Assembly: GCA_049968235.1 (NCBI GenBank)
Contig: JBMFRC010000008.1
Coordinates: 1 to 64,000 of the forward strand
Source of the DNA: Candidatus Hydrogenedens sp.
GTDB lineage: Bacteria; Hydrogenedentota; Hydrogenedentia; Hydrogenedentales; Hydrogenedentaceae
Reading direction: 5' to 3'
DNA length: 64,000 bases
Under the pieces are notes generated by a model that was not told the origin of the DNA, did no database searches, and saw only the letters and a list, made by a program, of their open reading frames with translations. The translations under genes and the position numbers were made by a program. Positions 1 to 64,000 of the stretch are shown piece after piece. Every line of letters begins with the position of its first letter. Position 1 is the stretch's first letter.

Positions 1-329
1 ATTTATACCATCTAACTCGTATGACTTATTGAGAGGCTTGTATATAATTTTTCTCAAAGAAATTCAACTCATGTCATTCTATATATTTGCATATAACGAT
101 ATGTTATGTTTTACTATGTAGTAGAATCATTCTTCTTTCTGGAAACACTTTATGTTTTTTACTTGCTCAGTGGTAAAAACTCCCCTGACTCTATACTGAT
201 TCGTATTATTTTAAATACAAAAACAATTCTTACTCACTCTAATTGAAAATATTAACTACAATTATTAGTATTTATATAATTATATTAAAACATAATACTA
301 AATATCTTTATTAATTCATTAAAAATAAT

Positions 330-358
330 TTGACATCCATAATTTTTTTTGATATATT
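330..358 (+). promoter_or_regulatory. Sigma70-like promoter candidate (TTGACA-N17-TATATT) upstream of the first operon
   Basis: Direct read: ttgaca at about 330-335, a 17-nt spacer, tatatt at about 353-358, roughly 10 nt before the 369 TTG start. The region is AT-rich, so a chance match is possible. Confidence 0.4.
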
Positions 359-368
359 TATTTTATAA

Positions 369-1034
369 TTGAATACAACAATTTATATAAATAATAAACT
401 ATATAATTTATATATTAGGATGCAGACATTAATTAGTGAAGAAAATAAAAAACCAGTCGATTTAACTACATTAGAAACTTTGTTAGGTTCCGAAGCACGA
501 ACAAAAGTTTTCTTAGTCCTTTTTACAAATTTAGGACGAATGTTTTACCAGCGTCAGGTGGAAAACGCAACAAAATTACCCCTTCGTGCTGTACAGCGGG
601 AATTGGAACGACTTGCGCAAATTGGACTTATCTATCAGTGGAAAGAAGGTAATAGAACATGGTATCAAATTGACCAAAATCATCCTTTAGTCTCCATTTT
701 ACAATCTCTCGTATTAAGAGTGTGTTCTCCAATTGACCGACTTCGTACAGTCCTTAATAACAATAAATCTGTTCGCCTTGTTTTACATAACTCTGATAAG
801 AACGAAGTGATTGTGGTAACAACAAATGGGGATATTTTCCCAGAATTTATTGAAGGAATTCGTATATCTGTTATCACTACCAATGAATTTATAGAAAAGA
901 TAGAACGAAAGGATTCCGAATATATAAATTTCTTGCAGGGAGCCGTTGACCTCCTCGGAAATAGGGAAGATTTCCTATGGAGAATTATTGAAAATAACAA
1001 ATGGAATATACCGAAAGGGGAAAATGTCTTATGA
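369..1034 (+). CDS. Winged-helix DNA-binding protein, AbiEi-like N-terminal wHTH plus an uncharacterised C-terminal domain. The start is uncertain: TTG at 369, or ATG at 420 (MQTL...).
   Basis: The ORF track protein contains LPLRAVQRELERLAQIGLIYQWKEGNRTWYQI, a recognition helix followed by a G-x-(Y/W) wing as in AbiEi/COG5340-type wHTH. Its 3' end overlaps the next gene. Confidence 0.5.
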   Translation: MNTTIYINNKLYNLYIRMQTLISEENKKPVDLTTLETLLGSEARTKVFLVLFTNLGRMFYQRQVENATKLPLRAVQRELERLAQIGLIYQWKEGNRTWYQIDQNHPLVSILQSLVLRVCSPIDRLRTVLNNNKSVRLVLHNSDKNEVIVVTTNGDIFPEFIEGIRISVITTNEFIEKIERKDSEYINFLQGAVDLLGNREDFLWRIIENNKWNIPKGENVL

Positions 1035-2443
1035 GTGTTTTATATAATCGCACATCCTTGCAAATACCTGAATCATGGTGGAAATGGGCTCAGGCATCAC
1101 AGGGAATAGAGAGATATAGGTATATTGAAGACTTTTTTCATAGATTAGGCTGGAAATCTTTTGTCCCCCTTCCAGAAACAGAAGTAATTAAAAATACAGG
1201 GGTACTCCCTTTTTTATTAACAACTGAACATGGCAAAGAACTTTGCATCGTTATAGTTCCCGAACACCTACTCACATTACCCTCAAATATAAAAAATAAC
1301 CATCTGAATTTTTGTCCTCTTTCACGATTGCTATTTGAAGAATTCTCAAATGAATATTTACATCATGTTCTGATGACTGATTTCAGCAAATTTCATCTCT
1401 ATTCTATCCCCGACCAGACACTAATAATGTGGGCAGACTATCCCGCACAGTTTCAAATGGAAATGGCTCCTCTGGTATTAGAACCATGCGTGGATAAAGG
1501 TTCACTCGAAGAAATACCCCCTATACCTAAAAGTAGTCTGGCTCGTGAATTACGAGATTGGAATATTTCATGGATAAAGAAATTTCAAAAAGTTGCAGAC
1601 ATTACAGAAGAAAAATCTAACATCATCATAGACCGTTTCTTCATTCTCCATCATGTATTTTCTCATCGTATCTTCTGGAAAACCCATGAATTTTTAGAGG
1701 AACGTTTATTAGATTTGATAGATATGGCTATTACACAACAAGACCCCGGAGATATTGGCGAACATCTTATTGCTCTATTTCACGATATGTGGTTTGACTG
1801 GCGAATTGGTTGTTTCCAGATTGATACAGAAATTGACCGTGTATTATCCCGGAATGAAATCTCTGCTGAATTATTATATGAATATCCCCTTCTTTCTCCG
1901 AACAAATTTGACATCGCAGTTCTATTGGAAAGCTTTAATTATGGCGATTCTCTCGAACGGATGCGTGTCCGCATGATTCCCGAACCCAATCCCGACCGTG
2001 AGGCATATCTGCATACACAAACGAAAGAAACCATAGACCATGCACAAATAGAAGTAGACATTTCGGAAGAAGGTTACCGGGCTATCCTTTTCTGGTTCGA
2101 CCGATTAATAAAATGCTACGAATTACTGGAAGAAAAAGAAATGGCAAAATTATTCCCATCTGAAAATATAGATGACCTCTGGACATGGGGACAGAGGAAT
2201 AACAACATTCCGATGACCTTCCGAAACAAAATTCAACAAGCATGCATGCATGGCTTCCGCATATACTATCAAAATGCACGACAATTAAGAATCGCCCGTT
2301 TACTTCTTACAATTCATCTTATCCAGTTATATAGTGAATCCAAACACCCTCTGGAAAAATTTCCTTCTATGGAACACGTCTTCGTGAAAAAACCAGAACC
2401 CATCCCATCCGAACGCTCAATGCCACGAAAAATCTCAATTTAA
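1031..2443 (+). CDS. Hypothetical 470-aa protein with no recognisable family. The ATG at 1031 is preferred over the track start at 1001, because a GGGG RBS sits 8 nt upstream. It is translationally coupled to the wHTH gene by an ATGA overlap.
   Basis: Long open frame with native-like composition. The ATG overlaps the upstream stop. An R-x5-H stretch (RIFWKTH) is present but is not diagnostic. Confidence 0.5.
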   Translation: MSVLYNRTSLQIPESWWKWAQASQGIERYRYIEDFFHRLGWKSFVPLPETEVIKNTGVLPFLLTTEHGKELCIVIVPEHLLTLPSNIKNNHLNFCPLSRLLFEEFSNEYLHHVLMTDFSKFHLYSIPDQTLIMWADYPAQFQMEMAPLVLEPCVDKGSLEEIPPIPKSSLARELRDWNISWIKKFQKVADITEEKSNIIIDRFFILHHVFSHRIFWKTHEFLEERLLDLIDMAITQQDPGDIGEHLIALFHDMWFDWRIGCFQIDTEIDRVLSRNEISAELLYEYPLLSPNKFDIAVLLESFNYGDSLERMRVRMIPEPNPDREAYLHTQTKETIDHAQIEVDISEEGYRAILFWFDRLIKCYELLEEKEMAKLFPSENIDDLWTWGQRNNNIPMTFRNKIQQACMHGFRIYYQNARQLRIARLLLTIHLIQLYSESKHPLEKFPSMEHVFVKKPEPIPSERSMPRKISI

Positions 2444-2869
2444 GAAAGGTATTTATCTGTTAAACCCACGAAGACAAGAGAAGTTTTAATTAATTTATTA
2501 AATTCACACAAATCCACACTGATTGTACTAAAATTTCAACTCCTTTAAGTAATACTCAAAATAATTGTTGCTCTTATCATTGGGAAATAATTCATAAGCA
2601 AATATATTAAAAATACTTTATAAATTTACATAAAAACCATATACTTAAAAATAATTATGAATACAGAATGGAAACAGAAATTAACAAACGAAAATAAACT
2701 TAAAACAACAAGTAATTCCTGCCGAATAATCCGCAAAGACCGATTTTAAAAAAAATAAACATGAATAATTGTTTATATAAAAATTTATTTTTTATGTTCG
2801 TTTATTGTAAAATACATATCTACAATCTTAAAGAGTTGTTAACAAGGTATATTAAATCACCGGATTAAA

Positions 2870-5839
2870 ATGCCAAAACTTTTGAGAAATATCAGAAACC
2901 GATTCGCTTCCTTTTATAAAAGTTTACCCATTGTTCAACAACTTTTCATACTCGCACTCGTCCCCACTTTTATTGCACTATTTATCTCATGTTTAATCTT
3001 CTGTATTTTTGACATTGCCTTTTTAAAGAATACATTACAAACTGAATTGAAAATAACTGCACAACACTTAAATGCTCATCTCTCTGAGTTATTAAGTAAA
3101 GATGATATAACAAATGAACAAATTGAGAGCGAATTAAATATATTATTGAAAGATAATGAACGCGTTTCAATGGCATGTATCTATAATGATATGGGGAAGA
3201 TTATAGCCCGTTATTCACGGAAGAAAAACACGGCAACTTTCCCCATAAATCCTTCTCTTTCAAATTCTAAAACCGCTTACTGGAATTATTTTTGTATTTT
3301 TTATCCTATTAAAAAAAATACAGAACTGTTTTCAACAGCGAATAGAGGACAAATTTCAGAAAACATCGCTACACTATTTTTAGCCATAGATAAAAACATT
3401 TACTACCAACGGATTTTATTTTTTGGTATTGGGATATCCAGTGTCCTTATCTTCTCTTCCTTGATTGCATTTTTTGTTTCTACCAAGTTACAGCGTGCTA
3501 TTTCTCGTCCAATAGAGTATCTTTCGCGATTGGCAAAGTACATCTCCGAGGAAAAAGATTATTCTGTCCGTGCCACAAAAATCGCAACAAATGAATTGGG
3601 AATATTAATTGATGAGTTTAATGAGATGCTCCATCAGATAGAAACGAAAGAGCAATTATTGAGAGAAGCCAATAAAGATTTACAGGAAAGAATAAGCATC
3701 CGGACTAAAGAATTACAGGAAGAGATTGAAGAACATCGGCGAACATCGGAACTTTTACAAAAAGAAATTCAAGAACGGATTCGTATTGAGAACGAACTAA
3801 AAAAAGCAAAAGAACAGGCAGAATTGAAAACACAAATAAAAAGTGATTTCCTTGCAAATGTCAGTCATGAGATACGCACACCTATGACAGGTATTTTAGG
3901 GATGTCAGAAATTTTATTAGAATCGAATTTAATAGAAACTCAACGAAAGCAGGTAGAGACCATCTATCGTTCCGGACAATTCCTTTTACGACTTATTGGG
4001 GATATTCTGGATTATTCAAAAATTGAAGCAGGACATATTGAAATCGAACCCGCTCCTTTTGATTTACAAGTTGTATGCGAAGAAGTAATTGAATTGATGT
4101 CTCCATTGGCACATGGGAAAGGAATCAATCTTTACTTGCGATATGTCCCAAATTGTCCACGAAGGTTTATAGGAGATGCTGGAAGAATTCGACAAGTCCT
4201 AACAAATTTAATTGGTAATGGGATAAAGTTTACACATCAGGGTTATGTTTTAGTATCTGTAAGTTTAGATGGTATTACAGAAGATAAAGCAGCTATTTCA
4301 ATTACAGTAGAAGATACTGGAATCGGAGCACCTCAGGATAAATTAGAATCTATTTTTGAACGATACGAACAGGCCGATGCTCTCATTACAAAACAATATG
4401 GCGGTACTGGATTAGGTCTGGCAATTTGCAAACTCATTGTGGATGCAATGAAAGGTTCTATATCTGTCTATTCCCGTGAAAAAGAAGGAACTCGTTTTAC
4501 TATTTCCCTCATATTACCAATAGATAATAAACAACCGGTACCTTCTTACAGTTCTTATAAAGAATCTTTACGCGGTATCCGTGTTCTGATTGTTGACCAG
4601 AGCCCTATCAATCGCAATGTCCTTGCAGAACAACTTCAGTCATGGAACATGCAAGTAGATACAGTCGGCTCAAGTGCAGAGGCATTAAACTACTTAAAAG
4701 AAGGTATTGAAAAAGGAAGTCCTTATCAGATAGTTCTTATTGACGACCAGATGCCCGGTATACAGGGAGAATCCTTAGGTAGAACCATTAAACAAAATGA
4801 ACAGATAAAAGATACCATTCTGGTTCTTATTACTCCTTTTGGCATGAGAGGTGATGCCCACCGATTGTTTGAACTGGGATTTTCAGGCTATTTGACGCGA
4901 CCTATTCGGCAAAGCGAATTAATGGATGCTCTGGCATCTATCTGGGCAGCACACCTTAAAGGAGAACAACCTTCCATCATTACGCGTCATACCGTAATTG
5001 AACAACGACATACTCAAAAAGAACATCCATTTTTCAATGCCCAGATTCTATTGGCAGAAGACAATTTTGTTAATCAACAGGTGGCTATTGAGATACTCCG
5101 AAATATGGGCTGTGAGGTTACAATAGCAGTTGACGGACAGGAAGCAATAGAATGGTTTAAACGAAAAAAATTCGACTTATTGTTTATGGATTGTGAAATG
5201 CCCCGTATAAACGGTTTTACCGCAGCACGAGAAATAAGACAAATCGAACCTACAGGTACGCATACACCTATTATCGCACTTACTGCACATGCCCTCAGTG
5301 GGGACCGTGAACGATGCCTCTCCGCAGGAATGGATGATTACTTATCAAAACCTATTGAAACTGCAAAGGTCCTCGAAATACTAAAAAAATGGCTTGTTAA
5401 TACCAAAATAGATATGTCACAGGAATTATCATCTCCACAATCCCGTAAAATAGAATCTATGGACATTACAACATTACCGACATTCGATTTGAAGAAAGCA
5501 TTGGAAAATACAGGGGGGAAGATAAAAACTATTCAGCGTATTGCTATGGTATTTTTACAACACATACCTGCAAGAATTGAGGAAATACAAAAAACTTATG
5601 ATGAAAAGAACTATGATGAATTGCTCCGCTTGATTCATTCTTTAGCCGGTGCATCAGCCTCTATTTCAGCCAGTAAATTAACCTACATTACACAAACTAT
5701 GGAACAGGAACTTCGTGGAGGGCTTACAGATAATATCTCATCAAATATAGAAGCCATACGAAAAGAATTCGGCGAATTGAAATCCCTATTAGAACATATA
5801 CATTGGGAAGAAATTAAAATAAGCGATAACTCTCAATAA
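2870..5839 (+). CDS. Hybrid sensor histidine kinase: N-terminal TM helices, HAMP/coiled coil, HisKA, HATPase_c, two REC domains, and a C-terminal HPt domain (BarA/ArcB-like architecture)
   Basis: Motifs seen: [17 protein letters not shown] (H-box), [13 protein letters not shown] (G2 box), two receiver domains (LIDDQMPG; [14 protein letters not shown]), and an HPt-like [15 protein letters not shown]. Confidence 0.85.
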
Positions 5840-5948
5840 TCCCTCTTGAAATATATAAATATACCAGACTTTTATTTGCCACAATTTATACAATTATGGC
5901 ATATTAACTTCGAACAAGATAAAGCTTGCATATAGGGAGATTTCTAAA

Positions 5949-6437
5949 ATGAGTGATTACAAAAGACCTACATGGGATGAATATTTCATGGAAGTGGCAC
6001 GAACAATTGCCAAACGAGCCACATGCGACCGTGGACGAAGCGGATGTGTTATAGCCAGAGATAAACAGATACTTGTAACAGGTTATGTAGGCTCCCCTGT
6101 GGGATTTCCTCATTGCGATGATGTAGGTCATCAGATGAAAAAAGTTGTTCATGAAGATGGGACAATAACACAGCATTGTGTTCGCACAGTACACGCAGAA
6201 CAAAATGCTATCTGTCAGGCGGCAAAATTAGGTATTAGCATTCAAGGGGGAACTTTATATTGTAAGATGACACCCTGTCGTACCTGTGCCATGTTAATAA
6301 TCAATTGCGGGATAGTCCGTGTCGTCTGTGAAAAGCGATACCATGCAGGAACCGAATCAGAAGAAATGTTTCGTCAAGCAGGCATCCAACTTGAATATGT
6401 CTATCCAGACGAAGTCGAATCTTATAAAAACCAGTAA
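5949..6437 (+). CDS. dCMP deaminase (ComEB / CMP-dCMP deaminase zinc-binding family)
   Basis: Zinc-binding motifs VHAEQNAI (HAE) and PCRTCAMLI (PCxxC), 162 aa. Confidence 0.8.
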   Translation: MSDYKRPTWDEYFMEVARTIAKRATCDRGRSGCVIARDKQILVTGYVGSPVGFPHCDDVGHQMKKVVHEDGTITQHCVRTVHAEQNAICQAAKLGISIQGGTLYCKMTPCRTCAMLIINCGIVRVVCEKRYHAGTESEEMFRQAGIQLEYVYPDEVESYKNQ

Positions 6438-6581
6438 AATGGGCTGAAATTTTCAAATTATAGATGTAAGCACCTCTCTCTAAATATCATCTACATAGTA
6501 CGAAAATGGGCTATAAGACCTGAAATTCAACGACAAATATTGTTTCAATTGAACATTGGGAAATTAATCAATTTCTGCGAT

Positions 6582-7790
6582 TTACCTGCTCTTATTTTCG
6601 CGAGCAGATTTGCTAACATCCGCAAGGGTATCTACAAGATAATCGAGGGCTTCATGAGTTAATCGTGGGTGAACAGGTAAAGTTACTAATGTCCTTGCTA
6701 ATTCTTCGGCAACGGGGAATTGTCCTCGCTTAAAACCTCGCTTCTGGAAGGCAGTGCTCCAGTGTAATGGGATGTAGTGAATACCCAACTTGATGTTATA
6801 CTTTTCCTTCATGACCCATAACAAATCTTCTTTGTTCATCCCGAATTCTTCAGGGATAATTCGAATGGGGTACAAATGGAAAACATGCATACGGTCCGAA
6901 GGAACTTTAGGGGTAATAATCCCCGGAACTGTTTTTAACGCCTGTGTCAAATATTCTGCATTTTCCTGTCGTTTTTTGTTCAGACTATCTAACTTTTTCA
7001 ATTGTATAATTCCTACACCTGCCTGAATATCTGTCATCCGGAAATTGTAGGCACAATCATCGAAATCCTGCCACCAGAATTTCTTGCCCTTCGGGAATTT
7101 ATTCTCATCCAACAAACAATATTTCGTAGTGGGTGCGTATACGCGTGTTGCATGGGAACGATATAAAGATACACGTTCAAATAATGCGGAGTCTGATGTT
7201 GTAATCATACCTCCTTCGCCTAAAGTAGACATATTTTTTTGTTCATGGAAACTGAAACAACCTAAAGCACCTATATTTCCCGTCTTTTTCCCTTTATATT
7301 CCGCACCGATAGCATGACATGCATCTTCTACTATAGAAAAGTTATACTTCTCTGCCAATTGAAGCAATGGGTCCATATCCACAGGTAAACCATATAAATG
7401 AACAGGGGCTACTACCTTCGTATTTTCCGTTAACTTCTCTTCAACCCTTGAAATATCCATATTGTATGTTTCAATATCTACATCTACAAAATCCACTTCT
7501 GCTCCTAAAGTAACTGCAGAAGCAGGAGTAGCAATCCATGTAATCGGTGTCGTAAGCACACGCACACCCGGACGCACCCCCAGTGCCAGCATGGATAAGA
7601 AAAGTGCTGCGGTTCCATTGGAAACGGTGCGAGCATACCTGCAACCAATATACTTTGCAAATTCTTTCTCAAATTCCAAACAATACTCACTACAAGTAGG
7701 CGCTTTTTCACGAAGAACGCGCAATACCATTTCTTCCTCTTCTGTCCCATACACCGTACCAAAACGAATTTCCAAATCATAAGGTGCCAT
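6582..7790 (-). CDS. DegT/DnrJ/EryC1/StrS-family PLP-dependent sugar aminotransferase
   Basis: 402-aa protein. The N-terminal glycine-rich PLP fold and overall length match the family. It is adjacent to an RmlD-like reductase. Confidence 0.8.
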   Translation of the reverse strand: MAPYDLEIRFGTVYGTEEEEMVLRVLREKAPTCSEYCLEFEKEFAKYIGCRYARTVSNGTAALFLSMLALGVRPGVRVLTTPITWIATPASAVTLGAEVDFVDVDIETYNMDISRVEEKLTENTKVVAPVHLYGLPVDMDPLLQLAEKYNFSIVEDACHAIGAEYKGKKTGNIGALGCFSFHEQKNMSTLGEGGMITTSDSALFERVSLYRSHATRVYAPTTKYCLLDENKFPKGKKFWWQDFDDCAYNFRMTDIQAGVGIIQLKKLDSLNKKRQENAEYLTQALKTVPGIITPKVPSDRMHVFHLYPIRIIPEEFGMNKEDLLWVMKEKYNIKLGIHYIPLHWSTAFQKRGFKRGQFPVAEELARTLVTLPVHPRLTHEALDYLVDTLADVSKSARENKSR

Positions 7791-7794
7791 CGTT

Positions 7795-8688
7795 TTATCC
7801 TTTTGTTATAAAATTTTTAACAAGTTTTATTCCATCCGCAATGTCATAAAAAGGAGTTGTTAATACAGACTTTGCAAGGGCATTGGATAATGAAGCATCC
7901 TTAGGACGCGGAGCCCTTAATGAATCTGTAATAGTATGGGGATAAATTAATGTCTCATCCCAATTCATTTCGCGTGCAATTATCTTCGCCATATTATAAC
8001 GAGAACTCCTTTCATTTCCCGCCAGATGTATTATCCCCTGGAATGTATTTTGAGCTAATTCAATTAACGATTTACCCACCGTAATAACATCAATGGGAGT
8101 TCTAAATTCATCCTCCGGCATAGGAACTGATTTTCCCTCCTCTATTTTCTTCTGCATACGAGCAAGGAAGGAATTTCCCACACCCAACACAGGAAAACCC
8201 ATTACAAGAGATAACCTGGCAATAACAAATGAGGTCTTTGCCTGTGATACATCAATTTCGCATTGAACCTTTGTTTTCGCGTAATGGTTCAAAGGCAATG
8301 GCATATCGCTTTCTGTATACATTCCTTTTTCCCCGTCAAACACCGTGTCTGTGGAACAATAAATAAAACGACAGGACAATTTTTCCGCAGACCTCAATAA
8401 AGCACGCGTTAGACCTACATTTACTTCCCATGCAAGGTCAGGCTGTTTTTCACATTCATCAATATCAGCCATAGCGGAAGTATGAATAACCGCATTCGGT
8501 TGAATATCTAAAATAATATTTGACCATGTATCTTTATCATTGGTTGTAACTTTTATCCAGTGAATATATTCAGGCAATACCTCCGGCTTATCCTGCCTCG
8601 AAAGTGTGTATGTTTCTATATCATTTGGCATTTGACGCAAAATACTACCAGCAACAAAACCACTTCCACCTGTAATAAGAATCTTCAT
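7795..8688 (-). CDS. NAD(P)-dependent sugar epimerase/reductase (short-chain dehydrogenase fold, RmlD-like)
   Basis: N-terminal MKILITGGSGFVAGSIL Rossmann motif, 297 aa. It lies 5 nt downstream of the DegT gene in the same orientation. Confidence 0.7.
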   Translation of the reverse strand: MKILITGGSGFVAGSILRQMPNDIETYTLSRQDKPEVLPEYIHWIKVTTNDKDTWSNIILDIQPNAVIHTSAMADIDECEKQPDLAWEVNVGLTRALLRSAEKLSCRFIYCSTDTVFDGEKGMYTESDMPLPLNHYAKTKVQCEIDVSQAKTSFVIARLSLVMGFPVLGVGNSFLARMQKKIEEGKSVPMPEDEFRTPIDVITVGKSLIELAQNTFQGIIHLAGNERSSRYNMAKIIAREMNWDETLIYPHTITDSLRAPRPKDASLSNALAKSVLTTPFYDIADGIKLVKNFITKG

Positions 8689-8726
8689 ATTACCTTTTCC
8701 TATGTTTTACTGCTTTTATTGTAATG

Positions 8727-10682
8727 TTAACGGGACAAATGTCGAAATTCTTGCATATTTTGGATTTGTTTCACAAATGGTTCCATTTCCGTTTTTGCCA
8801 ATAGTGCTATAACTATTGCAGGTTTATAGTCTCCGAATTGAGCACGGAGCAAATCGATTTTGTAGGTATTGCCCTTGCCGGCAATGGTTGCATTACGAAC
8901 TTGAAATTCAATACCTGTTTCTCTTAGTAGGTAAGTAACTAATCCATTCCCCTCTGCAATTGAAGTTATAACAAACCGTGACTCTGTATCCGCAGGTATC
9001 GGCAAATCCACGAATTCACCTGCTTCCAATACCCCATTGTGCAAATAAGTCTTACCTGCTATGATAATCCCCGGATTTTTTGTGAACGGTTCCGGTTTGT
9101 CCATCCTTATTTGTAATTGCTCTACTCGGACACCTTCACCAGCATTACGGAAAACACTTTCTGCGGAAATAAGTAATTGCACATCACTTTTTTCATTCGT
9201 GTTAACTGTTTCAATGTTTGAAAAATCCGGAACCTCAAATTTTGAAAATACATCGTTATATCCCGTATCAAGCAAGGATACATCTTCTTTCTTTTCAAGT
9301 AACAAGGTTCCATTACTTTGATAAATCCTCCAAACAATATACACCTCCGTACCTGGAGAATGTGCATACACTCTTAAATGTGCAACATACTTCTCTTTAG
9401 GAGCGGTCGGATAATACGCAAATTGAGCATCACCCCTCCGTGGAGTCATCACTCCTACATATCCATTTCCTAACGAAAGGCGTAATCCCGGATTATCCCA
9501 TTGCCATTGCATTTCTTTCCTATTCCCATACGGAATGACATCTATAGCAGGTAACATTTTCCCGCCAGAAGGACGTTCGCCATAAGCAGTCAGGTCTGAA
9601 TTCTCATTAAACCACACATCATCAACACCCATGAAATATACCCGAGCCTGAACATCCTGACCAATGTAATGTCTATATACCGGTGTTTTTTGTCCATTAC
9701 GGCTTAATCCAACACCGTAAGCAATAGAGGATGGTTTCTCCCCATCATAGGAAGTAGATACGGGAATATGTCGACTCAAATGTTGATATTTTGTGTCTAT
9801 CTCATCAAAAAATTTTTTATCCGAACTACTCCATGCTCGAATATGTATACCCTCTCCGTTTATTTCAAAAAAAACACCTCCAATTCGTTCTCCTCCAAAT
9901 ATTTCCTGAGGAGGAAATCCTCCAAACCTCCCATTTGACACAAACCATTTTTGCCAACGAGGAATAATCTCCCATGTATGGTTATGTCCATGCATCCATA
10001 GGATAACCTGAGAATTTTCACGAAGTAAACGGATAACTTCTTCCGAATTAGCAACCATTCGATAGCCCGTATCATCATGTGGACATGTTGTCCCTTTAAG
10101 AGCATTATGACTGAGGATGATAGTCGTTTCATCCCGATGAACTTTCAGGTCCAATCGAACCCATTCTAACGCCTCCTGAGAAACATAATTGGCTCCCATC
10201 ATTTGGGGTAAAGATACAAAGTGAATTCCTCTCAAACTAAAACTGTAATAAGGTCTGCAAGGTAAACTACCCATGCATGCGGAACGTACTTCCCTGTTCT
10301 CATGATTGTTATGTGATATTTCATGATTGCCCGGCACATAAAATAAAGGCACCACCCCACAACCTTCCGAAATAACCTGTATCCATTCCACTAAGGTTTC
10401 TACCCTCGCGGTATTATGATGAGCATCTCCTGTATCAATCAGTAAATTCAAATCAGGGAACGCCGTTAATATATTCTGCACATTTTCCCTTAATACCTTT
10501 ACAGATGGTTGTTTGGGATTATCCCAGCCAAAATGGGCATCTGAAATAATAAAGCCTTTAAGAGTTTCCCTATTTTCCCCCGCATCTGTATAAGCGGAAC
10601 GCATAAAAGCCAGTGGACCCATTGAAACCAAAATACATGAGGTTGAGAGGAAATCACGCCTTGATAAAAAAGTTTCCGTCAT
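8727..10682 (-). CDS. Tat-exported calcineurin-like metallophosphoesterase with a large C-terminal extension
   Basis: Twin-arginine motif SRRDFLST near the N-terminus. Metallophosphatase motifs GDAHHN and GNHE are present. Confidence 0.7.
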   Translation of the reverse strand: MTETFLSRRDFLSTSCILVSMGPLAFMRSAYTDAGENRETLKGFIISDAHFGWDNPKQPSVKVLRENVQNILTAFPDLNLLIDTGDAHHNTARVETLVEWIQVISEGCGVVPLFYVPGNHEISHNNHENREVRSACMGSLPCRPYYSFSLRGIHFVSLPQMMGANYVSQEALEWVRLDLKVHRDETTIILSHNALKGTTCPHDDTGYRMVANSEEVIRLLRENSQVILWMHGHNHTWEIIPRWQKWFVSNGRFGGFPPQEIFGGERIGGVFFEINGEGIHIRAWSSSDKKFFDEIDTKYQHLSRHIPVSTSYDGEKPSSIAYGVGLSRNGQKTPVYRHYIGQDVQARVYFMGVDDVWFNENSDLTAYGERPSGGKMLPAIDVIPYGNRKEMQWQWDNPGLRLSLGNGYVGVMTPRRGDAQFAYYPTAPKEKYVAHLRVYAHSPGTEVYIVWRIYQSNGTLLLEKKEDVSLLDTGYNDVFSKFEVPDFSNIETVNTNEKSDVQLLISAESVFRNAGEGVRVEQLQIRMDKPEPFTKNPGIIIAGKTYLHNGVLEAGEFVDLPIPADTESRFVITSIAEGNGLVTYLLRETGIEFQVRNATIAGKGNTYKIDLLRAQFGDYKPAIVIALLAKTEMEPFVKQIQNMQEFRHLSR

Positions 10683-10763
10683 TACAAAATCCCTTCACAA
10701 TTACATTGCTTTTTCTAATTAAACCCCACTGAAGTATATTTGTTACGATAATCCATAAAATAT

Positions 10764-12377
10764 TTAGTCACGTGTCCATACCGTAAGGTTCTTTAAATCT
10801 CTTGGTTTCTCGGGTAATAGAGTAATTGCTAAAACATACGCAATAATAAAGATGATAATATTTCCGGTTAATCCAGCGTAATAGGTATCCATCGGCTGAG
10901 CAAAGAATTTACTCACACCTTCGGGCAAACCCAAGTTCATAAATAAATCTTTCGTAATTAACTTTAATTCGATTAATGATATATATGTGGAAAATAATAC
11001 AGTAAAAATAATACCCACAGATACTGCCCTTCCATCTCCGCGTCGGGTCATAAATCCTAAAACATATAGCCCCAAAAGTCCTCCACCTGTGATTGATGCG
11101 AGTTTTGTTGCCGTATCTTGCAATGTTTTGCTTTCGGCTATCAAAAGAAGAAACGCCCCTCCAATCATAATTAAAGAACTAATGATGGATATTGTTTTTG
11201 CCGCCCATACATAATGCTGGTCTGAACGCCCTTTTGCAAAATGCCGTTTATATATATCCACGATACTAACCGCCGAAATAGCATTGATACTGGAAGACAA
11301 AGAAGACATCGCTGCTGCAAGAACACCTGCAATTACTAAGCCTGAAAGTCCCGTCGGTAATACTTTAATCACAAAATAGGGCAATATTTGTTCTGCTTTT
11401 GCCTGTCCTGTTAACATTGCTTGAGCCTGTGGGTCTGGAAAAATCTTATAATACACATACAAACTTGTCCCAAGGAACATAAAAAAGCCCCATGTTGGCA
11501 CACTACACAGACAGCATATCCAGATAGCACTGAAAGCATCCTTTTCACTCTTCGTTGCGACATATTTTTGTATTACATTCTGATTACTGCTATATTCTGT
11601 CAACCATTGGGCAACTCCCATAATAAGAATCATAAGTATTGTCTTTTCTGAAAGGGAAAAGCCCCATCTTGCAGGTTCTAAAGCACCCGTAGCAGGATTT
11701 AAATCTCCTAACATGAACTTTCCATCCGCTATAGCTTCGCGAATAACGGTTCCCAGCCCACCGGGGATACTATATAAAACCATTCCTAAACATATAAAAC
11801 CACCCGCCCATAATAGAAACGACTGTATAAAATCCGTCCAGATAACCGCTTCAATACCACCTAATACAGTATAGAAGGATGTAACAACCCCTCCAATAAG
11901 AACACATAAATACGGATTCAGGTGTGTCATTTCATAAACAAGCAAACTTACAAGGTACAGAATTAAACTAATTCGAATTAATTGCCCAATAACGAAGGCG
12001 GTCGCCGCATAAGCACGGGTTCCGGGACCAAACCGCCCTTCAAGATATTCAAAAGCAGATACAATCCCTGCTTTACGGTAAAAAGGTAGAAATATCAAAC
12101 TGGCTAAATACACACCTACCGGAAGCATAAGACATAATAAAAAGCGTAAATATGCTGTTTTATACGCATCCGCCGGATAAGCTACAAAAGTAATAGAACT
12201 GATACTTGTTGCGAACATAGACAAACCAATAAGCCAGCCGGGATATGACCTCCCTCCGAGAAAATAACCTTCCGTACTTTTCCCACGATAGGCAAAAAGA
12301 GGACCCATTCCTGCCATAGCCAAAAAATATACTACCAATACAATCCAGTCAATTAAAGTAAATTGAGACATGAACAC
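10764..12377 (-). CDS. Sodium:solute symporter family (SSF) transporter
   Basis: 537-aa polytopic membrane protein with about 13 hydrophobic segments and SSF-like N-terminal organisation. Confidence 0.75.
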   Translation of the reverse strand: MFMSQFTLIDWIVLVVYFLAMAGMGPLFAYRGKSTEGYFLGGRSYPGWLIGLSMFATSISSITFVAYPADAYKTAYLRFLLCLMLPVGVYLASLIFLPFYRKAGIVSAFEYLEGRFGPGTRAYAATAFVIGQLIRISLILYLVSLLVYEMTHLNPYLCVLIGGVVTSFYTVLGGIEAVIWTDFIQSFLLWAGGFICLGMVLYSIPGGLGTVIREAIADGKFMLGDLNPATGALEPARWGFSLSEKTILMILIMGVAQWLTEYSSNQNVIQKYVATKSEKDAFSAIWICCLCSVPTWGFFMFLGTSLYVYYKIFPDPQAQAMLTGQAKAEQILPYFVIKVLPTGLSGLVIAGVLAAAMSSLSSSINAISAVSIVDIYKRHFAKGRSDQHYVWAAKTISIISSLIMIGGAFLLLIAESKTLQDTATKLASITGGGLLGLYVLGFMTRRGDGRAVSVGIIFTVLFSTYISLIELKLITKDLFMNLGLPEGVSKFFAQPMDTYYAGLTGNIIIFIIAYVLAITLLPEKPRDLKNLTVWTRD

Positions 12378-12677
12378 CTCCTTACAAAATCTACAATTAA
12401 TATTTAATAACTAAAAAAAAATTTTTTTATGCAGAATATCTAATTACTTTACATACTTTTAATCATTCAAGGCAAATAAACAACACACTACATTTCCAGA
12501 AAAATTACAGACTGCCAACAAAACAAATGACTAAATGTGTCCGATATCGAGAGGTTGTAAAATGATGGATTAAAAGAGGGCTTAAAAAAGGACGGACTTT
12601 CATTATACTATATTCGTATTTTCTCCGCAGGACTCTTGTTGTTTAACGCTCGTTGCTTATGGACGTAATTATATCAT

Positions 12678-12962
12678 TAAATATACTCGTTCAATTTATA
12701 CATCAATTTGTTGTAATCAGTAAAATAATGTTGTTTTAATAGTTCTGCAATTCTACCATTGAAGCGTTCGACTAATCCATTCGTTTTGGGTGTATAGGAA
12801 CGAGTCAGACGATGTTCTACACCGAGTTCCTGATAGCGATGGTCGAAGATATGTTTACCGGAGGGCTGTTTTTTACCCCGTCAGAAGCGGTCTGTAAATT
12901 CCTTGCCGTTTTCGGTCAAAACGGTACGAATTGGATAGGGATAGAGTGCACTCACTTCCTCT
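12678..12962 (-). mobile_element. Remnant of an IS transposase (integrase-core / rve DDE domain, IS481/IS3-like C-terminal part). It has an internal stop and is truncated.
   Basis: The minus strand translates to ...IRTVLTENGKEFTDRF*RGKKQPSGKHIFDHRYQELGVEHRLTRSYTPKTNGLVERFNGRIAELLKQHYF... This is the classic TDNGxEF ... HxxTxPYxPQTNGxVERFN signature, broken by a TGA. It sits in a 950-bp gap with no intact ORF. Confidence 0.6.
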
Positions 12963-13333
12963 AAAAATGCTTTTTATTTCTCTACACTCTGCTCATACTT
13001 TAGATCTAACATTGTTCGTAGTTTATGCGGTTGTAATGATTTATCTGTTAAGTCCTCTCACTTCTTTTACTTTCACATTATCTTCGTGCATATATACAAC
13101 TATTTCAAAAGTGCTTTCATAGGTTCTTTCGATTCTTTAATTACATTTTGCATTTGCAGGGTAGTCCTTGCATTTGGGTGATACTTCATTGCGGGTATAT
13201 CTTTCCCCCTCTTACTTTTCGAATATTATCCGTTTTATCCTACCTCTTATCCATAGATACTTATTAGAACATACCTTGCATCCTGTTGATATTATACATG
13301 TGGAAAATAACTTAATACTATTTCTCAAGTTCT

Positions 13334-14497
13334 TTATAAGGGAGGGACTTTAAGCCATCTTCGTTCCTGCCAGCTTTGATATGCCAGTTCTGCTAATTGG
13401 ACGCCTTTTGCTCCTTCCAATAAATTCCATGGAAATAGACTATCTTCTACGACATGAAGTAAGAACAATTTCCACTGTGCCTTAAAGGCATTATCGTAAT
13501 TCGCTCTATCAGGAACTTTTATCCATCCTTCATAAAAATTGATAGGTTGTGGAATATCTGGGTTCCACACGGGTTTGGGAGTGCTTCCTGCAGGTTGTAT
13601 GTAACATTCTCTAAGACCCGCAACCGCAGAACCGTTTATCCCATCTACCTGTACAGTCAGCAGGTCATCCCTGCGAACACGTGTGCACCATGATGAATTA
13701 AAATGGCAAATGGCTCCTTTCTCCGTTAGAAAAGTAGTATAAGTAGCATCTTCTACATCGCACATATAGGGTTTGCCTGTCTCATCCCATCGCTGAGGAA
13801 TATGTGTCATTCCTATACAATTGACATCCGTAATGGTTCCGAAAAGATTATCCACCAGATAACGCCAATGGCATACCATATCTTGAATAATTCCACCACC
13901 TTCAGATTTTTTATAATTCCAGGAAGGTCGCTGAGCAGGCTCAAATTCGCCTGTAAATACCCAATAGCCAAATTCACCACGAACCTCGTGTATTTTCCCA
14001 AAAAAGTCCTGACGAATTAGTTGGGATAGTTTTATTATACCGGGTAGCCAGAGTTTATCCTGGACAACGCCATGCTTTACCTTCTTCTCTTCCGCAAGTT
14101 TATACAATTCTATTGCCTGGGATAGATTTGAAGCGGAAGGCTTTTCACAATATACATGTTTACCAGCAAGGATTGCCTTTTTCACGGAGGTATATCGTAA
14201 ACCTGTTGTTTGGGCATCGAAATAGATTATATATTTTGGGTCCGATAGCACATTATCCAAATCTGTAGACCATGGCAATCCCGAGTATTTTTCAGAAATT
14301 TCTGATAGTTTTTGTTCATTTCTACCTACAAGAATAATTTCAGGGATTATCTTTTTCCCATCTCTCGTTATTAAACCTCCTTCTTGTATTAGAGCCATTA
14401 AAGAACGTTCCAAATGTTGGTTTTTTCCCATTCTCCCTGTTACACCATTCATTATAATGCCAATCCGAATAGTATTCATTTTTATCTCTCCTTTCAT
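13334..14497 (-). CDS. Gfo/Idh/MocA-family NAD(P)-dependent oxidoreductase
   Basis: N-terminal IRIGIIMNGVTGRMG Rossmann motif, 387 aa, consistent with the family fold. Confidence 0.8.
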   Translation of the reverse strand: MKGEIKMNTIRIGIIMNGVTGRMGKNQHLERSLMALIQEGGLITRDGKKIIPEIILVGRNEQKLSEISEKYSGLPWSTDLDNVLSDPKYIIYFDAQTTGLRYTSVKKAILAGKHVYCEKPSASNLSQAIELYKLAEEKKVKHGVVQDKLWLPGIIKLSQLIRQDFFGKIHEVRGEFGYWVFTGEFEPAQRPSWNYKKSEGGGIIQDMVCHWRYLVDNLFGTITDVNCIGMTHIPQRWDETGKPYMCDVEDATYTTFLTEKGAICHFNSSWCTRVRRDDLLTVQVDGINGSAVAGLRECYIQPAGSTPKPVWNPDIPQPINFYEGWIKVPDRANYDNAFKAQWKLFLLHVVEDSLFPWNLLEGAKGVQLAELAYQSWQERRWLKVPPL

Positions 14498-15198
14498 TAT
14501 TTTTCATTATTCCCATTATAACTATTATTGTTTGTAGAAGCAGGGTCTTGAGATTTTTTTTTAGGTCGTTTGCCAGCACCCGGATAAAGTTCATGGAACT
14601 GGTCCCGATAAATTTCGCGTATCCGTGACCATAGAAAATGCACCAACAAATTTCGCAGTTCAATTGGATTGTTTATGAAACGAACACCTATCCTTAAAGA
14701 GACCCCCAATCGAGGATTTGGTGGAATTTTGCGGACGATTACTCCATTAAATATATAGACACGTCCATTCATGGGAAGATAGATTCGCAGAGGATTTGTT
14801 AATGGCAACAGATGTTCTACTGCTAAATAAGCACCTGTGCTACTTATGTCTAATAGGGTCGCTTCAAAGGGGATTCGATTCTCTCCATATTCTATACGGA
14901 CTGGTTCATTTGCCACAATGCGCCATGCCTGTCGTCGTTCAATATAAGTTCGGCTGGCAGCCCGCCGTAGGAAAAGAATATCGTTAAACTGACGTGGTAT
15001 ATTAAGAGTAAAGTAATAATATGTCATGCGGAATAATTCATATTGCACCTGTAAATCAATATAAACCCCCGGACCGATAGGTTCTTCCAGGGGATAGCGT
15101 ATTGATACCCAGTCACTACCTATTTCACTGATAACCACAGGAACAGCCCATTGCCCCCATATAAATTGAACCTCTGTTCCCTCAGTTATTATATACAT
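14497..15198 (-). CDS. PilZ-domain (c-di-GMP-binding, YcgR-like) protein
   Basis: An RxxxR motif (RRQAWR) is followed by a D-x-S-x-x-G motif (LLDISSTGAYL). There is a 1-nt overlap with the downstream oxidoreductase gene. Confidence 0.6.
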   Translation of the reverse strand: MYIITEGTEVQFIWGQWAVPVVISEIGSDWVSIRYPLEEPIGPGVYIDLQVQYELFRMTYYYFTLNIPRQFNDILFLRRAASRTYIERRQAWRIVANEPVRIEYGENRIPFEATLLDISSTGAYLAVEHLLPLTNPLRIYLPMNGRVYIFNGVIVRKIPPNPRLGVSLRIGVRFINNPIELRNLLVHFLWSRIREIYRDQFHELYPGAGKRPKKKSQDPASTNNNSYNGNNEK

Positions 15199-15204
15199 TC
15201 GCTT

Positions 15205-16593
15205 TTATCCACTTATATTTGTAAATTGTTGGTTTGCAAAAAAATTCCATGTTTGTTTCCCCTGAGCAGATTGCCATATCCATAACAGTAATTCCATAAG
15301 ATGGTAATCTCCCCACAGACATGACTCTCCACAGGGAATATTTCGTCCCGGCGGGATATAATCCCATCCATTAGGGCGATGATATACCGCATGTAATAAT
15401 AAACCTTCATGATTCGCATCTGTGGACAGAAAATCTCGAAGTAAGATTGTTTTGGTTACTGTTAATCCTGCCTGGTAATATTTCTTACCATCATTGTTCT
15501 TCCCGAGATAAGAACCTAACCGAAGAAGTGCCTGAGCAGAGATAACTGCAGAAGAACTATCTAAAGGCTCTATATCATTATAAGGGTCTGCAGGAAATTG
15601 TTGATATTTACCTATATAAGTTAATCCGGGGGCACCGGTATCCCAAAAAGGAATTCCATCACTTGTGGTATGTTCTATATAAAAATCGGCTGTAGCCATA
15701 GCCGACTGCTTTAACAAATATAACCAATCTCTATTCTGCGTATAATTTTCCCATAAATGACATGGTAAAGAAGTAAAAAATTCTAATTGTTCTACACATC
15801 CTAACATTGCCCATGCCAGACCGCGTGTCCATGTACTAAAAGGAGAATATCCCTGCTGGGTAGAGGCACAACGGAATTTCCCTGTCTTTACATTGAATAG
15901 ACATTCATGAGCAACCCTTCCACGTACATCATATATATCCCGACCATTTCCAAAATAAATGTTATATTTTATAGTATTCTGTATATGCTGTATGGCTCGT
16001 TCCAATAAAGAGATTTCCTCATCACCTTCTGACTTTAATACCTGACCCAATATCCATGCCAATTCAAGGACACGGCATGTGCGTATTGTATCTACAAATA
16101 AAGAATGAGCACCATTGAAAGAATGTATAAATCCCGTTCCATCTTCAATTTTTGTCCAGCGATTACCCTGAACCGCCCCCGAAACACGAATGGCTAATTG
16201 ATACCGCTCCAATTCTTCCTGACTACAGGGATAATATCCCTGTAAACCCATTCGCCATAAATGACCATACGAAGAAAGAATATTAAAACCGTGGTCATGC
16301 ACTCCTGTATGTGTCAGATAAGAGTCCAATTTATAAACATTATTTTGAACTTTCTCTAATAATGATTGTTCTCTGGTCATTTCGTATAAAAGTAATGGTA
16401 TCCCATAAAGAAACCCACGGGTCCATTCTGTCCATCCCCAGGAGTTGTATTTTCCCGCCTTTGTAAATACAGGTGATGTCTCCTGATTTGACCAATAGTC
16501 AAAAAGGGAATCCACCTTATATTTTGCAACCGGCAAGAAAAGTTGTATTATCGGAACAAGTTCTTGTTCTATGAGAGAATCCTCGACTTCCAT
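15205..16593 (-). CDS. (alpha/alpha)6-barrel glycoside hydrolase, GH88/GH105-like unsaturated glycuronyl hydrolase
   Basis: N-terminal SWGWTEWTRGFLYGIPLLLYEMTRE resembles the conserved W-x-W-x-x-GF...Y-E-T-G block of GH88. Confidence 0.5.
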   Translation of the reverse strand: MEVEDSLIEQELVPIIQLFLPVAKYKVDSLFDYWSNQETSPVFTKAGKYNSWGWTEWTRGFLYGIPLLLYEMTREQSLLEKVQNNVYKLDSYLTHTGVHDHGFNILSSYGHLWRMGLQGYYPCSQEELERYQLAIRVSGAVQGNRWTKIEDGTGFIHSFNGAHSLFVDTIRTCRVLELAWILGQVLKSEGDEEISLLERAIQHIQNTIKYNIYFGNGRDIYDVRGRVAHECLFNVKTGKFRCASTQQGYSPFSTWTRGLAWAMLGCVEQLEFFTSLPCHLWENYTQNRDWLYLLKQSAMATADFYIEHTTSDGIPFWDTGAPGLTYIGKYQQFPADPYNDIEPLDSSSAVISAQALLRLGSYLGKNNDGKKYYQAGLTVTKTILLRDFLSTDANHEGLLLHAVYHRPNGWDYIPPGRNIPCGESCLWGDYHLMELLLWIWQSAQGKQTWNFFANQQFTNISG

Positions 16594-16725
16594 AAGCTTA
16601 TAATCTTATTATATGATTACAATCTATCTTAACATGATAAAATATCCATATAATAAAATATTATTCTATTAAATGTACGCTACGCAAAGTGTTAATCGGG
16701 CATATTAAACAGAAACACGTGTGAC

Positions 16726-19377
16726 ATGGAAAACAAAGAAAAGGATAACTGGCTTAAAATTACAGACATTATACCGGAACGTGCAACGCCGATGTTACGG
16801 CAATATCTTCGTGCCAAAGCAGAATGCGGTGATTCCCTATTATTATTCCACATGGGCGATTTTTTTGAAATGTTCTTTGATGATGCTTTTGAAGCCTCTC
16901 GTATTTTAGGAATAGCCCTGACATCGAGAGATGGGGAAAGTAAAGAGGGGAAGGTACCCATGTGTGGTGTACCAGTACGTTCTGTTAATCATTATCTCGC
17001 ACGATTAATAAAAGCCGGGAAGACAGTAACTATATGTGAACAGGTCGAGGACCCTAAATTAGCAAAAGGGATTGTAAAGCGTGCTATTGTGCGAACCGTT
17101 ACACCAGGGACTATTATTGAACCTGAACTTCTGGAAGAAGGAGCGAACAACTATTTATCTGCATTATGTGTCGGTGAACGGAAAGCAGGACTTGCCCTTG
17201 TAGATATAAGTACCGGACAATTTCTGGCTTCTGAATTACCTCCCCCCTATGAACGAACCCTATCCGATGAATTGACACGACTAACTATTTCCGAATTACT
17301 TATTTCTGAAAATATGGGGAAGGAAATGGGACAATTTCTCTTCTCTTCTTTTCCCAATCTAACAATTACACGAATTCCTCACGATAAATTTGATACAGAA
17401 TTATGCACAGAAACCATCCTTCGTTACTATGGTTTATCAACACTTCGCGGATTAGATATGGAGAGTAATGCAGAACTTATATCTGCAGTAGGGGTAATCC
17501 TTCAATATGTATCACAAACTCAGCGTGAATCCACACCATTTATTGACCTGCCACGAATTTATAAACCTTCCGATTTTGTTATTCTGGATAGCAACACACA
17601 AAGAAATCTCGAACTAACAGAATCCCTTTTTGACCGCACAAAACAGGGAACTTTATTAGGGGTGTTGGACCGAACTCTTACGCCGATGGGTTCGCGAAAA
17701 TTGCGACAGTGGATACATTATCCCTTACAAAAAATAGATGAAATATCTCAGCGGTTAAATGCAGTTGAAGAATTGAAAGACAATGTAGAATTACGAACCT
17801 TATTAAGAGAACAATTAAAAGGTTTCGGCGATTTGGAACGGCTCCTTGGGCGAATAACTGCACAAACAACGAACCCGCGAGATATAAGGGCATTATCTCA
17901 TTGCTTAAAAACATTACCCCGTTTACGAATACCTTTAGAAACTTGTTCATCTGAATTTTTGAAGAATATACACAACAGTATAAATGAACTTCCCGAACTG
18001 GTTCGTTATATCGAGAATGCCATCGTAGAATCACCTCCTTCATCGCTTGGTGATGGTGGAATTATTAAGGATGGCTATAATGCGCAGTTAGACCATCTTC
18101 GTTCATTAATGCGAGGTGGGCGTGAATGGATTGCCACCCTTCAAAAGAAAGAACGCGAACGCACAGGTATCCAAACACTAAAAATTGGGTATAACAAAGT
18201 ATTCGGATATTTCATTGAGGTTAGCAAAGGACAAACCTCTTTTGTTCCATCAGACTATATTCGTAAACAAACACTTGTTAATGCGGAGAGGTATGTAACA
18301 CCGGAACTTAAATCTCGTGAAGAAGAAATACTTACTGCTCAGGAACGAAGTGTTGCTCTCGAAGAAGAACTGTTTATAGAAGTTCGCAATCATATCTCGG
18401 AAGAAGCCAAACGAATCCAGCGAAATTCCGAATCTGTTGCCCTGCTCGATGTACTTCTGTCTCTGGCAGAGGTTGCCAGTTCTCAGAACTATACGAAACC
18501 ACAGGTAAATTCTTCTGATGAGATTGATATAGTTGGAGGAAGACATCCCGTTATTGAAACATTACTAAGCCCTGGCTCTTTTGTCCCAAACGATACTTAT
18601 TTGAACACACATGATAGAAGGCTTATGATAGTTACCGGCCCAAATATGGCAGGGAAATCCACCTATTTACGGCAGGTAGCATTAATCACACTCATGGCTC
18701 AAATAGGCAGTTTTGTCCCTGCAGAGAAAGCAAAAATTGGTGTAGTAGACCGAATCTACACTCGCGTGGGAGCATCGGACAATCTTGCGCGGGGTGAAAG
18801 CACCTTTATGGTAGAAATGATTGAGACTGCAAATATTTTAAATACCGCAACACATCGCAGTCTATTGGTATTAGACGAAATAGGTAGAGGTACCAGCACT
18901 TATGATGGTATTAGTATTGCATGGGCAGTCGCGGAGTACATCCATGACCGAATAAAGGCACGGGCTTTGTTCGCTACTCATTATCACGAACTTACAGAAT
19001 TGACGAAATCACTGCATGGTGCGGTAAATACCAATGTAGGCGTAAGGGAATATAAAGATAGAATTGTGTTTTTATATCGTTTGTTTGAAGGGTCTGCTGA
19101 CCATAGCTATGGTATTCATGTGGCAAAGTTAGCAGGTCTTCCCCCGCATGTAATTCGTCGCTCCCACGAAATTATGGATTCTCTTGAAAGTGGTCAATTT
19201 GGAAACAAAGAAGAAACCCAACAACTCCTCCTCTTTGATACTCAAGAAAAACATATCCCCTCCCCTATAGAGGAAGAATTAAACAAAATTGACCCGGACC
19301 AACTTTCTCCTCGAGAAGCCTTAGATATTCTCTATCACTTGAAACGGATGTTGAATACCCCCAGACATCAGAAATAA
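16726..19377 (+). CDS. mutS: DNA mismatch repair protein MutS
   Basis: Walker A GPNMAGKSTYLRQ, the STFMVEM motif, and a MutS N-terminal mismatch-binding region. 883 aa. Confidence 0.95.
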   Translation: MENKEKDNWLKITDIIPERATPMLRQYLRAKAECGDSLLLFHMGDFFEMFFDDAFEASRILGIALTSRDGESKEGKVPMCGVPVRSVNHYLARLIKAGKTVTICEQVEDPKLAKGIVKRAIVRTVTPGTIIEPELLEEGANNYLSALCVGERKAGLALVDISTGQFLASELPPPYERTLSDELTRLTISELLISENMGKEMGQFLFSSFPNLTITRIPHDKFDTELCTETILRYYGLSTLRGLDMESNAELISAVGVILQYVSQTQRESTPFIDLPRIYKPSDFVILDSNTQRNLELTESLFDRTKQGTLLGVLDRTLTPMGSRKLRQWIHYPLQKIDEISQRLNAVEELKDNVELRTLLREQLKGFGDLERLLGRITAQTTNPRDIRALSHCLKTLPRLRIPLETCSSEFLKNIHNSINELPELVRYIENAIVESPPSSLGDGGIIKDGYNAQLDHLRSLMRGGREWIATLQKKERERTGIQTLKIGYNKVFGYFIEVSKGQTSFVPSDYIRKQTLVNAERYVTPELKSREEEILTAQERSVALEEELFIEVRNHISEEAKRIQRNSESVALLDVLLSLAEVASSQNYTKPQVNSSDEIDIVGGRHPVIETLLSPGSFVPNDTYLNTHDRRLMIVTGPNMAGKSTYLRQVALITLMAQIGSFVPAEKAKIGVVDRIYTRVGASDNLARGESTFMVEMIETANILNTATHRSLLVLDEIGRGTSTYDGISIAWAVAEYIHDRIKARALFATHYHELTELTKSLHGAVNTNVGVREYKDRIVFLYRLFEGSADHSYGIHVAKLAGLPPHVIRRSHEIMDSLESGQFGNKEETQQLLLFDTQEKHIPSPIEEELNKIDPDQLSPREALDILYHLKRMLNTPRHQK

Positions 19378-20789
19378 ATTACGGTAGATAGATAAAACAA
19401 ATGCTGGTCAACATCCGCATCCGTTGCTACAAATCCGAAAGTATCCTTCCGGACATCGTTCCCCCAACGATATACATAGGCTGCATCAATATTAATACGG
19501 TTCTTTATAAGACACCCGGCACCTAATGTAATCCCATAATAATTGTCCACAGAACCATCTCCTTTTCCAAGACCAAACCAGCGGTCAGGTCTTCCGCTGG
19601 AAGGCTCCGGGTCATAAAAGGCACCTACACGAACACTTGGCAAAAGGGATTGTCTCGGTTTGTTCGGATTAAAGAATAAATACTCCGCACCTATCCGAAC
19701 AGTATAAGTAGCATCATGAGGGCTCCAATCCACAGGTAAATTAGATATTCCTGAACGCTTACGCATGAGCCAATTCCGATTTTCCGGGTCATGAATAACA
19801 AACTGGTCCCATTCGCAACGGGTAACATCAAAACTTAATGTCAATTTGTCATTAGGAAAACGATAAGCCACACCGATACCATACGAAGTAGGGAATGTAT
19901 ATTTCAGAGGTCTATGGCTATAGAAAAATCCCGGGAAGCCCACGCCTCGATTGATAATCCACCATTCTTCATAATCCACATCTGCAGTAAATTTTGAATG
20001 ATATACCGCCCCAATTTGCCATCTTTCACCGAGACGATACAAAGCCCCTAACGTAATATTCGTTCCTTCAAAATCGCGATATTTCTTTCGTATAACGGTA
20101 TGAGAAAAGGAAGCACGGTTTGTCTGTCCATTAATATTTAATGTTCGATATTCTTCCTGGTCTACAGTCCATTCATTATTTTGTATTAATGACTGATTCC
20201 AGAGATTTAGCACAATACCTACGGACAATCGGTTGGTTAGTTCAAAACCCAATGCAGGGGATAGCGTTGCCAATTGACCACTTTGTTTATATTTTACAAG
20301 CGAGTGTAAACCTGCTCTATTTCCTAATGCTAAAGCAGATATATCGCGATAAAAGAAATCCAGTTCCCGGGAAAAATCATACTTTGCCTGATAATTCAAA
20401 CTTAATACAAGATTGCGACCCTTAATAGTTCTCTGGAATGGATATACGAAACTCATGTAATTCAATTGGCTAAAATCAACTGAATAATCACCCTCTAATT
20501 CCGGATGGGGTAGAGATTGAAAACCTTCACCGATATATTTATAGGTATAGACCATAGAAAATTCCGGGCGTTCCAATTGCGTTAAACCGCCGGGATTCCA
20601 TGAAGCGGAAGTTGCATCATCTGCGATGGCAATAAAAGCGCCACCCATACCGATGGCACGAGCACCACTACCTATTACATTCGGAGAAGAATTAATCGGT
20701 ATGCCCTGTGACCATCCGTCATAGGTGGGAAAGCCGATTGTTAGTAAAAAAATGATACTACATAGTAATTGAAGGAAGACCTTTTTCAA
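19368..20789 (-). CDS. Outer-membrane beta-barrel protein (signal peptide, alternating amphipathic strands, C-terminal aromatic residue)
   Basis: N-terminal signal MKKVFLQLLCSIIFLL, and the protein ends ...LSTVIYF. It overlaps the upstream lipoprotein gene by 32 nt. Confidence 0.5.
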   Translation of the reverse strand: MKKVFLQLLCSIIFLLTIGFPTYDGWSQGIPINSSPNVIGSGARAIGMGGAFIAIADDATSASWNPGGLTQLERPEFSMVYTYKYIGEGFQSLPHPELEGDYSVDFSQLNYMSFVYPFQRTIKGRNLVLSLNYQAKYDFSRELDFFYRDISALALGNRAGLHSLVKYKQSGQLATLSPALGFELTNRLSVGIVLNLWNQSLIQNNEWTVDQEEYRTLNINGQTNRASFSHTVIRKKYRDFEGTNITLGALYRLGERWQIGAVYHSKFTADVDYEEWWIINRGVGFPGFFYSHRPLKYTFPTSYGIGVAYRFPNDKLTLSFDVTRCEWDQFVIHDPENRNWLMRKRSGISNLPVDWSPHDATYTVRIGAEYLFFNPNKPRQSLLPSVRVGAFYDPEPSSGRPDRWFGLGKGDGSVDNYYGITLGAGCLIKNRINIDAAYVYRWGNDVRKDTFGFVATDADVDQHLFYLSTVIYF

Positions 20790-22929
20790 TGGCTACGCCC
20801 TCCGAAGGTTTAGATGTATCTGTAATTACCTGCCCCCGGGCACTGGTCGACGAGACATTTACAATTCGGGTTTTGTAAAGAATGCCGTAGTCCGCGGGTT
20901 GTGTTATTTCACCCGTATCCGGGTCAATCCAGGCAGGAGAGGCTTCATAAAGGATAAGTGCATAAGTTCCCGGACGAATACCATCCTGCTCTGCCCAGTT
21001 AAATAATACTTCATATTTTGAATCCGAACCGCGATAATCTAAAACTTCCCCAGATAAACGTGGGAAGAAATCTGCTAATCGCCTTGCAAGCACATCACAC
21101 TTGCCTAACACAAGTTCTTTATTATTAACATTGTCAATAAAGCCATCAAAGATAGAGATAACCTCCGATGTCTCAGTACTTATTAACCGTAGTTTTACTT
21201 CTGCAGATTGTTCCCCTCTCGGGAACAGTTCACCCACAACAAAAACTTGTGCAGGCACCATTCGTCCAATCTCCAATGCTCTATTTGGGTCTGCCAAGCC
21301 AGCGGACAACTGTTGTTCATTCAACACATTTTGAAGATAAATTCTATCCAATATGTAGAAGCGTCCCTGCTTCCTTATACTCTCTTCCAGAACCGTTCTT
21401 AAATCACTTCCAAAACTATCTGTTGCGGTTCTGCCTGCAATAGCCAGTAATGCAATACTCATCTTGGTTTCATTCTTATTTACGAGAACAGGTTCTACCC
21501 TTACATCCATTTCCTTGCTTGCCTTCTTCCCCTGCGTATCCTGTGCCTCAATAGATAATTTTACCTTTCCCACACCTGATGGTAATAAGTCTGATGGTAA
21601 AGGAACGCGTTTGTTGAATGCCTCTTTAGGAGCACCTGTTAATTGTGTATATGGTTCTCCATTGATAAGCAGTGTTTGCACTGCAGAAGAACTGGTAATT
21701 TCCCCAGCAACACGAATAACGCGATTATGACGAGAGGGTTGTTCTGGTTTCGGAGTTTTTATATTGATGTCTATTCCTGAATCTTCGATTTGAGTTGATA
21801 ATATCTCACTAAGAATGGTTGCAGAGAACGATGATGTTGCTAAAGCGTGATTAATGCGGGTACTCCGTTGTGCAAAACGCCACAGAAGAGCCAATTGAGA
21901 ACGAGGTTCTCCTTTGAATGTTTTAATAGCAGTGCGTGTCTCATTACCTGCGGTATCACGAGCAGAAATAATAAAAACATTTTCGCCATCTTTCAAAGGT
22001 AAAACAGAACGGAATTCCCTACGATGTTCTCCATCGCCTTGCGATATAACCTGATTATTCAGAGAAATCTCTGCTATCCCCGTATCATCTACTACAACTC
22101 CTTCCAAAGCAAGTTCCGTGTCATTTATAACAAGATAATCTGTAGGTTTGAAAATACCGATACTTGGACCTGTAAGGTCAACCTGTGCCGATAAATTGTA
22201 ACTACTTTCTTTACCTGCAAGGTCGCGAACGGTTATAACGAAATCCTGTTTTCCCTCTTTGGTTTCGATAGGCTGTTCTATAAGGGCTGATTTTTCACCA
22301 TGTCGCAGGTATACAGATTGCTGATTCACAAAAATCTGCTCTATACCTATATCATCTGAACATTCTATTTTCAAATGATTATTTGCTTCACGAACAATCA
22401 TCGAAGAGGCATTTTTTTTATTTCTATCTTTTGTTATCTCCGCACTTATTTCAACTAGTTCTGCCTTTACTTTCGGCGGTTCACGGTCCTGCAATTCACC
22501 TTTCGATATGCGTTCCTTAATAATCATATCCAGGTAGTATCTTGCCCGTTCCGTATCTACCTGGGACAAAGAATTTCGCAATAATGTTTCTGCCTCCGAT
22601 AACTGTCCTTTCTTAAATAAAGTAATACCTAATTCACGATTCGGGAAATACTCAACAAAATGTAAACCGTAGGTACGTGCCTGCCATGTATCTCGTGAAC
22701 GACTTTGCAATGCGGTTCGTAAATCCTGTTCCGCTTCGTTCAAAAAGCCACCGGATAAAAACGAACAACCACGTTCATAGTAGTTCCACCATCTACCATG
22801 AAAAACTCCTGAAGTTACACCATAAGTCTTTCCCCCCACTGTGTAATTATCTGACGGTGAGGTTTGACAGCCAATAAAAATAAAAAGACTCATCAATATA
22901 ACCAGTAAATTATAATATCCTTTTCTCAC
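20758..22929 (-). CDS. Large lipoprotein with a TPR-like N-terminal region, central Ig-like repeats, and a C-terminal CsgG/TolB-N-like domain
   Basis: Lipobox ...FIGC. The C-terminal IALLAIAGR...RFYILDRIYLQNVLNEQQLS resembles the CsgG / LpoB-type fold. Confidence 0.45.
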   Translation of the reverse strand: MRKGYYNLLVILMSLFIFIGCQTSPSDNYTVGGKTYGVTSGVFHGRWWNYYERGCSFLSGGFLNEAEQDLRTALQSRSRDTWQARTYGLHFVEYFPNRELGITLFKKGQLSEAETLLRNSLSQVDTERARYYLDMIIKERISKGELQDREPPKVKAELVEISAEITKDRNKKNASSMIVREANNHLKIECSDDIGIEQIFVNQQSVYLRHGEKSALIEQPIETKEGKQDFVITVRDLAGKESSYNLSAQVDLTGPSIGIFKPTDYLVINDTELALEGVVVDDTGIAEISLNNQVISQGDGEHRREFRSVLPLKDGENVFIISARDTAGNETRTAIKTFKGEPRSQLALLWRFAQRSTRINHALATSSFSATILSEILSTQIEDSGIDINIKTPKPEQPSRHNRVIRVAGEITSSSAVQTLLINGEPYTQLTGAPKEAFNKRVPLPSDLLPSGVGKVKLSIEAQDTQGKKASKEMDVRVEPVLVNKNETKMSIALLAIAGRTATDSFGSDLRTVLEESIRKQGRFYILDRIYLQNVLNEQQLSAGLADPNRALEIGRMVPAQVFVVGELFPRGEQSAEVKLRLISTETSEVISIFDGFIDNVNNKELVLGKCDVLARRLADFFPRLSGEVLDYRGSDSKYEVLFNWAEQDGIRPGTYALILYEASPAWIDPDTGEITQPADYGILYKTRIVNVSSTSARGQVITDTSKPSEGVAIEKGLPSITM

Positions 22930-23067
22930 ATCGAACTCCCTGAACTTTGTTTTTATATTTTCTGTTCCTTTATTACTAATTTTACCATTTATTATAAAAA
23001 AATGAGATAAAATTTTGTTAGAAATTTTTAAAATATTATAGTTTTAATTATATCTTAAAACGAATCT

Positions 23068-24012
23068 ATGCAATATATAATTTTTGTTACATTATTTATT
23101 TTACTTCAAAATCAACCTATCACGATAGAAACCATAAATTACTTAAATTCCAATGAATTTGCTTGTGGTTTTAATCTTACTACTGTTCGTCCTATGGATA
23201 AACCGAATACTCTCGGAACTCTTACTTTACCCTCTCCCCCACAGATTGAACAGAGTCCTATATATCGTTTAGCACAGTGGGCAACAAATTTTCCGTTATA
23301 TTCTGGCGTCTTTACAAAAGCAGGAGAAAATACCTGGATTGCAAGGAATGAAGCGAAAAAAAACGTTTTGCATAAAAAAGATAACCTTTGGAGTATTGTT
23401 TTGAATAGTAATGGAATTACCGAATATCAAGGGAAGTTACGGAAATATGGAGAACCCTGGCCTCATCTCTTGATTGAAAAGGCATTCCCTGAAGGAATAA
23501 AAATAACAGGAAATAATCTGGCTTTTAATCTGGAATTTAGAATTACGAATTGTATATGTGATGATAGATTAAAAGAGAACATCGACCCAACATTACATAC
23601 CGCACAAATTTCCGCTTTCTGGACAGTGAAAAATAACAACCCGAATAGTAAAGATTATAAAGAGTTCTTCTGGCTTGGATTACCTCTTTTTGATGCACGT
23701 TATCCCATCCCTCCTGAGTATATAAACATAGACATAGGGTCTACCTATACAACCAACAAACTGATTACGGTAATTGATGGAAAGCGATTTTATGAAGATA
23801 GTACAGGTGATGGAGATAGGAATAAACTGAATACTCTGCTAACCCCCCTTTTTGAAGAGGCATTAAACAAAGGTCAAAAACGTGGATATTTAACCAAATC
23901 ACACATTGAAGATTTTATCCTTACCTCATTCAATTTAGGTTGGAAAATTACAGGACCCTATAACGTTGAAATTGAAATAAGAAACCTTTCACTGAATTGT
24001 GATAGAAAATAA
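23068..24012 (+). CDS. Hypothetical secreted protein (signal-peptide-like N-terminus)
   Basis: 314-aa ORF with a hydrophobic N-terminus and no recognisable motifs. It is adjacent to the BNR protein gene. Confidence 0.4.
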   Translation: MQYIIFVTLFILLQNQPITIETINYLNSNEFACGFNLTTVRPMDKPNTLGTLTLPSPPQIEQSPIYRLAQWATNFPLYSGVFTKAGENTWIARNEAKKNVLHKKDNLWSIVLNSNGITEYQGKLRKYGEPWPHLLIEKAFPEGIKITGNNLAFNLEFRITNCICDDRLKENIDPTLHTAQISAFWTVKNNNPNSKDYKEFFWLGLPLFDARYPIPPEYINIDIGSTYTTNKLITVIDGKRFYEDSTGDGDRNKLNTLLTPLFEEALNKGQKRGYLTKSHIEDFILTSFNLGWKITGPYNVEIEIRNLSLNCDRK

Positions 24013-24038
24013 CGACAAAACATAGAAGGGGCAAAACG

Positions 24039-25147
24039 ATGAACAAATCTTTATTATTTATTGGGTTAGCCCTGCTTACTCTGACATCATTTGGAGAACG
24101 ATGGATTCATCCTGCAGTAGAAACACTGGATATAGGACATAATCCTCCGTTTGTTATTCTCGCGATGGTAGTCTGGGAACAATAGATGCAGAAGGTTTCC
24201 GTGTAAGTAAAGATGATGGAAAAACATGGTCTGAACTCGTCCCTGTCTGCAAAGGTTTAGATGTTGAAGAACCTGCGTCCTATTATCTCCTGCGGATAAA
24301 AAACAATACACTCGTTTTGGTATATCTGAATTTCATTGGTAAAAAATTTGACTGGGATGAAAAGAACAAAGAACCTAAAGAAGGATGTGAATTAGAAGTT
24401 TGGGCGATACGAAGCCTTGACGAAGGGAAAACATGGGTAGATAATCAATGCATCCTTGACGGATATAACACCAACATTTTCGCATTGATACAAACCCGTT
24501 CCGGAAGGATTATAGCACCTTTTGACCATTTGACCAGCAATCCGGGGCATTTTATGATATGTTCCCTCTATTCGGATGATGAAGGGAAAACATGGCAAAG
24601 AAGTAACTGGATTGATATAGGAGGACATGGACATCACGACGGGGCATTAGAACCTACTCTTGCAGAACTGAGCGATGGACGATTGCTTATGTTGATTCGA
24701 ACCAGTTTAGACCAATTTTGGCAGGCAATTTCAGAAGATAACGGGAAATACTGGCGAATTATTCAGCCAAGCGGAATACAGGCAAGTAATTCTCCCGGCT
24801 ATTTATTGCGATTGTCAAATGGGAAACTGGTCCTCGTCTGGAATCAACTTAATCCGGAAGGACGGACTTATTCTAAAAGCGTTATGCCTCAACATACAGA
24901 ATTCCTTTCCTCATGGCATCGTGAAGAACTATCCATTGCCTTTTCAGATGACGATGGCAAAACATGGACAAAACCCGTCGTTATAGCACGGCAAACTGGT
25001 GGTCAATTAAGTTATCCTTATATTTTTGAACGCCGTCCAGGTGAATTGTGGATTATTCCCGGCTTCGCATTTCAAAAAATGTGGGATGAACCTCTCCCCT
25101 TACGAATGAAAATAAACATAGATACATTTTACAATGCAATAAAATAG
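24039..25147 (+). pseudogene. BNR/Asp-box repeat (sialidase-like, GH33-fold) protein disrupted by a +1 frameshift near 24160-24185
   Basis: An ATG with RBS at about 24039 encodes a signal peptide, MNKSLLFIGLALLTLTSFG..., and stops at about 24183. A second frame, open from about 24143, continues RDGSLGTIDAEGFRVSKDDGKTW... into the track ORF 24317..25147. Four S-x-D-x-G-x-T-W boxes are present. Confidence 0.5.
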
Positions 25148-25608
25148 ACTATACACACGAACATTTTCTCAATCACAATGCTGGACAAGGATAAACAACC
25201 TATAATTAGGATTGAGAAATAGGACAGAAAAAATATATGGAATAGCATATTTGCTAAAAGATAGCCCACAAACTCCCACACATGTCGGAAACAATAAGAA
25301 TAATGCAACATACATAAAAACTATGTTTTCCTAAAAATATAAGAACAAAATGAAAAGTAAGTATTTTTCAACTGCATAGTTCGCAGATAACTAAAAAATT
25401 CCCTGGCAAAGGAAGCATGAGCATAAGATTGAACAATGAAAAGGGAATATTTCCTATGAATGAGATGAATTAAATTATTTTTTATGTTTACATAAAGAAC
25501 ACAGAGGAAAATAAGGAGAACAACGAACAATTAATTCTATACTTACCCCTTTTTGATTGTATCTTAAAAACTATGTATGCAAGCCAACAAATCATCGGCT
25601 AAAACAAA

Positions 25609-26274
25609 TCAAACACCCCTTACATTCTCACCCCAGATAATTCGATGTAATTGTATCTGTAACCGCACAGGCAAACCATCTTGCAAAATCCAATGTGCAA
25701 ATTCCTGTAAAGATATACGCCCGGCAACAGGTGAGAATAAGATAGCACGACATTTTTTGACTAACTGAAACTCATTAATCTTCTGAACTGCAAAATCATA
25801 ATCATTTCGGTCCGCAATGACAAACTTTACCTCATCAAGAAACGGGTTCAAATAACCGATATTCTCCCACAACATCCGTTTTTCCATACCACTTGAAGGA
25901 CATTTAATATCCATAACCTTAATCACCCCCGGCGGAACATTTTTGATGGAACATGCACCATTGGTTTCCAATAGAACCGTATACCCCATCTCCATAAGAG
26001 TTTTCATTAACGAAAAAACAGATTTCTGTAACAACGGCTCTCCCCCGGTAATTTCCACCATCTTACACTTATATTGAAAAATAATTTTCAATATCTCCTC
26101 CATAGTAAAAAAAGTACCCTTCTCAAAGGCATACCTCGTATCACACCATGAACAATTTAAATTACACCCAGACAACCGAATGAAAATCATCGGACACCCC
26201 GCCCATGTAGATTCCCCCTGTATACTATAAAAAATCTCACATATTTCTAACTTGCTATCTTTATTTAAATCCAT
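25609..26274 (-). CDS. queE: 7-carboxy-7-deazaguanine synthase QueE (radical SAM)
   Basis: EIFYSIQGESTWAGCPMIFIRLSGCNLNCSWCDT matches the QueE N-terminus with its CxxxCxxC cluster motif. The start is chosen at the internal Met (MDLNK) rather than the track start at 26340. Confidence 0.8.
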   Translation of the reverse strand: MDLNKDSKLEICEIFYSIQGESTWAGCPMIFIRLSGCNLNCSWCDTRYAFEKGTFFTMEEILKIIFQYKCKMVEITGGEPLLQKSVFSLMKTLMEMGYTVLLETNGACSIKNVPPGVIKVMDIKCPSSGMEKRMLWENIGYLNPFLDEVKFVIADRNDYDFAVQKINEFQLVKKCRAILFSPVAGRISLQEFAHWILQDGLPVRLQIQLHRIIWGENVRGV

Positions 26275-26434
26275 ATAAAACTCTGCAATCAAGTAAGAGC
26301 ACTCTATAATAAAATGTGCATATAAAATTGAGAATAGCAAGTGTATTATATTTAAAGCAAAGCAAGGTTGAATCGTAGTACTTTTTTATCTTTAGATGGA
26401 TAGATACTATTTTTTACATCTTTCATTATAAATT

Positions 26435-26453
26435 TGGTAATATAAAATATTAC
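26435..26453. promoter_or_regulatory. Perfect 19-bp palindrome GGTAATAT-AAA-ATATTACC in the divergent queE / R-M-like intergenic region. It could be an operator or a hairpin.
   Basis: Read directly from the sequence. The 8-bp arms are exact reverse complements, about 45 nt upstream of the GAGG RBS at 26489. Confidence 0.4.
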
Positions 26454-26498
26454 CGAAATGTTTATGGTTTTTAACTATTCTTAATTATGAGGTTTTTT

Positions 26499-26914
26499 AT
26501 GGATAAGAAAGAATTAGGTTCAAAAACAGCTAAGGGGGGGGATTTGCCAATGAAAAAAGGATATGTGAGAAATTCAATTCCTGGGCAAAAGATAAAGAAG
26601 CGCAAGAATGGCTTCAAATAATGGGTTATAATCTTGACAAAATTAAATCTGTAAAAGCGATTCAAATACCTACCAAAATAAAAAAAGGAAATTTTAATAA
26701 ATTTTGTATAAAAGAAGATGAATATGAAGAATTTGTCAAATATAAAAAAGCAGATGCGCAAATAAAAATTTGTATAAAAGTTGGGGACATCATAAAAATC
26801 GAAAATCTATCTCTAAAAAAAGCAAATCAAGATGCTGACTACAATCAAATAGATAAAAGAACAGTTAATAATTACCAGGAAATGTGGGGATTTAGTGACG
26901 AAATATCATACTAG
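26499..26914 (+). CDS. Putative phase-variable or frameshifted ORF. The ATG at 26499 (RBS GAGG) runs into a G8 tract at about 26534-26541 and stops after 40 codons. One extra G fuses it to the frame of the 97-aa track ORF 26621..26914.
   Basis: Frame analysis from the sequence: frame 0 gives MDKKELGSKTAKGGDLPMKK...K*. Frame 2 is open from the G tract: GGFANEKRICEKFNSWAKDKEAQEWLQIMGYNLDK... The ATG at 26621 has no RBS. Confidence 0.35.
26534..26541 (+). repeat. Homopolymeric G8 tract inside the 5' end of the first ORF of the R-M-like operon (candidate slipped-strand phase-variation site)
   Basis: gctaaggggggggatttgcc read directly from the sequence. It is the only long G run noticed in an otherwise AT-rich islet. 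Confidence 0.6.
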
Positions 26915-26953
26915 CTCAAACTTTTCACAGGCGAATTAAGCCCCAAAAAAGAA

Positions 26954-27352
26954 ATGAAACAGGGGAATCTAAAAGAACTAAAAACCATAAGTTTTAGGGA
27001 TGCAAGGCGATTATTCCTTGACGAAATTCCTCCAAAAGCACAAAATAAAATTATTAACTTTTTTAAGAAGAATAGAATTAGAGTGGTGAGTGATATAATA
27101 AAAGGGAGAGGAGGACTATCAGCAAATTGGATGTTAGTAACAAAATATGATAAGAAACATGATAAAACAGCATGGATACTAAAAGATATAAATTTTGTGA
27201 TGAACTTTTTTGGAAACGGAAAGATATGCATTTCACCTAAGGGCAGTCTATATATTGGAAAAATCACAATGCAAAGAAAAGGCGGGACTCCAGATTCAAC
27301 AAAAATACAGTTTAAAATCAAACCTTGTGAGTTATTTGGCAGTGGAGAATAA
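26954..27352 (+). CDS. Hypothetical 132-aa ORF in the same frame as 26621..26914, separated from it by only a TAG codon. It ends 2 nt before the methyltransferase start. It is a possible C-terminal part of a decayed restriction endonuclease.
   Basis: Frames 26621 and 26954 are both ≡2 mod 3. The only intervening stop is the TAG at 26912-26914. The composition is very AT-rich, like the MTase gene. Confidence 0.35.
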   Translation: MKQGNLKELKTISFRDARRLFLDEIPPKAQNKIINFFKKNRIRVVSDIIKGRGGLSANWMLVTKYDKKHDKTAWILKDINFVMNFFGNGKICISPKGSLYIGKITMQRKGGTPDSTKIQFKIKPCELFGSGE

Positions 27353-27354
27353 AT

Positions 27355-28152
27355 ATGGAAGTTGATAAAGTTTATTTAGGAGACTGCATAAAAATAATGC
27401 AAGATATGCCGGATAATTGCGTCGATTTAGTATTTGCAGACCCTCCTTTCAATATTGGAATAAAATACGATGTCCATGATGATAATATGTCTTATGAAGA
27501 ATATTATAAATGGTCAATGCAATGGATAAGTGAATGTTATAGATTATTAAAGGAAAATGGTAGTATTTATATTGCCATTGGAGATGAATTTGCCGGAGAA
27601 ATAAGTATTATCTTAAAAAAAATTGGCTTCTATTTTAGAAACTGGATTATCTGGTATTACACTTTTGGACAGAACCAACGCAAAAAATTTAATCGGGCTC
27701 ATACACATATTTTGTACTTCACAAAGGATAGAACGAAATTTACATTTAATGACAAAGAGATACGAATTCCATTTGCCCGACAAATTGTGTATAGAGATAA
27801 AAGAGCAAATCCATTGGGTAAAATTCCCGATGATGTCTGGCAGTTCTCACGGGTATGTGGCACATTTAAGGAAAGAATAGGAAATCATCCCTGCCAGATG
27901 CCGGAAGATTTACTAGAACTGATAATTAGAACAAGTTCAAATATAGGAGATATTGTATTAGACCCATTTGGAGGGACAGGAACAACATCAGTCGTGGCTA
28001 AAAAGTTAAACCGAAAATATATCACAATAGAAATTTCAAAAAAATATTATGAAATTATCTTAAAAAGGTTAAATGGCGAAATTAAAGGAATGAACAAAAG
28101 CAACTCTGTAGAGAAAACATATCAAAAATCTTTGTTTGATTTTGATTATTAA
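27355..28152 (+). CDS. Beta-class DNA methyltransferase (N6-adenine or N4-cytosine; DPPF motif IV at the N-terminus, FGGTGTT motif I at the C-terminus)
   Basis: VDLVFADPPFNIG and HPCQMPEDLLELIIRTSSNIGDIVLDPFGGTGTTSVVAKKLNRKYITIE, in PF01555-type order. Confidence 0.85.
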   Translation: MEVDKVYLGDCIKIMQDMPDNCVDLVFADPPFNIGIKYDVHDDNMSYEEYYKWSMQWISECYRLLKENGSIYIAIGDEFAGEISIILKKIGFYFRNWIIWYYTFGQNQRKKFNRAHTHILYFTKDRTKFTFNDKEIRIPFARQIVYRDKRANPLGKIPDDVWQFSRVCGTFKERIGNHPCQMPEDLLELIIRTSSNIGDIVLDPFGGTGTTSVVAKKLNRKYITIEISKKYYEIILKRLNGEIKGMNKSNSVEKTYQKSLFDFDY

Positions 28153-28176
28153 GACCCAAATTTTGTAGAGATATAA

Positions 28177-29448
28177 TCACCTACCAAATATATTTTTTAT
28201 TGCTTGAAGGTAAGCGTAGCCGTGAACAGTGTCAGGTTCGAGGTAACTACCTTCGGTCCATTCGTTCCATGCATTGATGGTTAATGTTTTGTTGCAGATA
28301 GGGTTGTTATCTAAAAATGTGCGACATTTTTCTAAAGCGGATTGAAATTGTTCGGGGGTATTGCCTGATAAAATGGGCGTAAATGGATAGCCTTTGTTTT
28401 CGAAGGGGTCGTCCTGTTTACAACGGGGTGATGAATCCCAGCCCATGGAGACATTGGGGAAATAAGGAACAGTAAATTGTTGGGAGCGTTCTGCCCAGAT
28501 TTTATCAAATCGATTTGCCACTTCTGTATAGGGCGTTTCGGGGAATGTATTTAATGGAGTATCCAGAACCCATGCGTATGAGGTTACACTATCTATGGTT
28601 AAGTAGTGAATTAGTTCCGCCGGGGTCATTTTTCCTTGAACACATTTTGGCATGCGATTTTCAATGTTAACCACATTAATGTGTACACCGGGAAAACCTT
28701 TAGCAATTGCATTTTTCTGGAAATTATCCAGTGATTTTTTAGCCATTTCTAAACCGCCAACACCATCGACAAAGGTATGAATTTCATAAATAGAGAATAC
28801 AGGTTTGCCGTAGATAGTCCAATAGGCAGGGTCAGAAAAATATTTATCAATCACATAATTAGTAATTTGCTCAAAGGTTTCTGGAGTTACTTCGCCAGGA
28901 TATAGCACTTCCGGTGATTGAATCTTTGCTAAGGACGCCGGATGTATATTTATCCATGTATGGTTAGCCCACATCACGGCGAAACGAACGCGATTATGAT
29001 TCCGTGCTTTAAGGTAGCCTTCGTCTAAACATCGCTGTAAAAAAGGTCCATCGTTATACCAGTACCAGTCGAACAGAAAAACATCAATCCCATGTTCCGC
29101 TGCGCTATCAATTTTCATTTCCATTACCTTAGGGTCTGCTTCATCTACATAACCCCACAGGGGAATCTTCGGCTGTTGATGCCCCGAAAAACGCGGTCTG
29201 GCATTTTTCACCAGTTCCCATTCCGTCCAATTTTGACCGTGAACTTTTTCATTTCGTTTGTCTATGTGATAATTTGGAAAATAGAAACAGGCAACGGTGT
29301 AATCACCTCTTGAATTTTTTATAGGTAACGATTTTCCCTGAGATGTTTCATCCGAGAAACAGGGTCTGCCCGTAAAATAAAAAAGAACAAGAAATAATAG
29401 AAAAATTTTGATACAGAAACATGTTGATAAATGATATTGTGCATACAT
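28177..29448 (-). CDS. Secreted Glyco_tran_WbsX-like (GH99-like fold) protein
   Basis: Signal peptide. ACFYFPNYH...NWTEWE...GYVDEADPKVMEMKIDSAAEHGIDVFLFDWYWY resembles the WbsX family N-terminal consensus. Confidence 0.55.
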   Translation of the reverse strand: MYAQYHLSTCFCIKIFLLFLVLFYFTGRPCFSDETSQGKSLPIKNSRGDYTVACFYFPNYHIDKRNEKVHGQNWTEWELVKNARPRFSGHQQPKIPLWGYVDEADPKVMEMKIDSAAEHGIDVFLFDWYWYNDGPFLQRCLDEGYLKARNHNRVRFAVMWANHTWINIHPASLAKIQSPEVLYPGEVTPETFEQITNYVIDKYFSDPAYWTIYGKPVFSIYEIHTFVDGVGGLEMAKKSLDNFQKNAIAKGFPGVHINVVNIENRMPKCVQGKMTPAELIHYLTIDSVTSYAWVLDTPLNTFPETPYTEVANRFDKIWAERSQQFTVPYFPNVSMGWDSSPRCKQDDPFENKGYPFTPILSGNTPEQFQSALEKCRTFLDNNPICNKTLTINAWNEWTEGSYLEPDTVHGYAYLQAIKNIFGR

Positions 29449-29468
29449 TTTCTTTTCCTTTCGTATGT

Positions 29469-30167
29469 TTATTTTTTTTGTTTCATTTCTTTCTTCATTA
29501 TAAACAAATAATTAAAGCCACGGAGAAAATAATTTCCGCGTTCTGCTTCGGTATGGTAGTGTCTTCTTTTTAATGTCCGATTATGTCGAACAACCGCAAT
29601 AATATCGATAGGGGTAAACCATTGTTCCATAATCGAAAACAATCGAAATCCAATGGGTGCAAAAGGTTTCTTTTTTTGATAAGAGTCACAACAATACAAA
29701 GCCATAAATCGTTGAGGTTTCAATATACGATAAATCTCACGGATGCATTGCTCCATAGATTTGTAATAAGTATCATCATTAGCACTCAAAGTGCCGATAC
29801 AACGCGGGTCATCGGAATAATGAATATTCGTACCATAAGGGGGGTCTATAAAAACAAAGTCAACACTTTCACTGCGTAACGGTATTTTTCGTGCATCCGC
29901 AGAAATAATATCATCCCGATAGGGACTTAAATCGAACCCGATAACCTTACGATGTAAATCTTTACACACATCAATAGTTGTCCCACTTCCACACATGGGG
30001 TCAACAACGAGGTCTTTTTCACGCGTATACCGCTGTAATAGATTCCAAATAATATACGAAGGAGTTGCGCCGGGATAATTCTGGTCTCCCTGCATACAGT
30101 CGCCATAATGTTGTGAGGGATAATCCCAGAGGGTCGTTGTCTGTAAACTTAATTCTGGTTTTCTCAT
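29469..30167 (-). CDS. Small SAM-dependent methyltransferase with a DPPY motif (amino-methyltransferase, DNA N6A/N4C or RNA m2G type). Motif I precedes motif IV.
   Basis: ATPSYIIWNLLQRYTREKDLVVDPMCGSGTT (motif X/I) is followed by VDFVFIDPPYGT (motif IV). 232 aa, with GC like the core genome. Confidence 0.6.
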   Translation of the reverse strand: MRKPELSLQTTTLWDYPSQHYGDCMQGDQNYPGATPSYIIWNLLQRYTREKDLVVDPMCGSGTTIDVCKDLHRKVIGFDLSPYRDDIISADARKIPLRSESVDFVFIDPPYGTNIHYSDDPRCIGTLSANDDTYYKSMEQCIREIYRILKPQRFMALYCCDSYQKKKPFAPIGFRLFSIMEQWFTPIDIIAVVRHNRTLKRRHYHTEAERGNYFLRGFNYLFIMKKEMKQKK

Positions 30168-30398
30168 AATTGGGTTATAAACTATAATCTTTGATTTGTA
30201 AATGGTTTTGATTAAGTATTAGTATTTTAAGGATTATGTAAAGATATTTTATAACAAAAAGGTGTAAACTTTTTTAAAATTTCACTCACTTGTGATATTA
30301 TAATATTCTAACACGGGCTTTTAAGATAAACCTGTAAAAAGAAGTTTTGGGTAGATAAAAATTTGTTGAATAAAACAGTTTGAATATGGAGAAGTTCA

Positions 30399-31394
30399 AT
30401 GAAAAAGTATTTTATTTTTGTGCTTGTTCTCGCAAGTAGTTTGCTGGTCGTGGATAGTTATGCACAGTGGACATGGACACCGCAGACCGGTAGATTTATT
30501 AATGTAAAGCGGATGCCTAAAGAGACCGCTGAACTGCAAATTGAGTATGCACGAAGTTTATATTTGCAAGGAAATTATAAAAAAGCCCTTAAAGAAACAG
30601 AGAAATTCTTTGATTTTTATGGACAGGACCCATTAGCAGACCAGAACTTGTTTTTACGTGGCGAAATTAAAATGGCTATGGAGAAATGGCTGGAAGCAGC
30701 AAAAGAATTTCAGAAATTGGTCTCTGGCTATCCCAGTTCAAAACTCTACGAACAAGCCATACAAAAGCAGTTTGAAATCGGTGATAAGTTATATGAACGT
30801 GGGTTAAAAAAGAGAAGTAAATTCTTATCCTTTTTCAAAGGGAAACCATTAAAACATGCAATAGAAGTTTATGGAATGGTTGTAAGTAACCAGCCATTTA
30901 TGCCTCGTTCTGCAGAAGCCCAGTATAAAATTGGACTTTGTCATCATGCAAGAAAGGAATATATTGAAGCGGGTTATGAATATCGCCGTGTTATAGAAAA
31001 TTATCCTCAATCCGATTGGGTAGACGATGCCCGCTATGGGTTAGCCCGATGCTATTATGAATCCTCCTTGCCACCCGAGTATGACCAGAGTAGAGCAGAA
31101 TTAGCAATAGAAGCCATTGACGAATTTTTAAAAATTTTTCCTGAAGATACTCGCGTAGAAGAACTTAAAGGATGGCGTCAAAAAATGCGGAACAATATAG
31201 CAGAACAAAAATTAATAGTAGCCCGTTATTATGAAAAACAGAGGAAGTTCGATTCGGCAAGGATATACTATCAATTAATATCTAACCAATATACAGATAC
31301 ACCATCCGCAGAAAAAGCCAATAAATGGTTGCAAGAAAACCCTGTAAAGATGAGTGATTTGAAAACTCAATTCGAGCAGGAGACAAAAAAATAA
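30399..31394 (+). CDS. TPR-repeat lipoprotein, BamD/YfiO-like
   Basis: Signal peptide plus multiple TPR-like repeats (YARSLYLQGNYKKAL...). It lies immediately upstream of the LptE-like and holA genes. Confidence 0.45.
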   Translation: MKKYFIFVLVLASSLLVVDSYAQWTWTPQTGRFINVKRMPKETAELQIEYARSLYLQGNYKKALKETEKFFDFYGQDPLADQNLFLRGEIKMAMEKWLEAAKEFQKLVSGYPSSKLYEQAIQKQFEIGDKLYERGLKKRSKFLSFFKGKPLKHAIEVYGMVVSNQPFMPRSAEAQYKIGLCHHARKEYIEAGYEYRRVIENYPQSDWVDDARYGLARCYYESSLPPEYDQSRAELAIEAIDEFLKIFPEDTRVEELKGWRQKMRNNIAEQKLIVARYYEKQRKFDSARIYYQLISNQYTDTPSAEKANKWLQENPVKMSDLKTQFEQETKK

Positions 31395-31984
31395 TGGATA
31401 CCGTAAAGAAAAAAAGAATTCTACTTTATGTGTCGATGCTATCTCTTTTTACCTTTTTATCTCTACTGAAGATAAATTGTGCTTATACAACAAAAGTTTC
31501 TTTAGACCCGCGGTATCAGACCGTTGCCGTATCTGGCTTTTACAACAAGTCATCCGAATATGATTTCCAGGCACCTCTCACCAATGCCCTAATACGAAAA
31601 TTTATTACAGATGGTCGTCTGAAAGTAGTAAAACCATCGGAAGCAGATTTGCTTATTGAAGGTGTTATACTGGATTACAAACGCAAGGGTCTGACATATG
31701 ATGCTAACGACGAGACTACACAATTTTTGATTGTAGTAACTGCTGGTGTTCGTGTAACAGACCAGCAGACAGGAAAAATACTCTGGCAGGAACCAATGAT
31801 GGCTGGTGAAAGTACTTACTTTACTCATGCCGCAGGACAGTCCTCCGACAGGCTTCGTGGAAATGTAGAAACCTTTCTGACTCCGGTTCGTTCTTTTGCC
31901 AGTGATGAAGAAAACAGAGCTGTTTCCGAAGCATTGGAACAACTGGCTTCGGATATTTTCTATCGGACCATTGAACCATGGTAG
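31394..31984 (+). CDS. lptE: LPS-assembly lipoprotein LptE-like
   Basis: 196-aa lipoprotein (lipobox LKINC) directly upstream of holA. This is the conserved lptE-holA synteny. The call rests on synteny and size more than on motifs. Confidence 0.45.
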   Translation: MDTVKKKRILLYVSMLSLFTFLSLLKINCAYTTKVSLDPRYQTVAVSGFYNKSSEYDFQAPLTNALIRKFITDGRLKVVKPSEADLLIEGVILDYKRKGLTYDANDETTQFLIVVTAGVRVTDQQTGKILWQEPMMAGESTYFTHAAGQSSDRLRGNVETFLTPVRSFASDEENRAVSEALEQLASDIFYRTIEPW

Positions 31985-32037
31985 TATAAGGAAATAGAAA
32001 ATACTATCTTCCTTTTATTTAGATTAAAGAATTTATT

Positions 32038-33066
32038 ATGGATATAAAACAATTCAAAAAAGTCTTGGCAAAAGAGGGACTACACACAAATTGTTTGCTT
32101 TTTTGTCCTGCTGTTTCCGGTAGTAAAGAAAGTTTTGAACCCGTTCTAGCAGAAGAAGTAATTGAAGAATTAACAAAAAGTTTTATCCCGGAAGGAACCG
32201 AATCCGTAGGATTACACACTTTTTATGGAGATGAAACTCGACTGGAAGAAATAGTGATGGAGTGTTCAACGCTTCCTTTTTTTTCTTCTCGTAAAGTGGT
32301 CATCGTCCGCAAATTTGAACTGTTGGACCGTAGTGAAAAAAGCGATGTTAAATCCATTCGCCCCATGCTGAACTATCTCCAGAATCCATTGGACACTACC
32401 TTATTACTGTGCGTGACAGAAACAGTAGATTCCCGCAAACCCTTATACAAAGCGTTTGCTTCAATTAATGGAGTAGTTGAGTGCCCAGCATTAAACAATA
32501 ATGAATTGAACGAATGGATAAAACAATATTTATACAGCAAAAAAAAGAAAATTTCTCCCGACGGATTGGAAGAATTCGTATCAAGATGCGGCACAAAACT
32601 GAGTGATATTCGGAATGCTTTAACTTTATTACTTGGTTTTGTAGGGGATAAAGATTCTATAACAATTAAAGATGTGCTGAATTCCTGTGCAGATGTTGCA
32701 GAAGAGTCTATCTGGAGTTTGACAGATGCAATAGCCCTTGGCAATATGAAAATGTCCTGGCTCATACTTAATGATTTAATAAATCAAGGGAAAGAACCAC
32801 CTGAAATTGTTTCGGTAATCCACTGGCTCCTCGAAAATGCATATAAAACGACAGAACTTTCCGAAGAAAAACCTCGAAGTAATTTTGTTATGAGTAAAGT
32901 AACCCCCCTTGCACAGCGATTTGGAATTAAAAAATTAGTTACCGCAATGAACCTCTGCAATGAGACTACTTATGCAATGCGACAAACAGGAACTGATGAA
33001 AGAACCGCATTAGAATTGCTCGTTCTCAAACTTTCTTATATCCCACCGAAGCAAAAGATAAATTAA
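32038..33066 (+). CDS. holA: DNA polymerase III delta subunit HolA
   Basis: 342 aa with the clamp-loader delta N-terminal organisation and a C-terminal helical domain. Synteny with lptE supports the call. Confidence 0.7.
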   Translation: MDIKQFKKVLAKEGLHTNCLLFCPAVSGSKESFEPVLAEEVIEELTKSFIPEGTESVGLHTFYGDETRLEEIVMECSTLPFFSSRKVVIVRKFELLDRSEKSDVKSIRPMLNYLQNPLDTTLLLCVTETVDSRKPLYKAFASINGVVECPALNNNELNEWIKQYLYSKKKKISPDGLEEFVSRCGTKLSDIRNALTLLLGFVGDKDSITIKDVLNSCADVAEESIWSLTDAIALGNMKMSWLILNDLINQGKEPPEIVSVIHWLLENAYKTTELSEEKPRSNFVMSKVTPLAQRFGIKKLVTAMNLCNETTYAMRQTGTDERTALELLVLKLSYIPPKQKIN

Positions 33067-33240
33067 AACCAATATTATCAAAGGGACTGTTTATTTTTCC
33101 GATATAATACAGATATCTTATCCGTGTTATATTCCCATTGGTGTAATTTTCTTTCCATCTTATTCATCCATCCATCCCATTTTTCTTTTTTTTAACTACC
33201 TTTGCATTAACAATCACAACACATTGCGGGATGATAGTTT

Positions 33241-35250
33241 TTACTCCTTTATTTTTTCATAGATAACAAAAAGAGCAGACGGTTTCTCTGGGAGTGTTAG
33301 TGGGACACCATATTCCATTAATTCTTTCCCTGTGAGCTCTAAAGGTTGTGCATTTTTATAAACTGGGGTGATACGGTATTTTGCTTTTAATTCCAAACCA
33401 TGTAAGGGCAATCTTATACTCTCTGTCTTGGCTTCCTCACGACGGAATGCTTGCACAACACCTGTACCTCTACTTGCTACATTAAATTGCCATGCTATCC
33501 ACACATTTTTTTCAAGTGAATACGGAGTCAACGGATAGTAATCTCCATAATAATTTTCAGCGTAAAGTTTTCGTTGTTCTATAATATTCACTAATCTTTG
33601 CCAATCTATGTCATCCCGTCTCTGGTCAAAACAGGCAGTAAAACTGGGACACAATACACTCATCACTTCATAGTCTGATATTTTAGAAGTCCCTGTGCCA
33701 AAAAACGGAAACCACTCGGACAATGCCCAGGTATGGCATTGATTCCCAGTAGGTTCCATAATATAATCACTTCGTAATAAAGGCACAGCTCGTCGTAAAG
33801 TTTCTAAATCATTTCGTCTACCACCACTGGCACAGGAATCTATCAACATATTAGGATGACGACGCAACAATTCATCCCAGTATGCGAAATAACCTTCCAC
33901 ATGCCGTATTTCGGTAATCCCCTGTCTATCCGGAGTATCATTCTTTCGCCAGAAATCCAGCGGGTCCATATTGAAATCCTGCCGGTATAAATCAATTCCC
34001 TCTTTTGTAAGGATACTGTCTATATGGTTTATTAGCCATTCTCTTACCTGTGCATCTCCAAGGTTCAATAATCCCCCTCCCTTCCCACCAAGAATCCACT
34101 CTGGATAATTTTCTGTAAGCCATGTCCCCGCATGCACGCGTTCTGGCTCAAACCATACAAGTATTTTGACCCCTTTGTTGTGGGCAAAATCGGAAATAGG
34201 TTTAAATCCTCCAGGGAATCGAGTTTGGTCAACTTCCCATGTCCCTGTTTTAGGCCATTGCCCGTCGCAGGGATACCACCCGGCATCCATCCACCAGTAG
34301 TCAAGAGAAAAACCCCGCTGAAGATATTTTTCAATAAACATTAATTGTGTATCAGTAGTAGCATTAACCATTTCGCCATATTGATGAGAACTGCATGCGA
34401 AAAGTATCGGGAGTTTTGGAGGGTTTCCATAAGGATGTGGCAAATTATGTGCAATCATCCATTGCCTCCATAGGTTCTGTCCGCGTTGCTTATCACCGGA
34501 ATAGAACAAAAGCACAACCATAGGTCCGCGAACTTCTTCTCCAGGATATAAAGTGAAATGAGTAAGTTCTTGACCTCCTTGAATAAATAAAACACCATCC
34601 TTATCCCGATAAAACCGACAGGACCACTGCCCTGCCCAACTGATAGCGAAAATCAGCCCCGCATTCTCTCTTTGAAAATTGAAATAAGGAAATGTTATCT
34701 GTGTTGGTCGTCCCCCTGTATTTGCAAGTTTTATTTCAGAATCCGTATTTATCGGTTCAATTATAGGTTCATAACTATCCGCAGTGCAGTTATCCCCTTT
34801 ATTCCGATGAAGGACAGTTCGCTGATTCTTAAACTCGGTAAATATGGTATCTATTGTTTTTAACTCTTGCAGTATAGGGGTATTTTTATCTCCACCGTTC
34901 TTATAGTAAGCAGTCCATTCAATTACAGGGAAGTGTAAATATTGAACAGCCTTATATCGCACAACCAAACCTGTTTTGGTATGGGTTAATTTCAAGGTAG
35001 AGGTTATTATATCATTCCCTTTGTCTGTTGTAATTTCCCGTGTCCATTCTTGTAAATCCTGATTTGCGGGGGTATCACCAATAAGCAATGAGCCAGGAAA
35101 TAAATCTGCAGACTGGGATACTTTCTCACCGAACCAGCGTTCGAAAATTGTGCTGGCTGATGATAATTCTTCCGGCAAAGGACTCGCTTGTGCATATAAT
35201 AAACAACTTAAACTCACCAGAAAGGCATGTAGAATAAATATTCTTTTCAT
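33241..35250 (-). CDS. Secreted clan-D glycoside hydrolase, GH36-like alpha-galactosidase / alpha-N-acetylgalactosaminidase
   Basis: Signal peptide. YWWMDAGW (a DDGW-like motif) and the CASGGRRND signature (the xSGGGR motif of GH36). Confidence 0.6.
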   Translation of the reverse strand: MKRIFILHAFLVSLSCLLYAQASPLPEELSSASTIFERWFGEKVSQSADLFPGSLLIGDTPANQDLQEWTREITTDKGNDIITSTLKLTHTKTGLVVRYKAVQYLHFPVIEWTAYYKNGGDKNTPILQELKTIDTIFTEFKNQRTVLHRNKGDNCTADSYEPIIEPINTDSEIKLANTGGRPTQITFPYFNFQRENAGLIFAISWAGQWSCRFYRDKDGVLFIQGGQELTHFTLYPGEEVRGPMVVLLFYSGDKQRGQNLWRQWMIAHNLPHPYGNPPKLPILFACSSHQYGEMVNATTDTQLMFIEKYLQRGFSLDYWWMDAGWYPCDGQWPKTGTWEVDQTRFPGGFKPISDFAHNKGVKILVWFEPERVHAGTWLTENYPEWILGGKGGGLLNLGDAQVREWLINHIDSILTKEGIDLYRQDFNMDPLDFWRKNDTPDRQGITEIRHVEGYFAYWDELLRRHPNMLIDSCASGGRRNDLETLRRAVPLLRSDYIMEPTGNQCHTWALSEWFPFFGTGTSKISDYEVMSVLCPSFTACFDQRRDDIDWQRLVNIIEQRKLYAENYYGDYYPLTPYSLEKNVWIAWQFNVASRGTGVVQAFRREEAKTESIRLPLHGLELKAKYRITPVYKNAQPLELTGKELMEYGVPLTLPEKPSALFVIYEKIKE

Positions 35251-35290
35251 ATAAAAGCATCCCTTTTTTCAGAATTTTTTGTCCATCGAT

Positions 35291-36178
35291 TTAGTTGTCA
35301 AATTGAATATCGTTGGTAATTTCGATGAGAAATTCTACATCCTGTTTTAGTATCTCCCTTTTGTGAATAGGATCAGAGAAATTTCCCAGAGACTCATCTT
35401 CAATACATAGAACACCATCATAATTGGATTTTTTTAGTTCTGTTAATATCGTTTCTATATTTATATCCCCTTTAAATATGGGACAAACATAGGTAGCATA
35501 TTCCCAGCCTATTTCACGATAAATTTCTTGTGCGGTTTTTGGATAGGCAATATTTTTAATATGTGTGTGCTTTGCATAAGGAGCAAGCAATTTTAATATT
35601 GCTTCCGTTTCGGATAAAGGGTAACCTCGCCAGTAAAAATTCCCCAAATCTAAGGTTAACCCCAAACGAGGGTCACCAACGGTGTGAACAACAGATAAAA
35701 GAAAAATTGGATTATTCCCTTCTTTTCCATGGTTTTCAATACCTAATCGAATAGAGATGTTCTCTATTTCAGAGAACAGTTCCGAAATAATATTGGAAAA
35801 TAATTCAACTTTTTCTCCAAAGGAATATAAATGTTCTTGCTGAAGGGATGAATCTATACGGATAACTTTACTTCCCAATGTGTAAGCAATATTTACTGCA
35901 TTTTTAAACCAGTCTATAGATTGTTCCTTCGTATGCATACTTACATCAAAATCTGTAAGTAATGCTGATACAAAAACTTTTTTTTCTTGTAACTCTTTTT
36001 TATATTTAAATAATTGCTCTTCCGATTTTATTGAAACCTTGTGGCTTGAATTTAAAGAGTATGATTGAAAATCATTGTTTAAATGTAATTCAAACTGATT
36101 AAGTTTTAAATAATTAAGTCCCTCTATAATAGATGAAAATACTTCCAATAAGATTTCATCACGAATAGCAATATTCAT
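35291..36178 (-). CDS. Sugar phosphate isomerase/epimerase (xylose isomerase-like TIM barrel)
   Basis: LGIENHGKEGN (E-N-H-G motif) and HTHIKN, typical of the AP_endonuc_2 / Xyl-isomerase-like fold. Confidence 0.6.
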   Translation of the reverse strand: MNIAIRDEILLEVFSSIIEGLNYLKLNQFELHLNNDFQSYSLNSSHKVSIKSEEQLFKYKKELQEKKVFVSALLTDFDVSMHTKEQSIDWFKNAVNIAYTLGSKVIRIDSSLQQEHLYSFGEKVELFSNIISELFSEIENISIRLGIENHGKEGNNPIFLLSVVHTVGDPRLGLTLDLGNFYWRGYPLSETEAILKLLAPYAKHTHIKNIAYPKTAQEIYREIGWEYATYVCPIFKGDINIETILTELKKSNYDGVLCIEDESLGNFSDPIHKREILKQDVEFLIEITNDIQFDN

Positions 36179-36840
36179 CCGGTATCTCCTCCATTTGTTT
36201 TTGATGCTACCGCTAAAAATTTTTTAATAAGAAAAACCCTATATTCTTCGTGTGATAAAGGTCCTATATGATACCTATTAACATGCACAAAACCATCCTC
36301 ACTTAATGGGAAGGAGTCTGCCGAATCTATTTCAATAGGTGATAGGACACGAACAAGAAATGAGGAATTATTCAAAATAGTTGCTACTGAAGAAGGGGTA
36401 AAGAAATGCAGTCGGGTTTTACTTTCTTCAAGGGTGTCATCCCATGTTCCCTGAAGCAATTTCAACACATGTCGGTAGTATTGCACATTGGGTTCTGCAG
36501 TTATAAGGATACCGTCATTTATTAAAACACGGTTGAGTTCATTAATCGTTTGTGCCAGATTAAAACAGTCCGAAAGAATATTTTCTCCGATAACAAGCGT
36601 GAATGAATTATTTTCAAATGGGAGTTCTTCTCTACCCAATGTTATATGATACAGGCAGTTAAACTGGTCTTCACAAGGAACATTTTGAGTATCATCAGTT
36701 ATTATCCCTTTAAGAGAAGATCCCTGTTTCTGCTTTACCTGTAAAATAAATTTCTCGTCAAAAAAATTAATTGTTAAAACTCTGGAAAAGATATTGGCCA
36801 ATAAATGAATAATTTCGTCTTTCAGAACATTTTCTATCAT
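36175..36840 (-). CDS. Hypothetical protein with a methyltransferase-type-11-like C-terminal block but no motif I
   Basis: FENNSFTLVIGENILSDCFNLAQTINELNRVLINDGILI resembles the post-II/III region of class I MTases. No GxGxG is present. There is a 4-nt overlap with the upstream gene. Confidence 0.3.
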   Translation of the reverse strand: MIENVLKDEIIHLLANIFSRVLTINFFDEKFILQVKQKQGSSLKGIITDDTQNVPCEDQFNCLYHITLGREELPFENNSFTLVIGENILSDCFNLAQTINELNRVLINDGILITAEPNVQYYRHVLKLLQGTWDDTLEESKTRLHFFTPSSVATILNNSSFLVRVLSPIEIDSADSFPLSEDGFVHVNRYHIGPLSHEEYRVFLIKKFLAVASKTNGGDTG

Positions 36841-36846
36841 TGTATT

Positions 36847-37959
36847 TTAGGGTCTTTCAGGAATTTCTTCCCAATTCATCTTAAATGCTTCTGCAACTGC
36901 TTTATAAGTAATTTTACCTTTGTATAAGTTTACACCTTTACGAAGTGCTTTGTCATGTGCAATTGCTTTATCAATGCCCATATCCGCAATCATCAAGCCA
37001 TAACCCAATGTAACATTGGTTAACGCATAAGTAGAAGTTCGGGGAACAGCACCGGGCATGTTGGTAACACAGTAATGAATGACATCATTGACACGATAAG
37101 TAGGATTATCATGGGTAGTGGGCTTTGAAGTTTCAATACATCCTCCCTGGTCAATTGCAATATCAACAATAGCAGAATTGGGTTTCATATTTTTTATCAT
37201 ATCTTTTGTAACCAGACGAGGTGCTTTAGCACCCGGAACCAGTACAGAACCAATCAACAAATCCCCCTGAGATACTTCTTCCGCAATATTAGCACGATTA
37301 GACATTAAAGTTGTCAGACGTCCCTGCATAATGTCTTGCATATATCTTAATCGTGCAGGATTAATATCAATAACCGTTACATGAGCGCCCATCCCTACTG
37401 CGATAGTGCAGGCATTGGAACCTGCTACACCGGCTCCTAGTATGACAACTTTTGCTGGTTTTACACCAGAAACACCGCCTAACAAAACCCCCATACCTCC
37501 ATAAGTGGCTTCCAAACAACGAGCCCCTATTTGAACGGATAAACGACCCGCAACTTCACTCATAGGTGTCAATAATGGAAGAGAACCATCATCCAATTGT
37601 ATGGTTTCGTATGCTACACCAATTATCTGTTGTTTTAATAATCCACGCGTTAATGCTTCATTCGATGCCAGATGAAGATAGGTATATAAAATCTGTCCCG
37701 GTCTGCATAGTTTTATTTCGTTTTCCAGAGGTTCTTTTACTTTGATTATCATGTCCGCCTGTTCCCAGATTTGTTTTGCAGATGAAATAATTTTTGCTCC
37801 GACATCACGATAATTTTCATCTAAAATTCCACTCCCCAATCCAGCCCCTTTTTCCACAAGGACGGTATGCCCATGTGCAATAAAAGCAGAAACTCCCGAA
37901 GGCACAATACCTACTCTTTTTTCACCCGGCTTAATTTCTTTTGGTACTCCAATAATCAT
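36847..37959 (-). CDS. ald: Alanine dehydrogenase
   Basis: MIIGVPKEIKPGEKRVGIVPSGV N-terminus and the NAD-binding VVILGAGVAGSNA. 370 aa. Confidence 0.9.
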   Translation of the reverse strand: MIIGVPKEIKPGEKRVGIVPSGVSAFIAHGHTVLVEKGAGLGSGILDENYRDVGAKIISSAKQIWEQADMIIKVKEPLENEIKLCRPGQILYTYLHLASNEALTRGLLKQQIIGVAYETIQLDDGSLPLLTPMSEVAGRLSVQIGARCLEATYGGMGVLLGGVSGVKPAKVVILGAGVAGSNACTIAVGMGAHVTVIDINPARLRYMQDIMQGRLTTLMSNRANIAEEVSQGDLLIGSVLVPGAKAPRLVTKDMIKNMKPNSAIVDIAIDQGGCIETSKPTTHDNPTYRVNDVIHYCVTNMPGAVPRTSTYALTNVTLGYGLMIADMGIDKAIAHDKALRKGVNLYKGKITYKAVAEAFKMNWEEIPERP

Positions 37960-38081
37960 ATATCGATACTCCTTTCATCTTCTTGTTAATAAAAAACTAT
38001 AAAAAATTATATTGTACTTTTATTTGTTATTCATATTATTGGTTTTTATCATGAAATTCAAGTTTAAATGTAGGTCATTTT

Positions 38082-38522
38082 TCAATTCTCTCTTAAAAAA
38101 ATAGCAATATCATAGATTTCTTTCCGTTTCAGGTCTTGTGCGTGAAGTGGGAAGGGGCAAATAATCAAGTCCATATATCCGCGAAAACCGAACCAGATAG
38201 ATTTTCTTTTGTAATAAAAAGGTAAAGAAGGATGAAGAAAAATAAATCGTGAGAGAAAAGTTTCGTAATTACCGTTCCAATCTTTTTGAATTTTTTTATA
38301 GTCCTCCGGGTCCTGATATTTCCAGATAACATAATCTTCAAAATAATATTTAGATACCTCACCCAATAAAGAGTCCCGTGAAAAAACAAGTTTTCGATAC
38401 ATTCCCTGCATATTTCCCATATTCCATGGAACAAATTGTTCCGAATGTATTAGTTTCGTTCTAACAATCAAATTATATAAATCAATAGTTTTAACTTGTG
38501 TTTCTTTATCATTTGTGGACAT
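38082..38522 (-). CDS. Hypothetical protein (146 aa)
   Basis: Open frame only, with no motifs recognised. Confidence 0.3.
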   Translation of the reverse strand: MSTNDKETQVKTIDLYNLIVRTKLIHSEQFVPWNMGNMQGMYRKLVFSRDSLLGEVSKYYFEDYVIWKYQDPEDYKKIQKDWNGNYETFLSRFIFLHPSLPFYYKRKSIWFGFRGYMDLIICPFPLHAQDLKRKEIYDIAIFLREN

Positions 38523-38549
38523 GTATTATTGAATAGGTTTCCTTTTTTC

Positions 38550-40016
38550 TTATTTGGATGTATAGTTATTGTCGTCTTCTTTATCAAGGATTTCATTCGT
38601 ATCGTTAGTTAATCCATATTTTTGAAGTCGGTAACGCAAAGAGCGGGGAGTTAAACCGAGAATTTTTGCAGATTTCTTCTGAGAATATCTTGTATATATC
38701 AGAGCCTGCTCTATCAATCCTCGTTCTATTTTTTCAATAAATTTTTCCAAATCGAGCCCTTCAGGGGGTAATTTAATCTGCCCAATATTATCTATTTCTA
38801 CTTGTTGATTTGTTTTATTAACAATGGTCTGTTTTAATGAATCGGGGATATGGGTTAAATTAATTTCCGTTTCATAACATAAAGCAAGAATTCGTTCGAT
38901 GAAATTAGAAAGTTCACGAATATTCCCGGGCCAGGAATAGTTCAAGAAGAGTTCGATAACATTGGGAGCGATTTTAGGGGTTGGAAGACCCATTCTCGAA
39001 GAGTGCATTTTAAGAAAATGATTTATCAAAAGAGGAATATCTTCTTTTCGTTCGCGTAAAGGAGGGACAGTAATTGGAATGACATTGAGACGGAAAAATA
39101 GGTCCTGACGAAATAATCCTTTATTTATCATCTCTTCTAAATTTCTATTTGTAGCAGAAATAATGCGTATGTCTACTTTTATTTCTTTTGTTCCACCTAC
39201 AGGTGTAACAACATTATTATCTAAAACGCGTAAAAGTCGGGCTTGTAAGTTCATAGGCATTTCACCAATTTCATCGAGGAACACCGTTCCCCCATTGGCA
39301 ACAACCAATAACCCTTCTTTATCCTCTATTGCCCCTGTAAAGGCACCGCGTTTATATCCAAACAATTCGCTTTCTAATAATGTCTCGGGTATCGAAGCAC
39401 AATTTATCGCAAGAAAAGGTTTATCCGCACGAGGACTTAATCGATGTATTCCGCGCGCTATTAATTCTTTACCGGAACCACTTTCACCATAAATAATGAC
39501 CGTACTTGGTAATTGTGCTACTCGAGATATTGTCTCTCGAATTTTTTTTATGGCGGAACTCGTCCCGATAATTTCTTCAAAGGATTGTAATAAAGCGCGT
39601 TCTGTTCGTAAGGCTTCATTTTCTCGTAGCAAATGATGTTGTTCGATAGCCTTCTGGACACGCAAACAGACTTCCTCATTACTTTTGAATGGTTTCTGAA
39701 TATAATCGGTGGCTCCTGCCTGCATTGCTTCTATTGCGTTTTCAACACTGCCATATGCGGTAACCATTATAGTAGGCAATCCGGGAATATTTTCTTTTAC
39801 CCATTTTAATATTTCCATTCCAGCAAGGGGATTATTATTCATTACCAGGTCCGTCACAACAGCATCAAAAGGTTGCTCCTTTAATATTCGGATAGATTCT
39901 TCCAAACTTTCCGCTGTTTGACATAGAAAGCCACCTCTTTCAAGGATGATAGCAATAACTTCTCGCATACTCTCTTCATCATCTATTATCAGAACACGAA
40001 ATTTATTTGTTGCCAT
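38550..40016 (-). CDS. Sigma54-dependent response regulator, NtrC/PilR family (REC + AAA+ + Fis-type HTH)
   Basis: A REC domain, Walker A GESGSGKE, a GAFTGA-like GAFTGA, and a C-terminal HTH. Confidence 0.9.
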   Translation of the reverse strand: MATNKFRVLIIDDEESMREVIAIILERGGFLCQTAESLEESIRILKEQPFDAVVTDLVMNNNPLAGMEILKWVKENIPGLPTIMVTAYGSVENAIEAMQAGATDYIQKPFKSNEEVCLRVQKAIEQHHLLRENEALRTERALLQSFEEIIGTSSAIKKIRETISRVAQLPSTVIIYGESGSGKELIARGIHRLSPRADKPFLAINCASIPETLLESELFGYKRGAFTGAIEDKEGLLVVANGGTVFLDEIGEMPMNLQARLLRVLDNNVVTPVGGTKEIKVDIRIISATNRNLEEMINKGLFRQDLFFRLNVIPITVPPLRERKEDIPLLINHFLKMHSSRMGLPTPKIAPNVIELFLNYSWPGNIRELSNFIERILALCYETEINLTHIPDSLKQTIVNKTNQQVEIDNIGQIKLPPEGLDLEKFIEKIERGLIEQALIYTRYSQKKSAKILGLTPRSLRYRLQKYGLTNDTNEILDKEDDNNYTSK

Positions 40017-40057
40017 CCCACCTATCCTTCGTTATTATTGTATTCTACAACAAACTA

Positions 40058-41659
40058 TCATCTATGTTTCCCTATATATCGAGGAAGTCGCACAATCATC
40101 GTGGTTCCTCTTTTCAAGTTGGATGCTACATGAATGGTTCCATCATGGGCGGATATAATACGAAGACTTATCGTTAAACCCATACCAATGCCATGTTTTT
40201 TCTCTGTATAAAAGGGGTCAAAAATACGCGTGATTTTGTCCGGTGAGATTCCTGTTCCTTCATCTTTGAAATGTATTTCAACAGGTCCTTTCTCTTCTTT
40301 TCCTGTTAAAAGGATAGTTAAGTTTCCCCCATCCGGCATTGCATCAATAGCATTCTGTGCTAAATTCTGGAATACAAGGAAAATTTGTTCCGCATCACCC
40401 TTAATTTTACACTCTTTGGCTTGAGGTTCAATTATCAGTTCTACTTTATGCCCTTTATCCTGAGGGATATTTTTTTGAAATTGTTCTACAAATCGAGTTA
40501 ACAGCTCCGTTAGACTTATGATTTCTTTATTTTGAGAAGGTTCACGAGCAAAATTCAAAAAGGAGGTAATAATATAGTTCAATCGGTCACATTCCCGTAT
40601 CGCTATGGAAGACAATCGATTGAGTTTATCTGTATTATCCATGTTTTTGGGTATTTCCGCTACAGCACCGCGTATAGAAGCCACGGGATTTCGTATTTCA
40701 TGGGCTAAACTTGCTAATTGTTCACCAATAGCCACAAGTCGGTCATGCCGTCGCAAGTCCTGACGGATCTGGTCCAATTCACTCAGGTCAGAACAGGATG
40801 CAATGAGTGCTATTACTCGCCCTTTTGCATCTAATAATCGATTGGTAGTTAGTCCAATTAACTTTTGTTTTCCGCTGGGTGTATATATATAAAATTCATA
40901 ACTGGAAAAGTCACGGTTTAATCGTAATGCAGTCGTAATTGGACATTCAAACTCAGAGACTGTTTTAATTAGTCCTTCTACATGTTTACCTACAATGCCT
41001 TGCTCATCTACCTCAAAAATCCGACAACCAGCTTGGTTTAAACTTCGGACAATTCCATTGGCATCTGTAATAAGGAAACCACTGTTCATGTTGTTTAATA
41101 TATCTTGTTGGAACTGTTTCAGGATAGAAACTCGTTGATTCCAATAACCACTGATAAAACCTGTAAATGTAAAGGACATTGCCTGGATTAAAAATGAATA
41201 CCAATATTGTATCGATGCCAAACTTGATTTGTTTTCTAATGCGAATTGAGAACCCATAAACACAGTTGAAAATATGGCAAAAAGAAATCCTTGATAAATT
41301 CCTAATAGAAAACCTGCTTCCATAATAACGATAACAAGTAAAAAAGTAAAGGAACTGGCATATCCCTCTGTGATACCAATCGTGGCACAGACAATACCAA
41401 AATCAACAAACATCTGAGCCCATAACAGGAAATTAAGTCGCTGTGAACCTTTATACAGTTCATACAAATGCCAGATACTTAATATCAAAGCAATAACATA
41501 AATGGGAAAAAAGAAATAAAAGAAAGAACCATAAAGGTAGAGATAAAATCCTGCGGTAACCAAAAATAAGACAAAAATTCTACCTATACCGACAATCCAT
41601 AACCAGTGAACAGGTCCTTCATAAGTTGTTTTTGTAAGAGAAAAATTACGGGATTTCAC
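40058..41659 (-). CDS. Membrane sensor histidine kinase, PilS-like (about 6 TM helices, PAS, HisKA, HATPase)
   Basis: Hydrophobic N-terminal third. H-box LAHEIRNPVASIRG. HATPase G-boxes. It overlaps the pilT stop by 4 nt. Confidence 0.85.
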   Translation of the reverse strand: MKSRNFSLTKTTYEGPVHWLWIVGIGRIFVLFLVTAGFYLYLYGSFFYFFFPIYVIALILSIWHLYELYKGSQRLNFLLWAQMFVDFGIVCATIGITEGYASSFTFLLVIVIMEAGFLLGIYQGFLFAIFSTVFMGSQFALENKSSLASIQYWYSFLIQAMSFTFTGFISGYWNQRVSILKQFQQDILNNMNSGFLITDANGIVRSLNQAGCRIFEVDEQGIVGKHVEGLIKTVSEFECPITTALRLNRDFSSYEFYIYTPSGKQKLIGLTTNRLLDAKGRVIALIASCSDLSELDQIRQDLRRHDRLVAIGEQLASLAHEIRNPVASIRGAVAEIPKNMDNTDKLNRLSSIAIRECDRLNYIITSFLNFAREPSQNKEIISLTELLTRFVEQFQKNIPQDKGHKVELIIEPQAKECKIKGDAEQIFLVFQNLAQNAIDAMPDGGNLTILLTGKEEKGPVEIHFKDEGTGISPDKITRIFDPFYTEKKHGIGMGLTISLRIISAHDGTIHVASNLKRGTTMIVRLPRYIGKHR

Positions 41660-42741
41660 CCCGCCGAGCCTCCTCGTTCTATAAGATTTAATAATCCTTC
41701 GGGATTAGGACTGCGTTTAAATGCCAGGTCTTTTGTAATCAGTCCTCTTCGGTATAAACGATATAAGGATTGGTTCATTGTCATCATCCCTTCCCCTTTG
41801 CCAATTTCAATCATAGAAGGAATTTGTTCTAATTTCTGGGCACGAATGAGGGAACGAATAGCGGGATTAGGAACCATTACTTCCGTAGCAAGCACACGTC
41901 CCTGTCCATCAGCACGGGGTATAAGCTGCTGAACAATGAGCCCTTCAAGCACAAACGAAAGTTGGGTTCGCACCTGTTCTTGTTGCTCCTGTGGGAACAC
42001 ATCAACAATACGATTAATCGTTTGAACTGCATCATTCGTGTGTAATGTAGCAAAAGTGAGGTGTCCTGTTTCTGCAACAGTAAGTGCCGCCTGAATCGTT
42101 TCTGTATCACGCATTTCACCAATCAAAATTACATCAGGGTCCTGTCGAAGTACTCGTTTTAAAGCACTGGCAAAGGTTTTTGTATCCACATTCACTTCGC
42201 GCTGATTGATGATGGACCTCCGGTGGGAATGTAGATATTCGATAGGGTCCTCAATAGTTATAATATGCACATCGCGTTCCACATTTATTTTATCTATCAG
42301 AGCAGCAAGGGTGGTTGACTTCCCACTTCCTGTGGGACCACATACAAGGATTAGCCCATAAGGACGGTATGCAAAATCCGCTACAACGCGGGGAATCCCT
42401 AATTGTTCAAAAGACATAATTTCATACGGAATAGCACGGAACGCAGCAACAACAGAGCCACGGTCCCGATAGACATTCAAACGGAAACGACTAAGTTTTT
42501 CTACGCCAAAGGACATATCTAATTCTTTTTCTTTTTCAAATTCTGCTATCTGCTCCTCATTCATCACAGAGTAAATTAGTTCCTGTGTAATTTCAGGAGA
42601 GAGACGAGGGTACCCCGGCATGTATTCCAGCCTCCCATATACACGGATTACAGGGGGAACACCAACAACGATATGCAAATCACTTGCACCCGCTTTTATC
42701 ATTTTTTCTAAAAGTTCTCTAATATCGAATGTTAATCTCAT
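41656..42741 (-). CDS. pilT: Type IV pilus retraction ATPase PilT
   Basis: Walker A GPTGSGKSTTLAA and the PilT/GspE family Asp and His boxes. 361 aa. Confidence 0.9.
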   Translation of the reverse strand: MRLTFDIRELLEKMIKAGASDLHIVVGVPPVIRVYGRLEYMPGYPRLSPEITQELIYSVMNEEQIAEFEKEKELDMSFGVEKLSRFRLNVYRDRGSVVAAFRAIPYEIMSFEQLGIPRVVADFAYRPYGLILVCGPTGSGKSTTLAALIDKINVERDVHIITIEDPIEYLHSHRRSIINQREVNVDTKTFASALKRVLRQDPDVILIGEMRDTETIQAALTVAETGHLTFATLHTNDAVQTINRIVDVFPQEQQEQVRTQLSFVLEGLIVQQLIPRADGQGRVLATEVMVPNPAIRSLIRAQKLEQIPSMIEIGKGEGMMTMNQSLYRLYRRGLITKDLAFKRSPNPEGLLNLIERGGSAG

Positions 42742-42768
42742 ATCTTCTCCTTTTTTATATTTGAATTG

Positions 42769-45327
42769 TTATGCCCATGTAACAAGTCCCACTTCAAATT
42801 TATTTGCAAGGTTCTCCCGATACGGAAATACACGAACGGAATATCCAGACAATCCTGTTTCATTACAAGAAATAATCCCTTTGAAACGAAACACTTTGTC
42901 TTCGATTTTCTTCTCAAAATCCATATTAACGGCATACCCTTCTTTAATCGTGCCATCATGATTTAGATGACCGACATAACTCTCCACACGAACATCTTCT
43001 TGTGTAAGATTGTCAAGATATATATCCGCTTCAATAGGAATCTCTGTTCCTACGGGGACATCACCATGCAATTTAGCCTCAACACGCACAAAACGAATAT
43101 TATTCCATACTAACTGTACTTTCTTTTTCCATTCCGCTAACTCAATTGCATATTTGCGGTTATCCTTACGGAAGAGAATACGTCGTTTGGAGAATGGGAT
43201 ATATGCCTTTTCTGCGTATTCTTGAACCATTCTGTAAGTATTAAATATGGGACAGATTGTTTTGATAGCTTCCTTCATTCGTAATATCCATTCACGCGGT
43301 AAACCATCTTGTCCACGATCATAAAACATAGGAATAATTTCCTGTTCCAGTATTTCATATAGTGCAGAACTTTCCACCCGGTCCTGCTCTTCTGTTGATT
43401 CGTAAGTTTCACCTTTCCCGATGGTCCAGCCGTTATGTCCCAATCCGTTTGCTTCACACCACCAACCATCAGGGATACTAATATTCAAAGCCCCATTGGC
43501 AGCGGCTTTCATTCCACTGGTGCCACTGGCTTCCATAGGTCTTCGGGGGGTATTGAGCCAGCAATCGACACCCTGAACCATATATCGTGCTACATTTATA
43601 TCATAATCTTCAAGAAACACAATATGGTTTCGCACTTCGGGATCCATAGCAAAATGAACAATTTGGCGAATGAGTTCTTTCCCCTGAATATCCTGGGGGT
43701 GTGCTTTGCCAGCGATAATTATCTGAACGGGTTTCTCTTTATTCAGTAAAATCTTTTTCAGGCGTGCGGGGTCGCGGAATAAAAGGGTTACCCGTTTATA
43801 AGTAGCAAATCTTCTTGCAAATCCGATGGTTAAACATTCCGGGTCTAAACATTCACTTGCAAAATTTATTCCTGAAGGAGGAGCACCACGATTAATTAAC
43901 TGCTTTTTTAGTCTCCTTCGTGCAAAATCTACCAGTCTTTCTCTTCGACGTTCATGGGTCCGCCATAATTCAGTTTCAGGTATTTCATTCACTTGTTTCC
44001 ATATCGAATGGTCTTCAGGACTATTTAGCCAGCCGGGTCCCAAGTAACGGTCATAGAGGTCTGCCAGGTCCCGAGAAATCCATGAACGGATATGAACACC
44101 ATTTGTTATAGATGTAATAGGAATTTCATGCTGAGGCAAATCTTTCCATACACGAGACCACATTTCTCTTGAGACAACCCCATGTAATTTACTGACACCA
44201 TTCGCTCCCGCACATAATCTCAATGCGAGGACCGTCATACAGAAAGGTTCTCGGGAATCATTGGGGTCCTGTCTCCCTAATGCCAGAAATTCATTCAAAC
44301 TTATTCCTACATCCTGACAATACTTACCAAAATACCTCTCAATTAAACCAGGGTCAAACATATCATTTCCCGCAGGAACCGGAGTATGTGTAGTAAAATA
44401 ACTTCCTGCTTTTACTGTTTCAACTGCTTGAGAAAATGTAAGTTTTTCATTCAATACCAATTCTTTTATCCGTTGAAGCACCATAAAGGATGCATGTCCT
44501 TCATTTAAGTGATAAATCGTTGGACGCAGTTTCAATGCATGCGCCGCAATAACCCCCCCCATACCTAACATAATTTCCTGTTTAATACGCGTCTCACGAT
44601 CTCCACCGTATAACTGTCCTGTTATGGTACGGTCCGCAGGAGAATTATCCTCATGGTCGGTATCCAATAGATATAAAGGAACACGCCCTACCTGACATCT
44701 CCATATATACGCCTTAACCATTCGCCCGGGATATTCTACCTCAATAACCATAGGCTCCCCGTTTTCATTTTTTACTTTCTCGATAGGCATATTGTAAAAG
44801 TCATTGGGTGGATACAATTCCTGTTGCCAGCCATCTGGATTGAGATACTGATGAAAATACCCTTCGCGGTAAAGCATACCCATACCAATCAAAGGCATAC
44901 CCAAATCACTTGCTGCCTTCAGGTGGTCACCAGCAAGAACACCTAAACCACCAGAATAGATATTTACACTTTCGTGAACACCAAATTCCGCTGACATATA
45001 AAGAATGCACATATCCTGGGGTGCATTGGAATTTCGTTCAAAATAAGTATTGGTATTCATGTAATCCTGCAATTGCGAATAGACCCGTTCCATGTGTGTA
45101 AGAAAACTATCGTTTTTTGCTAATTCATCCAATTTCTTTTGGCTTATCTTCCCCAACAGCATTTTGGGGTTCTGTCCACATTCAACCCACAAATCCCGGT
45201 CCATTCGGAAGAACAAATCAATCGCCTCCGGATTCCAGCACCACCAAAGATTATTTGCAATTTCAAGAAGTTTTTTTAATCGTTCCGGCAAATTAGGAAT
45301 GACATTAAAATGAAAGATATTCCTCAT
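42769..45327 (-). CDS. glgP: Alpha-glucan (glycogen/maltodextrin) phosphorylase, GT35 family
   Basis: GGLGVLAGDHLKAASDLGMP and the PLP-lysine region. 852 aa. Confidence 0.9.
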   Translation of the reverse strand: MRNIFHFNVIPNLPERLKKLLEIANNLWWCWNPEAIDLFFRMDRDLWVECGQNPKMLLGKISQKKLDELAKNDSFLTHMERVYSQLQDYMNTNTYFERNSNAPQDMCILYMSAEFGVHESVNIYSGGLGVLAGDHLKAASDLGMPLIGMGMLYREGYFHQYLNPDGWQQELYPPNDFYNMPIEKVKNENGEPMVIEVEYPGRMVKAYIWRCQVGRVPLYLLDTDHEDNSPADRTITGQLYGGDRETRIKQEIMLGMGGVIAAHALKLRPTIYHLNEGHASFMVLQRIKELVLNEKLTFSQAVETVKAGSYFTTHTPVPAGNDMFDPGLIERYFGKYCQDVGISLNEFLALGRQDPNDSREPFCMTVLALRLCAGANGVSKLHGVVSREMWSRVWKDLPQHEIPITSITNGVHIRSWISRDLADLYDRYLGPGWLNSPEDHSIWKQVNEIPETELWRTHERRRERLVDFARRRLKKQLINRGAPPSGINFASECLDPECLTIGFARRFATYKRVTLLFRDPARLKKILLNKEKPVQIIIAGKAHPQDIQGKELIRQIVHFAMDPEVRNHIVFLEDYDINVARYMVQGVDCWLNTPRRPMEASGTSGMKAAANGALNISIPDGWWCEANGLGHNGWTIGKGETYESTEEQDRVESSALYEILEQEIIPMFYDRGQDGLPREWILRMKEAIKTICPIFNTYRMVQEYAEKAYIPFSKRRILFRKDNRKYAIELAEWKKKVQLVWNNIRFVRVEAKLHGDVPVGTEIPIEADIYLDNLTQEDVRVESYVGHLNHDGTIKEGYAVNMDFEKKIEDKVFRFKGIISCNETGLSGYSVRVFPYRENLANKFEVGLVTWA

Positions 45328-45474
45328 CGTATAACTCCATCTTACTTGTTATAATTTTATAGGAATTATAAATTACATTTTTTTATTAACTTGGTATTAT
45401 GGTAATCTATTTTATAGAAAGCAAAAATATAATATCACACTCAAAAACCCAAAATATATAAAGGAATACTTATT

Positions 45475-46974
45475 ATGAACTCTCAACACACACACTCATC
45501 TACTTGTAGTTGCTGTGGTATTTCCCGCAGATGCTTCCTTGCAACCAGTACTGCAGTAGGATTAACCGTGCCTTTATTATCCTCCGCACAAATGGAATTC
45601 CCAACTGAAAATGAATTAAAACAACCTATAAATCTGGGTGATTTTCGACCTAAACCTTCTGTGCGTATTGTAGGTGTAGTTGTTCGAGAAAAACCTCCTT
45701 ATTGGTTAGGCTGGCCTGGGACCTCGTATGATGTCGAAGGAAAAAGGAAGGAGTTTGAACAGGCTTTTGTCAATTCAGCCAAAAAAGTTGACGTTCAGTT
45801 TGAAATGCTACCCGACCCTATTGAGGATAATACCGCATTGGAAAAATTTACTAATCAAATGTCAACAGAAAAACCCGATGCTATTCTTGTCCATGTTCAG
45901 CATTTAAATGTATGGGGCAGGGTAGATAAAATTCGTTCCGCTAAGATTCCCATGATTGTTTGGGCTCCACTGGGTACCGTGTTTACTACTCAAGTTCACG
46001 AATTTGCCCGTAGAGAGGGGGTATGTTTATTATCCACATTAGATACAAGTTGTCTTGAACAGGCAATGCGAATGGTGCGTGCTAAGAAACAATTCGAGTT
46101 ATCCCGTATACTGGTAGTGCATGGAAATGAACGTAAGGATGAAGTGATTGACCGTTTTGGAACAAAGATTCGACATGTCCCTCGCGAGATGATGGAAAAA
46201 ATGTTTGAGCGTGTTCCTGTAACAGAAGAAGTAAAAGAAGTTGCTGACAGGATGAAAAAGAAAGCACAAAAGGTTGTAGAACCCACCGATGAAGATATGA
46301 TAAATGCAGCTCGAAGTTATGTTGCTGCAAAACATTTATTGCGTATGGAAGATGCCAACGCAATAACAACTGATTGCCTGGGTATGGTTACCATGAAAAC
46401 AGTACCCACTCCTCCGTGTCTTGGTGCATGCATCTTTCAAGATGAAGGTGTAACTTACGGTTGTGAAGCCGATATTTATGGGGCTATGTCATTAATGTTT
46501 ACCAGTTACCTCTTCGATAAACCCGGTTTTATGAACGACCCTGTTCCTGAGACTATAAAAAATGAACTCATAACAGCCCATTGCGTATGTGGAACGAAAC
46601 TCAATGGATTTGATAAACCTTCTGAGCCCTTCATTATCCGTTCCCATTCTGAGTCCGCTCTGGGTGTGTCCTTGCAAGTATTGTGGAAGATTGGACAGCC
46701 TGCAACACTGGTTCGATTACAAAATCCCAATGAACTTATTCTGGATAATGGAACAGTCACCGCAAATATTGATACACCTCCTGCTGGCGGTTGTAGAACG
46801 CATTTATCCCTAAAAATGGATTATATTGAAGAAGCCAAAGACACATTAGGCTTCCACCAGGTTGTATTTTATGGAAATCATCGTAGAGATGTGAAAAACT
46901 TCTGCCAGATGTACGGTATAAAAGTCATTCACTCTCCGGCACAAGCCAATCCTATGTTACCTATGGAAGCATAA
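45475..46974 (+). CDS. Tat-signal hypothetical protein with a Cys/His-rich extreme N-terminus
   Basis: MNSQHTHSSTCSCCGISRRCFLATSTAVGL (twin-arginine SRRxFLA). It is the only + strand gene in a 30-kb minus-strand block. No family was recognised. Confidence 0.5.
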   Translation: MNSQHTHSSTCSCCGISRRCFLATSTAVGLTVPLLSSAQMEFPTENELKQPINLGDFRPKPSVRIVGVVVREKPPYWLGWPGTSYDVEGKRKEFEQAFVNSAKKVDVQFEMLPDPIEDNTALEKFTNQMSTEKPDAILVHVQHLNVWGRVDKIRSAKIPMIVWAPLGTVFTTQVHEFARREGVCLLSTLDTSCLEQAMRMVRAKKQFELSRILVVHGNERKDEVIDRFGTKIRHVPREMMEKMFERVPVTEEVKEVADRMKKKAQKVVEPTDEDMINAARSYVAAKHLLRMEDANAITTDCLGMVTMKTVPTPPCLGACIFQDEGVTYGCEADIYGAMSLMFTSYLFDKPGFMNDPVPETIKNELITAHCVCGTKLNGFDKPSEPFIIRSHSESALGVSLQVLWKIGQPATLVRLQNPNELILDNGTVTANIDTPPAGGCRTHLSLKMDYIEEAKDTLGFHQVVFYGNHRRDVKNFCQMYGIKVIHSPAQANPMLPMEA

Positions 46975-47081
46975 GATTTTTATATCAAAAAATTCTTTTA
47001 TTGGTTTATACCCATAGGGTGTGTTAGACATGTCCGACTTGTCTAAAATGTCTGATAGGTCTGACTCACTGTGGCTATTTA

Positions 47082-48578
47082 TTATGATTTTTTCAAGGGT
47101 TCCCCCAGAAGATAGCGATGAATAGACATTGCAGCCGTTTTTGCCTGTCCCATGGCACTGATTACAGTTGCAGCACCGGAAACAATATCGCCTCCTGCAA
47201 AAATACCAGGGACGGAAGTTTCCATTGTTTCAGGATCAACAACAATAGTGCCATGTTTCGTAGTTTGTAATTCAGGCATAGATTTAGGTATAAGCGGATT
47301 GGGTTGATTCCCTATAGCAATAATAACCGTATCCACCTCCATAATAAATTCGGACCCTTTAATAGGGACAGGTCTGCGTCTCCCCGAAGAATCAGGCTCG
47401 CCTAATTCCATTCGGATACATTCCATCCCAACAACACGATGCCGTTCATCACCAAGGATTCGAACAGGGTTATTTAATAGAAGCATCTTCACTCCTTCTT
47501 CTTCTGCATGATGAATTTCTTCGGCACGGGCAGGCATTTGTTCGCGGGCACGACGGTAAACAATGCTTACATCTCCCCCTAAACGCAAAGCGGTACGTGC
47601 TGAGTCCATAGCCACATTGCCACCGCCGATTACAGCAACTTTATTCCGTTTGATAGGGGGTGTATCGTATTTTGGGAAAAGGTAGGCTTTCATCAGATTA
47701 GAGCGAGTGAGATATTCATTGGCAGAATAGACGCCTACTAAATTCTCACCGGGAATCCCCATAAAGGAAGGGAGACCTGCTCCCGTCCCAATAAATACCG
47801 CATGATAACCTTCTTCATCGAACAATTCCCGAATTGTACAATTTCTTCCAATGACAAAATCCATCACAAATTCGACACCCAATCGTTTGAGATATGCCAC
47901 CTCTGCGCGGACAATTTCTTTAGGAAGCCGGAATTCGGGTATGCCATACATAAGTACTCCACCGGGTTCATGTAAAGCCTCAAACACAGTAACTTCATGC
48001 CCCAATTTGATAAGGTCACCAGCGACCGTAAGCCCTGCGGGACCTGCACCAATTACAGCCACCCGCTTACCTGTTTTTGGGAGAATTTCAGGTAGTTGTA
48101 CTTGTCCACTGGCTCGTTCAAAATCCGCACAAAAACGCTCTAATCTTCCAATTGCTACGGATTCTCCTTTGACACCTAATATACACCCGCTTTCACATTG
48201 TTCTTCTTGTGGGCATACTCGACCACAAACCGCAGGTAACGCATTTTGTAGTTTAATATGCTGAGCCGCCTCGATGAATTTACCATCTTTGATAAGGCGG
48301 ATAAATCCTGGAATATCAATATGGACGGGACAACCTTCAACACAACCCGGCTTTTTGCAATCAAGGCAACGGGACGCTTCCAGTATAGCCAATTCCGGAG
48401 TATAACCGAACGGCACTTCTTCAAAATTATACCGTCGGTCTTCCGGTGCTTGTTCGGGCATAGGTTGTCGTGGAACTTTTCCCTTTTTTTTAGGTTTTGT
48501 TTCCTGTGAAAGGCTATCTTGTGTCTTTATTTCAGAATTTTCGGGTTGTGTCATGGCTTCTAACCTCTTTCCATACAA
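47082..48578 (-). CDS. NfnB / GltD-like subunit (2x[4Fe-4S] + FAD/NAD(P)H pyridine nucleotide-disulfide oxidoreductase fold)
   Basis: N-terminal Cys clusters (CLDCKKPGCVEGCP). Two Rossmann motifs (VAVIGAGPAGL; VAVIGGGNVAMD). Confidence 0.85.
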   Translation of the reverse strand: MYGKRLEAMTQPENSEIKTQDSLSQETKPKKKGKVPRQPMPEQAPEDRRYNFEEVPFGYTPELAILEASRCLDCKKPGCVEGCPVHIDIPGFIRLIKDGKFIEAAQHIKLQNALPAVCGRVCPQEEQCESGCILGVKGESVAIGRLERFCADFERASGQVQLPEILPKTGKRVAVIGAGPAGLTVAGDLIKLGHEVTVFEALHEPGGVLMYGIPEFRLPKEIVRAEVAYLKRLGVEFVMDFVIGRNCTIRELFDEEGYHAVFIGTGAGLPSFMGIPGENLVGVYSANEYLTRSNLMKAYLFPKYDTPPIKRNKVAVIGGGNVAMDSARTALRLGGDVSIVYRRAREQMPARAEEIHHAEEEGVKMLLLNNPVRILGDERHRVVGMECIRMELGEPDSSGRRRPVPIKGSEFIMEVDTVIIAIGNQPNPLIPKSMPELQTTKHGTIVVDPETMETSVPGIFAGGDIVSGAATVISAMGQAKTAAMSIHRYLLGEPLKKS

Positions 48579-51097
48579 GAACAGTGATGGTAACGATGTT
48601 CTCCCTGAACGGTTTTAGAGGGCATGGTAAAACTTATCGCTTGAATTTCTTCCGCACTATAGGCTTCTCTCCGGTCGCGAACCTCATCCCAATCAACCTG
48701 ATGTGCATCGAAGAAAGGTCCATCAACACATGCAAATTTTGTTTCCCCGTTTATACTGATTCGACAGGCACCACACATACCGGTACCATCTAACATAATA
48801 GGATTTAATGCACAAACCGCTTTTATACCTGTATTGCGGGTTTCTTCTGCAGTAATCATCATCATAAAGGGACATCCCACCGCAACAATCAGGTCTATTT
48901 TCTCACCCGACTGAATTAATCGCTTTAATGCATCAATGGCATGTCCCTTTTCTCCTAATGATGCATCTACAGTTGTTTGAATAAATCGGTCACTGACAGT
49001 AGAGAGTTCTTCTTCGTAATATGCAAGATAATGACTTCGTGCTTCAGAGATTACGATGACTTTATTTCCTTGTTCATGTAATGAACGAGATAAACAGACT
49101 ACTGCACCAATTCCATAACATCCACCTAATATAGCGACTGTTCCATAATGCTTAACTTCAAAAGCAGTACCCAATGGACCTACAACATGAGCAAGACATT
49201 CACCTTCAGATACAGAAATCATTTTCCGACTGGACAAACCCTTTTCTTGTATTACCAATGTAATGGTCCCTTTTTCTTCATCCCAATCACTTAAAGTATA
49301 AGGAATGCGTTCTGAGTTCTCATCTACCATTACGATAACAAATTGTCCAGGTAGTGCCTTTTTCGCAATAGCAGGAGCATAAATAACAAACTCATAGGTA
49401 TTAGGGACTAGTTCCCTACGTGATAAAACCATAAATGGATACGGTGTCTCAGGTAATTTTATTTCTGCTTTTATCGATGTTTTCTCTTCATGGTCTTTGC
49501 CCTCTTCAAAATTCCTCACTGCCACTAAACCGGACACATAATCTTCTACCTTATGTCCTTTGAACCATTCTCGGCGTTCCTTTAAGTTTTGCGATGCGGG
49601 AGGTGCTGTTTGTCGATCAAGATACAATTGGGCTGTATCTAAATCTAATTCACGCGATATTTCTTCAACAGATGTATATTCTTTCCATGCCTCTGAAGAT
49701 AGGGCTCTGGCTATTTGTTGAATAATAATCCATTCAGGTATTGCATCTCCCGGTGGATTGCATGCTTTTATCAAGGGACGCAACCGATTATTTCTATCCA
49801 GCACTGTCCCTGAAACTTCAGCAAAAATGGCGGTCGGATACACCACATCCGCAGATTTTGTCCATTCCGACGGAAAGACATCCAGAGCAATAACCACATC
49901 AAAATTACTCCGAAATTCTTGTGGGATAAATAAACCTGTAGTAATAACCGCTTTAACTTCCGTGGGGATATTTGTAATTCTTGCAAAACCTTTCTTATCC
50001 GGAACAATCTCGAAATAATACGGAGATTGCATTACCTCCTGTGTAAATTTCTTAAATATATGTCTATCTTCCAATGTACTGGATGTATCACAAACAAAGG
50101 CAAATTTCTTACCTGTATAATTCTTTAATAACTCCGCACATCGATGTATGGTTTCTTCAGATGAAACTGGTCGTAATACTTTGTTAATTCGTATTTGTGG
50201 TGAACGAAGGCGATGGGGACTGTTTAAAAATTCAGGGATTGCAAAATGTCCTAAAACACATACAGGTAGATGGTCGTAAACACCCTTAACCATAACCGAT
50301 TTATTATTTACCGCATATACTGCCAGAGCACAGGCTTCATCACAGTAGATGCAGGTGGTTTCAATTTTTGTATCCGGTCGTCCAAACCATTTTGCATATC
50401 GGTCTGATAAAGTCCCCGTAGGACATACATCCACACATGAACCGCAGAAAGTGCAACCCGCTTCATGTAAGTTTCTTCCGAAAGCCTGTCCGATATGGGT
50501 CTGACTGCTACGATGAATAAAATCAATTACGGATTTACCCTGATGTAATTTACAAATGCGAACACATCTTCCGCAAAGAATACATAGATTTAAATCTCGG
50601 TCAATAAAAGGTTCAGAACGCTCTATGGGTTTGTAATGATATTTGGGAGACACCAAAATTTCTGCCAGACCCAAATCTGCGGATAGTTCCCGTACTTCAC
50701 ACACATCTTTGTTGTTACAGGTATGACAACCTGTTGTTGCCCCTACCTTTTCCGATTTTGGTCGATATTTATCACACAATTCGCGTCGCTCACACACAAG
50801 GCAGGCACTGGGATGTTCTAACATCATCAGTCCCAGAATATTTCTGCGTAATAGACGCAAACTTTCCGTTTGCGTATGAATAACCATCCCTTCAGCAATC
50901 GGTGTGGAACAGGATGTAGGATAACCTCGCATACCTTCCACTTCTACAATACATATACGACAGGCACCGAAAGGTGGTAACGCAGGATGCGTGCATAGAT
51001 GGGGAATGGATATTCCATGCCGTAAAGCACATTCTAATATCGTTTCACCTGCTCTACCTTCAAGTGTTTTTCCATCAATAACTACATTCACAATCAA
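48560..51097 (-). CDS. Fusion protein: a NuoG/HydA-N-like Fe-S subunit (2Fe-2S, His-ligated and 4Fe-4S clusters, non-catalytic molybdopterin-oxidoreductase-like domain) with a C-terminal NfnA/PyrK-like FAD/NAD + [2Fe-2S] domain
   Basis: CTHPALPPFGACRICIVEVEG; CILCGRCVRIC; CTFCGSCVDVCPTG. The C-terminus has RIPYTLSDW (RxYS FAD motif) and CGACRIS...C. No H-cluster motifs are seen. Confidence 0.75.
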   Translation of the reverse strand: MIVNVVIDGKTLEGRAGETILECALRHGISIPHLCTHPALPPFGACRICIVEVEGMRGYPTSCSTPIAEGMVIHTQTESLRLLRRNILGLMMLEHPSACLVCERRELCDKYRPKSEKVGATTGCHTCNNKDVCEVRELSADLGLAEILVSPKYHYKPIERSEPFIDRDLNLCILCGRCVRICKLHQGKSVIDFIHRSSQTHIGQAFGRNLHEAGCTFCGSCVDVCPTGTLSDRYAKWFGRPDTKIETTCIYCDEACALAVYAVNNKSVMVKGVYDHLPVCVLGHFAIPEFLNSPHRLRSPQIRINKVLRPVSSEETIHRCAELLKNYTGKKFAFVCDTSSTLEDRHIFKKFTQEVMQSPYYFEIVPDKKGFARITNIPTEVKAVITTGLFIPQEFRSNFDVVIALDVFPSEWTKSADVVYPTAIFAEVSGTVLDRNNRLRPLIKACNPPGDAIPEWIIIQQIARALSSEAWKEYTSVEEISRELDLDTAQLYLDRQTAPPASQNLKERREWFKGHKVEDYVSGLVAVRNFEEGKDHEEKTSIKAEIKLPETPYPFMVLSRRELVPNTYEFVIYAPAIAKKALPGQFVIVMVDENSERIPYTLSDWDEEKGTITLVIQEKGLSSRKMISVSEGECLAHVVGPLGTAFEVKHYGTVAILGGCYGIGAVVCLSRSLHEQGNKVIVISEARSHYLAYYEEELSTVSDRFIQTTVDASLGEKGHAIDALKRLIQSGEKIDLIVAVGCPFMMMITAEETRNTGIKAVCALNPIMLDGTGMCGACRISINGETKFACVDGPFFDAHQVDWDEVRDRREAYSAEEIQAISFTMPSKTVQGEHRYHHCSCMERG

Positions 51098-51121
51098 ATC
51101 ACCTCTTTAATATATAACCCT

Positions 51122-53044
51122 TTAATCCGTTTTCTTCTTTCTTGCCTTTATGGGTTCATAACGAACTCGAGACCCACTACGGCGATATACCGCCGAATAC
51201 ATAGACGGACAAACCCGCAGACATTGACCACAATGTATACATTTTCCCTGGTCAATTACATGGGCCTCTTTCCTTTTACCGGATATCGCTTCTACCGGAC
51301 ATGCCCTGGCACACATGGTACAACCCGTACAACGCTCCGCATCAATGTGATAAGAGATAAGAGAACTACAAACAAAAGCACGGCACTCCTTCGCTTTAAT
51401 ATGCTCTTCATATTCATGTCGGAAATAACGCAGTGTAGATAATACGGGATTGGGTGCGGTCTGTCCTAATCCACATAAGGAGCCTTGTTTAATCGTTTGA
51501 GCCAGTGTTTCCAAACGAATAATATCCGTTAAATCCCCTTTACCAGCACAAATGCGTTCAAGAATACCTAACATAGCACGTGTACCAACACGACAGGGGG
51601 TACATTTACCGCAGGATTCCGCCTGAGTAAATGATAGGAAATAACGGGCAATATCCACCATACAGTTGTCTTCATCTAAAACAATCATTCCGCCCGAACC
51701 CATGATACTACCTGCTTTTGTCAGGGATTCATAATCAACGGGCAGGTCTAACATTTCTGACGGAATACATCCTCCGGATGGACCTCCGGTCTGGACTGCT
51801 TTCACTTCTTTATCATTTAAAATACCTCCACCAACATCAAATATTACTTTTCGCAGAGGTATGCCCAAAGGGATTTCAACCAATCCTGTTCGTTTAATTT
51901 TTCCTGCTAGAGCAAAGGTCTTTGTCCCCTTGCTGTTTTCATTTCCATACTGCACATACCAATCTGCACCTCGATGGAGAATTAAAGGCAGATTTGCTAA
52001 AGTTTCGACATTCTGAATAATTGTGGGCTTACCCCATAATCCGCTAATAGCCGGAAAAGGGGGACGGGGACGGGGCATACCCCGGTTCCCTTCAATAGAT
52101 GCAATCAGAGCGGTTTCTTCTCCACAGACAAAAGCTCCTGCCCCTTTCTTAACCGTAATGTCAAAAGAAAAACCACTCCCCAATATATTTTCCCCTAATA
52201 AACCATGTTCATACATCTGCTGAATGGCAATTTCTAATCGCCGTATAGCTAGAGGATATTCCGCACGACAATACACATATCCATGCCGAGCACCGATAGT
52301 ATATCCTGCTATCAACATTCCTTCCAATACCGAATGCGGGTCTCCTTCCAGGACCGAACGATTCATAAATGCACCGGGGTCCCCTTCATCCGCATTACAA
52401 ATAAGATACTTCCCTTCGGCGGATGTTTCTCGGGCAAAAGACCATTTCTTCCATGTGGGGAATCCCGCACCTCCACGACCTCGCAAACCTGATTTTTTTA
52501 CTTCCTCCAACACTGCATCTGCACCAATATTTAACGCCTTTAAAAAACCACGATAACCATTCTGGGCTAAATAATGGTAGAAATTTTCAGGGTCAATCAA
52601 TCCGCAATTGCGAAGTATATTGCGGACTTGATGCGACAACATCGGATGCCTTGTAATCGGAGGCAATCCTCGAAACTCATCCATACTCATTACTCCAATG
52701 AGTTTTTCTTCCCATACCCCTTCTTCTAAAAAAATCCGATTTACAAATTCCTCGACATTTTCAGGCTTTATAGGACCATAACATATAGGAATCCCTCCCG
52801 GAGGTTGAACCATAATAATAGGTTCTAACACACAGGGACCCATACAGCCCACTTCAATAAACATTGCATATTTTTTATTTTGTATCAAAAGTTTTTTAAT
52901 AATCTCTTCGGTTTCAAGGGCACCTGCGGCTCGACCACAGGTTGCTGAACCTACATAGACCACAGGAATCGTATTACTTTCTATCTTTCCCCATTCTTCC
53001 TGTGCTCGTTCATATAAAATCTCCATAGTATCATTTGCTATCAT
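51122..53044 (-). CDS. NuoF/HydB-like flavoprotein subunit (FMN, NADH binding, Fe-S)
   Basis: GAGAFVCGEETALIASIEG (NuoF FMN/NADH signature), a C-terminal 4Fe-4S ferredoxin pair, and an N-terminal thioredoxin-like domain. Confidence 0.9.
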   Translation of the reverse strand: MIANDTMEILYERAQEEWGKIESNTIPVVYVGSATCGRAAGALETEEIIKKLLIQNKKYAMFIEVGCMGPCVLEPIIMVQPPGGIPICYGPIKPENVEEFVNRIFLEEGVWEEKLIGVMSMDEFRGLPPITRHPMLSHQVRNILRNCGLIDPENFYHYLAQNGYRGFLKALNIGADAVLEEVKKSGLRGRGGAGFPTWKKWSFARETSAEGKYLICNADEGDPGAFMNRSVLEGDPHSVLEGMLIAGYTIGARHGYVYCRAEYPLAIRRLEIAIQQMYEHGLLGENILGSGFSFDITVKKGAGAFVCGEETALIASIEGNRGMPRPRPPFPAISGLWGKPTIIQNVETLANLPLILHRGADWYVQYGNENSKGTKTFALAGKIKRTGLVEIPLGIPLRKVIFDVGGGILNDKEVKAVQTGGPSGGCIPSEMLDLPVDYESLTKAGSIMGSGGMIVLDEDNCMVDIARYFLSFTQAESCGKCTPCRVGTRAMLGILERICAGKGDLTDIIRLETLAQTIKQGSLCGLGQTAPNPVLSTLRYFRHEYEEHIKAKECRAFVCSSLISYHIDAERCTGCTMCARACPVEAISGKRKEAHVIDQGKCIHCGQCLRVCPSMYSAVYRRSGSRVRYEPIKARKKKTD

Positions 53045-53595
53045 TGCTCAACACCTGCTTTATTATCTTCTTTTTGACGATATTCTTTAATTACTTCACG
53101 AACTTTTTCCTGTGTCATCTGGGCATAAACCTTGCCATTAACTGCCATCACAGGTGCTAACGCACAACAACCGACACATGCAACCCGTTCTAATGTAAAC
53201 AAACCATCTGCTGTAGTATGTCCCGGTTCTATATTTAATTCCTCACGCAACGCTTCTAACACCACAGAAGAACCACGAACATGGCATGCCGTACCCTGAC
53301 ATATCTGAATAACATATTTACCCGGCGGTGTAAATTTGAACTGGGTATAAAACGATGCTACTCCATAGATTTCCGAAGCAGATACTCCTAAATATTCGGA
53401 CATTGCATCAACCGCAGGAGATGAAATATAACCATAATGCTCTTGTACCTCCTGAAGCAATGGAATAATACTACTACGCCGGGCAGGGTATTTTTGAAAT
53501 AATTGTTGCAAACCAAAAACCAATTCATTCTTTGATGAACTCAACGATAAATTCCTTCTCGTTGTATAGCGAAAGGCATAACTAAATTGAAGCAA
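53041..53595 (-). CDS. NuoE/HydC-like thioredoxin-fold [2Fe-2S] subunit
   Basis: CQGTACHVRGS ... CVGCCALAP cysteine pattern. There is a 4-nt overlap with the nuoF-like gene. Confidence 0.85.
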   Translation of the reverse strand: MLQFSYAFRYTTRRNLSLSSSKNELVFGLQQLFQKYPARRSSIIPLLQEVQEHYGYISSPAVDAMSEYLGVSASEIYGVASFYTQFKFTPPGKYVIQICQGTACHVRGSSVVLEALREELNIEPGHTTADGLFTLERVACVGCCALAPVMAVNGKVYAQMTQEKVREVIKEYRQKEDNKAGVEQ

Positions 53596-53780
53596 AAACG
53601 GAGCAAAGAATTATACCATGACCAAAATAAAAAAGTAAAACGATCTACTTTTACTGTTCTATTCGTAGGAGAAATAATATATATTTATAATGGAATAAGA
53701 GAAAAAACTATGAGAGAATGGAATAAGAGAAAAAACTATGAGAGTTCTTTGTAAGAAAAAGAAAATTATTAGAATTTAGG

Positions 53781-54452
53781 CTATACCTCTGGTATATCCG
53801 GAGGATTCTGGGGTGGAAGTTCTTGTTTGAGAAAAAAAGGTAATAGGAATATACCTACCAAAAATCCACCGATATGTGCCCACCAGGCGACACCTGCAAC
53901 ATCTTCGGAACTTGCCATAACAACCAGTCCATTGAGAAGTTGTAAGATGAACCAGATACCTCCAAACAGGAATGCAGGAATTTCTACAAAATAGGGATAA
54001 ATGATAATCGGGATAATGCATAAAATTTGTGCTCCGGGATACAACACCAGATAGGCTCCGAGGATTCCCGATATAGCACCAGAAGCACCTACACAAGGCA
54101 CTTCTGAACTTGTTTGAGTTATAGCGTGAATTGTCCCCGCAAAAATACCACAAAGAATGTAGAAAAGTAAAAAACGAAGATGTCCTAAACGGTCTTCAAT
54201 ATTATCTCCAAAAATCCACAAAGCCCACATATTTGAAATAAGATGTAATAAACCACCATGGAGAAACTGATGTGTAATAAGGGAAATTAATTGAATATGG
54301 GCAGGAACAATACCGAAAATCCGAAAAATCAATTCTACTCGCTTTTCTGGCAAATCAAAATATTGAAAAAATATTATGGTATTAAAGATTATTATCAACA
54401 CAACAACAACGGGAAATCCTCGTCGTGGATTGACATCTCTCAATGGGAACAT
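53781..54452 (-). CDS. Rhomboid-family intramembrane serine protease
   Basis: GASGAISG (catalytic GxSG) and AHIGGFLVG (catalytic His) in polytopic membrane helices. Confidence 0.8.
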   Translation of the reverse strand: MFPLRDVNPRRGFPVVVVLIIIFNTIIFFQYFDLPEKRVELIFRIFGIVPAHIQLISLITHQFLHGGLLHLISNMWALWIFGDNIEDRLGHLRFLLFYILCGIFAGTIHAITQTSSEVPCVGASGAISGILGAYLVLYPGAQILCIIPIIIYPYFVEIPAFLFGGIWFILQLLNGLVVMASSEDVAGVAWWAHIGGFLVGIFLLPFFLKQELPPQNPPDIPEV

Positions 54453-54478
54453 AGATTATCCTATCTTTATACTTTGAT

Positions 54479-55612
54479 TCACTGTTTTTCTTCCCTTTGA
54501 TGACTATATCTTTCAACCTCTCCCACAACCTCTTTTAAGTTGGGGGCTTCTTTCTTGTCCATTACCAATACAACATTATGGGCTACTGCTATAACGATAT
54601 TCTCTACACCTGCGGATACTATGGTAATGGGAAGAGAATCATCGTTATAGAGGATAGAATTGGTTGTCCGTAATGAGATGGCACTTCCATAAATTACATT
54701 GCCATGTCTATCTTTATGCATAACTCTTTCTAAAGAAGTCCATGACCCCAAATCATCCCAGTGAAAATTCCCTTTTACCATCACAATATTTTTAGATCTC
54801 TCCATCAGTGCGTAGTCAATAGAGATATTAGGCAAACTCTGAAAGATAGTATTTACTTTATTCATATCATTTCGTTGTAGTTCCTGAGACATTTGCATAA
54901 TGGCGTCCCAATGAACAAAACTGGCTTCTTTTATTTCTTCTAAAAAGGTTTGCACTTTCCAGAAGAACATACCACTGTTCCAGAAATAGTTACCTGCATT
55001 GAGATATTCATTTGCAGATTGTTCGTTGGGTTTTTCATGGAATTTTTTCACTCCATATATTGGCACATCTCTATCATTGCTTAACATATCCCCTACTTCA
55101 ATATACCCAAAACCTGTTTCAGGTCTTGTGGGGGGAATACCAATAATGCCCAGTGTTTTCTTCTCGGCTACATAATCCATTATGCACGAAACTGTCCGGA
55201 CAAAGGTATCAATAGGTTCTATCAACTGGTCTGCAGTAAGCACTGCCATTACAATATCCTTTGCAGAATCTCCGTATCCTGCAAGAAGAAGAGCTATAAT
55301 ATAAGACAAACAGCCTGCCGTGTTCTTGCGATAGGGTTCTGCGATTATTTGTCCTTCCGATAATAAATGTAACGAAGTAAAAATAGATTTAAGTTCTCCA
55401 GATGTTGCCAGCCAGATGTTTTCCTGCGGAACTATGGGAAGAATTCGTTCTATAGCATCTTTTAGTAGAATATTATTACTTCCTAACTGTAAGAGTTGCT
55501 TTGGATGCTCTGGTGTAGATAAGGGCCAGAATCGTTCACCAATTCCTCCTGCCATAATTACTGCCCATTTTTGATATGTTGTAGGAGTATTGGGTTGATT
55601 GTTTGTATCCAT
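54479..55612 (-). CDS. Mannose-1-phosphate guanylyltransferase (nucleotidyl transferase family)
   Basis: N-terminal IMAGGIGERFWPLS pyrophosphorylase motif. 377 aa. Confidence 0.75.
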   Translation of the reverse strand: MDTNNQPNTPTTYQKWAVIMAGGIGERFWPLSTPEHPKQLLQLGSNNILLKDAIERILPIVPQENIWLATSGELKSIFTSLHLLSEGQIIAEPYRKNTAGCLSYIIALLLAGYGDSAKDIVMAVLTADQLIEPIDTFVRTVSCIMDYVAEKKTLGIIGIPPTRPETGFGYIEVGDMLSNDRDVPIYGVKKFHEKPNEQSANEYLNAGNYFWNSGMFFWKVQTFLEEIKEASFVHWDAIMQMSQELQRNDMNKVNTIFQSLPNISIDYALMERSKNIVMVKGNFHWDDLGSWTSLERVMHKDRHGNVIYGSAISLRTTNSILYNDDSLPITIVSAGVENIVIAVAHNVVLVMDKKEAPNLKEVVGEVERYSHQREEKQ

Positions 55613-55680
55613 AAATTTATTCCTTTATCTATATTCAAGAGTTATTATAACAGATAGGAATATCTATATCTGGACAACTA

Positions 55681-57534
55681 TTAACTATCAAAATAAGAAG
55701 ACAATGCTTCCGCTATTGTTTGTGCCATTTTTTGACGCCATTCAGGATCTGCCACATTTTGCAAATCTGAAGGGTTTGCCAGATTAGCACATTCGATTAA
55801 AACTCTAGTAGGAACATTTGTGTTTCTGAGAACAGCGGGGACATAAACGTTATATTTTGTTTTACGAATTACATTCCGGATAGCGGAACCGTTGGAATGA
55901 ACTTTAATTTTGTTTTTTTGTGCGGTTTTAATCAATGTCTGTGCAAAAATTCTTGAACGGGCTTCTATATTAATTCGCTCTGATGTTGTATATATCCTGG
56001 ATTGATGCTCCCGCCATTCTTTATAAATGGAATAATCAATTTTGTTCCCAAATTTAGGAAGTTTTTCAATTCCCTTATAATAATTTGCTCCAGGAATATA
56101 TACCATTAAACCCCGTATAGAAGACTTATATATAGCATCGCAGTGTATAGAAATAAAAATTATCTTTTCGCGAGAGATTTTTGTCTTTTCTTCCTTTCGC
56201 ACAATACTGTTTGCTAACAACCAGCGTAAATGCGTAGAGCACACGGAATCTTGAGGATTATGTGGAGGGGTTACCAGAACATATTCATCTTTATCATTTA
56301 TAAATCTCTTATTCGTAGAGGGTGTATAATTCTGGCTTTCATCCCGGATGGTCATATAAACACGGGCTTGCGTTTTTTGTTCAAGATATTCTTTCAATCG
56401 ACAGGCAATATCGTAGTTAACCTCATCTTCATAAATTTTTTCTACTTCTCTCGGAGCCCCATGGTCTTTACCTCCATGTCCCGGGTCAATAATAACAACT
56501 ACCCCTTTGAGAGCATTTGTAGTTTCGGCAGTTTTCTTTGTCCTTTTAATTTGTTCTACTTCCTTCTTCACTTCATCTGCAACACGACGTTCCTCTTTTC
56601 CAGTGGGAAGATATATATCACTAAGCATATCTAACGGAATCTTAATACTTGTACCGGGTTTAACCATGCGTTCATTTCTAATATTGTTCCATTTCTTTAC
56701 AATTTCACAAGCTCTTAATATATCAGCATGTTCCGTATAATCTGTATATCGAACAATAACAGAATATATCGTTTCACCTGCCTGTAATTTGTAAGTAGCA
56801 TACTCTCCTAAGGAATCCTTTCCATATTGAAGTTCTTTGGCAAGAACCGTTCCATTAGCCGATGCTTTGGGGTCTCCCCAATCTTCATCTATTGCATCTA
56901 TCGGTTCCAGAAGATTTTCTCCCGTTTCTTCAACCTTTGTAATCTTTTTTGATAATCGCTCTTTTAACTCGGGTCTGAAAATAGATGAAGAAAAAAATAT
57001 TTTACCCCCTTCAGATAAAGGTAATTTTCTCCTTGCATTTCTTGGGTGCTTCATTACATCTGCTTTTTGTGCAGAATCGCCGGAAAGTGCTATTATCCAC
57101 AAATTGAGAGCATTTTCATCCAGCCGATATCCCTGTGGGACCGTATGCCACCAACCCTCCGCGGTTAAATTGTCTTGATTAAACAATAATTCGAAAATCG
57201 AGTAGTATAATGAAGTGCGGACTTTATTTAATGGAATAGCAACGGAACGAAGATTCGAATATTTTTGTGCTTCCGTAGGTTCTGATAATATAGAACTCAA
57301 TGTCTGTGAGAGGGATTTGCCGGATGATGTAGAACATTCAAGAAAAATCTGATAAGAAGGTCTACACACTACTGTAATACCTGGTTGTAATTCTGCCCGT
57401 ATTATACCTGTTTGTCCATGAACAGAAGATGTAAATACAAACAGAATACAACTTATTGTTGCAAAAATAGCAACTAAATTATTAAATCGTATCCTGACTT
57501 CTAACAAAACCAATCCTAACAAGTTATCGTTCAT
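55681..57534 (-). CDS. N-acetylmuramoyl-L-alanine amidase (Amidase_3, AmiC-like) with a LysM-like domain
   Basis: VVVIIDPGHGGKDHGA amidase_3 zinc motif. The LysM-like ETIYSVIVRYT...VKPGTSIKIP. Signal/TM N-terminus. Confidence 0.75.
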   Translation of the reverse strand: MNDNLLGLVLLEVRIRFNNLVAIFATISCILFVFTSSVHGQTGIIRAELQPGITVVCRPSYQIFLECSTSSGKSLSQTLSSILSEPTEAQKYSNLRSVAIPLNKVRTSLYYSIFELLFNQDNLTAEGWWHTVPQGYRLDENALNLWIIALSGDSAQKADVMKHPRNARRKLPLSEGGKIFFSSSIFRPELKERLSKKITKVEETGENLLEPIDAIDEDWGDPKASANGTVLAKELQYGKDSLGEYATYKLQAGETIYSVIVRYTDYTEHADILRACEIVKKWNNIRNERMVKPGTSIKIPLDMLSDIYLPTGKEERRVADEVKKEVEQIKRTKKTAETTNALKGVVVIIDPGHGGKDHGAPREVEKIYEDEVNYDIACRLKEYLEQKTQARVYMTIRDESQNYTPSTNKRFINDKDEYVLVTPPHNPQDSVCSTHLRWLLANSIVRKEEKTKISREKIIFISIHCDAIYKSSIRGLMVYIPGANYYKGIEKLPKFGNKIDYSIYKEWREHQSRIYTTSERINIEARSRIFAQTLIKTAQKNKIKVHSNGSAIRNVIRKTKYNVYVPAVLRNTNVPTRVLIECANLANPSDLQNVADPEWRQKMAQTIAEALSSYFDS

Positions 57535-57834
57535 TCATTTTTTTGTTAAAGATAATACACAACATTAACCTCAGTATTCACATCAGAATAGAGGAATAAT
57601 TGAACTAAAAAAACCGTAAGTACTTCCAATAATAAGATGGGTAAAAAATGGAACAAATGCGATAAAAAGGATAACGCATATATAACGGTTGTTAACGCCA
57701 TGCTTTTGTATTACTGGCATTTTCACCTATATATCTTTGAACCTGCATAAGGACATGAGTTACCGAAAATGAAAAAAATATTTAACCACTGAAATTACAG
57801 AGAATTTGCAGAACTAATATTTAAAAAGTAAGGG

Positions 57835-59025
57835 CTAAAAAGAAGGGAGTTGTTTCCTTTGAATACGATAATGGTAAAGGCGGAAAGATAGCCATGCTGT
57901 CGTAAAATAAAGAAAATTTAATATCCATAGTGTAAACCATTCCCAGCGAACTTCGTAAAGGGAAGCACCCATCTGATTCATGCGAACAAAACCTGCGGAA
58001 CCACTTGTACTTGGGAATAAAAGAGAAACAATTCTCAACCATTGAGGCAATATCTCTAAGGGCCATGCAAAGCCAATCAGTAATACTGCAGGCATAGAAG
58101 TAAAAATTAAGGCAGGTATGGAAATCTCCCTGCTCACAAATAATGTGCAGAGGGAAAAGCCTAAGAAAATAATAGAAGAAACATACGGAATCAGAAAAAT
58201 CATAAGTTCTAAAGGTCTGCCTAATTGTGGTAGATTATAAACTCGATAGACAACCGAAATATAAAATAAGGGGAAAAAGATATACATACTAAAATAAGCA
58301 AAGCCTCGTGCCAGGATAAGGCAAAAAAAGATGGGTTTGTTTGTCTTTTCTGATACAGGCAAAGGTTCATATTGTTCTTGCCTTGTTCCAGTTAATATAC
58401 CGATACCAATAAGTAATGTCTGTTGCAATATCAATATAAGCACTCCCGGCACCACATAAGTAGCATATCCTCCTGCAGGATTGAACAGAGCGCGAACATC
58501 CGTATTTAAAATGTTCCATTTTATTTTTGCATAAGGCTCGGTTAATCCTTCCGCTGTCATTCGACGGATTTCTACCCCTGCAGACATTGTAGCTGTGGCT
58601 TTATATACCCCCGTGAAAACCTGCCGATAGATAAGAAAGTAAGAAGCATCTGCAAATAGTTGCACTACTGACCTCTGACGCGTTAATATTTTCCTCTCAA
58701 AATCTTCCGGGATAACAACAATGGCATTGGCTTTGCCAGAAATAACAATATTTTTGGCTTCTTCGAAGTCATAAACGCGGTAAATAAGGTTTACTTCCTC
58801 TGTAGCATCTATCCACCGTAAAAGTTTTCTACTGAGCGAAGTATTATCCTTATCTACTGCTACAACATTTATTTCTTTTAGTACTTCTCGTGAATAGGGT
58901 AAAGGATAAACCATTGTATAGACCGCTAACCCTGCGATTATAATTAATAAAATACCCGGGTCACTAAAAATTGCAATGTATTCTTCTTTTAATATTTGCC
59001 AGAAGTATTTCATATCTTTCCCCAA
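57835..59025 (-). CDS. ABC-2 type transporter permease (YbhR/YbhS-like)
   Basis: An N-terminal TM followed by a large periplasmic loop, then 5 TM. 396 aa. It overlaps the upstream permease. Confidence 0.7.
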   Translation of the reverse strand: MGKDMKYFWQILKEEYIAIFSDPGILLIIIAGLAVYTMVYPLPYSREVLKEINVVAVDKDNTSLSRKLLRWIDATEEVNLIYRVYDFEEAKNIVISGKANAIVVIPEDFERKILTRQRSVVQLFADASYFLIYRQVFTGVYKATATMSAGVEIRRMTAEGLTEPYAKIKWNILNTDVRALFNPAGGYATYVVPGVLILILQQTLLIGIGILTGTRQEQYEPLPVSEKTNKPIFFCLILARGFAYFSMYIFFPLFYISVVYRVYNLPQLGRPLELMIFLIPYVSSIIFLGFSLCTLFVSREISIPALIFTSMPAVLLIGFAWPLEILPQWLRIVSLLFPSTSGSAGFVRMNQMGASLYEVRWEWFTLWILNFLYFTTAWLSFRLYHYRIQRKQLPSF

Positions 59026-60182
59026 TATTCCGGATATTTAGCGAATCGTTCCCACTTCGGAGCAAAAAGTATAAAAGGAAAAAAGAAAAAGGCAAACAGG
59101 ATAAGCATATTCGGAACAGAAACCCATGTGGGCACACCGCGAATTGCCTGTTCTAAAATTATTCTTAAGTAATGAGTAATAGGTAGAGAATAACTCCATG
59201 CTTTTGCAAACAAAGGCATTCCAATCACAGGATAGGTTATCCCCGCAAAGGCAAATGCAGGACCCGCATAAAATCCACCAAGACTGTTTGCCATTCTCAA
59301 GTTGGATGTCAAAGACACAAAGGCAAAACCAATACTCTGATATGCAAGAACAAATAAGATACTTGCAACAATGACAAAACTTAGATTTCCTTCAAAAGGG
59401 ACATTGGCTCCATAGACTAATAAAGTAAGCATAAAAAGAGTTAAGGTTGTAAAACCTATAGTATAGGGGAGTGATTTACCAATAATGGCAATCCAGTAAT
59501 TCCCTCCCGCTTTTTCCATAAATTCTTTAACTGTTCCATGTTTCAATTCCGAACCGAATGTGCGTATCATAACCATAATAATAAATGCCTGCATCATTGT
59601 AGGTAACAGTGCAGGCAACAAAAAAAGTCGGTAATTTAAATTTGGATTATATAGCGGTTGGGAATCCAAGATAATAGGAGTAGCATATTGAGGAATACTT
59701 TTTACTGGATCTCCTCGTTGGGAACGAAATAAAAATTCTTCCTGATAGGTAATTTTCCCGACAACCTCACGCAAAGAACGACTAATAAGGCTACTGGTGA
59801 GCATCCATTGATTGTTGTAGTATGCAACAACAGCCTCATCTTTATCCGATTTCAATTTTTGCTCCAAGTTATCAGGGATATAAAGTAAAGCGTATGCCCT
59901 ACCCTCTCGAAGATATTGGGCACCTTCATTAAAATTAGGTGTAATAAAACCAACGCTAAGCGAAGGGGACGCTTCTGTATAACGGATAATTCGCCGGGCT
60001 AAATCGGAGTTATCTCTGTTACAAATAACCACAGGTAAATCGCGAGGTATTTCCTGATAAAAGATCGAATACATAATCAAAAAACTAATAATGGGTAATA
60101 CAAAAGTAAATAGATAATAGAAAGGGCTATGAGCGATGATATGAAGTTCCCTTCTCAAAACTCGCATCAGAGAAGTGGTCAT
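59010..60182 (-). CDS. ABC-2 type transporter permease (YbhR/YbhS-like)
   Basis: Same architecture as its paralog. There is a 4-nt overlap with the HlyD gene. Confidence 0.7.
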   Translation of the reverse strand: MTTSLMRVLRRELHIIAHSPFYYLFTFVLPIISFLIMYSIFYQEIPRDLPVVICNRDNSDLARRIIRYTEASPSLSVGFITPNFNEGAQYLREGRAYALLYIPDNLEQKLKSDKDEAVVAYYNNQWMLTSSLISRSLREVVGKITYQEEFLFRSQRGDPVKSIPQYATPIILDSQPLYNPNLNYRLFLLPALLPTMMQAFIIMVMIRTFGSELKHGTVKEFMEKAGGNYWIAIIGKSLPYTIGFTTLTLFMLTLLVYGANVPFEGNLSFVIVASILFVLAYQSIGFAFVSLTSNLRMANSLGGFYAGPAFAFAGITYPVIGMPLFAKAWSYSLPITHYLRIILEQAIRGVPTWVSVPNMLILFAFFFFPFILFAPKWERFAKYPEYWGKI

Positions 60183-61249
60183 TTAACAATTCCCTTTCTG
60201 GAAACAAATCTTCTTATCATGTCATCAATTTTCTTGCGAATATAAATTACCCAATCGGCTTCTTTATCCGGTCTCTCCCATGGAACAACGACACTCATTC
60301 CGGGACGAAGTCCATCTATCTTTACAAGGGGTCTGGCTCGCACTTCAAAGGTTCGCAAATCAAATCCCCCCGAAGCACTGGTTGCTCGCCATGTAGCAAA
60401 CTCACCTAAGGGAGATATGTAATAAATCTCCATTCCGATAGGATGCCGATTTAATGCGGGAATCATTCCTCCAATTTGCTGGCCGATATGCAATCCATTC
60501 ATCTGGTCTTCGCGAATATTAAAGGTAACCCATAACTTATTGAGATTTAACATAGTTACTATGGGCATACCCGCAGAAGCAATTTCACCGGGGTAAACAA
60601 TATGCTCCACTATTTCTCCATCAATAGGTGCTGTAACATGAACCTCATCTATTAATGATTCCACTTCCTGCACCGCACCGGAGGCTTGTTGAACCAACGC
60701 TTCTGCCGCTTTTTTATCTTCTTCCCGCGTGCCATTTACAGCCATATCATACTGGGCTTTGGCCGTTGCTTCCAGACGACATGCCATCTTGTATTGTGCC
60801 TCTACTTCATCTCGCTTTTGGGCAGGAACAACTCCTTCTTCAAATAATTTTTGTATCCGCTGAAAACTTTTTTCTGCCAGTTCTTTTCCTGCCTGTGCCT
60901 GAAGCCATTGATTGTAAGCCATACGGATTTGTTCTTCGCGGGCTCCTTTTTCTGCCTTCTCAAATTGTGCCTGCGCCGCCTTCTGGGCACTTTCCGCCTG
61001 CTTCTTCTTCGCCTCCAATTGAGGACGGTCTAAAATTGCAATCGTATCCCCTTTCTTAACTCGCTGTCCTTCTTCTGCAATAATCTCAAGTACGCGTCCT
61101 GGAACCTTTGCGGAAACATTTATCTTGTCGACTTCAACTTCTCCCTGAAGGTAAAAAGGTTGCGGCTGGATAAAGATATAGGAAAGAAAAGAAATCGCAA
61201 AAAGGCTTATCATAAAAATAAAAAAAGCCACTAATCTCGGATGACGCAT
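60179..61249 (-). CDS. HlyD-family membrane fusion protein (YbhG-like)
   Basis: N-terminal TM, coiled-coil region (AQAQFEKAEKGAREEQI...), and a beta-barrel C-terminus. Confidence 0.8.
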   Translation of the reverse strand: MRHPRLVAFFIFMISLFAISFLSYIFIQPQPFYLQGEVEVDKINVSAKVPGRVLEIIAEEGQRVKKGDTIAILDRPQLEAKKKQAESAQKAAQAQFEKAEKGAREEQIRMAYNQWLQAQAGKELAEKSFQRIQKLFEEGVVPAQKRDEVEAQYKMACRLEATAKAQYDMAVNGTREEDKKAAEALVQQASGAVQEVESLIDEVHVTAPIDGEIVEHIVYPGEIASAGMPIVTMLNLNKLWVTFNIREDQMNGLHIGQQIGGMIPALNRHPIGMEIYYISPLGEFATWRATSASGGFDLRTFEVRARPLVKIDGLRPGMSVVVPWERPDKEADWVIYIRKKIDDMIRRFVSRKGIVK

Positions 61250-61296
61250 TTTTATATCCCTTCTGGGTATAATTTAACCATAATGTAATTGCTGTC

Positions 61297-62652
61297 TTAC
61301 GGTTGTGATTGAGATTTTTCCTCATTGGCTTCTATAACTTGAATCTGATTCATAAACTCCTGCCAACGGGACGATTGTCCACTTGCCTCCAATAACTGGA
61401 ATAAGGCAACATCGTAATCATATGCAGATTTAAGTCGTCCCAGTTGTGCGCGGGAATGCTGATACACAGCATCCACAACCTCAATAGAAGTACTCACACC
61501 TTCTTCAAATGCTTTGGTACGGACTCGCAGATTTTCTGCTGTTAATTGTAAGGTGGTGTCAAAACTTTCCCACTGTTCCCGCGATTTTTTCATCTCTTCA
61601 TATCTTTTAACAACAAGACTTTCAAGGTCTTTTTTTATTTTCACACGCATATATTCTGCTTTGCGGACTAACGCTTTTGCCGAAGCCGTTTTATGCTTCC
61701 CTTGAAAACCATCAAAAAATGTGTAGTTCAAACCAATCCCTACTGCCCAAGTTGGGTCTAACAAAGTTAAATCATCCTCAAAAATTTCATGCATCCCAAA
61801 AAGATAAACCGTAGGTCGATTTGCTCCCTTTTCTGCTTTTACGCCTGCATTTGCCTGTTCAACCTTTGAAGTTATGATAGATATAGCAGGATGAGTTTCG
61901 CCTATGCTACCTTTAAATGTATCAATAGGAGGTTCACTGGTTAAGAGGAATAATTCTGAATCAGGTTCCCACATATTATTTTCAAAAAGAATATTATTAA
62001 GTCCTTCCTGAATAATAAAAATATCTCTTTGTGCAGAATCTTCTTCCTGTTTCGCTTTTGCCAATTCAACCTGAGCATGAAGCAATTCTACTTTAGCAAT
62101 AATCCCTTCACGGAAAAGCCGTTCCGCACGGTCCACATGTTTTTCCATCAGTTCCCTTTTTAATATTTGAACTTTATAGTTTTGTTCTGCTAGTACCAAC
62201 CCATAATACCGTTGAGCAAGTTCTGTCAGTAATTGGAACCGTGTCCATTCCTTTTGTGCGACTGCTTCTGTTTTACGATGTTTGGAGACCTCATTAACCG
62301 CTGTGATACGCCCACCTGTATAAACAGGTAAACTTAGTTTAATTTGACCCTTCGTAAATTGCTTCTCCTGCACCTCATACGAAAACGGTATCGGGTCTAT
62401 ACCTATTTCTATAGGGGAATCTAAAAAGGTTTGTTTTACTTCCAATTCTCCTTTCGGGTAATAGAGCCCTTTCGCAGATTTCATCTCTTCTTCTTTTTGT
62501 CGAATTTCTTCGTCTACTGATGAAAGTGCAGGGTTATTGGCTTCCATTTTGGCTACCGCATCCGCAAAACTGAGCGGTTCTGCAGAAGAAATCTGAAAAA
62601 ACAAACCAGATAAAATAGTTATTAATAGAAAATATCTACCCATTACTTTCAA
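61297..62652 (-). CDS. TolC-like outer-membrane efflux channel
   Basis: Signal peptide and two OEP repeat halves with coiled-coil character. 451 aa. It is the first gene of the efflux operon. Confidence 0.75.
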   Translation of the reverse strand: MKVMGRYFLLITILSGLFFQISSAEPLSFADAVAKMEANNPALSSVDEEIRQKEEEMKSAKGLYYPKGELEVKQTFLDSPIEIGIDPIPFSYEVQEKQFTKGQIKLSLPVYTGGRITAVNEVSKHRKTEAVAQKEWTRFQLLTELAQRYYGLVLAEQNYKVQILKRELMEKHVDRAERLFREGIIAKVELLHAQVELAKAKQEEDSAQRDIFIIQEGLNNILFENNMWEPDSELFLLTSEPPIDTFKGSIGETHPAISIITSKVEQANAGVKAEKGANRPTVYLFGMHEIFEDDLTLLDPTWAVGIGLNYTFFDGFQGKHKTASAKALVRKAEYMRVKIKKDLESLVVKRYEEMKKSREQWESFDTTLQLTAENLRVRTKAFEEGVSTSIEVVDAVYQHSRAQLGRLKSAYDYDVALFQLLEASGQSSRWQEFMNQIQVIEANEEKSQSQP

Positions 62653-62880
62653 ACACTTACATTTTTGTCAGGAAATAGACAATGTTTATGTATTTTTAGT
62701 GTCATATATCATAACAAAAATTCAAGACTCGTTGCTATAAAAACAATAAAAACAGAAAAACAAACTTTCAGGACCTTAAATTACTTTTAATATCCTTTAT
62801 GAAACTTCATTATGATTGCTAATATCTAATTCCATTATAATAAATCTTTAAAATTAACTTGGACATAATAAGGAGACTGT

Positions 62881-64000
62881 ATGAGTTTTTCCTTACATTT
62901 ATTTTTTTGTTGTATATTGCATGTTGTATTACAGGGAATGCCTGATATCCCTTATGAACATTATTTTAATACTCCCTTCCCCTTGAGGGAGGAAAATCTT
63001 TTCTCTGACCAAACTTTTTCACCTGTTTACGTTAAGCAAGAAGGGAATGATACAGCCTTATTTTTGGGAACAGAAAAAGGTTTGTTTCAAATTTCTTCTT
63101 TAAATAATCCAAATTGGATAAATATTCCCAATGAGAAGATAGAAAATGGACATATTTTTGATATAGAAACAGATTCAAATGGAAAAATTTATTTAGGTGC
63201 GTGGAATGGATTGTATGTTCTTGAAAATAACAAAATAGAACGAATTGAGGAAATAGATAATATTCCGATTGCAGTGATAAAGATTCCAGAGGGAAAAATT
63301 ATAATAGGTAGTCCCGAAGGAATTTGGATAAAGACAGAAAATGAACAATGGACAAAAATAAAATCCGCATTTCCCCGAAGTATTCGTGATATTGCTGTTG
63401 ATAATGATGAAAACATCTGGGTGGCTACAGAAAGTGGCTTAATTTGCATAAATAAAAAAAATGAATTGAAGCACTATAAACAAAAAGAAGACTTATTCGA
63501 CGCAGGGAATCCGGAAAAAGAATTGGTTTCGAATAATTTACTTACCGTGTGTGTTGTGAAAGACAATGAAATCTGGACAGGAGGATTGGGCGGTATTACA
63601 GTATTAAAAAATGGTAGGATAATAAAAAAATATATGCATACAGACTTCCCGGGGGCGATAATTACAAAAATTGTATATGATAATATATCTGACAAAGTAT
63701 GGGTAGGGACAAATAATGGTTTGGTATGTTTACCTGATGGAAATATCAAAAGTAAAATGGTTTTTCGGAGTAAACGATGGTTATTAGATGATAATATCCG
63801 TGATATTTTTGTTAATAATAATCATATATATATTAGCACAGTAAAAGGGGTAAGTCGGTTATCTATAGATAAGAAAACATTAGCGGATAAGGCAAATTAT
63901 TTTGAAAAAATAACAGAAGAGAGACATACAAGGGAACCGGGTATCGTGGAACATTGTAAATTGCGTGTTCCCGGAGACCTGTCAACATGGGAACCTCAGG
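62881..64000 (+). CDS. Two-component-regulator-propeller (Reg_prop beta-propeller) repeat protein, 3'-truncated by the window end
   Basis: RBS AAGGAG 5 nt upstream. Repeated WxGTxxGL blocks: LGAWNGLYVL, WVATESGLICI, WTGGLGGITVL, WVGTNNGLVCL. The frame stays open to the last base. Confidence 0.6.
   Translation, partial: MSFSLHLFFCCILHVVLQGMPDIPYEHYFNTPFPLREENLFSDQTFSPVYVKQEGNDTALFLGTEKGLFQISSLNNPNWINIPNEKIENGHIFDIETDSNGKIYLGAWNGLYVLENNKIERIEEIDNIPIAVIKIPEGKIIIGSPEGIWIKTENEQWTKIKSAFPRSIRDIAVDNDENIWVATESGLICINKKNELKHYKQKEDLFDAGNPEKELVSNNLLTVCVVKDNEIWTGGLGGITVLKNGRIIKKYMHTDFPGAIITKIVYDNISDKVWVGTNNGLVCLPDGNIKSKMVFRSKRWLLDDNIRDIFVNNNHIYISTVKGVSRLSIDKKTLADKANYFEKITEERHTREPGIVEHCKLRVPGDLSTWEPQ

What the first reader, a model, noticed from the sequence alone, without database searches (positions are those of the whole stretch)
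47082..53595. NuoE-NuoF-[NuoG~NfnA fusion]-NfnB operon: candidate electron-bifurcating complex with two bifurcation-capable flavin modules
The four overlapping genes encode a 24-kDa-like [2Fe-2S] subunit, a 51-kDa-like FMN/NADH subunit, and a NuoG/HydA-N-like Fe-S scaffold with no H-cluster motifs, whose C-terminus is a complete NfnA/PyrK-like FAD + [2Fe-2S] domain. A GltD/NfnB-like subunit follows. NuoF-type (Bfu) and NfnB-type modules are each known bifurcating units. Sporomusa-type Nfn (Stn) combines NuoF-like, NuoG-like and NfnB-like subunits but lacks NfnA. Here an NfnA domain is fused in. That points to an NADH/NADPH/ferredoxin transhydrogenase of unusual composition.
Basis: partly seen in the sequence, partly recalled or inferred. 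Interest (0 to 1): 0.6.

Follow-up and report, generated by a model that had tools for sequence, protein, structure and literature searches.

The report
Nfn transhydrogenase fused to Bfu core
This four-gene operon welds a complete classical Nfn enzyme (which shuttles electrons between NADPH, NADH and ferredoxin) onto the core of a second, unrelated electron-bifurcating enzyme family (Bfu). The combination is widespread in uncultured microbes, and I found no description of it in the papers I could search.

Summary
On the minus strand, 53595-47082, lie four tightly packed genes: a NuoE-like gene, a NuoF-like gene, a NuoG-like scaffold fused to an NfnA (NfnS) domain, and a near-canonical NfnB (NfnL).

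- **Bfu core.** NuoE/NuoF carry the diagnostic motifs of bifurcating Bfu cores, and their best solved relatives are all bifurcating BfuB/BfuC subunits.
- **Nfn module.** NfnL and the NfnS domain keep every published NfnAB cofactor motif. There are no H-cluster motifs and no complete pterin domain.
- **Distribution.** The fusion is real: more than 120 full-length homologues exist. It is a lineage-specific form (Hydrogenedentota, Planctomycetota) of a broader five-gene cluster, NuoE-NuoF-NuoG-NfnS-NfnL. That cluster was found in all five standalone cases examined and in Binatia, Syntrophorhabdales, Hodarchaeota and others.
- **New family hallmarks.** The NfnS NAD(H) domain is remodelled (GGCYGIG, GCPFMMM, two family-specific His). 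The NuoG part carries a doubled Hx3Cx2Cx5C-x15-Cx2Cx5C motif.
- **Likely function.** A ferredoxin-coupled NAD(H)/NADP(H) transhydrogenase in which the Nfn high-potential branch is wired through the NuoG chain to the Bfu core. The wiring and stoichiometry remain unresolved.
- **Literature.** Ten full-text searches found no description.

Verdict: a new variant of known kinds; interest 0.7.

The parts
53610..53639 (-). Promoter-like site TTTACT-18 nt-TATAAT with TG extension, directly upstream of the first gene
   Evidence: best match in the region, 10 of 12. It is a consensus match only, and the total number of such sites in the region is not above the shuffled expectation.
53041..53595 (-). bfuC (NuoE / 24-kDa-like). 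Thioredoxin-like [2Fe-2S] subunit carrying the C1 cluster (Cx4C-x35-Cx3C). The probable true start is the TTG at 53544.
   Evidence: PF01257, 1.7e-55; best solved relatives are T. sibiricus NfnC 9n5u_C, C. saccharolyticus 9bov_C and S. ovata StnA 8oh5_A..
51122..53044 (-). bfuB (NuoF / 51-kDa-like). It contains an N-terminal thioredoxin-like domain with 3 Cys, an FMN/NADH site with the Bfu-type motifs DEGDPGAFMNR and GAGAFVCGEETAL, GGPSGGC, the B1 [4Fe-4S] cluster, a B2 site (H548-x5-C554-x4-C559), and a C-terminal 2x[4Fe-4S] ferredoxin-like domain (B3/B4), which is the ferredoxin-docking domain in solved Bfu enzymes.
   Evidence: 759, 750 and 746 bits to bifurcating 7t2r_B, 9bov_B and 8oh5_B; diagnostic motifs from Schut 2022, Supplementary Figs 9-10..
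50393..51097 (-). Fusion protein residues 1-235, the NuoG-like Fe-S wire.
- [2Fe-2S]: C35, C46, C49, C63.
- His-ligated [4Fe-4S] motif: H95, C99, C102, C108.
- A second, family-specific copy: C124(H125), C127, C133.
- Two [4Fe-4S]: C172/175/178/182 and C215/218/221/225.
   Evidence: all these Cys/His are invariant in 120 and 61 homologues; alignment to 7t2r_A, 7p5h_A and 6tg9_A shows the second copy aligns with their single motif; the doubled motif is present in every family member examined.
49508..50392 (-). Fusion protein residues 236-530, a reduced molybdopterin-oxidoreductase-type domain with its [4Fe-4S] cluster (C249, C252, C256, C280). It has no Molydop_binding domain and no catalytic Cys/Sec context. 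It probably serves as the docking platform, as in NuoG.
   Evidence: Molybdop_Fe4S4 is weak, and Molybdopterin matches only profile positions 285-352; pLDDT above 90 throughout; complex I 75-kDa, FdsA and 7t30_A folds; longer versions exist in L024 and L028.
49436..49507 (-). Fusion protein residues 531-554, a variable low-confidence linker joining the NuoG-like part and the NfnS part
   Evidence: conservation 0.11 over residues 526-550; pLDDT below 50 at residues 536-544; in the unfused relatives the gene boundary falls here.
48563..49435 (-). Fusion protein residues 555-845, the NfnS (NfnA/PyrK-like) domain.
- a-FAD strand ERIPYT.
- Asp/Cys3 [2Fe-2S]: DGTGMCGACR-x10-CV.
- Remodelled NAD(H) domain: H637, GGC660YGIG, GEKGH719, GC742PFMMM.
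- His/Cys-rich C-terminal tail: C839, C841.
   Evidence: NF004862, 331 bits; 254 bits to P. furiosus NfnI small subunit 5jca_S. TM 0.89 to 5jca_S; published motifs; the family signature and its absence from canonical NfnS.
47082..48578 (-). nfnL (NfnB/GltD-like).
- Distal cluster motif: RCLDCKKPGCVEGCPV.
- Proximal Glu-containing motif: GRVCPQEEQCESGC.
- FAD motif GAGPAG, and Arg in GIPEFRLPK.
- NADPH motifs GGGNVAMD and VYRR.
   Evidence: TIGR01316, 624 bits; 581 bits to T. maritima NfnB 4ylf_B and 530 bits to P. furiosus NfnL 5jca_L.; only 12 family-specific substitutions, none of them a Cys or His.

Best explanation
The operon encodes one soluble flavin/iron-sulfur complex made of two known machines joined together.

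**The two parts.**
- A Bfu-type core: BfuC (NuoE-like) and BfuB (NuoF-like, with FMN), plus a NuoG-like Fe-S wire (BfuA).
- A complete NfnSL (NfnAB) module. Its small subunit is covalently fused to the C-terminus of BfuA. Its large subunit is encoded by the last gene.

**Shown.**
- The composition and the cofactor motifs.
- The covalent link.
- Conservation of the gene set across many phyla.
- Family-specific changes in the NAD(H) domain of NfnS and an extra Cys motif in BfuA.

**Inferred function.** It is a ferredoxin-coupled transhydrogenase linking NADP(H), NAD(H) and ferredoxin. NADP(H) would bind at the NfnL b-FAD. NAD(H) would bind at the BfuB FMN. Ferredoxin would bind at the NfnL distal [4Fe-4S] and/or the BfuB C-terminal dicluster domain.

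**Inferred wiring (my preferred model).**
- The a-FAD of the NfnS domain no longer serves as the NAD(H) site.
- It passes electrons to or from the BfuA cluster chain. The high-potential branch of Nfn is thereby extended to the Bfu flavobicluster.
- In the physiologically feasible direction, BfuBC confurcates NADH and reduced ferredoxin into the BfuA chain and on to a-FAD and the [2Fe-2S] cluster.
- The NfnL b-FAD combines these electrons with electrons from a second reduced ferredoxin to make NADPH.
- The formal balance is 6 Fd(red) + NADH + 4 NADP+ giving 4 NADPH. This is a strongly driven, essentially one-way NADPH generator.

**Confidence.** About 0.8 for one complex interconverting NAD(H), NADP(H) and Fd, and about 0.4 for this particular wiring and direction. 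The figure given is a compromise.
For: **One complex.**
- The NuoG-like and NfnS parts are a single polypeptide here and in at least 120 homologues.
- The order NuoE-NuoF-NuoG(-)NfnS-NfnL is kept in nearly all loci long enough to show it, out of 32 genome loci.
- The same order holds in 5 of 5 standalone NfnS relatives looked up, each with unrelated neighbours.

**Bfu core.**
- Diagnostic motifs DEGDPGAFMNR and GAGAFVCGEETAL, B2 ligands and the B3/B4 domain are present.
- The top solved hits are all biochemically bifurcating enzymes.

**Intact NfnSL.**
- Motifs ERxPxT, DGTGMCGxCRx10CV, RCx2Cx4Cx3CPV and GRVCPQExQCx3C are present.
- The large subunit scores 581 bits to T. maritima NfnB, with the N5 Arg and YRR conserved.
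- NfnL shows almost no family-specific change.

**S-port wiring.**
- The only systematic remodelling is in the NfnS NAD(H) domain. GGGVG(V/I)A becomes GGCYGIG and GP(A/T)IMM becomes GCPFMMM, with His637 and His719 added.
- These changes are invariant in the fusions and present in unfused Bfu-associated copies.
- They are absent from T. maritima and P. furiosus NfnS, from P. furiosus NfnII and from NfnL~NfnS fusions that are not next to Bfu genes.
- P. furiosus NfnII also has an altered loop and is reported to lack NAD-dependent activity (PMC6405883).

**Precedents.**
- Bfu cores feeding other redox modules: Schut 2022.
- A HydBC-type module coupled to a second bifurcating flavin in class II benzoyl-CoA reductase: bioRxiv 10.64898/2026.04.10.717634.

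**Thermodynamics (my own arithmetic).** I used the physiological potentials quoted in PMC9304861: NAD about -280 mV, NADP about -380 mV, Fd about -500 mV. With these values the S-port model is feasible only in the NADP+-reducing direction.
Against: - No biochemical data exist for any member of the family.
- No quaternary model could be computed. The AlphaFold run is of a single chain, gives no coordinates, and has low confidence for the linker, the extra Cys motif and the C-terminal tail. Which cofactor of NfnSL touches the BfuA chain is therefore unknown.
- The altered loops might still bind NAD(H). That they line the nicotinamide cleft is inferred from general knowledge of the FNR fold and was not measured.
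- The proposed stoichiometry spends much ferredoxin, and a simple Fd:NADP+ reductase would do nearly the same job.
- The retained Asp-ligated [2Fe-2S] cluster is reported at +80 mV in P. furiosus. It is an odd relay if electrons must later reach a mid-potential chain in the opposite direction.
Confidence: 0.5

Rival explanations
1. Stn-like logic. The NfnSL module is only an NADPH entry point whose b-FAD does not bifurcate. Both electrons of NADPH enter the BfuA chain, and only the Bfu flavobicluster bifurcates. The net reaction is the ordinary Nfn/Stn one: 2 NADPH + NAD+ + 2 Fd(ox) giving 2 NADP+ + NADH + 2 Fd(red).
For: - This is exactly what happened to the GltD-like domain of StnC/NfnA in StnABC/NfnABC, where the FAD lost bifurcation (PMC10482914; PMC12018979).
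- The net reaction is thermodynamically balanced and physiologically sensible.
- The Bfu motifs are intact.
Against: - NfnL here keeps the features tied to bifurcation: the Glu-ligated proximal cluster motif (Stn/NfnABC have Lys), both [4Fe-4S] motifs, and very high similarity to T. maritima NfnB.
- Stn needs no NfnS. Here the a-FAD and Asp-[2Fe-2S] motifs of NfnS are invariant, which suggests that two separate electron paths leave the b-FAD.
Confidence: 0.22
2. Serial bifurcation through the ferredoxin port.
- NAD(H) still binds at the a-FAD.
- The low-potential branch of NfnL (distal [4Fe-4S]) feeds the BfuA chain, possibly via the extra Cys-motif site.
- The Bfu core bifurcates these already low-potential electrons again.
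- The result is reductant far below -500 mV. Formally, 4 NADPH + 3 NAD+ + 2 Fd(ox) give 4 NADP+ + 3 NADH + 2 Fd(red).
For: - An extra invariant Cx2Cx5C motif in BfuA could provide a docking cluster.
- Coupling of two bifurcation modules to reach very low potentials has just been shown structurally for class II benzoyl-CoA reductase.
- Relatives occur in Syntrophorhabdales, a lineage that includes degraders of aromatic compounds (that trait is from my own knowledge).
- By my arithmetic, the overall reaction is exergonic in the NADPH-oxidising direction.
Against: - No conserved low-potential consumer, such as a reductase, is encoded next to the cluster. Neighbours differ in every locus.
- The family-specific changes sit in the NfnS NAD(H) domain, not on NfnL.
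- Nothing shows that the extra motif binds a cluster.
Confidence: 0.12
3. The third substrate is not a nicotinamide at the NfnS side. The two new invariant cysteines next to the a-FAD (C660, C742, with H637 and H719) would form a redox-active dithiol or a metal site. The complex would then reduce a disulfide, polysulfide or metal substrate, using NAD(P)H and ferredoxin.
For: - The Cys/His signature is invariant and specific to Bfu-associated NfnS.
- Relatives of this enzyme class were first described as sulfide dehydrogenase (SudAB), NADPH sulfur oxidoreductase (NsoABC) and soluble Fe(III) reductase (SfrAB) (PMC7483475).
- One related locus lies near thioredoxin and ferredoxin-thioredoxin reductase beta genes (L036).
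Against: - Those historical activities are now regarded as side reactions of Nfn-type enzymes.
- No conserved thiol-substrate genes accompany the cluster.
- The spatial proximity of the four residues is untested.
Confidence: 0.08
4. Coincidental adjacency or an assembly/annotation artefact: two independent enzymes (an orphan NuoEFG-like module and an ordinary NfnAB) that merely sit side by side.
For: In several lineages the NuoG-like and NfnS genes are separate ORFs.
Against: - The in-frame fusion recurs in over 120 independent sequences.
- Order and spacing are conserved from Asgard archaea to Planctomycetota.
- NfnS and BfuA carry hallmarks found only when they are associated.
- A NuoEFG-like module without a catalytic partner would have no third substrate.
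Confidence: 0.02

Closest known systems
[quoted passage not shown]
   Same: - The large subunit is almost canonical: 581 bits to 4ylf_B, with both [4Fe-4S] motifs including the Glu ligand, the Arg at flavin N5, and NADPH motifs.
- The small-subunit domain has the same fold (TM 0.89), the ERxPxT a-FAD strand and the Asp/Cys3 [2Fe-2S] motif.
   Different: - The small subunit is fused to, or encoded directly after, a NuoG-like protein, and always travels with NuoE/NuoF-like Bfu subunits.
- Its NAD(H)-domain loops are changed (GGCYGIG, GCPFMMM, His637, His719), and it has a His/Cys-rich tail.
- Classical Nfn has no HydBC/NuoEF homologue.
StnABC / NfnABC (Nfn-Bfu; S. ovata 8OH5, C. saccharolyticus 9BOV, T. 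sibiricus 9N5U)
   Same: - A Bfu core with the same diagnostic motifs, 710-750 bits to their BfuB subunits.
- A NuoG-like Fe-S chain.
- A GltD-type FAD/NADPH module as the likely third-substrate site.
   Different: - In Stn/NfnABC the GltD-like domain is fused into BfuA, has a Lys-ligated cluster and a non-bifurcating FAD, and there is no NfnS homologue.
- Here the GltD-like protein is a separate, canonical NfnL with the Glu motif, and BfuA carries NfnS instead.
NiFe-HydABCSL and WorABCSL (Bfu enzymes with extra subunits docked on BfuA; A. mobile 7T2R)
   Same: The general plan is BfuABC plus a two-subunit third-substrate module attached to the C-terminal molybdopterin-like domain of BfuA. BfuB is the best solved match (759 bits), and BfuA aligns over residues 121-353.
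   Different: The docked module is a hydrogenase or tungsten oxidoreductase, not a second bifurcation-capable flavoenzyme. BfuA there has a single His-cluster motif, not the doubled one.
Class II benzoyl-CoA reductase BamBCDEFGHI
   Same: A HydBC-type (Bfu) confurcating input module is coupled in one complex to a second flavin-based bifurcation module.
   Different: The second module is HdrA-type and serves a tungsten active site. Here it is NfnSL-type, and no further catalytic subunit is encoded.
SfrAB (Geobacter soluble Fe(III)/NADPH oxidoreductase) and NsoABC (T. litoralis)
   Same: A NuoG/Fdh-like Fe-S protein is paired with a GltD-like NADPH flavoprotein.
   Different: SfrAB lacks NuoE/NuoF and NfnS. 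NsoABC is of the Stn type, with GltD fused into the NuoG-like subunit.

Membership tests
Bfu family (BfuABC; Schut et al. 2022) | BfuB NADH-domain motif DEGDPGAFM(D/N)R and FMN-domain motif GAGAFV(C/S)GE..AL, which distinguish it from non-bifurcating NuoF-like proteins | tested here: met
   DEGDPGAFMNR at residue 219 and GAGAFVCGEETAL at residue 301, compared with Supplementary Fig. 10 of PMC9304861
Bfu family (BfuABC; Schut et al. 2022) | B2 site ligands: three Cys and one His, conserved in all 1,558 Bfu sequences | tested here: met
   GGPSGGC plus H548-x5-C554-x4-C559 has the same spacing as H525/C531/C536 of A. mobile BfuB
Bfu family (BfuABC; Schut et al. 2022) | BfuB C-terminal 2x[4Fe-4S] ferredoxin-like domain (B3/B4) and BfuC [2Fe-2S] (C1) | tested here: met
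   Two Cx2Cx2Cx3CP motifs at residues 572-613, and Cx4C-x35-Cx3C in the NuoE-like protein
Bfu family (BfuABC; Schut et al. 2022) | Tightly coupled three-substrate reaction in which NAD(H) and ferredoxin are both required | not testable with these tools
   Needs enzyme assays
NfnAB / NfnSL | NfnB motifs RCx2Cx4Cx3CPV and GRVCPQExQCx3C (Glu-ligated proximal cluster), Arg at b-FAD N5, and an NADPH site | tested here: met
   motifs; alignment to 4ylf_B and 5jca_L; motif definitions from PMC6405883
NfnAB / NfnSL | NfnA a-FAD strand ERxPxT and [2Fe-2S] motif DGTGMCGxCRx10CV | tested here: met
   ERIPYT and DGTGMCGACRISINGETKFACV are present. The Asp, the three Cys and the core of the FAD strand are invariant in 61 family members, and the full motifs occur in 116 and 119 of 120
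NfnAB / NfnSL | NfnA NAD(H)-binding domain with the loops seen in the characterised enzymes: GGGVG(V/I)A and GP(A/T)IMM | tested here: not met
   Replaced by GGCYGIG and GCPFMMM, with His637 and His719 added. Whether NAD(H) still binds is unknown.
NfnAB / NfnSL | A self-contained two-subunit (or NfnA~NfnB fused) enzyme without NuoEF-type partners | tested here: not met
   NfnS is fused to a NuoG-like protein and always accompanied by NuoE/NuoF-like genes. The four fusion patterns listed in PMC6405883 do not include this one.
StnABC / NfnABC (Nfn-Bfu, type 1) | GltD-like FAD/NADPH domain fused into BfuA, with Lys ligation of its cluster and no NfnA homologue | tested here: not met
   The GltD-like protein is a separate gene with the Glu motif, and BfuA carries an NfnS domain
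[FeFe]-hydrogenase HydABC | H-cluster motifs P1 (TSCCPxW), P2 (MPCxxK) and P3 (ExMxCxxGCxxG) in the large subunit | tested here: not met
   None found. The FeFe_hydrog_A6 model matches only residues 3-109.
NAD-dependent formate dehydrogenase (FdsABG type) or Fdh-Bfu | A complete molybdopterin domain plus a Molydop_binding domain with a catalytic Cys/Sec | tested here: not met
   Only a reduced Molybdopterin match (profile positions 285-352) and no PF01568 hit. TIGR01591 scores 98 bits against a cut-off of 666.

The most novel reading that the evidence does not exclude
Two mechanistically different bifurcation sites, the crossed-potential FAD of NfnL and the FMN/[4Fe-4S]/[2Fe-2S] flavobicluster of BfuBC, may work in series within one complex.

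- This would give a transhydrogenase with a different gear ratio from the 2 Fd : 1 NADH : 2 NADPH of all known Nfn enzymes.
- Depending on the wiring, it would be either a strongly driven NADPH generator or a source of reductant well below -500 mV.
- The coupling would use new cofactor sites: a metal or cluster site occupying the former NAD(H) cleft of NfnS, and an extra cluster in the NuoG-like wire.
Probability: 0.3. Interest if true: 0.85.

Novelty: new variant of a known kind. Interest (0 to 1): 0.7.

Why it matters
The field treats NfnSL and Bfu-type NfnABC/Stn as two alternative solutions to the same problem. Recent structural papers state that Stn has no NfnA homologue and Nfn has no HydBC homologue, and that organisms tend to have one or the other. 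This operon shows a natural, conserved and widespread complex containing both, with a covalent fusion that proves the association.

If both sites are active, it would be a natural test bed for three questions:
- how two bifurcation mechanisms are coupled;
- how the stoichiometry between the NADH, NADPH and ferredoxin pools can be re-geared;
- how an NAD(H) pocket can be converted into an internal electron-transfer interface.

It would also add a type to the Bfu classification and change the metabolic reconstruction of many uncultured lineages, including Hydrogenedentota, Planctomycetota, Binatia, Syntrophorhabdales, Aminicenantes and Asgard Hodarchaeota. In those genomes these genes are currently annotated as "NADH dehydrogenase subunit G" or "sulfide/dihydroorotate dehydrogenase-like protein".

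Tried and rejected
- **Ordinary HydABC hydrogenase.** Rejected: no H-cluster motifs.
- **Formate dehydrogenase or its accessory module.** Rejected: the pterin domain is reduced, there is no Molydop_binding domain, and no Fdh gene occurs nearby in any locus.
- **Complex I N-module.** Rejected: Bfu-specific motifs and a C-terminal ferredoxin domain are present, and no membrane-arm genes are nearby.
- **Frameshift artefact for the fusion.** Rejected.
- **Literature.** Ten full-text searches combined Bfu, NfnA, NfnS, NfnL, NuoG, NuoEF(G), HydBC, sulfide dehydrogenase and lineage names. They returned only Stn/NfnABC, NfnSL, Bfu-classification and hydrogenase papers, none describing this gene set. 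The Bfu classification table lists no such type. The Nfn fusion survey lists four other patterns. The Hydrogenedentota Bfu survey kept only [FeFe]-hydrogenase clusters.
- **NADH-contact residues of NfnA.** The T. maritima NfnAB structure paper, which would list them, is not held.
- **AlphaFold2 of the fusion.** It gave fold confirmation only. No coordinates are returned, so distances between clusters, a-FAD and the new Cys/His residues could not be measured. The tail and the extra motif are low-confidence.
- **Functional hints from neighbouring genes in the window.** None found: glucan phosphorylase, rhomboid, nucleotidyl transferase, ABC-2 transporter, two-component system.
- **New Cys/His residues on NfnL that might mark an interface.** None found.

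Full report
**Observation**

The region 47082-53595 holds four co-directional genes on the minus strand.
- A 184-aa NuoE-like protein.
- A 640-aa NuoF-like protein, overlapping the first by 4 nt.
- An 845-aa protein that begins 24 nt after the NuoF stop.
- A 498-aa GltD/NfnB-like protein. It overlaps the 845-aa ORF by 19 nt, or follows it by 5 nt if the ATG at 48554 is used.

The best promoter-like match of the region (TTTACT-18-TGgTATAAT, 53639..53610) precedes the first gene. The gene downstream is convergent, so this is a self-contained four-gene operon. The most plausible NuoE start is the TTG at 53544, behind an AGAAGGA ribosome-binding site.

Flanking genes give no functional hint. They encode a glucan phosphorylase, a rhomboid protease, a nucleotidyl transferase, an ABC-2 exporter and a two-component/sigma-54 regulator.

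**Domain content**

The 845-aa protein contains, in order:
- an N-terminal [2Fe-2S] domain;
- a His-ligated cluster motif;
- a 2x[4Fe-4S] Nqo3-type domain;
- a molybdopterin-type [4Fe-4S] motif;
- a reduced molybdopterin-oxidoreductase domain, residues about 236-530;
- a variable linker;
- at residues 555-845, a complete NfnA/NfnS-type module (NF004862, 331 bits).

H-cluster motifs are absent. There is no Molydop_binding domain.

An AlphaFold2 model built on 61 homologues has mean pLDDT 81 and pTM 0.73, and the middle domain scores above 90. By Foldseek, the C-terminal part superposes on the P. furiosus NfnI small subunit (TM 0.89). The rest matches the 75-kDa subunit of complex I, FdsA, and BfuA of the A. 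mobile NiFe-Bfu hydrogenase.

**The NuoE/NuoF pair is a Bfu core**

- The NuoF-like protein scores 759, 750, 746, 710 and 703 bits against BfuB of A. mobile NiFe-HydABCSL, C. saccharolyticus NfnABC, S. ovata StnABC, T. sibiricus NfnABC and A. woodii HydABC. It scores only about 330-390 bits against complex-I subunits.
- It carries the two motifs that Schut et al. show separate bifurcating from non-bifurcating homologues: DEGDPGAFMNR and GAGAFVCGEETAL.
- It also has the GGPSGGC loop, the B2 ligands with exact spacing (H548, C554, C559) and the C-terminal dicluster domain.
- The closest solved relatives of the NuoE-like protein are the BfuC subunits of the three NfnABC/Stn structures.

**The Nfn part is a near-canonical NfnSL**

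- The last gene scores 581 bits against T. maritima NfnB and 530 bits against P. furiosus NfnL. It scores 300-364 bits against the GltD-like domains of NfnABC/Stn.
- It has both published NfnB cluster motifs, including GRVCPQExQC with the Glu that replaces a Cys. NfnABC/Stn have Lys at that position.
- It has the Arg of GIPEFRLPK and the YRR NADPH motif.
- Across 25 related loci it shows only 12 family-specific substitutions relative to the two crystallised enzymes. None is a Cys or His.
- The NfnS domain keeps the a-FAD strand ERxPxT and the Asp/Cys3 [2Fe-2S] motif. The cluster ligands and the core of the FAD strand are invariant in the family.

**Distribution and the meaning of the fusion**

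- The 120 best database relatives of the fusion are nearly all full length, at 53-92% identity. Those that carry names are from Hydrogenedentota, Planctomycetota and Dehalococcoidia. The window itself is most likely from a Hydrogenedentota genome. Its nearest named relatives are 71-80% identical.
- In 32 genome loci the order NuoE-NuoF-[NuoG~NfnS]-NfnL is kept wherever the contig is long enough.
- In more distant members the NuoG-like (about 540 aa) and NfnS-like (about 285 aa) proteins are separate adjacent genes. These members are Binatia L018, L021, Hodarchaeota L023, Syntrophorhabdales L024/L025 and L028.
- A search with the NfnS domain alone returned many standalone proteins of about 284 aa at 55-65% identity.
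- All five that I looked up on long contigs lie in the same five-gene cluster, with unrelated neighbours on both sides.
- The window therefore carries a Rosetta-stone fusion of a much broader, conserved gene set. This is strong evidence that the five modules form one complex.
- Long variants keep a larger pterin-type domain, and L028 even has a piece of Molydop_binding. This suggests descent from an Fdh-like BfuA by reduction.

1. The NAD(H)-binding domain of the Bfu-associated NfnS is systematically altered.
   - The glycine loop GGGVG(V/I)A of the T. maritima and P. furiosus enzymes is (G/A)GCYG(I/L/V)G here.
   - GP(A/T)IMM is GC(P/V/L/T)FMM.
   - An Asp is replaced by His637, and a hydrophobic residue by His719.
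   - In the fusions these positions are invariant. The Cys pair and His719 persist in the unfused and most distant members.
   - A C-terminal His/Cys-rich tail is common but not universal.
   - NfnS-like domains not associated with Bfu genes have the canonical residues. This holds for the NfnL~NfnS fusions of L031/L032 and for P. furiosus NfnII.
   - By general knowledge of the FNR fold, these loops line the nicotinamide/pyrophosphate cleft next to the flavin. That is an inference and was not measured here.
2. The NuoG-like part has a doubled His-cluster motif, Hx3Cx2Cx5C-x15-Cx2Cx5C.
   - It is invariant in every member examined, from Asgard archaea to Planctomycetota.
   - HydA, FdsA and A. 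mobile BfuA have a single copy, which aligns with the second one here.
   - This predicts one additional metal or cluster site.

**Mechanism**

What is shown is a covalently and syntenically linked set of modules with three intact nucleotide or flavin sites: FMN on BfuB, a-FAD on NfnS and b-FAD on NfnL. There are also about a dozen Fe-S sites.

What is inferred is that the complex interconverts NAD(H), NADP(H) and ferredoxin. The open question is which port of NfnSL is wired to the BfuA chain.

I prefer the NfnS port, for two reasons.
- NfnL is essentially unchanged.
- The only family-specific remodelling sits in the NfnS NAD(H) domain.

In that model the a-FAD exchanges electrons with BfuA, and NAD(H) binds only at BfuB.

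Using the physiological potentials quoted in PMC9304861, this arrangement cannot run in the NADPH-oxidising direction, because the high-potential branch cannot be bifurcated again. In the NADP+-reducing direction it is exergonic: 6 Fd(red) + NADH + 4 NADP+ give 4 NADPH.

Three alternatives remain open:
- Stn-like behaviour with a non-bifurcating b-FAD;
- wiring through the ferredoxin port of NfnL, which would give serial bifurcation to very low potentials;
- a new thiol or metal chemistry at the remodelled a-FAD site.

A recent preprint on class II benzoyl-CoA reductase shows that a HydBC-type module can be coupled to a second bifurcating flavin within one complex.

**Comparison with the literature**

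- The Bfu classification lists Nfn-Bfu only as the type 1 ABC enzyme with a fused NfnL-like domain. It has no type with NfnS or a separate NfnL.
- The Nfn survey lists four patterns: NfnAB, two NfnA~NfnB fusions and a diplomonad form. None involves NuoG.
- The Stn structure paper states explicitly that Stn has no NfnA homologue and Nfn has no HydBC homologue.
- The Hydrogenedentota study analysed only H-cluster-containing BfuA clusters.
- Only five papers in the searchable library contain both "NfnA" and "NuoG", and none describes this arrangement.
- The library is incomplete, so prior mention in subscription journals cannot be excluded.

**Verdict**

It generalises to a widespread, uncharacterised type of Bfu enzyme with an NfnSL module, which would be "Nfn-BfuABCSL" in the nomenclature of the field.

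It is a new variant of known kinds rather than a new kind. It is notable because it joins two bifurcation systems regarded as alternatives, and because it carries two unexplained conserved sites at the likely junction.

Noticed in passing
window 53689-53744: A 28-bp unit (CTCTCATAGTTTTTTCTCTTATTCCATT on the minus strand) occurs twice in perfect tandem, about 50-100 bp upstream of the promoter-like site of the operon. It could be a regulator binding site.
   Followed up: no
window 45475-46974 (+): A 499-aa ORF convergent with the operon. It has an N-terminal twin-arginine-like signal (SRRCFLATSTAVGL) and no Pfam match at E below 1e-5.
   Followed up: partly
L011 728-3844; also L009, L010, L019: In some Pirellulales and Hydrogenedens relatives of the operon, the C-terminal 2x[4Fe-4S] ferredoxin-like domain of BfuB is replaced by a whole second GltD-like module (Fer4_20 + Pyr_redox_2, about 40% identical to NfnL). 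That gives a complex with four flavin sites. A similar BfuB with an extra FAD domain was reported only for [FeFe]-hydrogenase clusters of Hydrogenedentota (PMC11406978).
   Followed up: partly
L024 6001-8226; L028 6001-8523: Syntrophorhabdales and related members have a longer NuoG-like protein (742-841 aa). It has a fuller molybdopterin domain, and in L028 a fragment of the Molydop_binding domain. This suggests the scaffold derives from an Fdh-like BfuA by reduction.
   Followed up: partly
L023 12903-14411; L027 6139-7647: The Hodarchaeota contigs that carry the five-gene cluster also encode, about 3 kb downstream of it, a different fusion. A pyridine-nucleotide-disulfide-oxidoreductase-like N-terminal part is joined to an NfnS-like domain with a GGGCGVAP loop.
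   Followed up: no
L034 10299-10703; L037 8412-8825; L036 8783-9493: In two unfused clusters the gene immediately downstream encodes a YgbA_NO (nitrous-oxide-stimulated promoter) family protein. In a third, thioredoxin and ferredoxin-thioredoxin reductase beta genes lie just downstream on the opposite strand.
   Followed up: no
window 48563-48640 (fusion residues about 820-845): The fusion ends in a His/Cys-rich tail (GEHRYHHCSCMERG). A Cys at this position is present in 111 of 120 homologues and in distant unfused members, but it is missing in a number of standalone NfnS-like proteins. AlphaFold gives it pLDDT below 50.
   Followed up: partly
window 38550-42741 (-): A sigma-54-dependent response regulator, a PAS histidine kinase and a type II/IV secretion ATPase lie in a row upstream of the glucan phosphorylase gene. 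They have no evident link to the operon.
   Followed up: no
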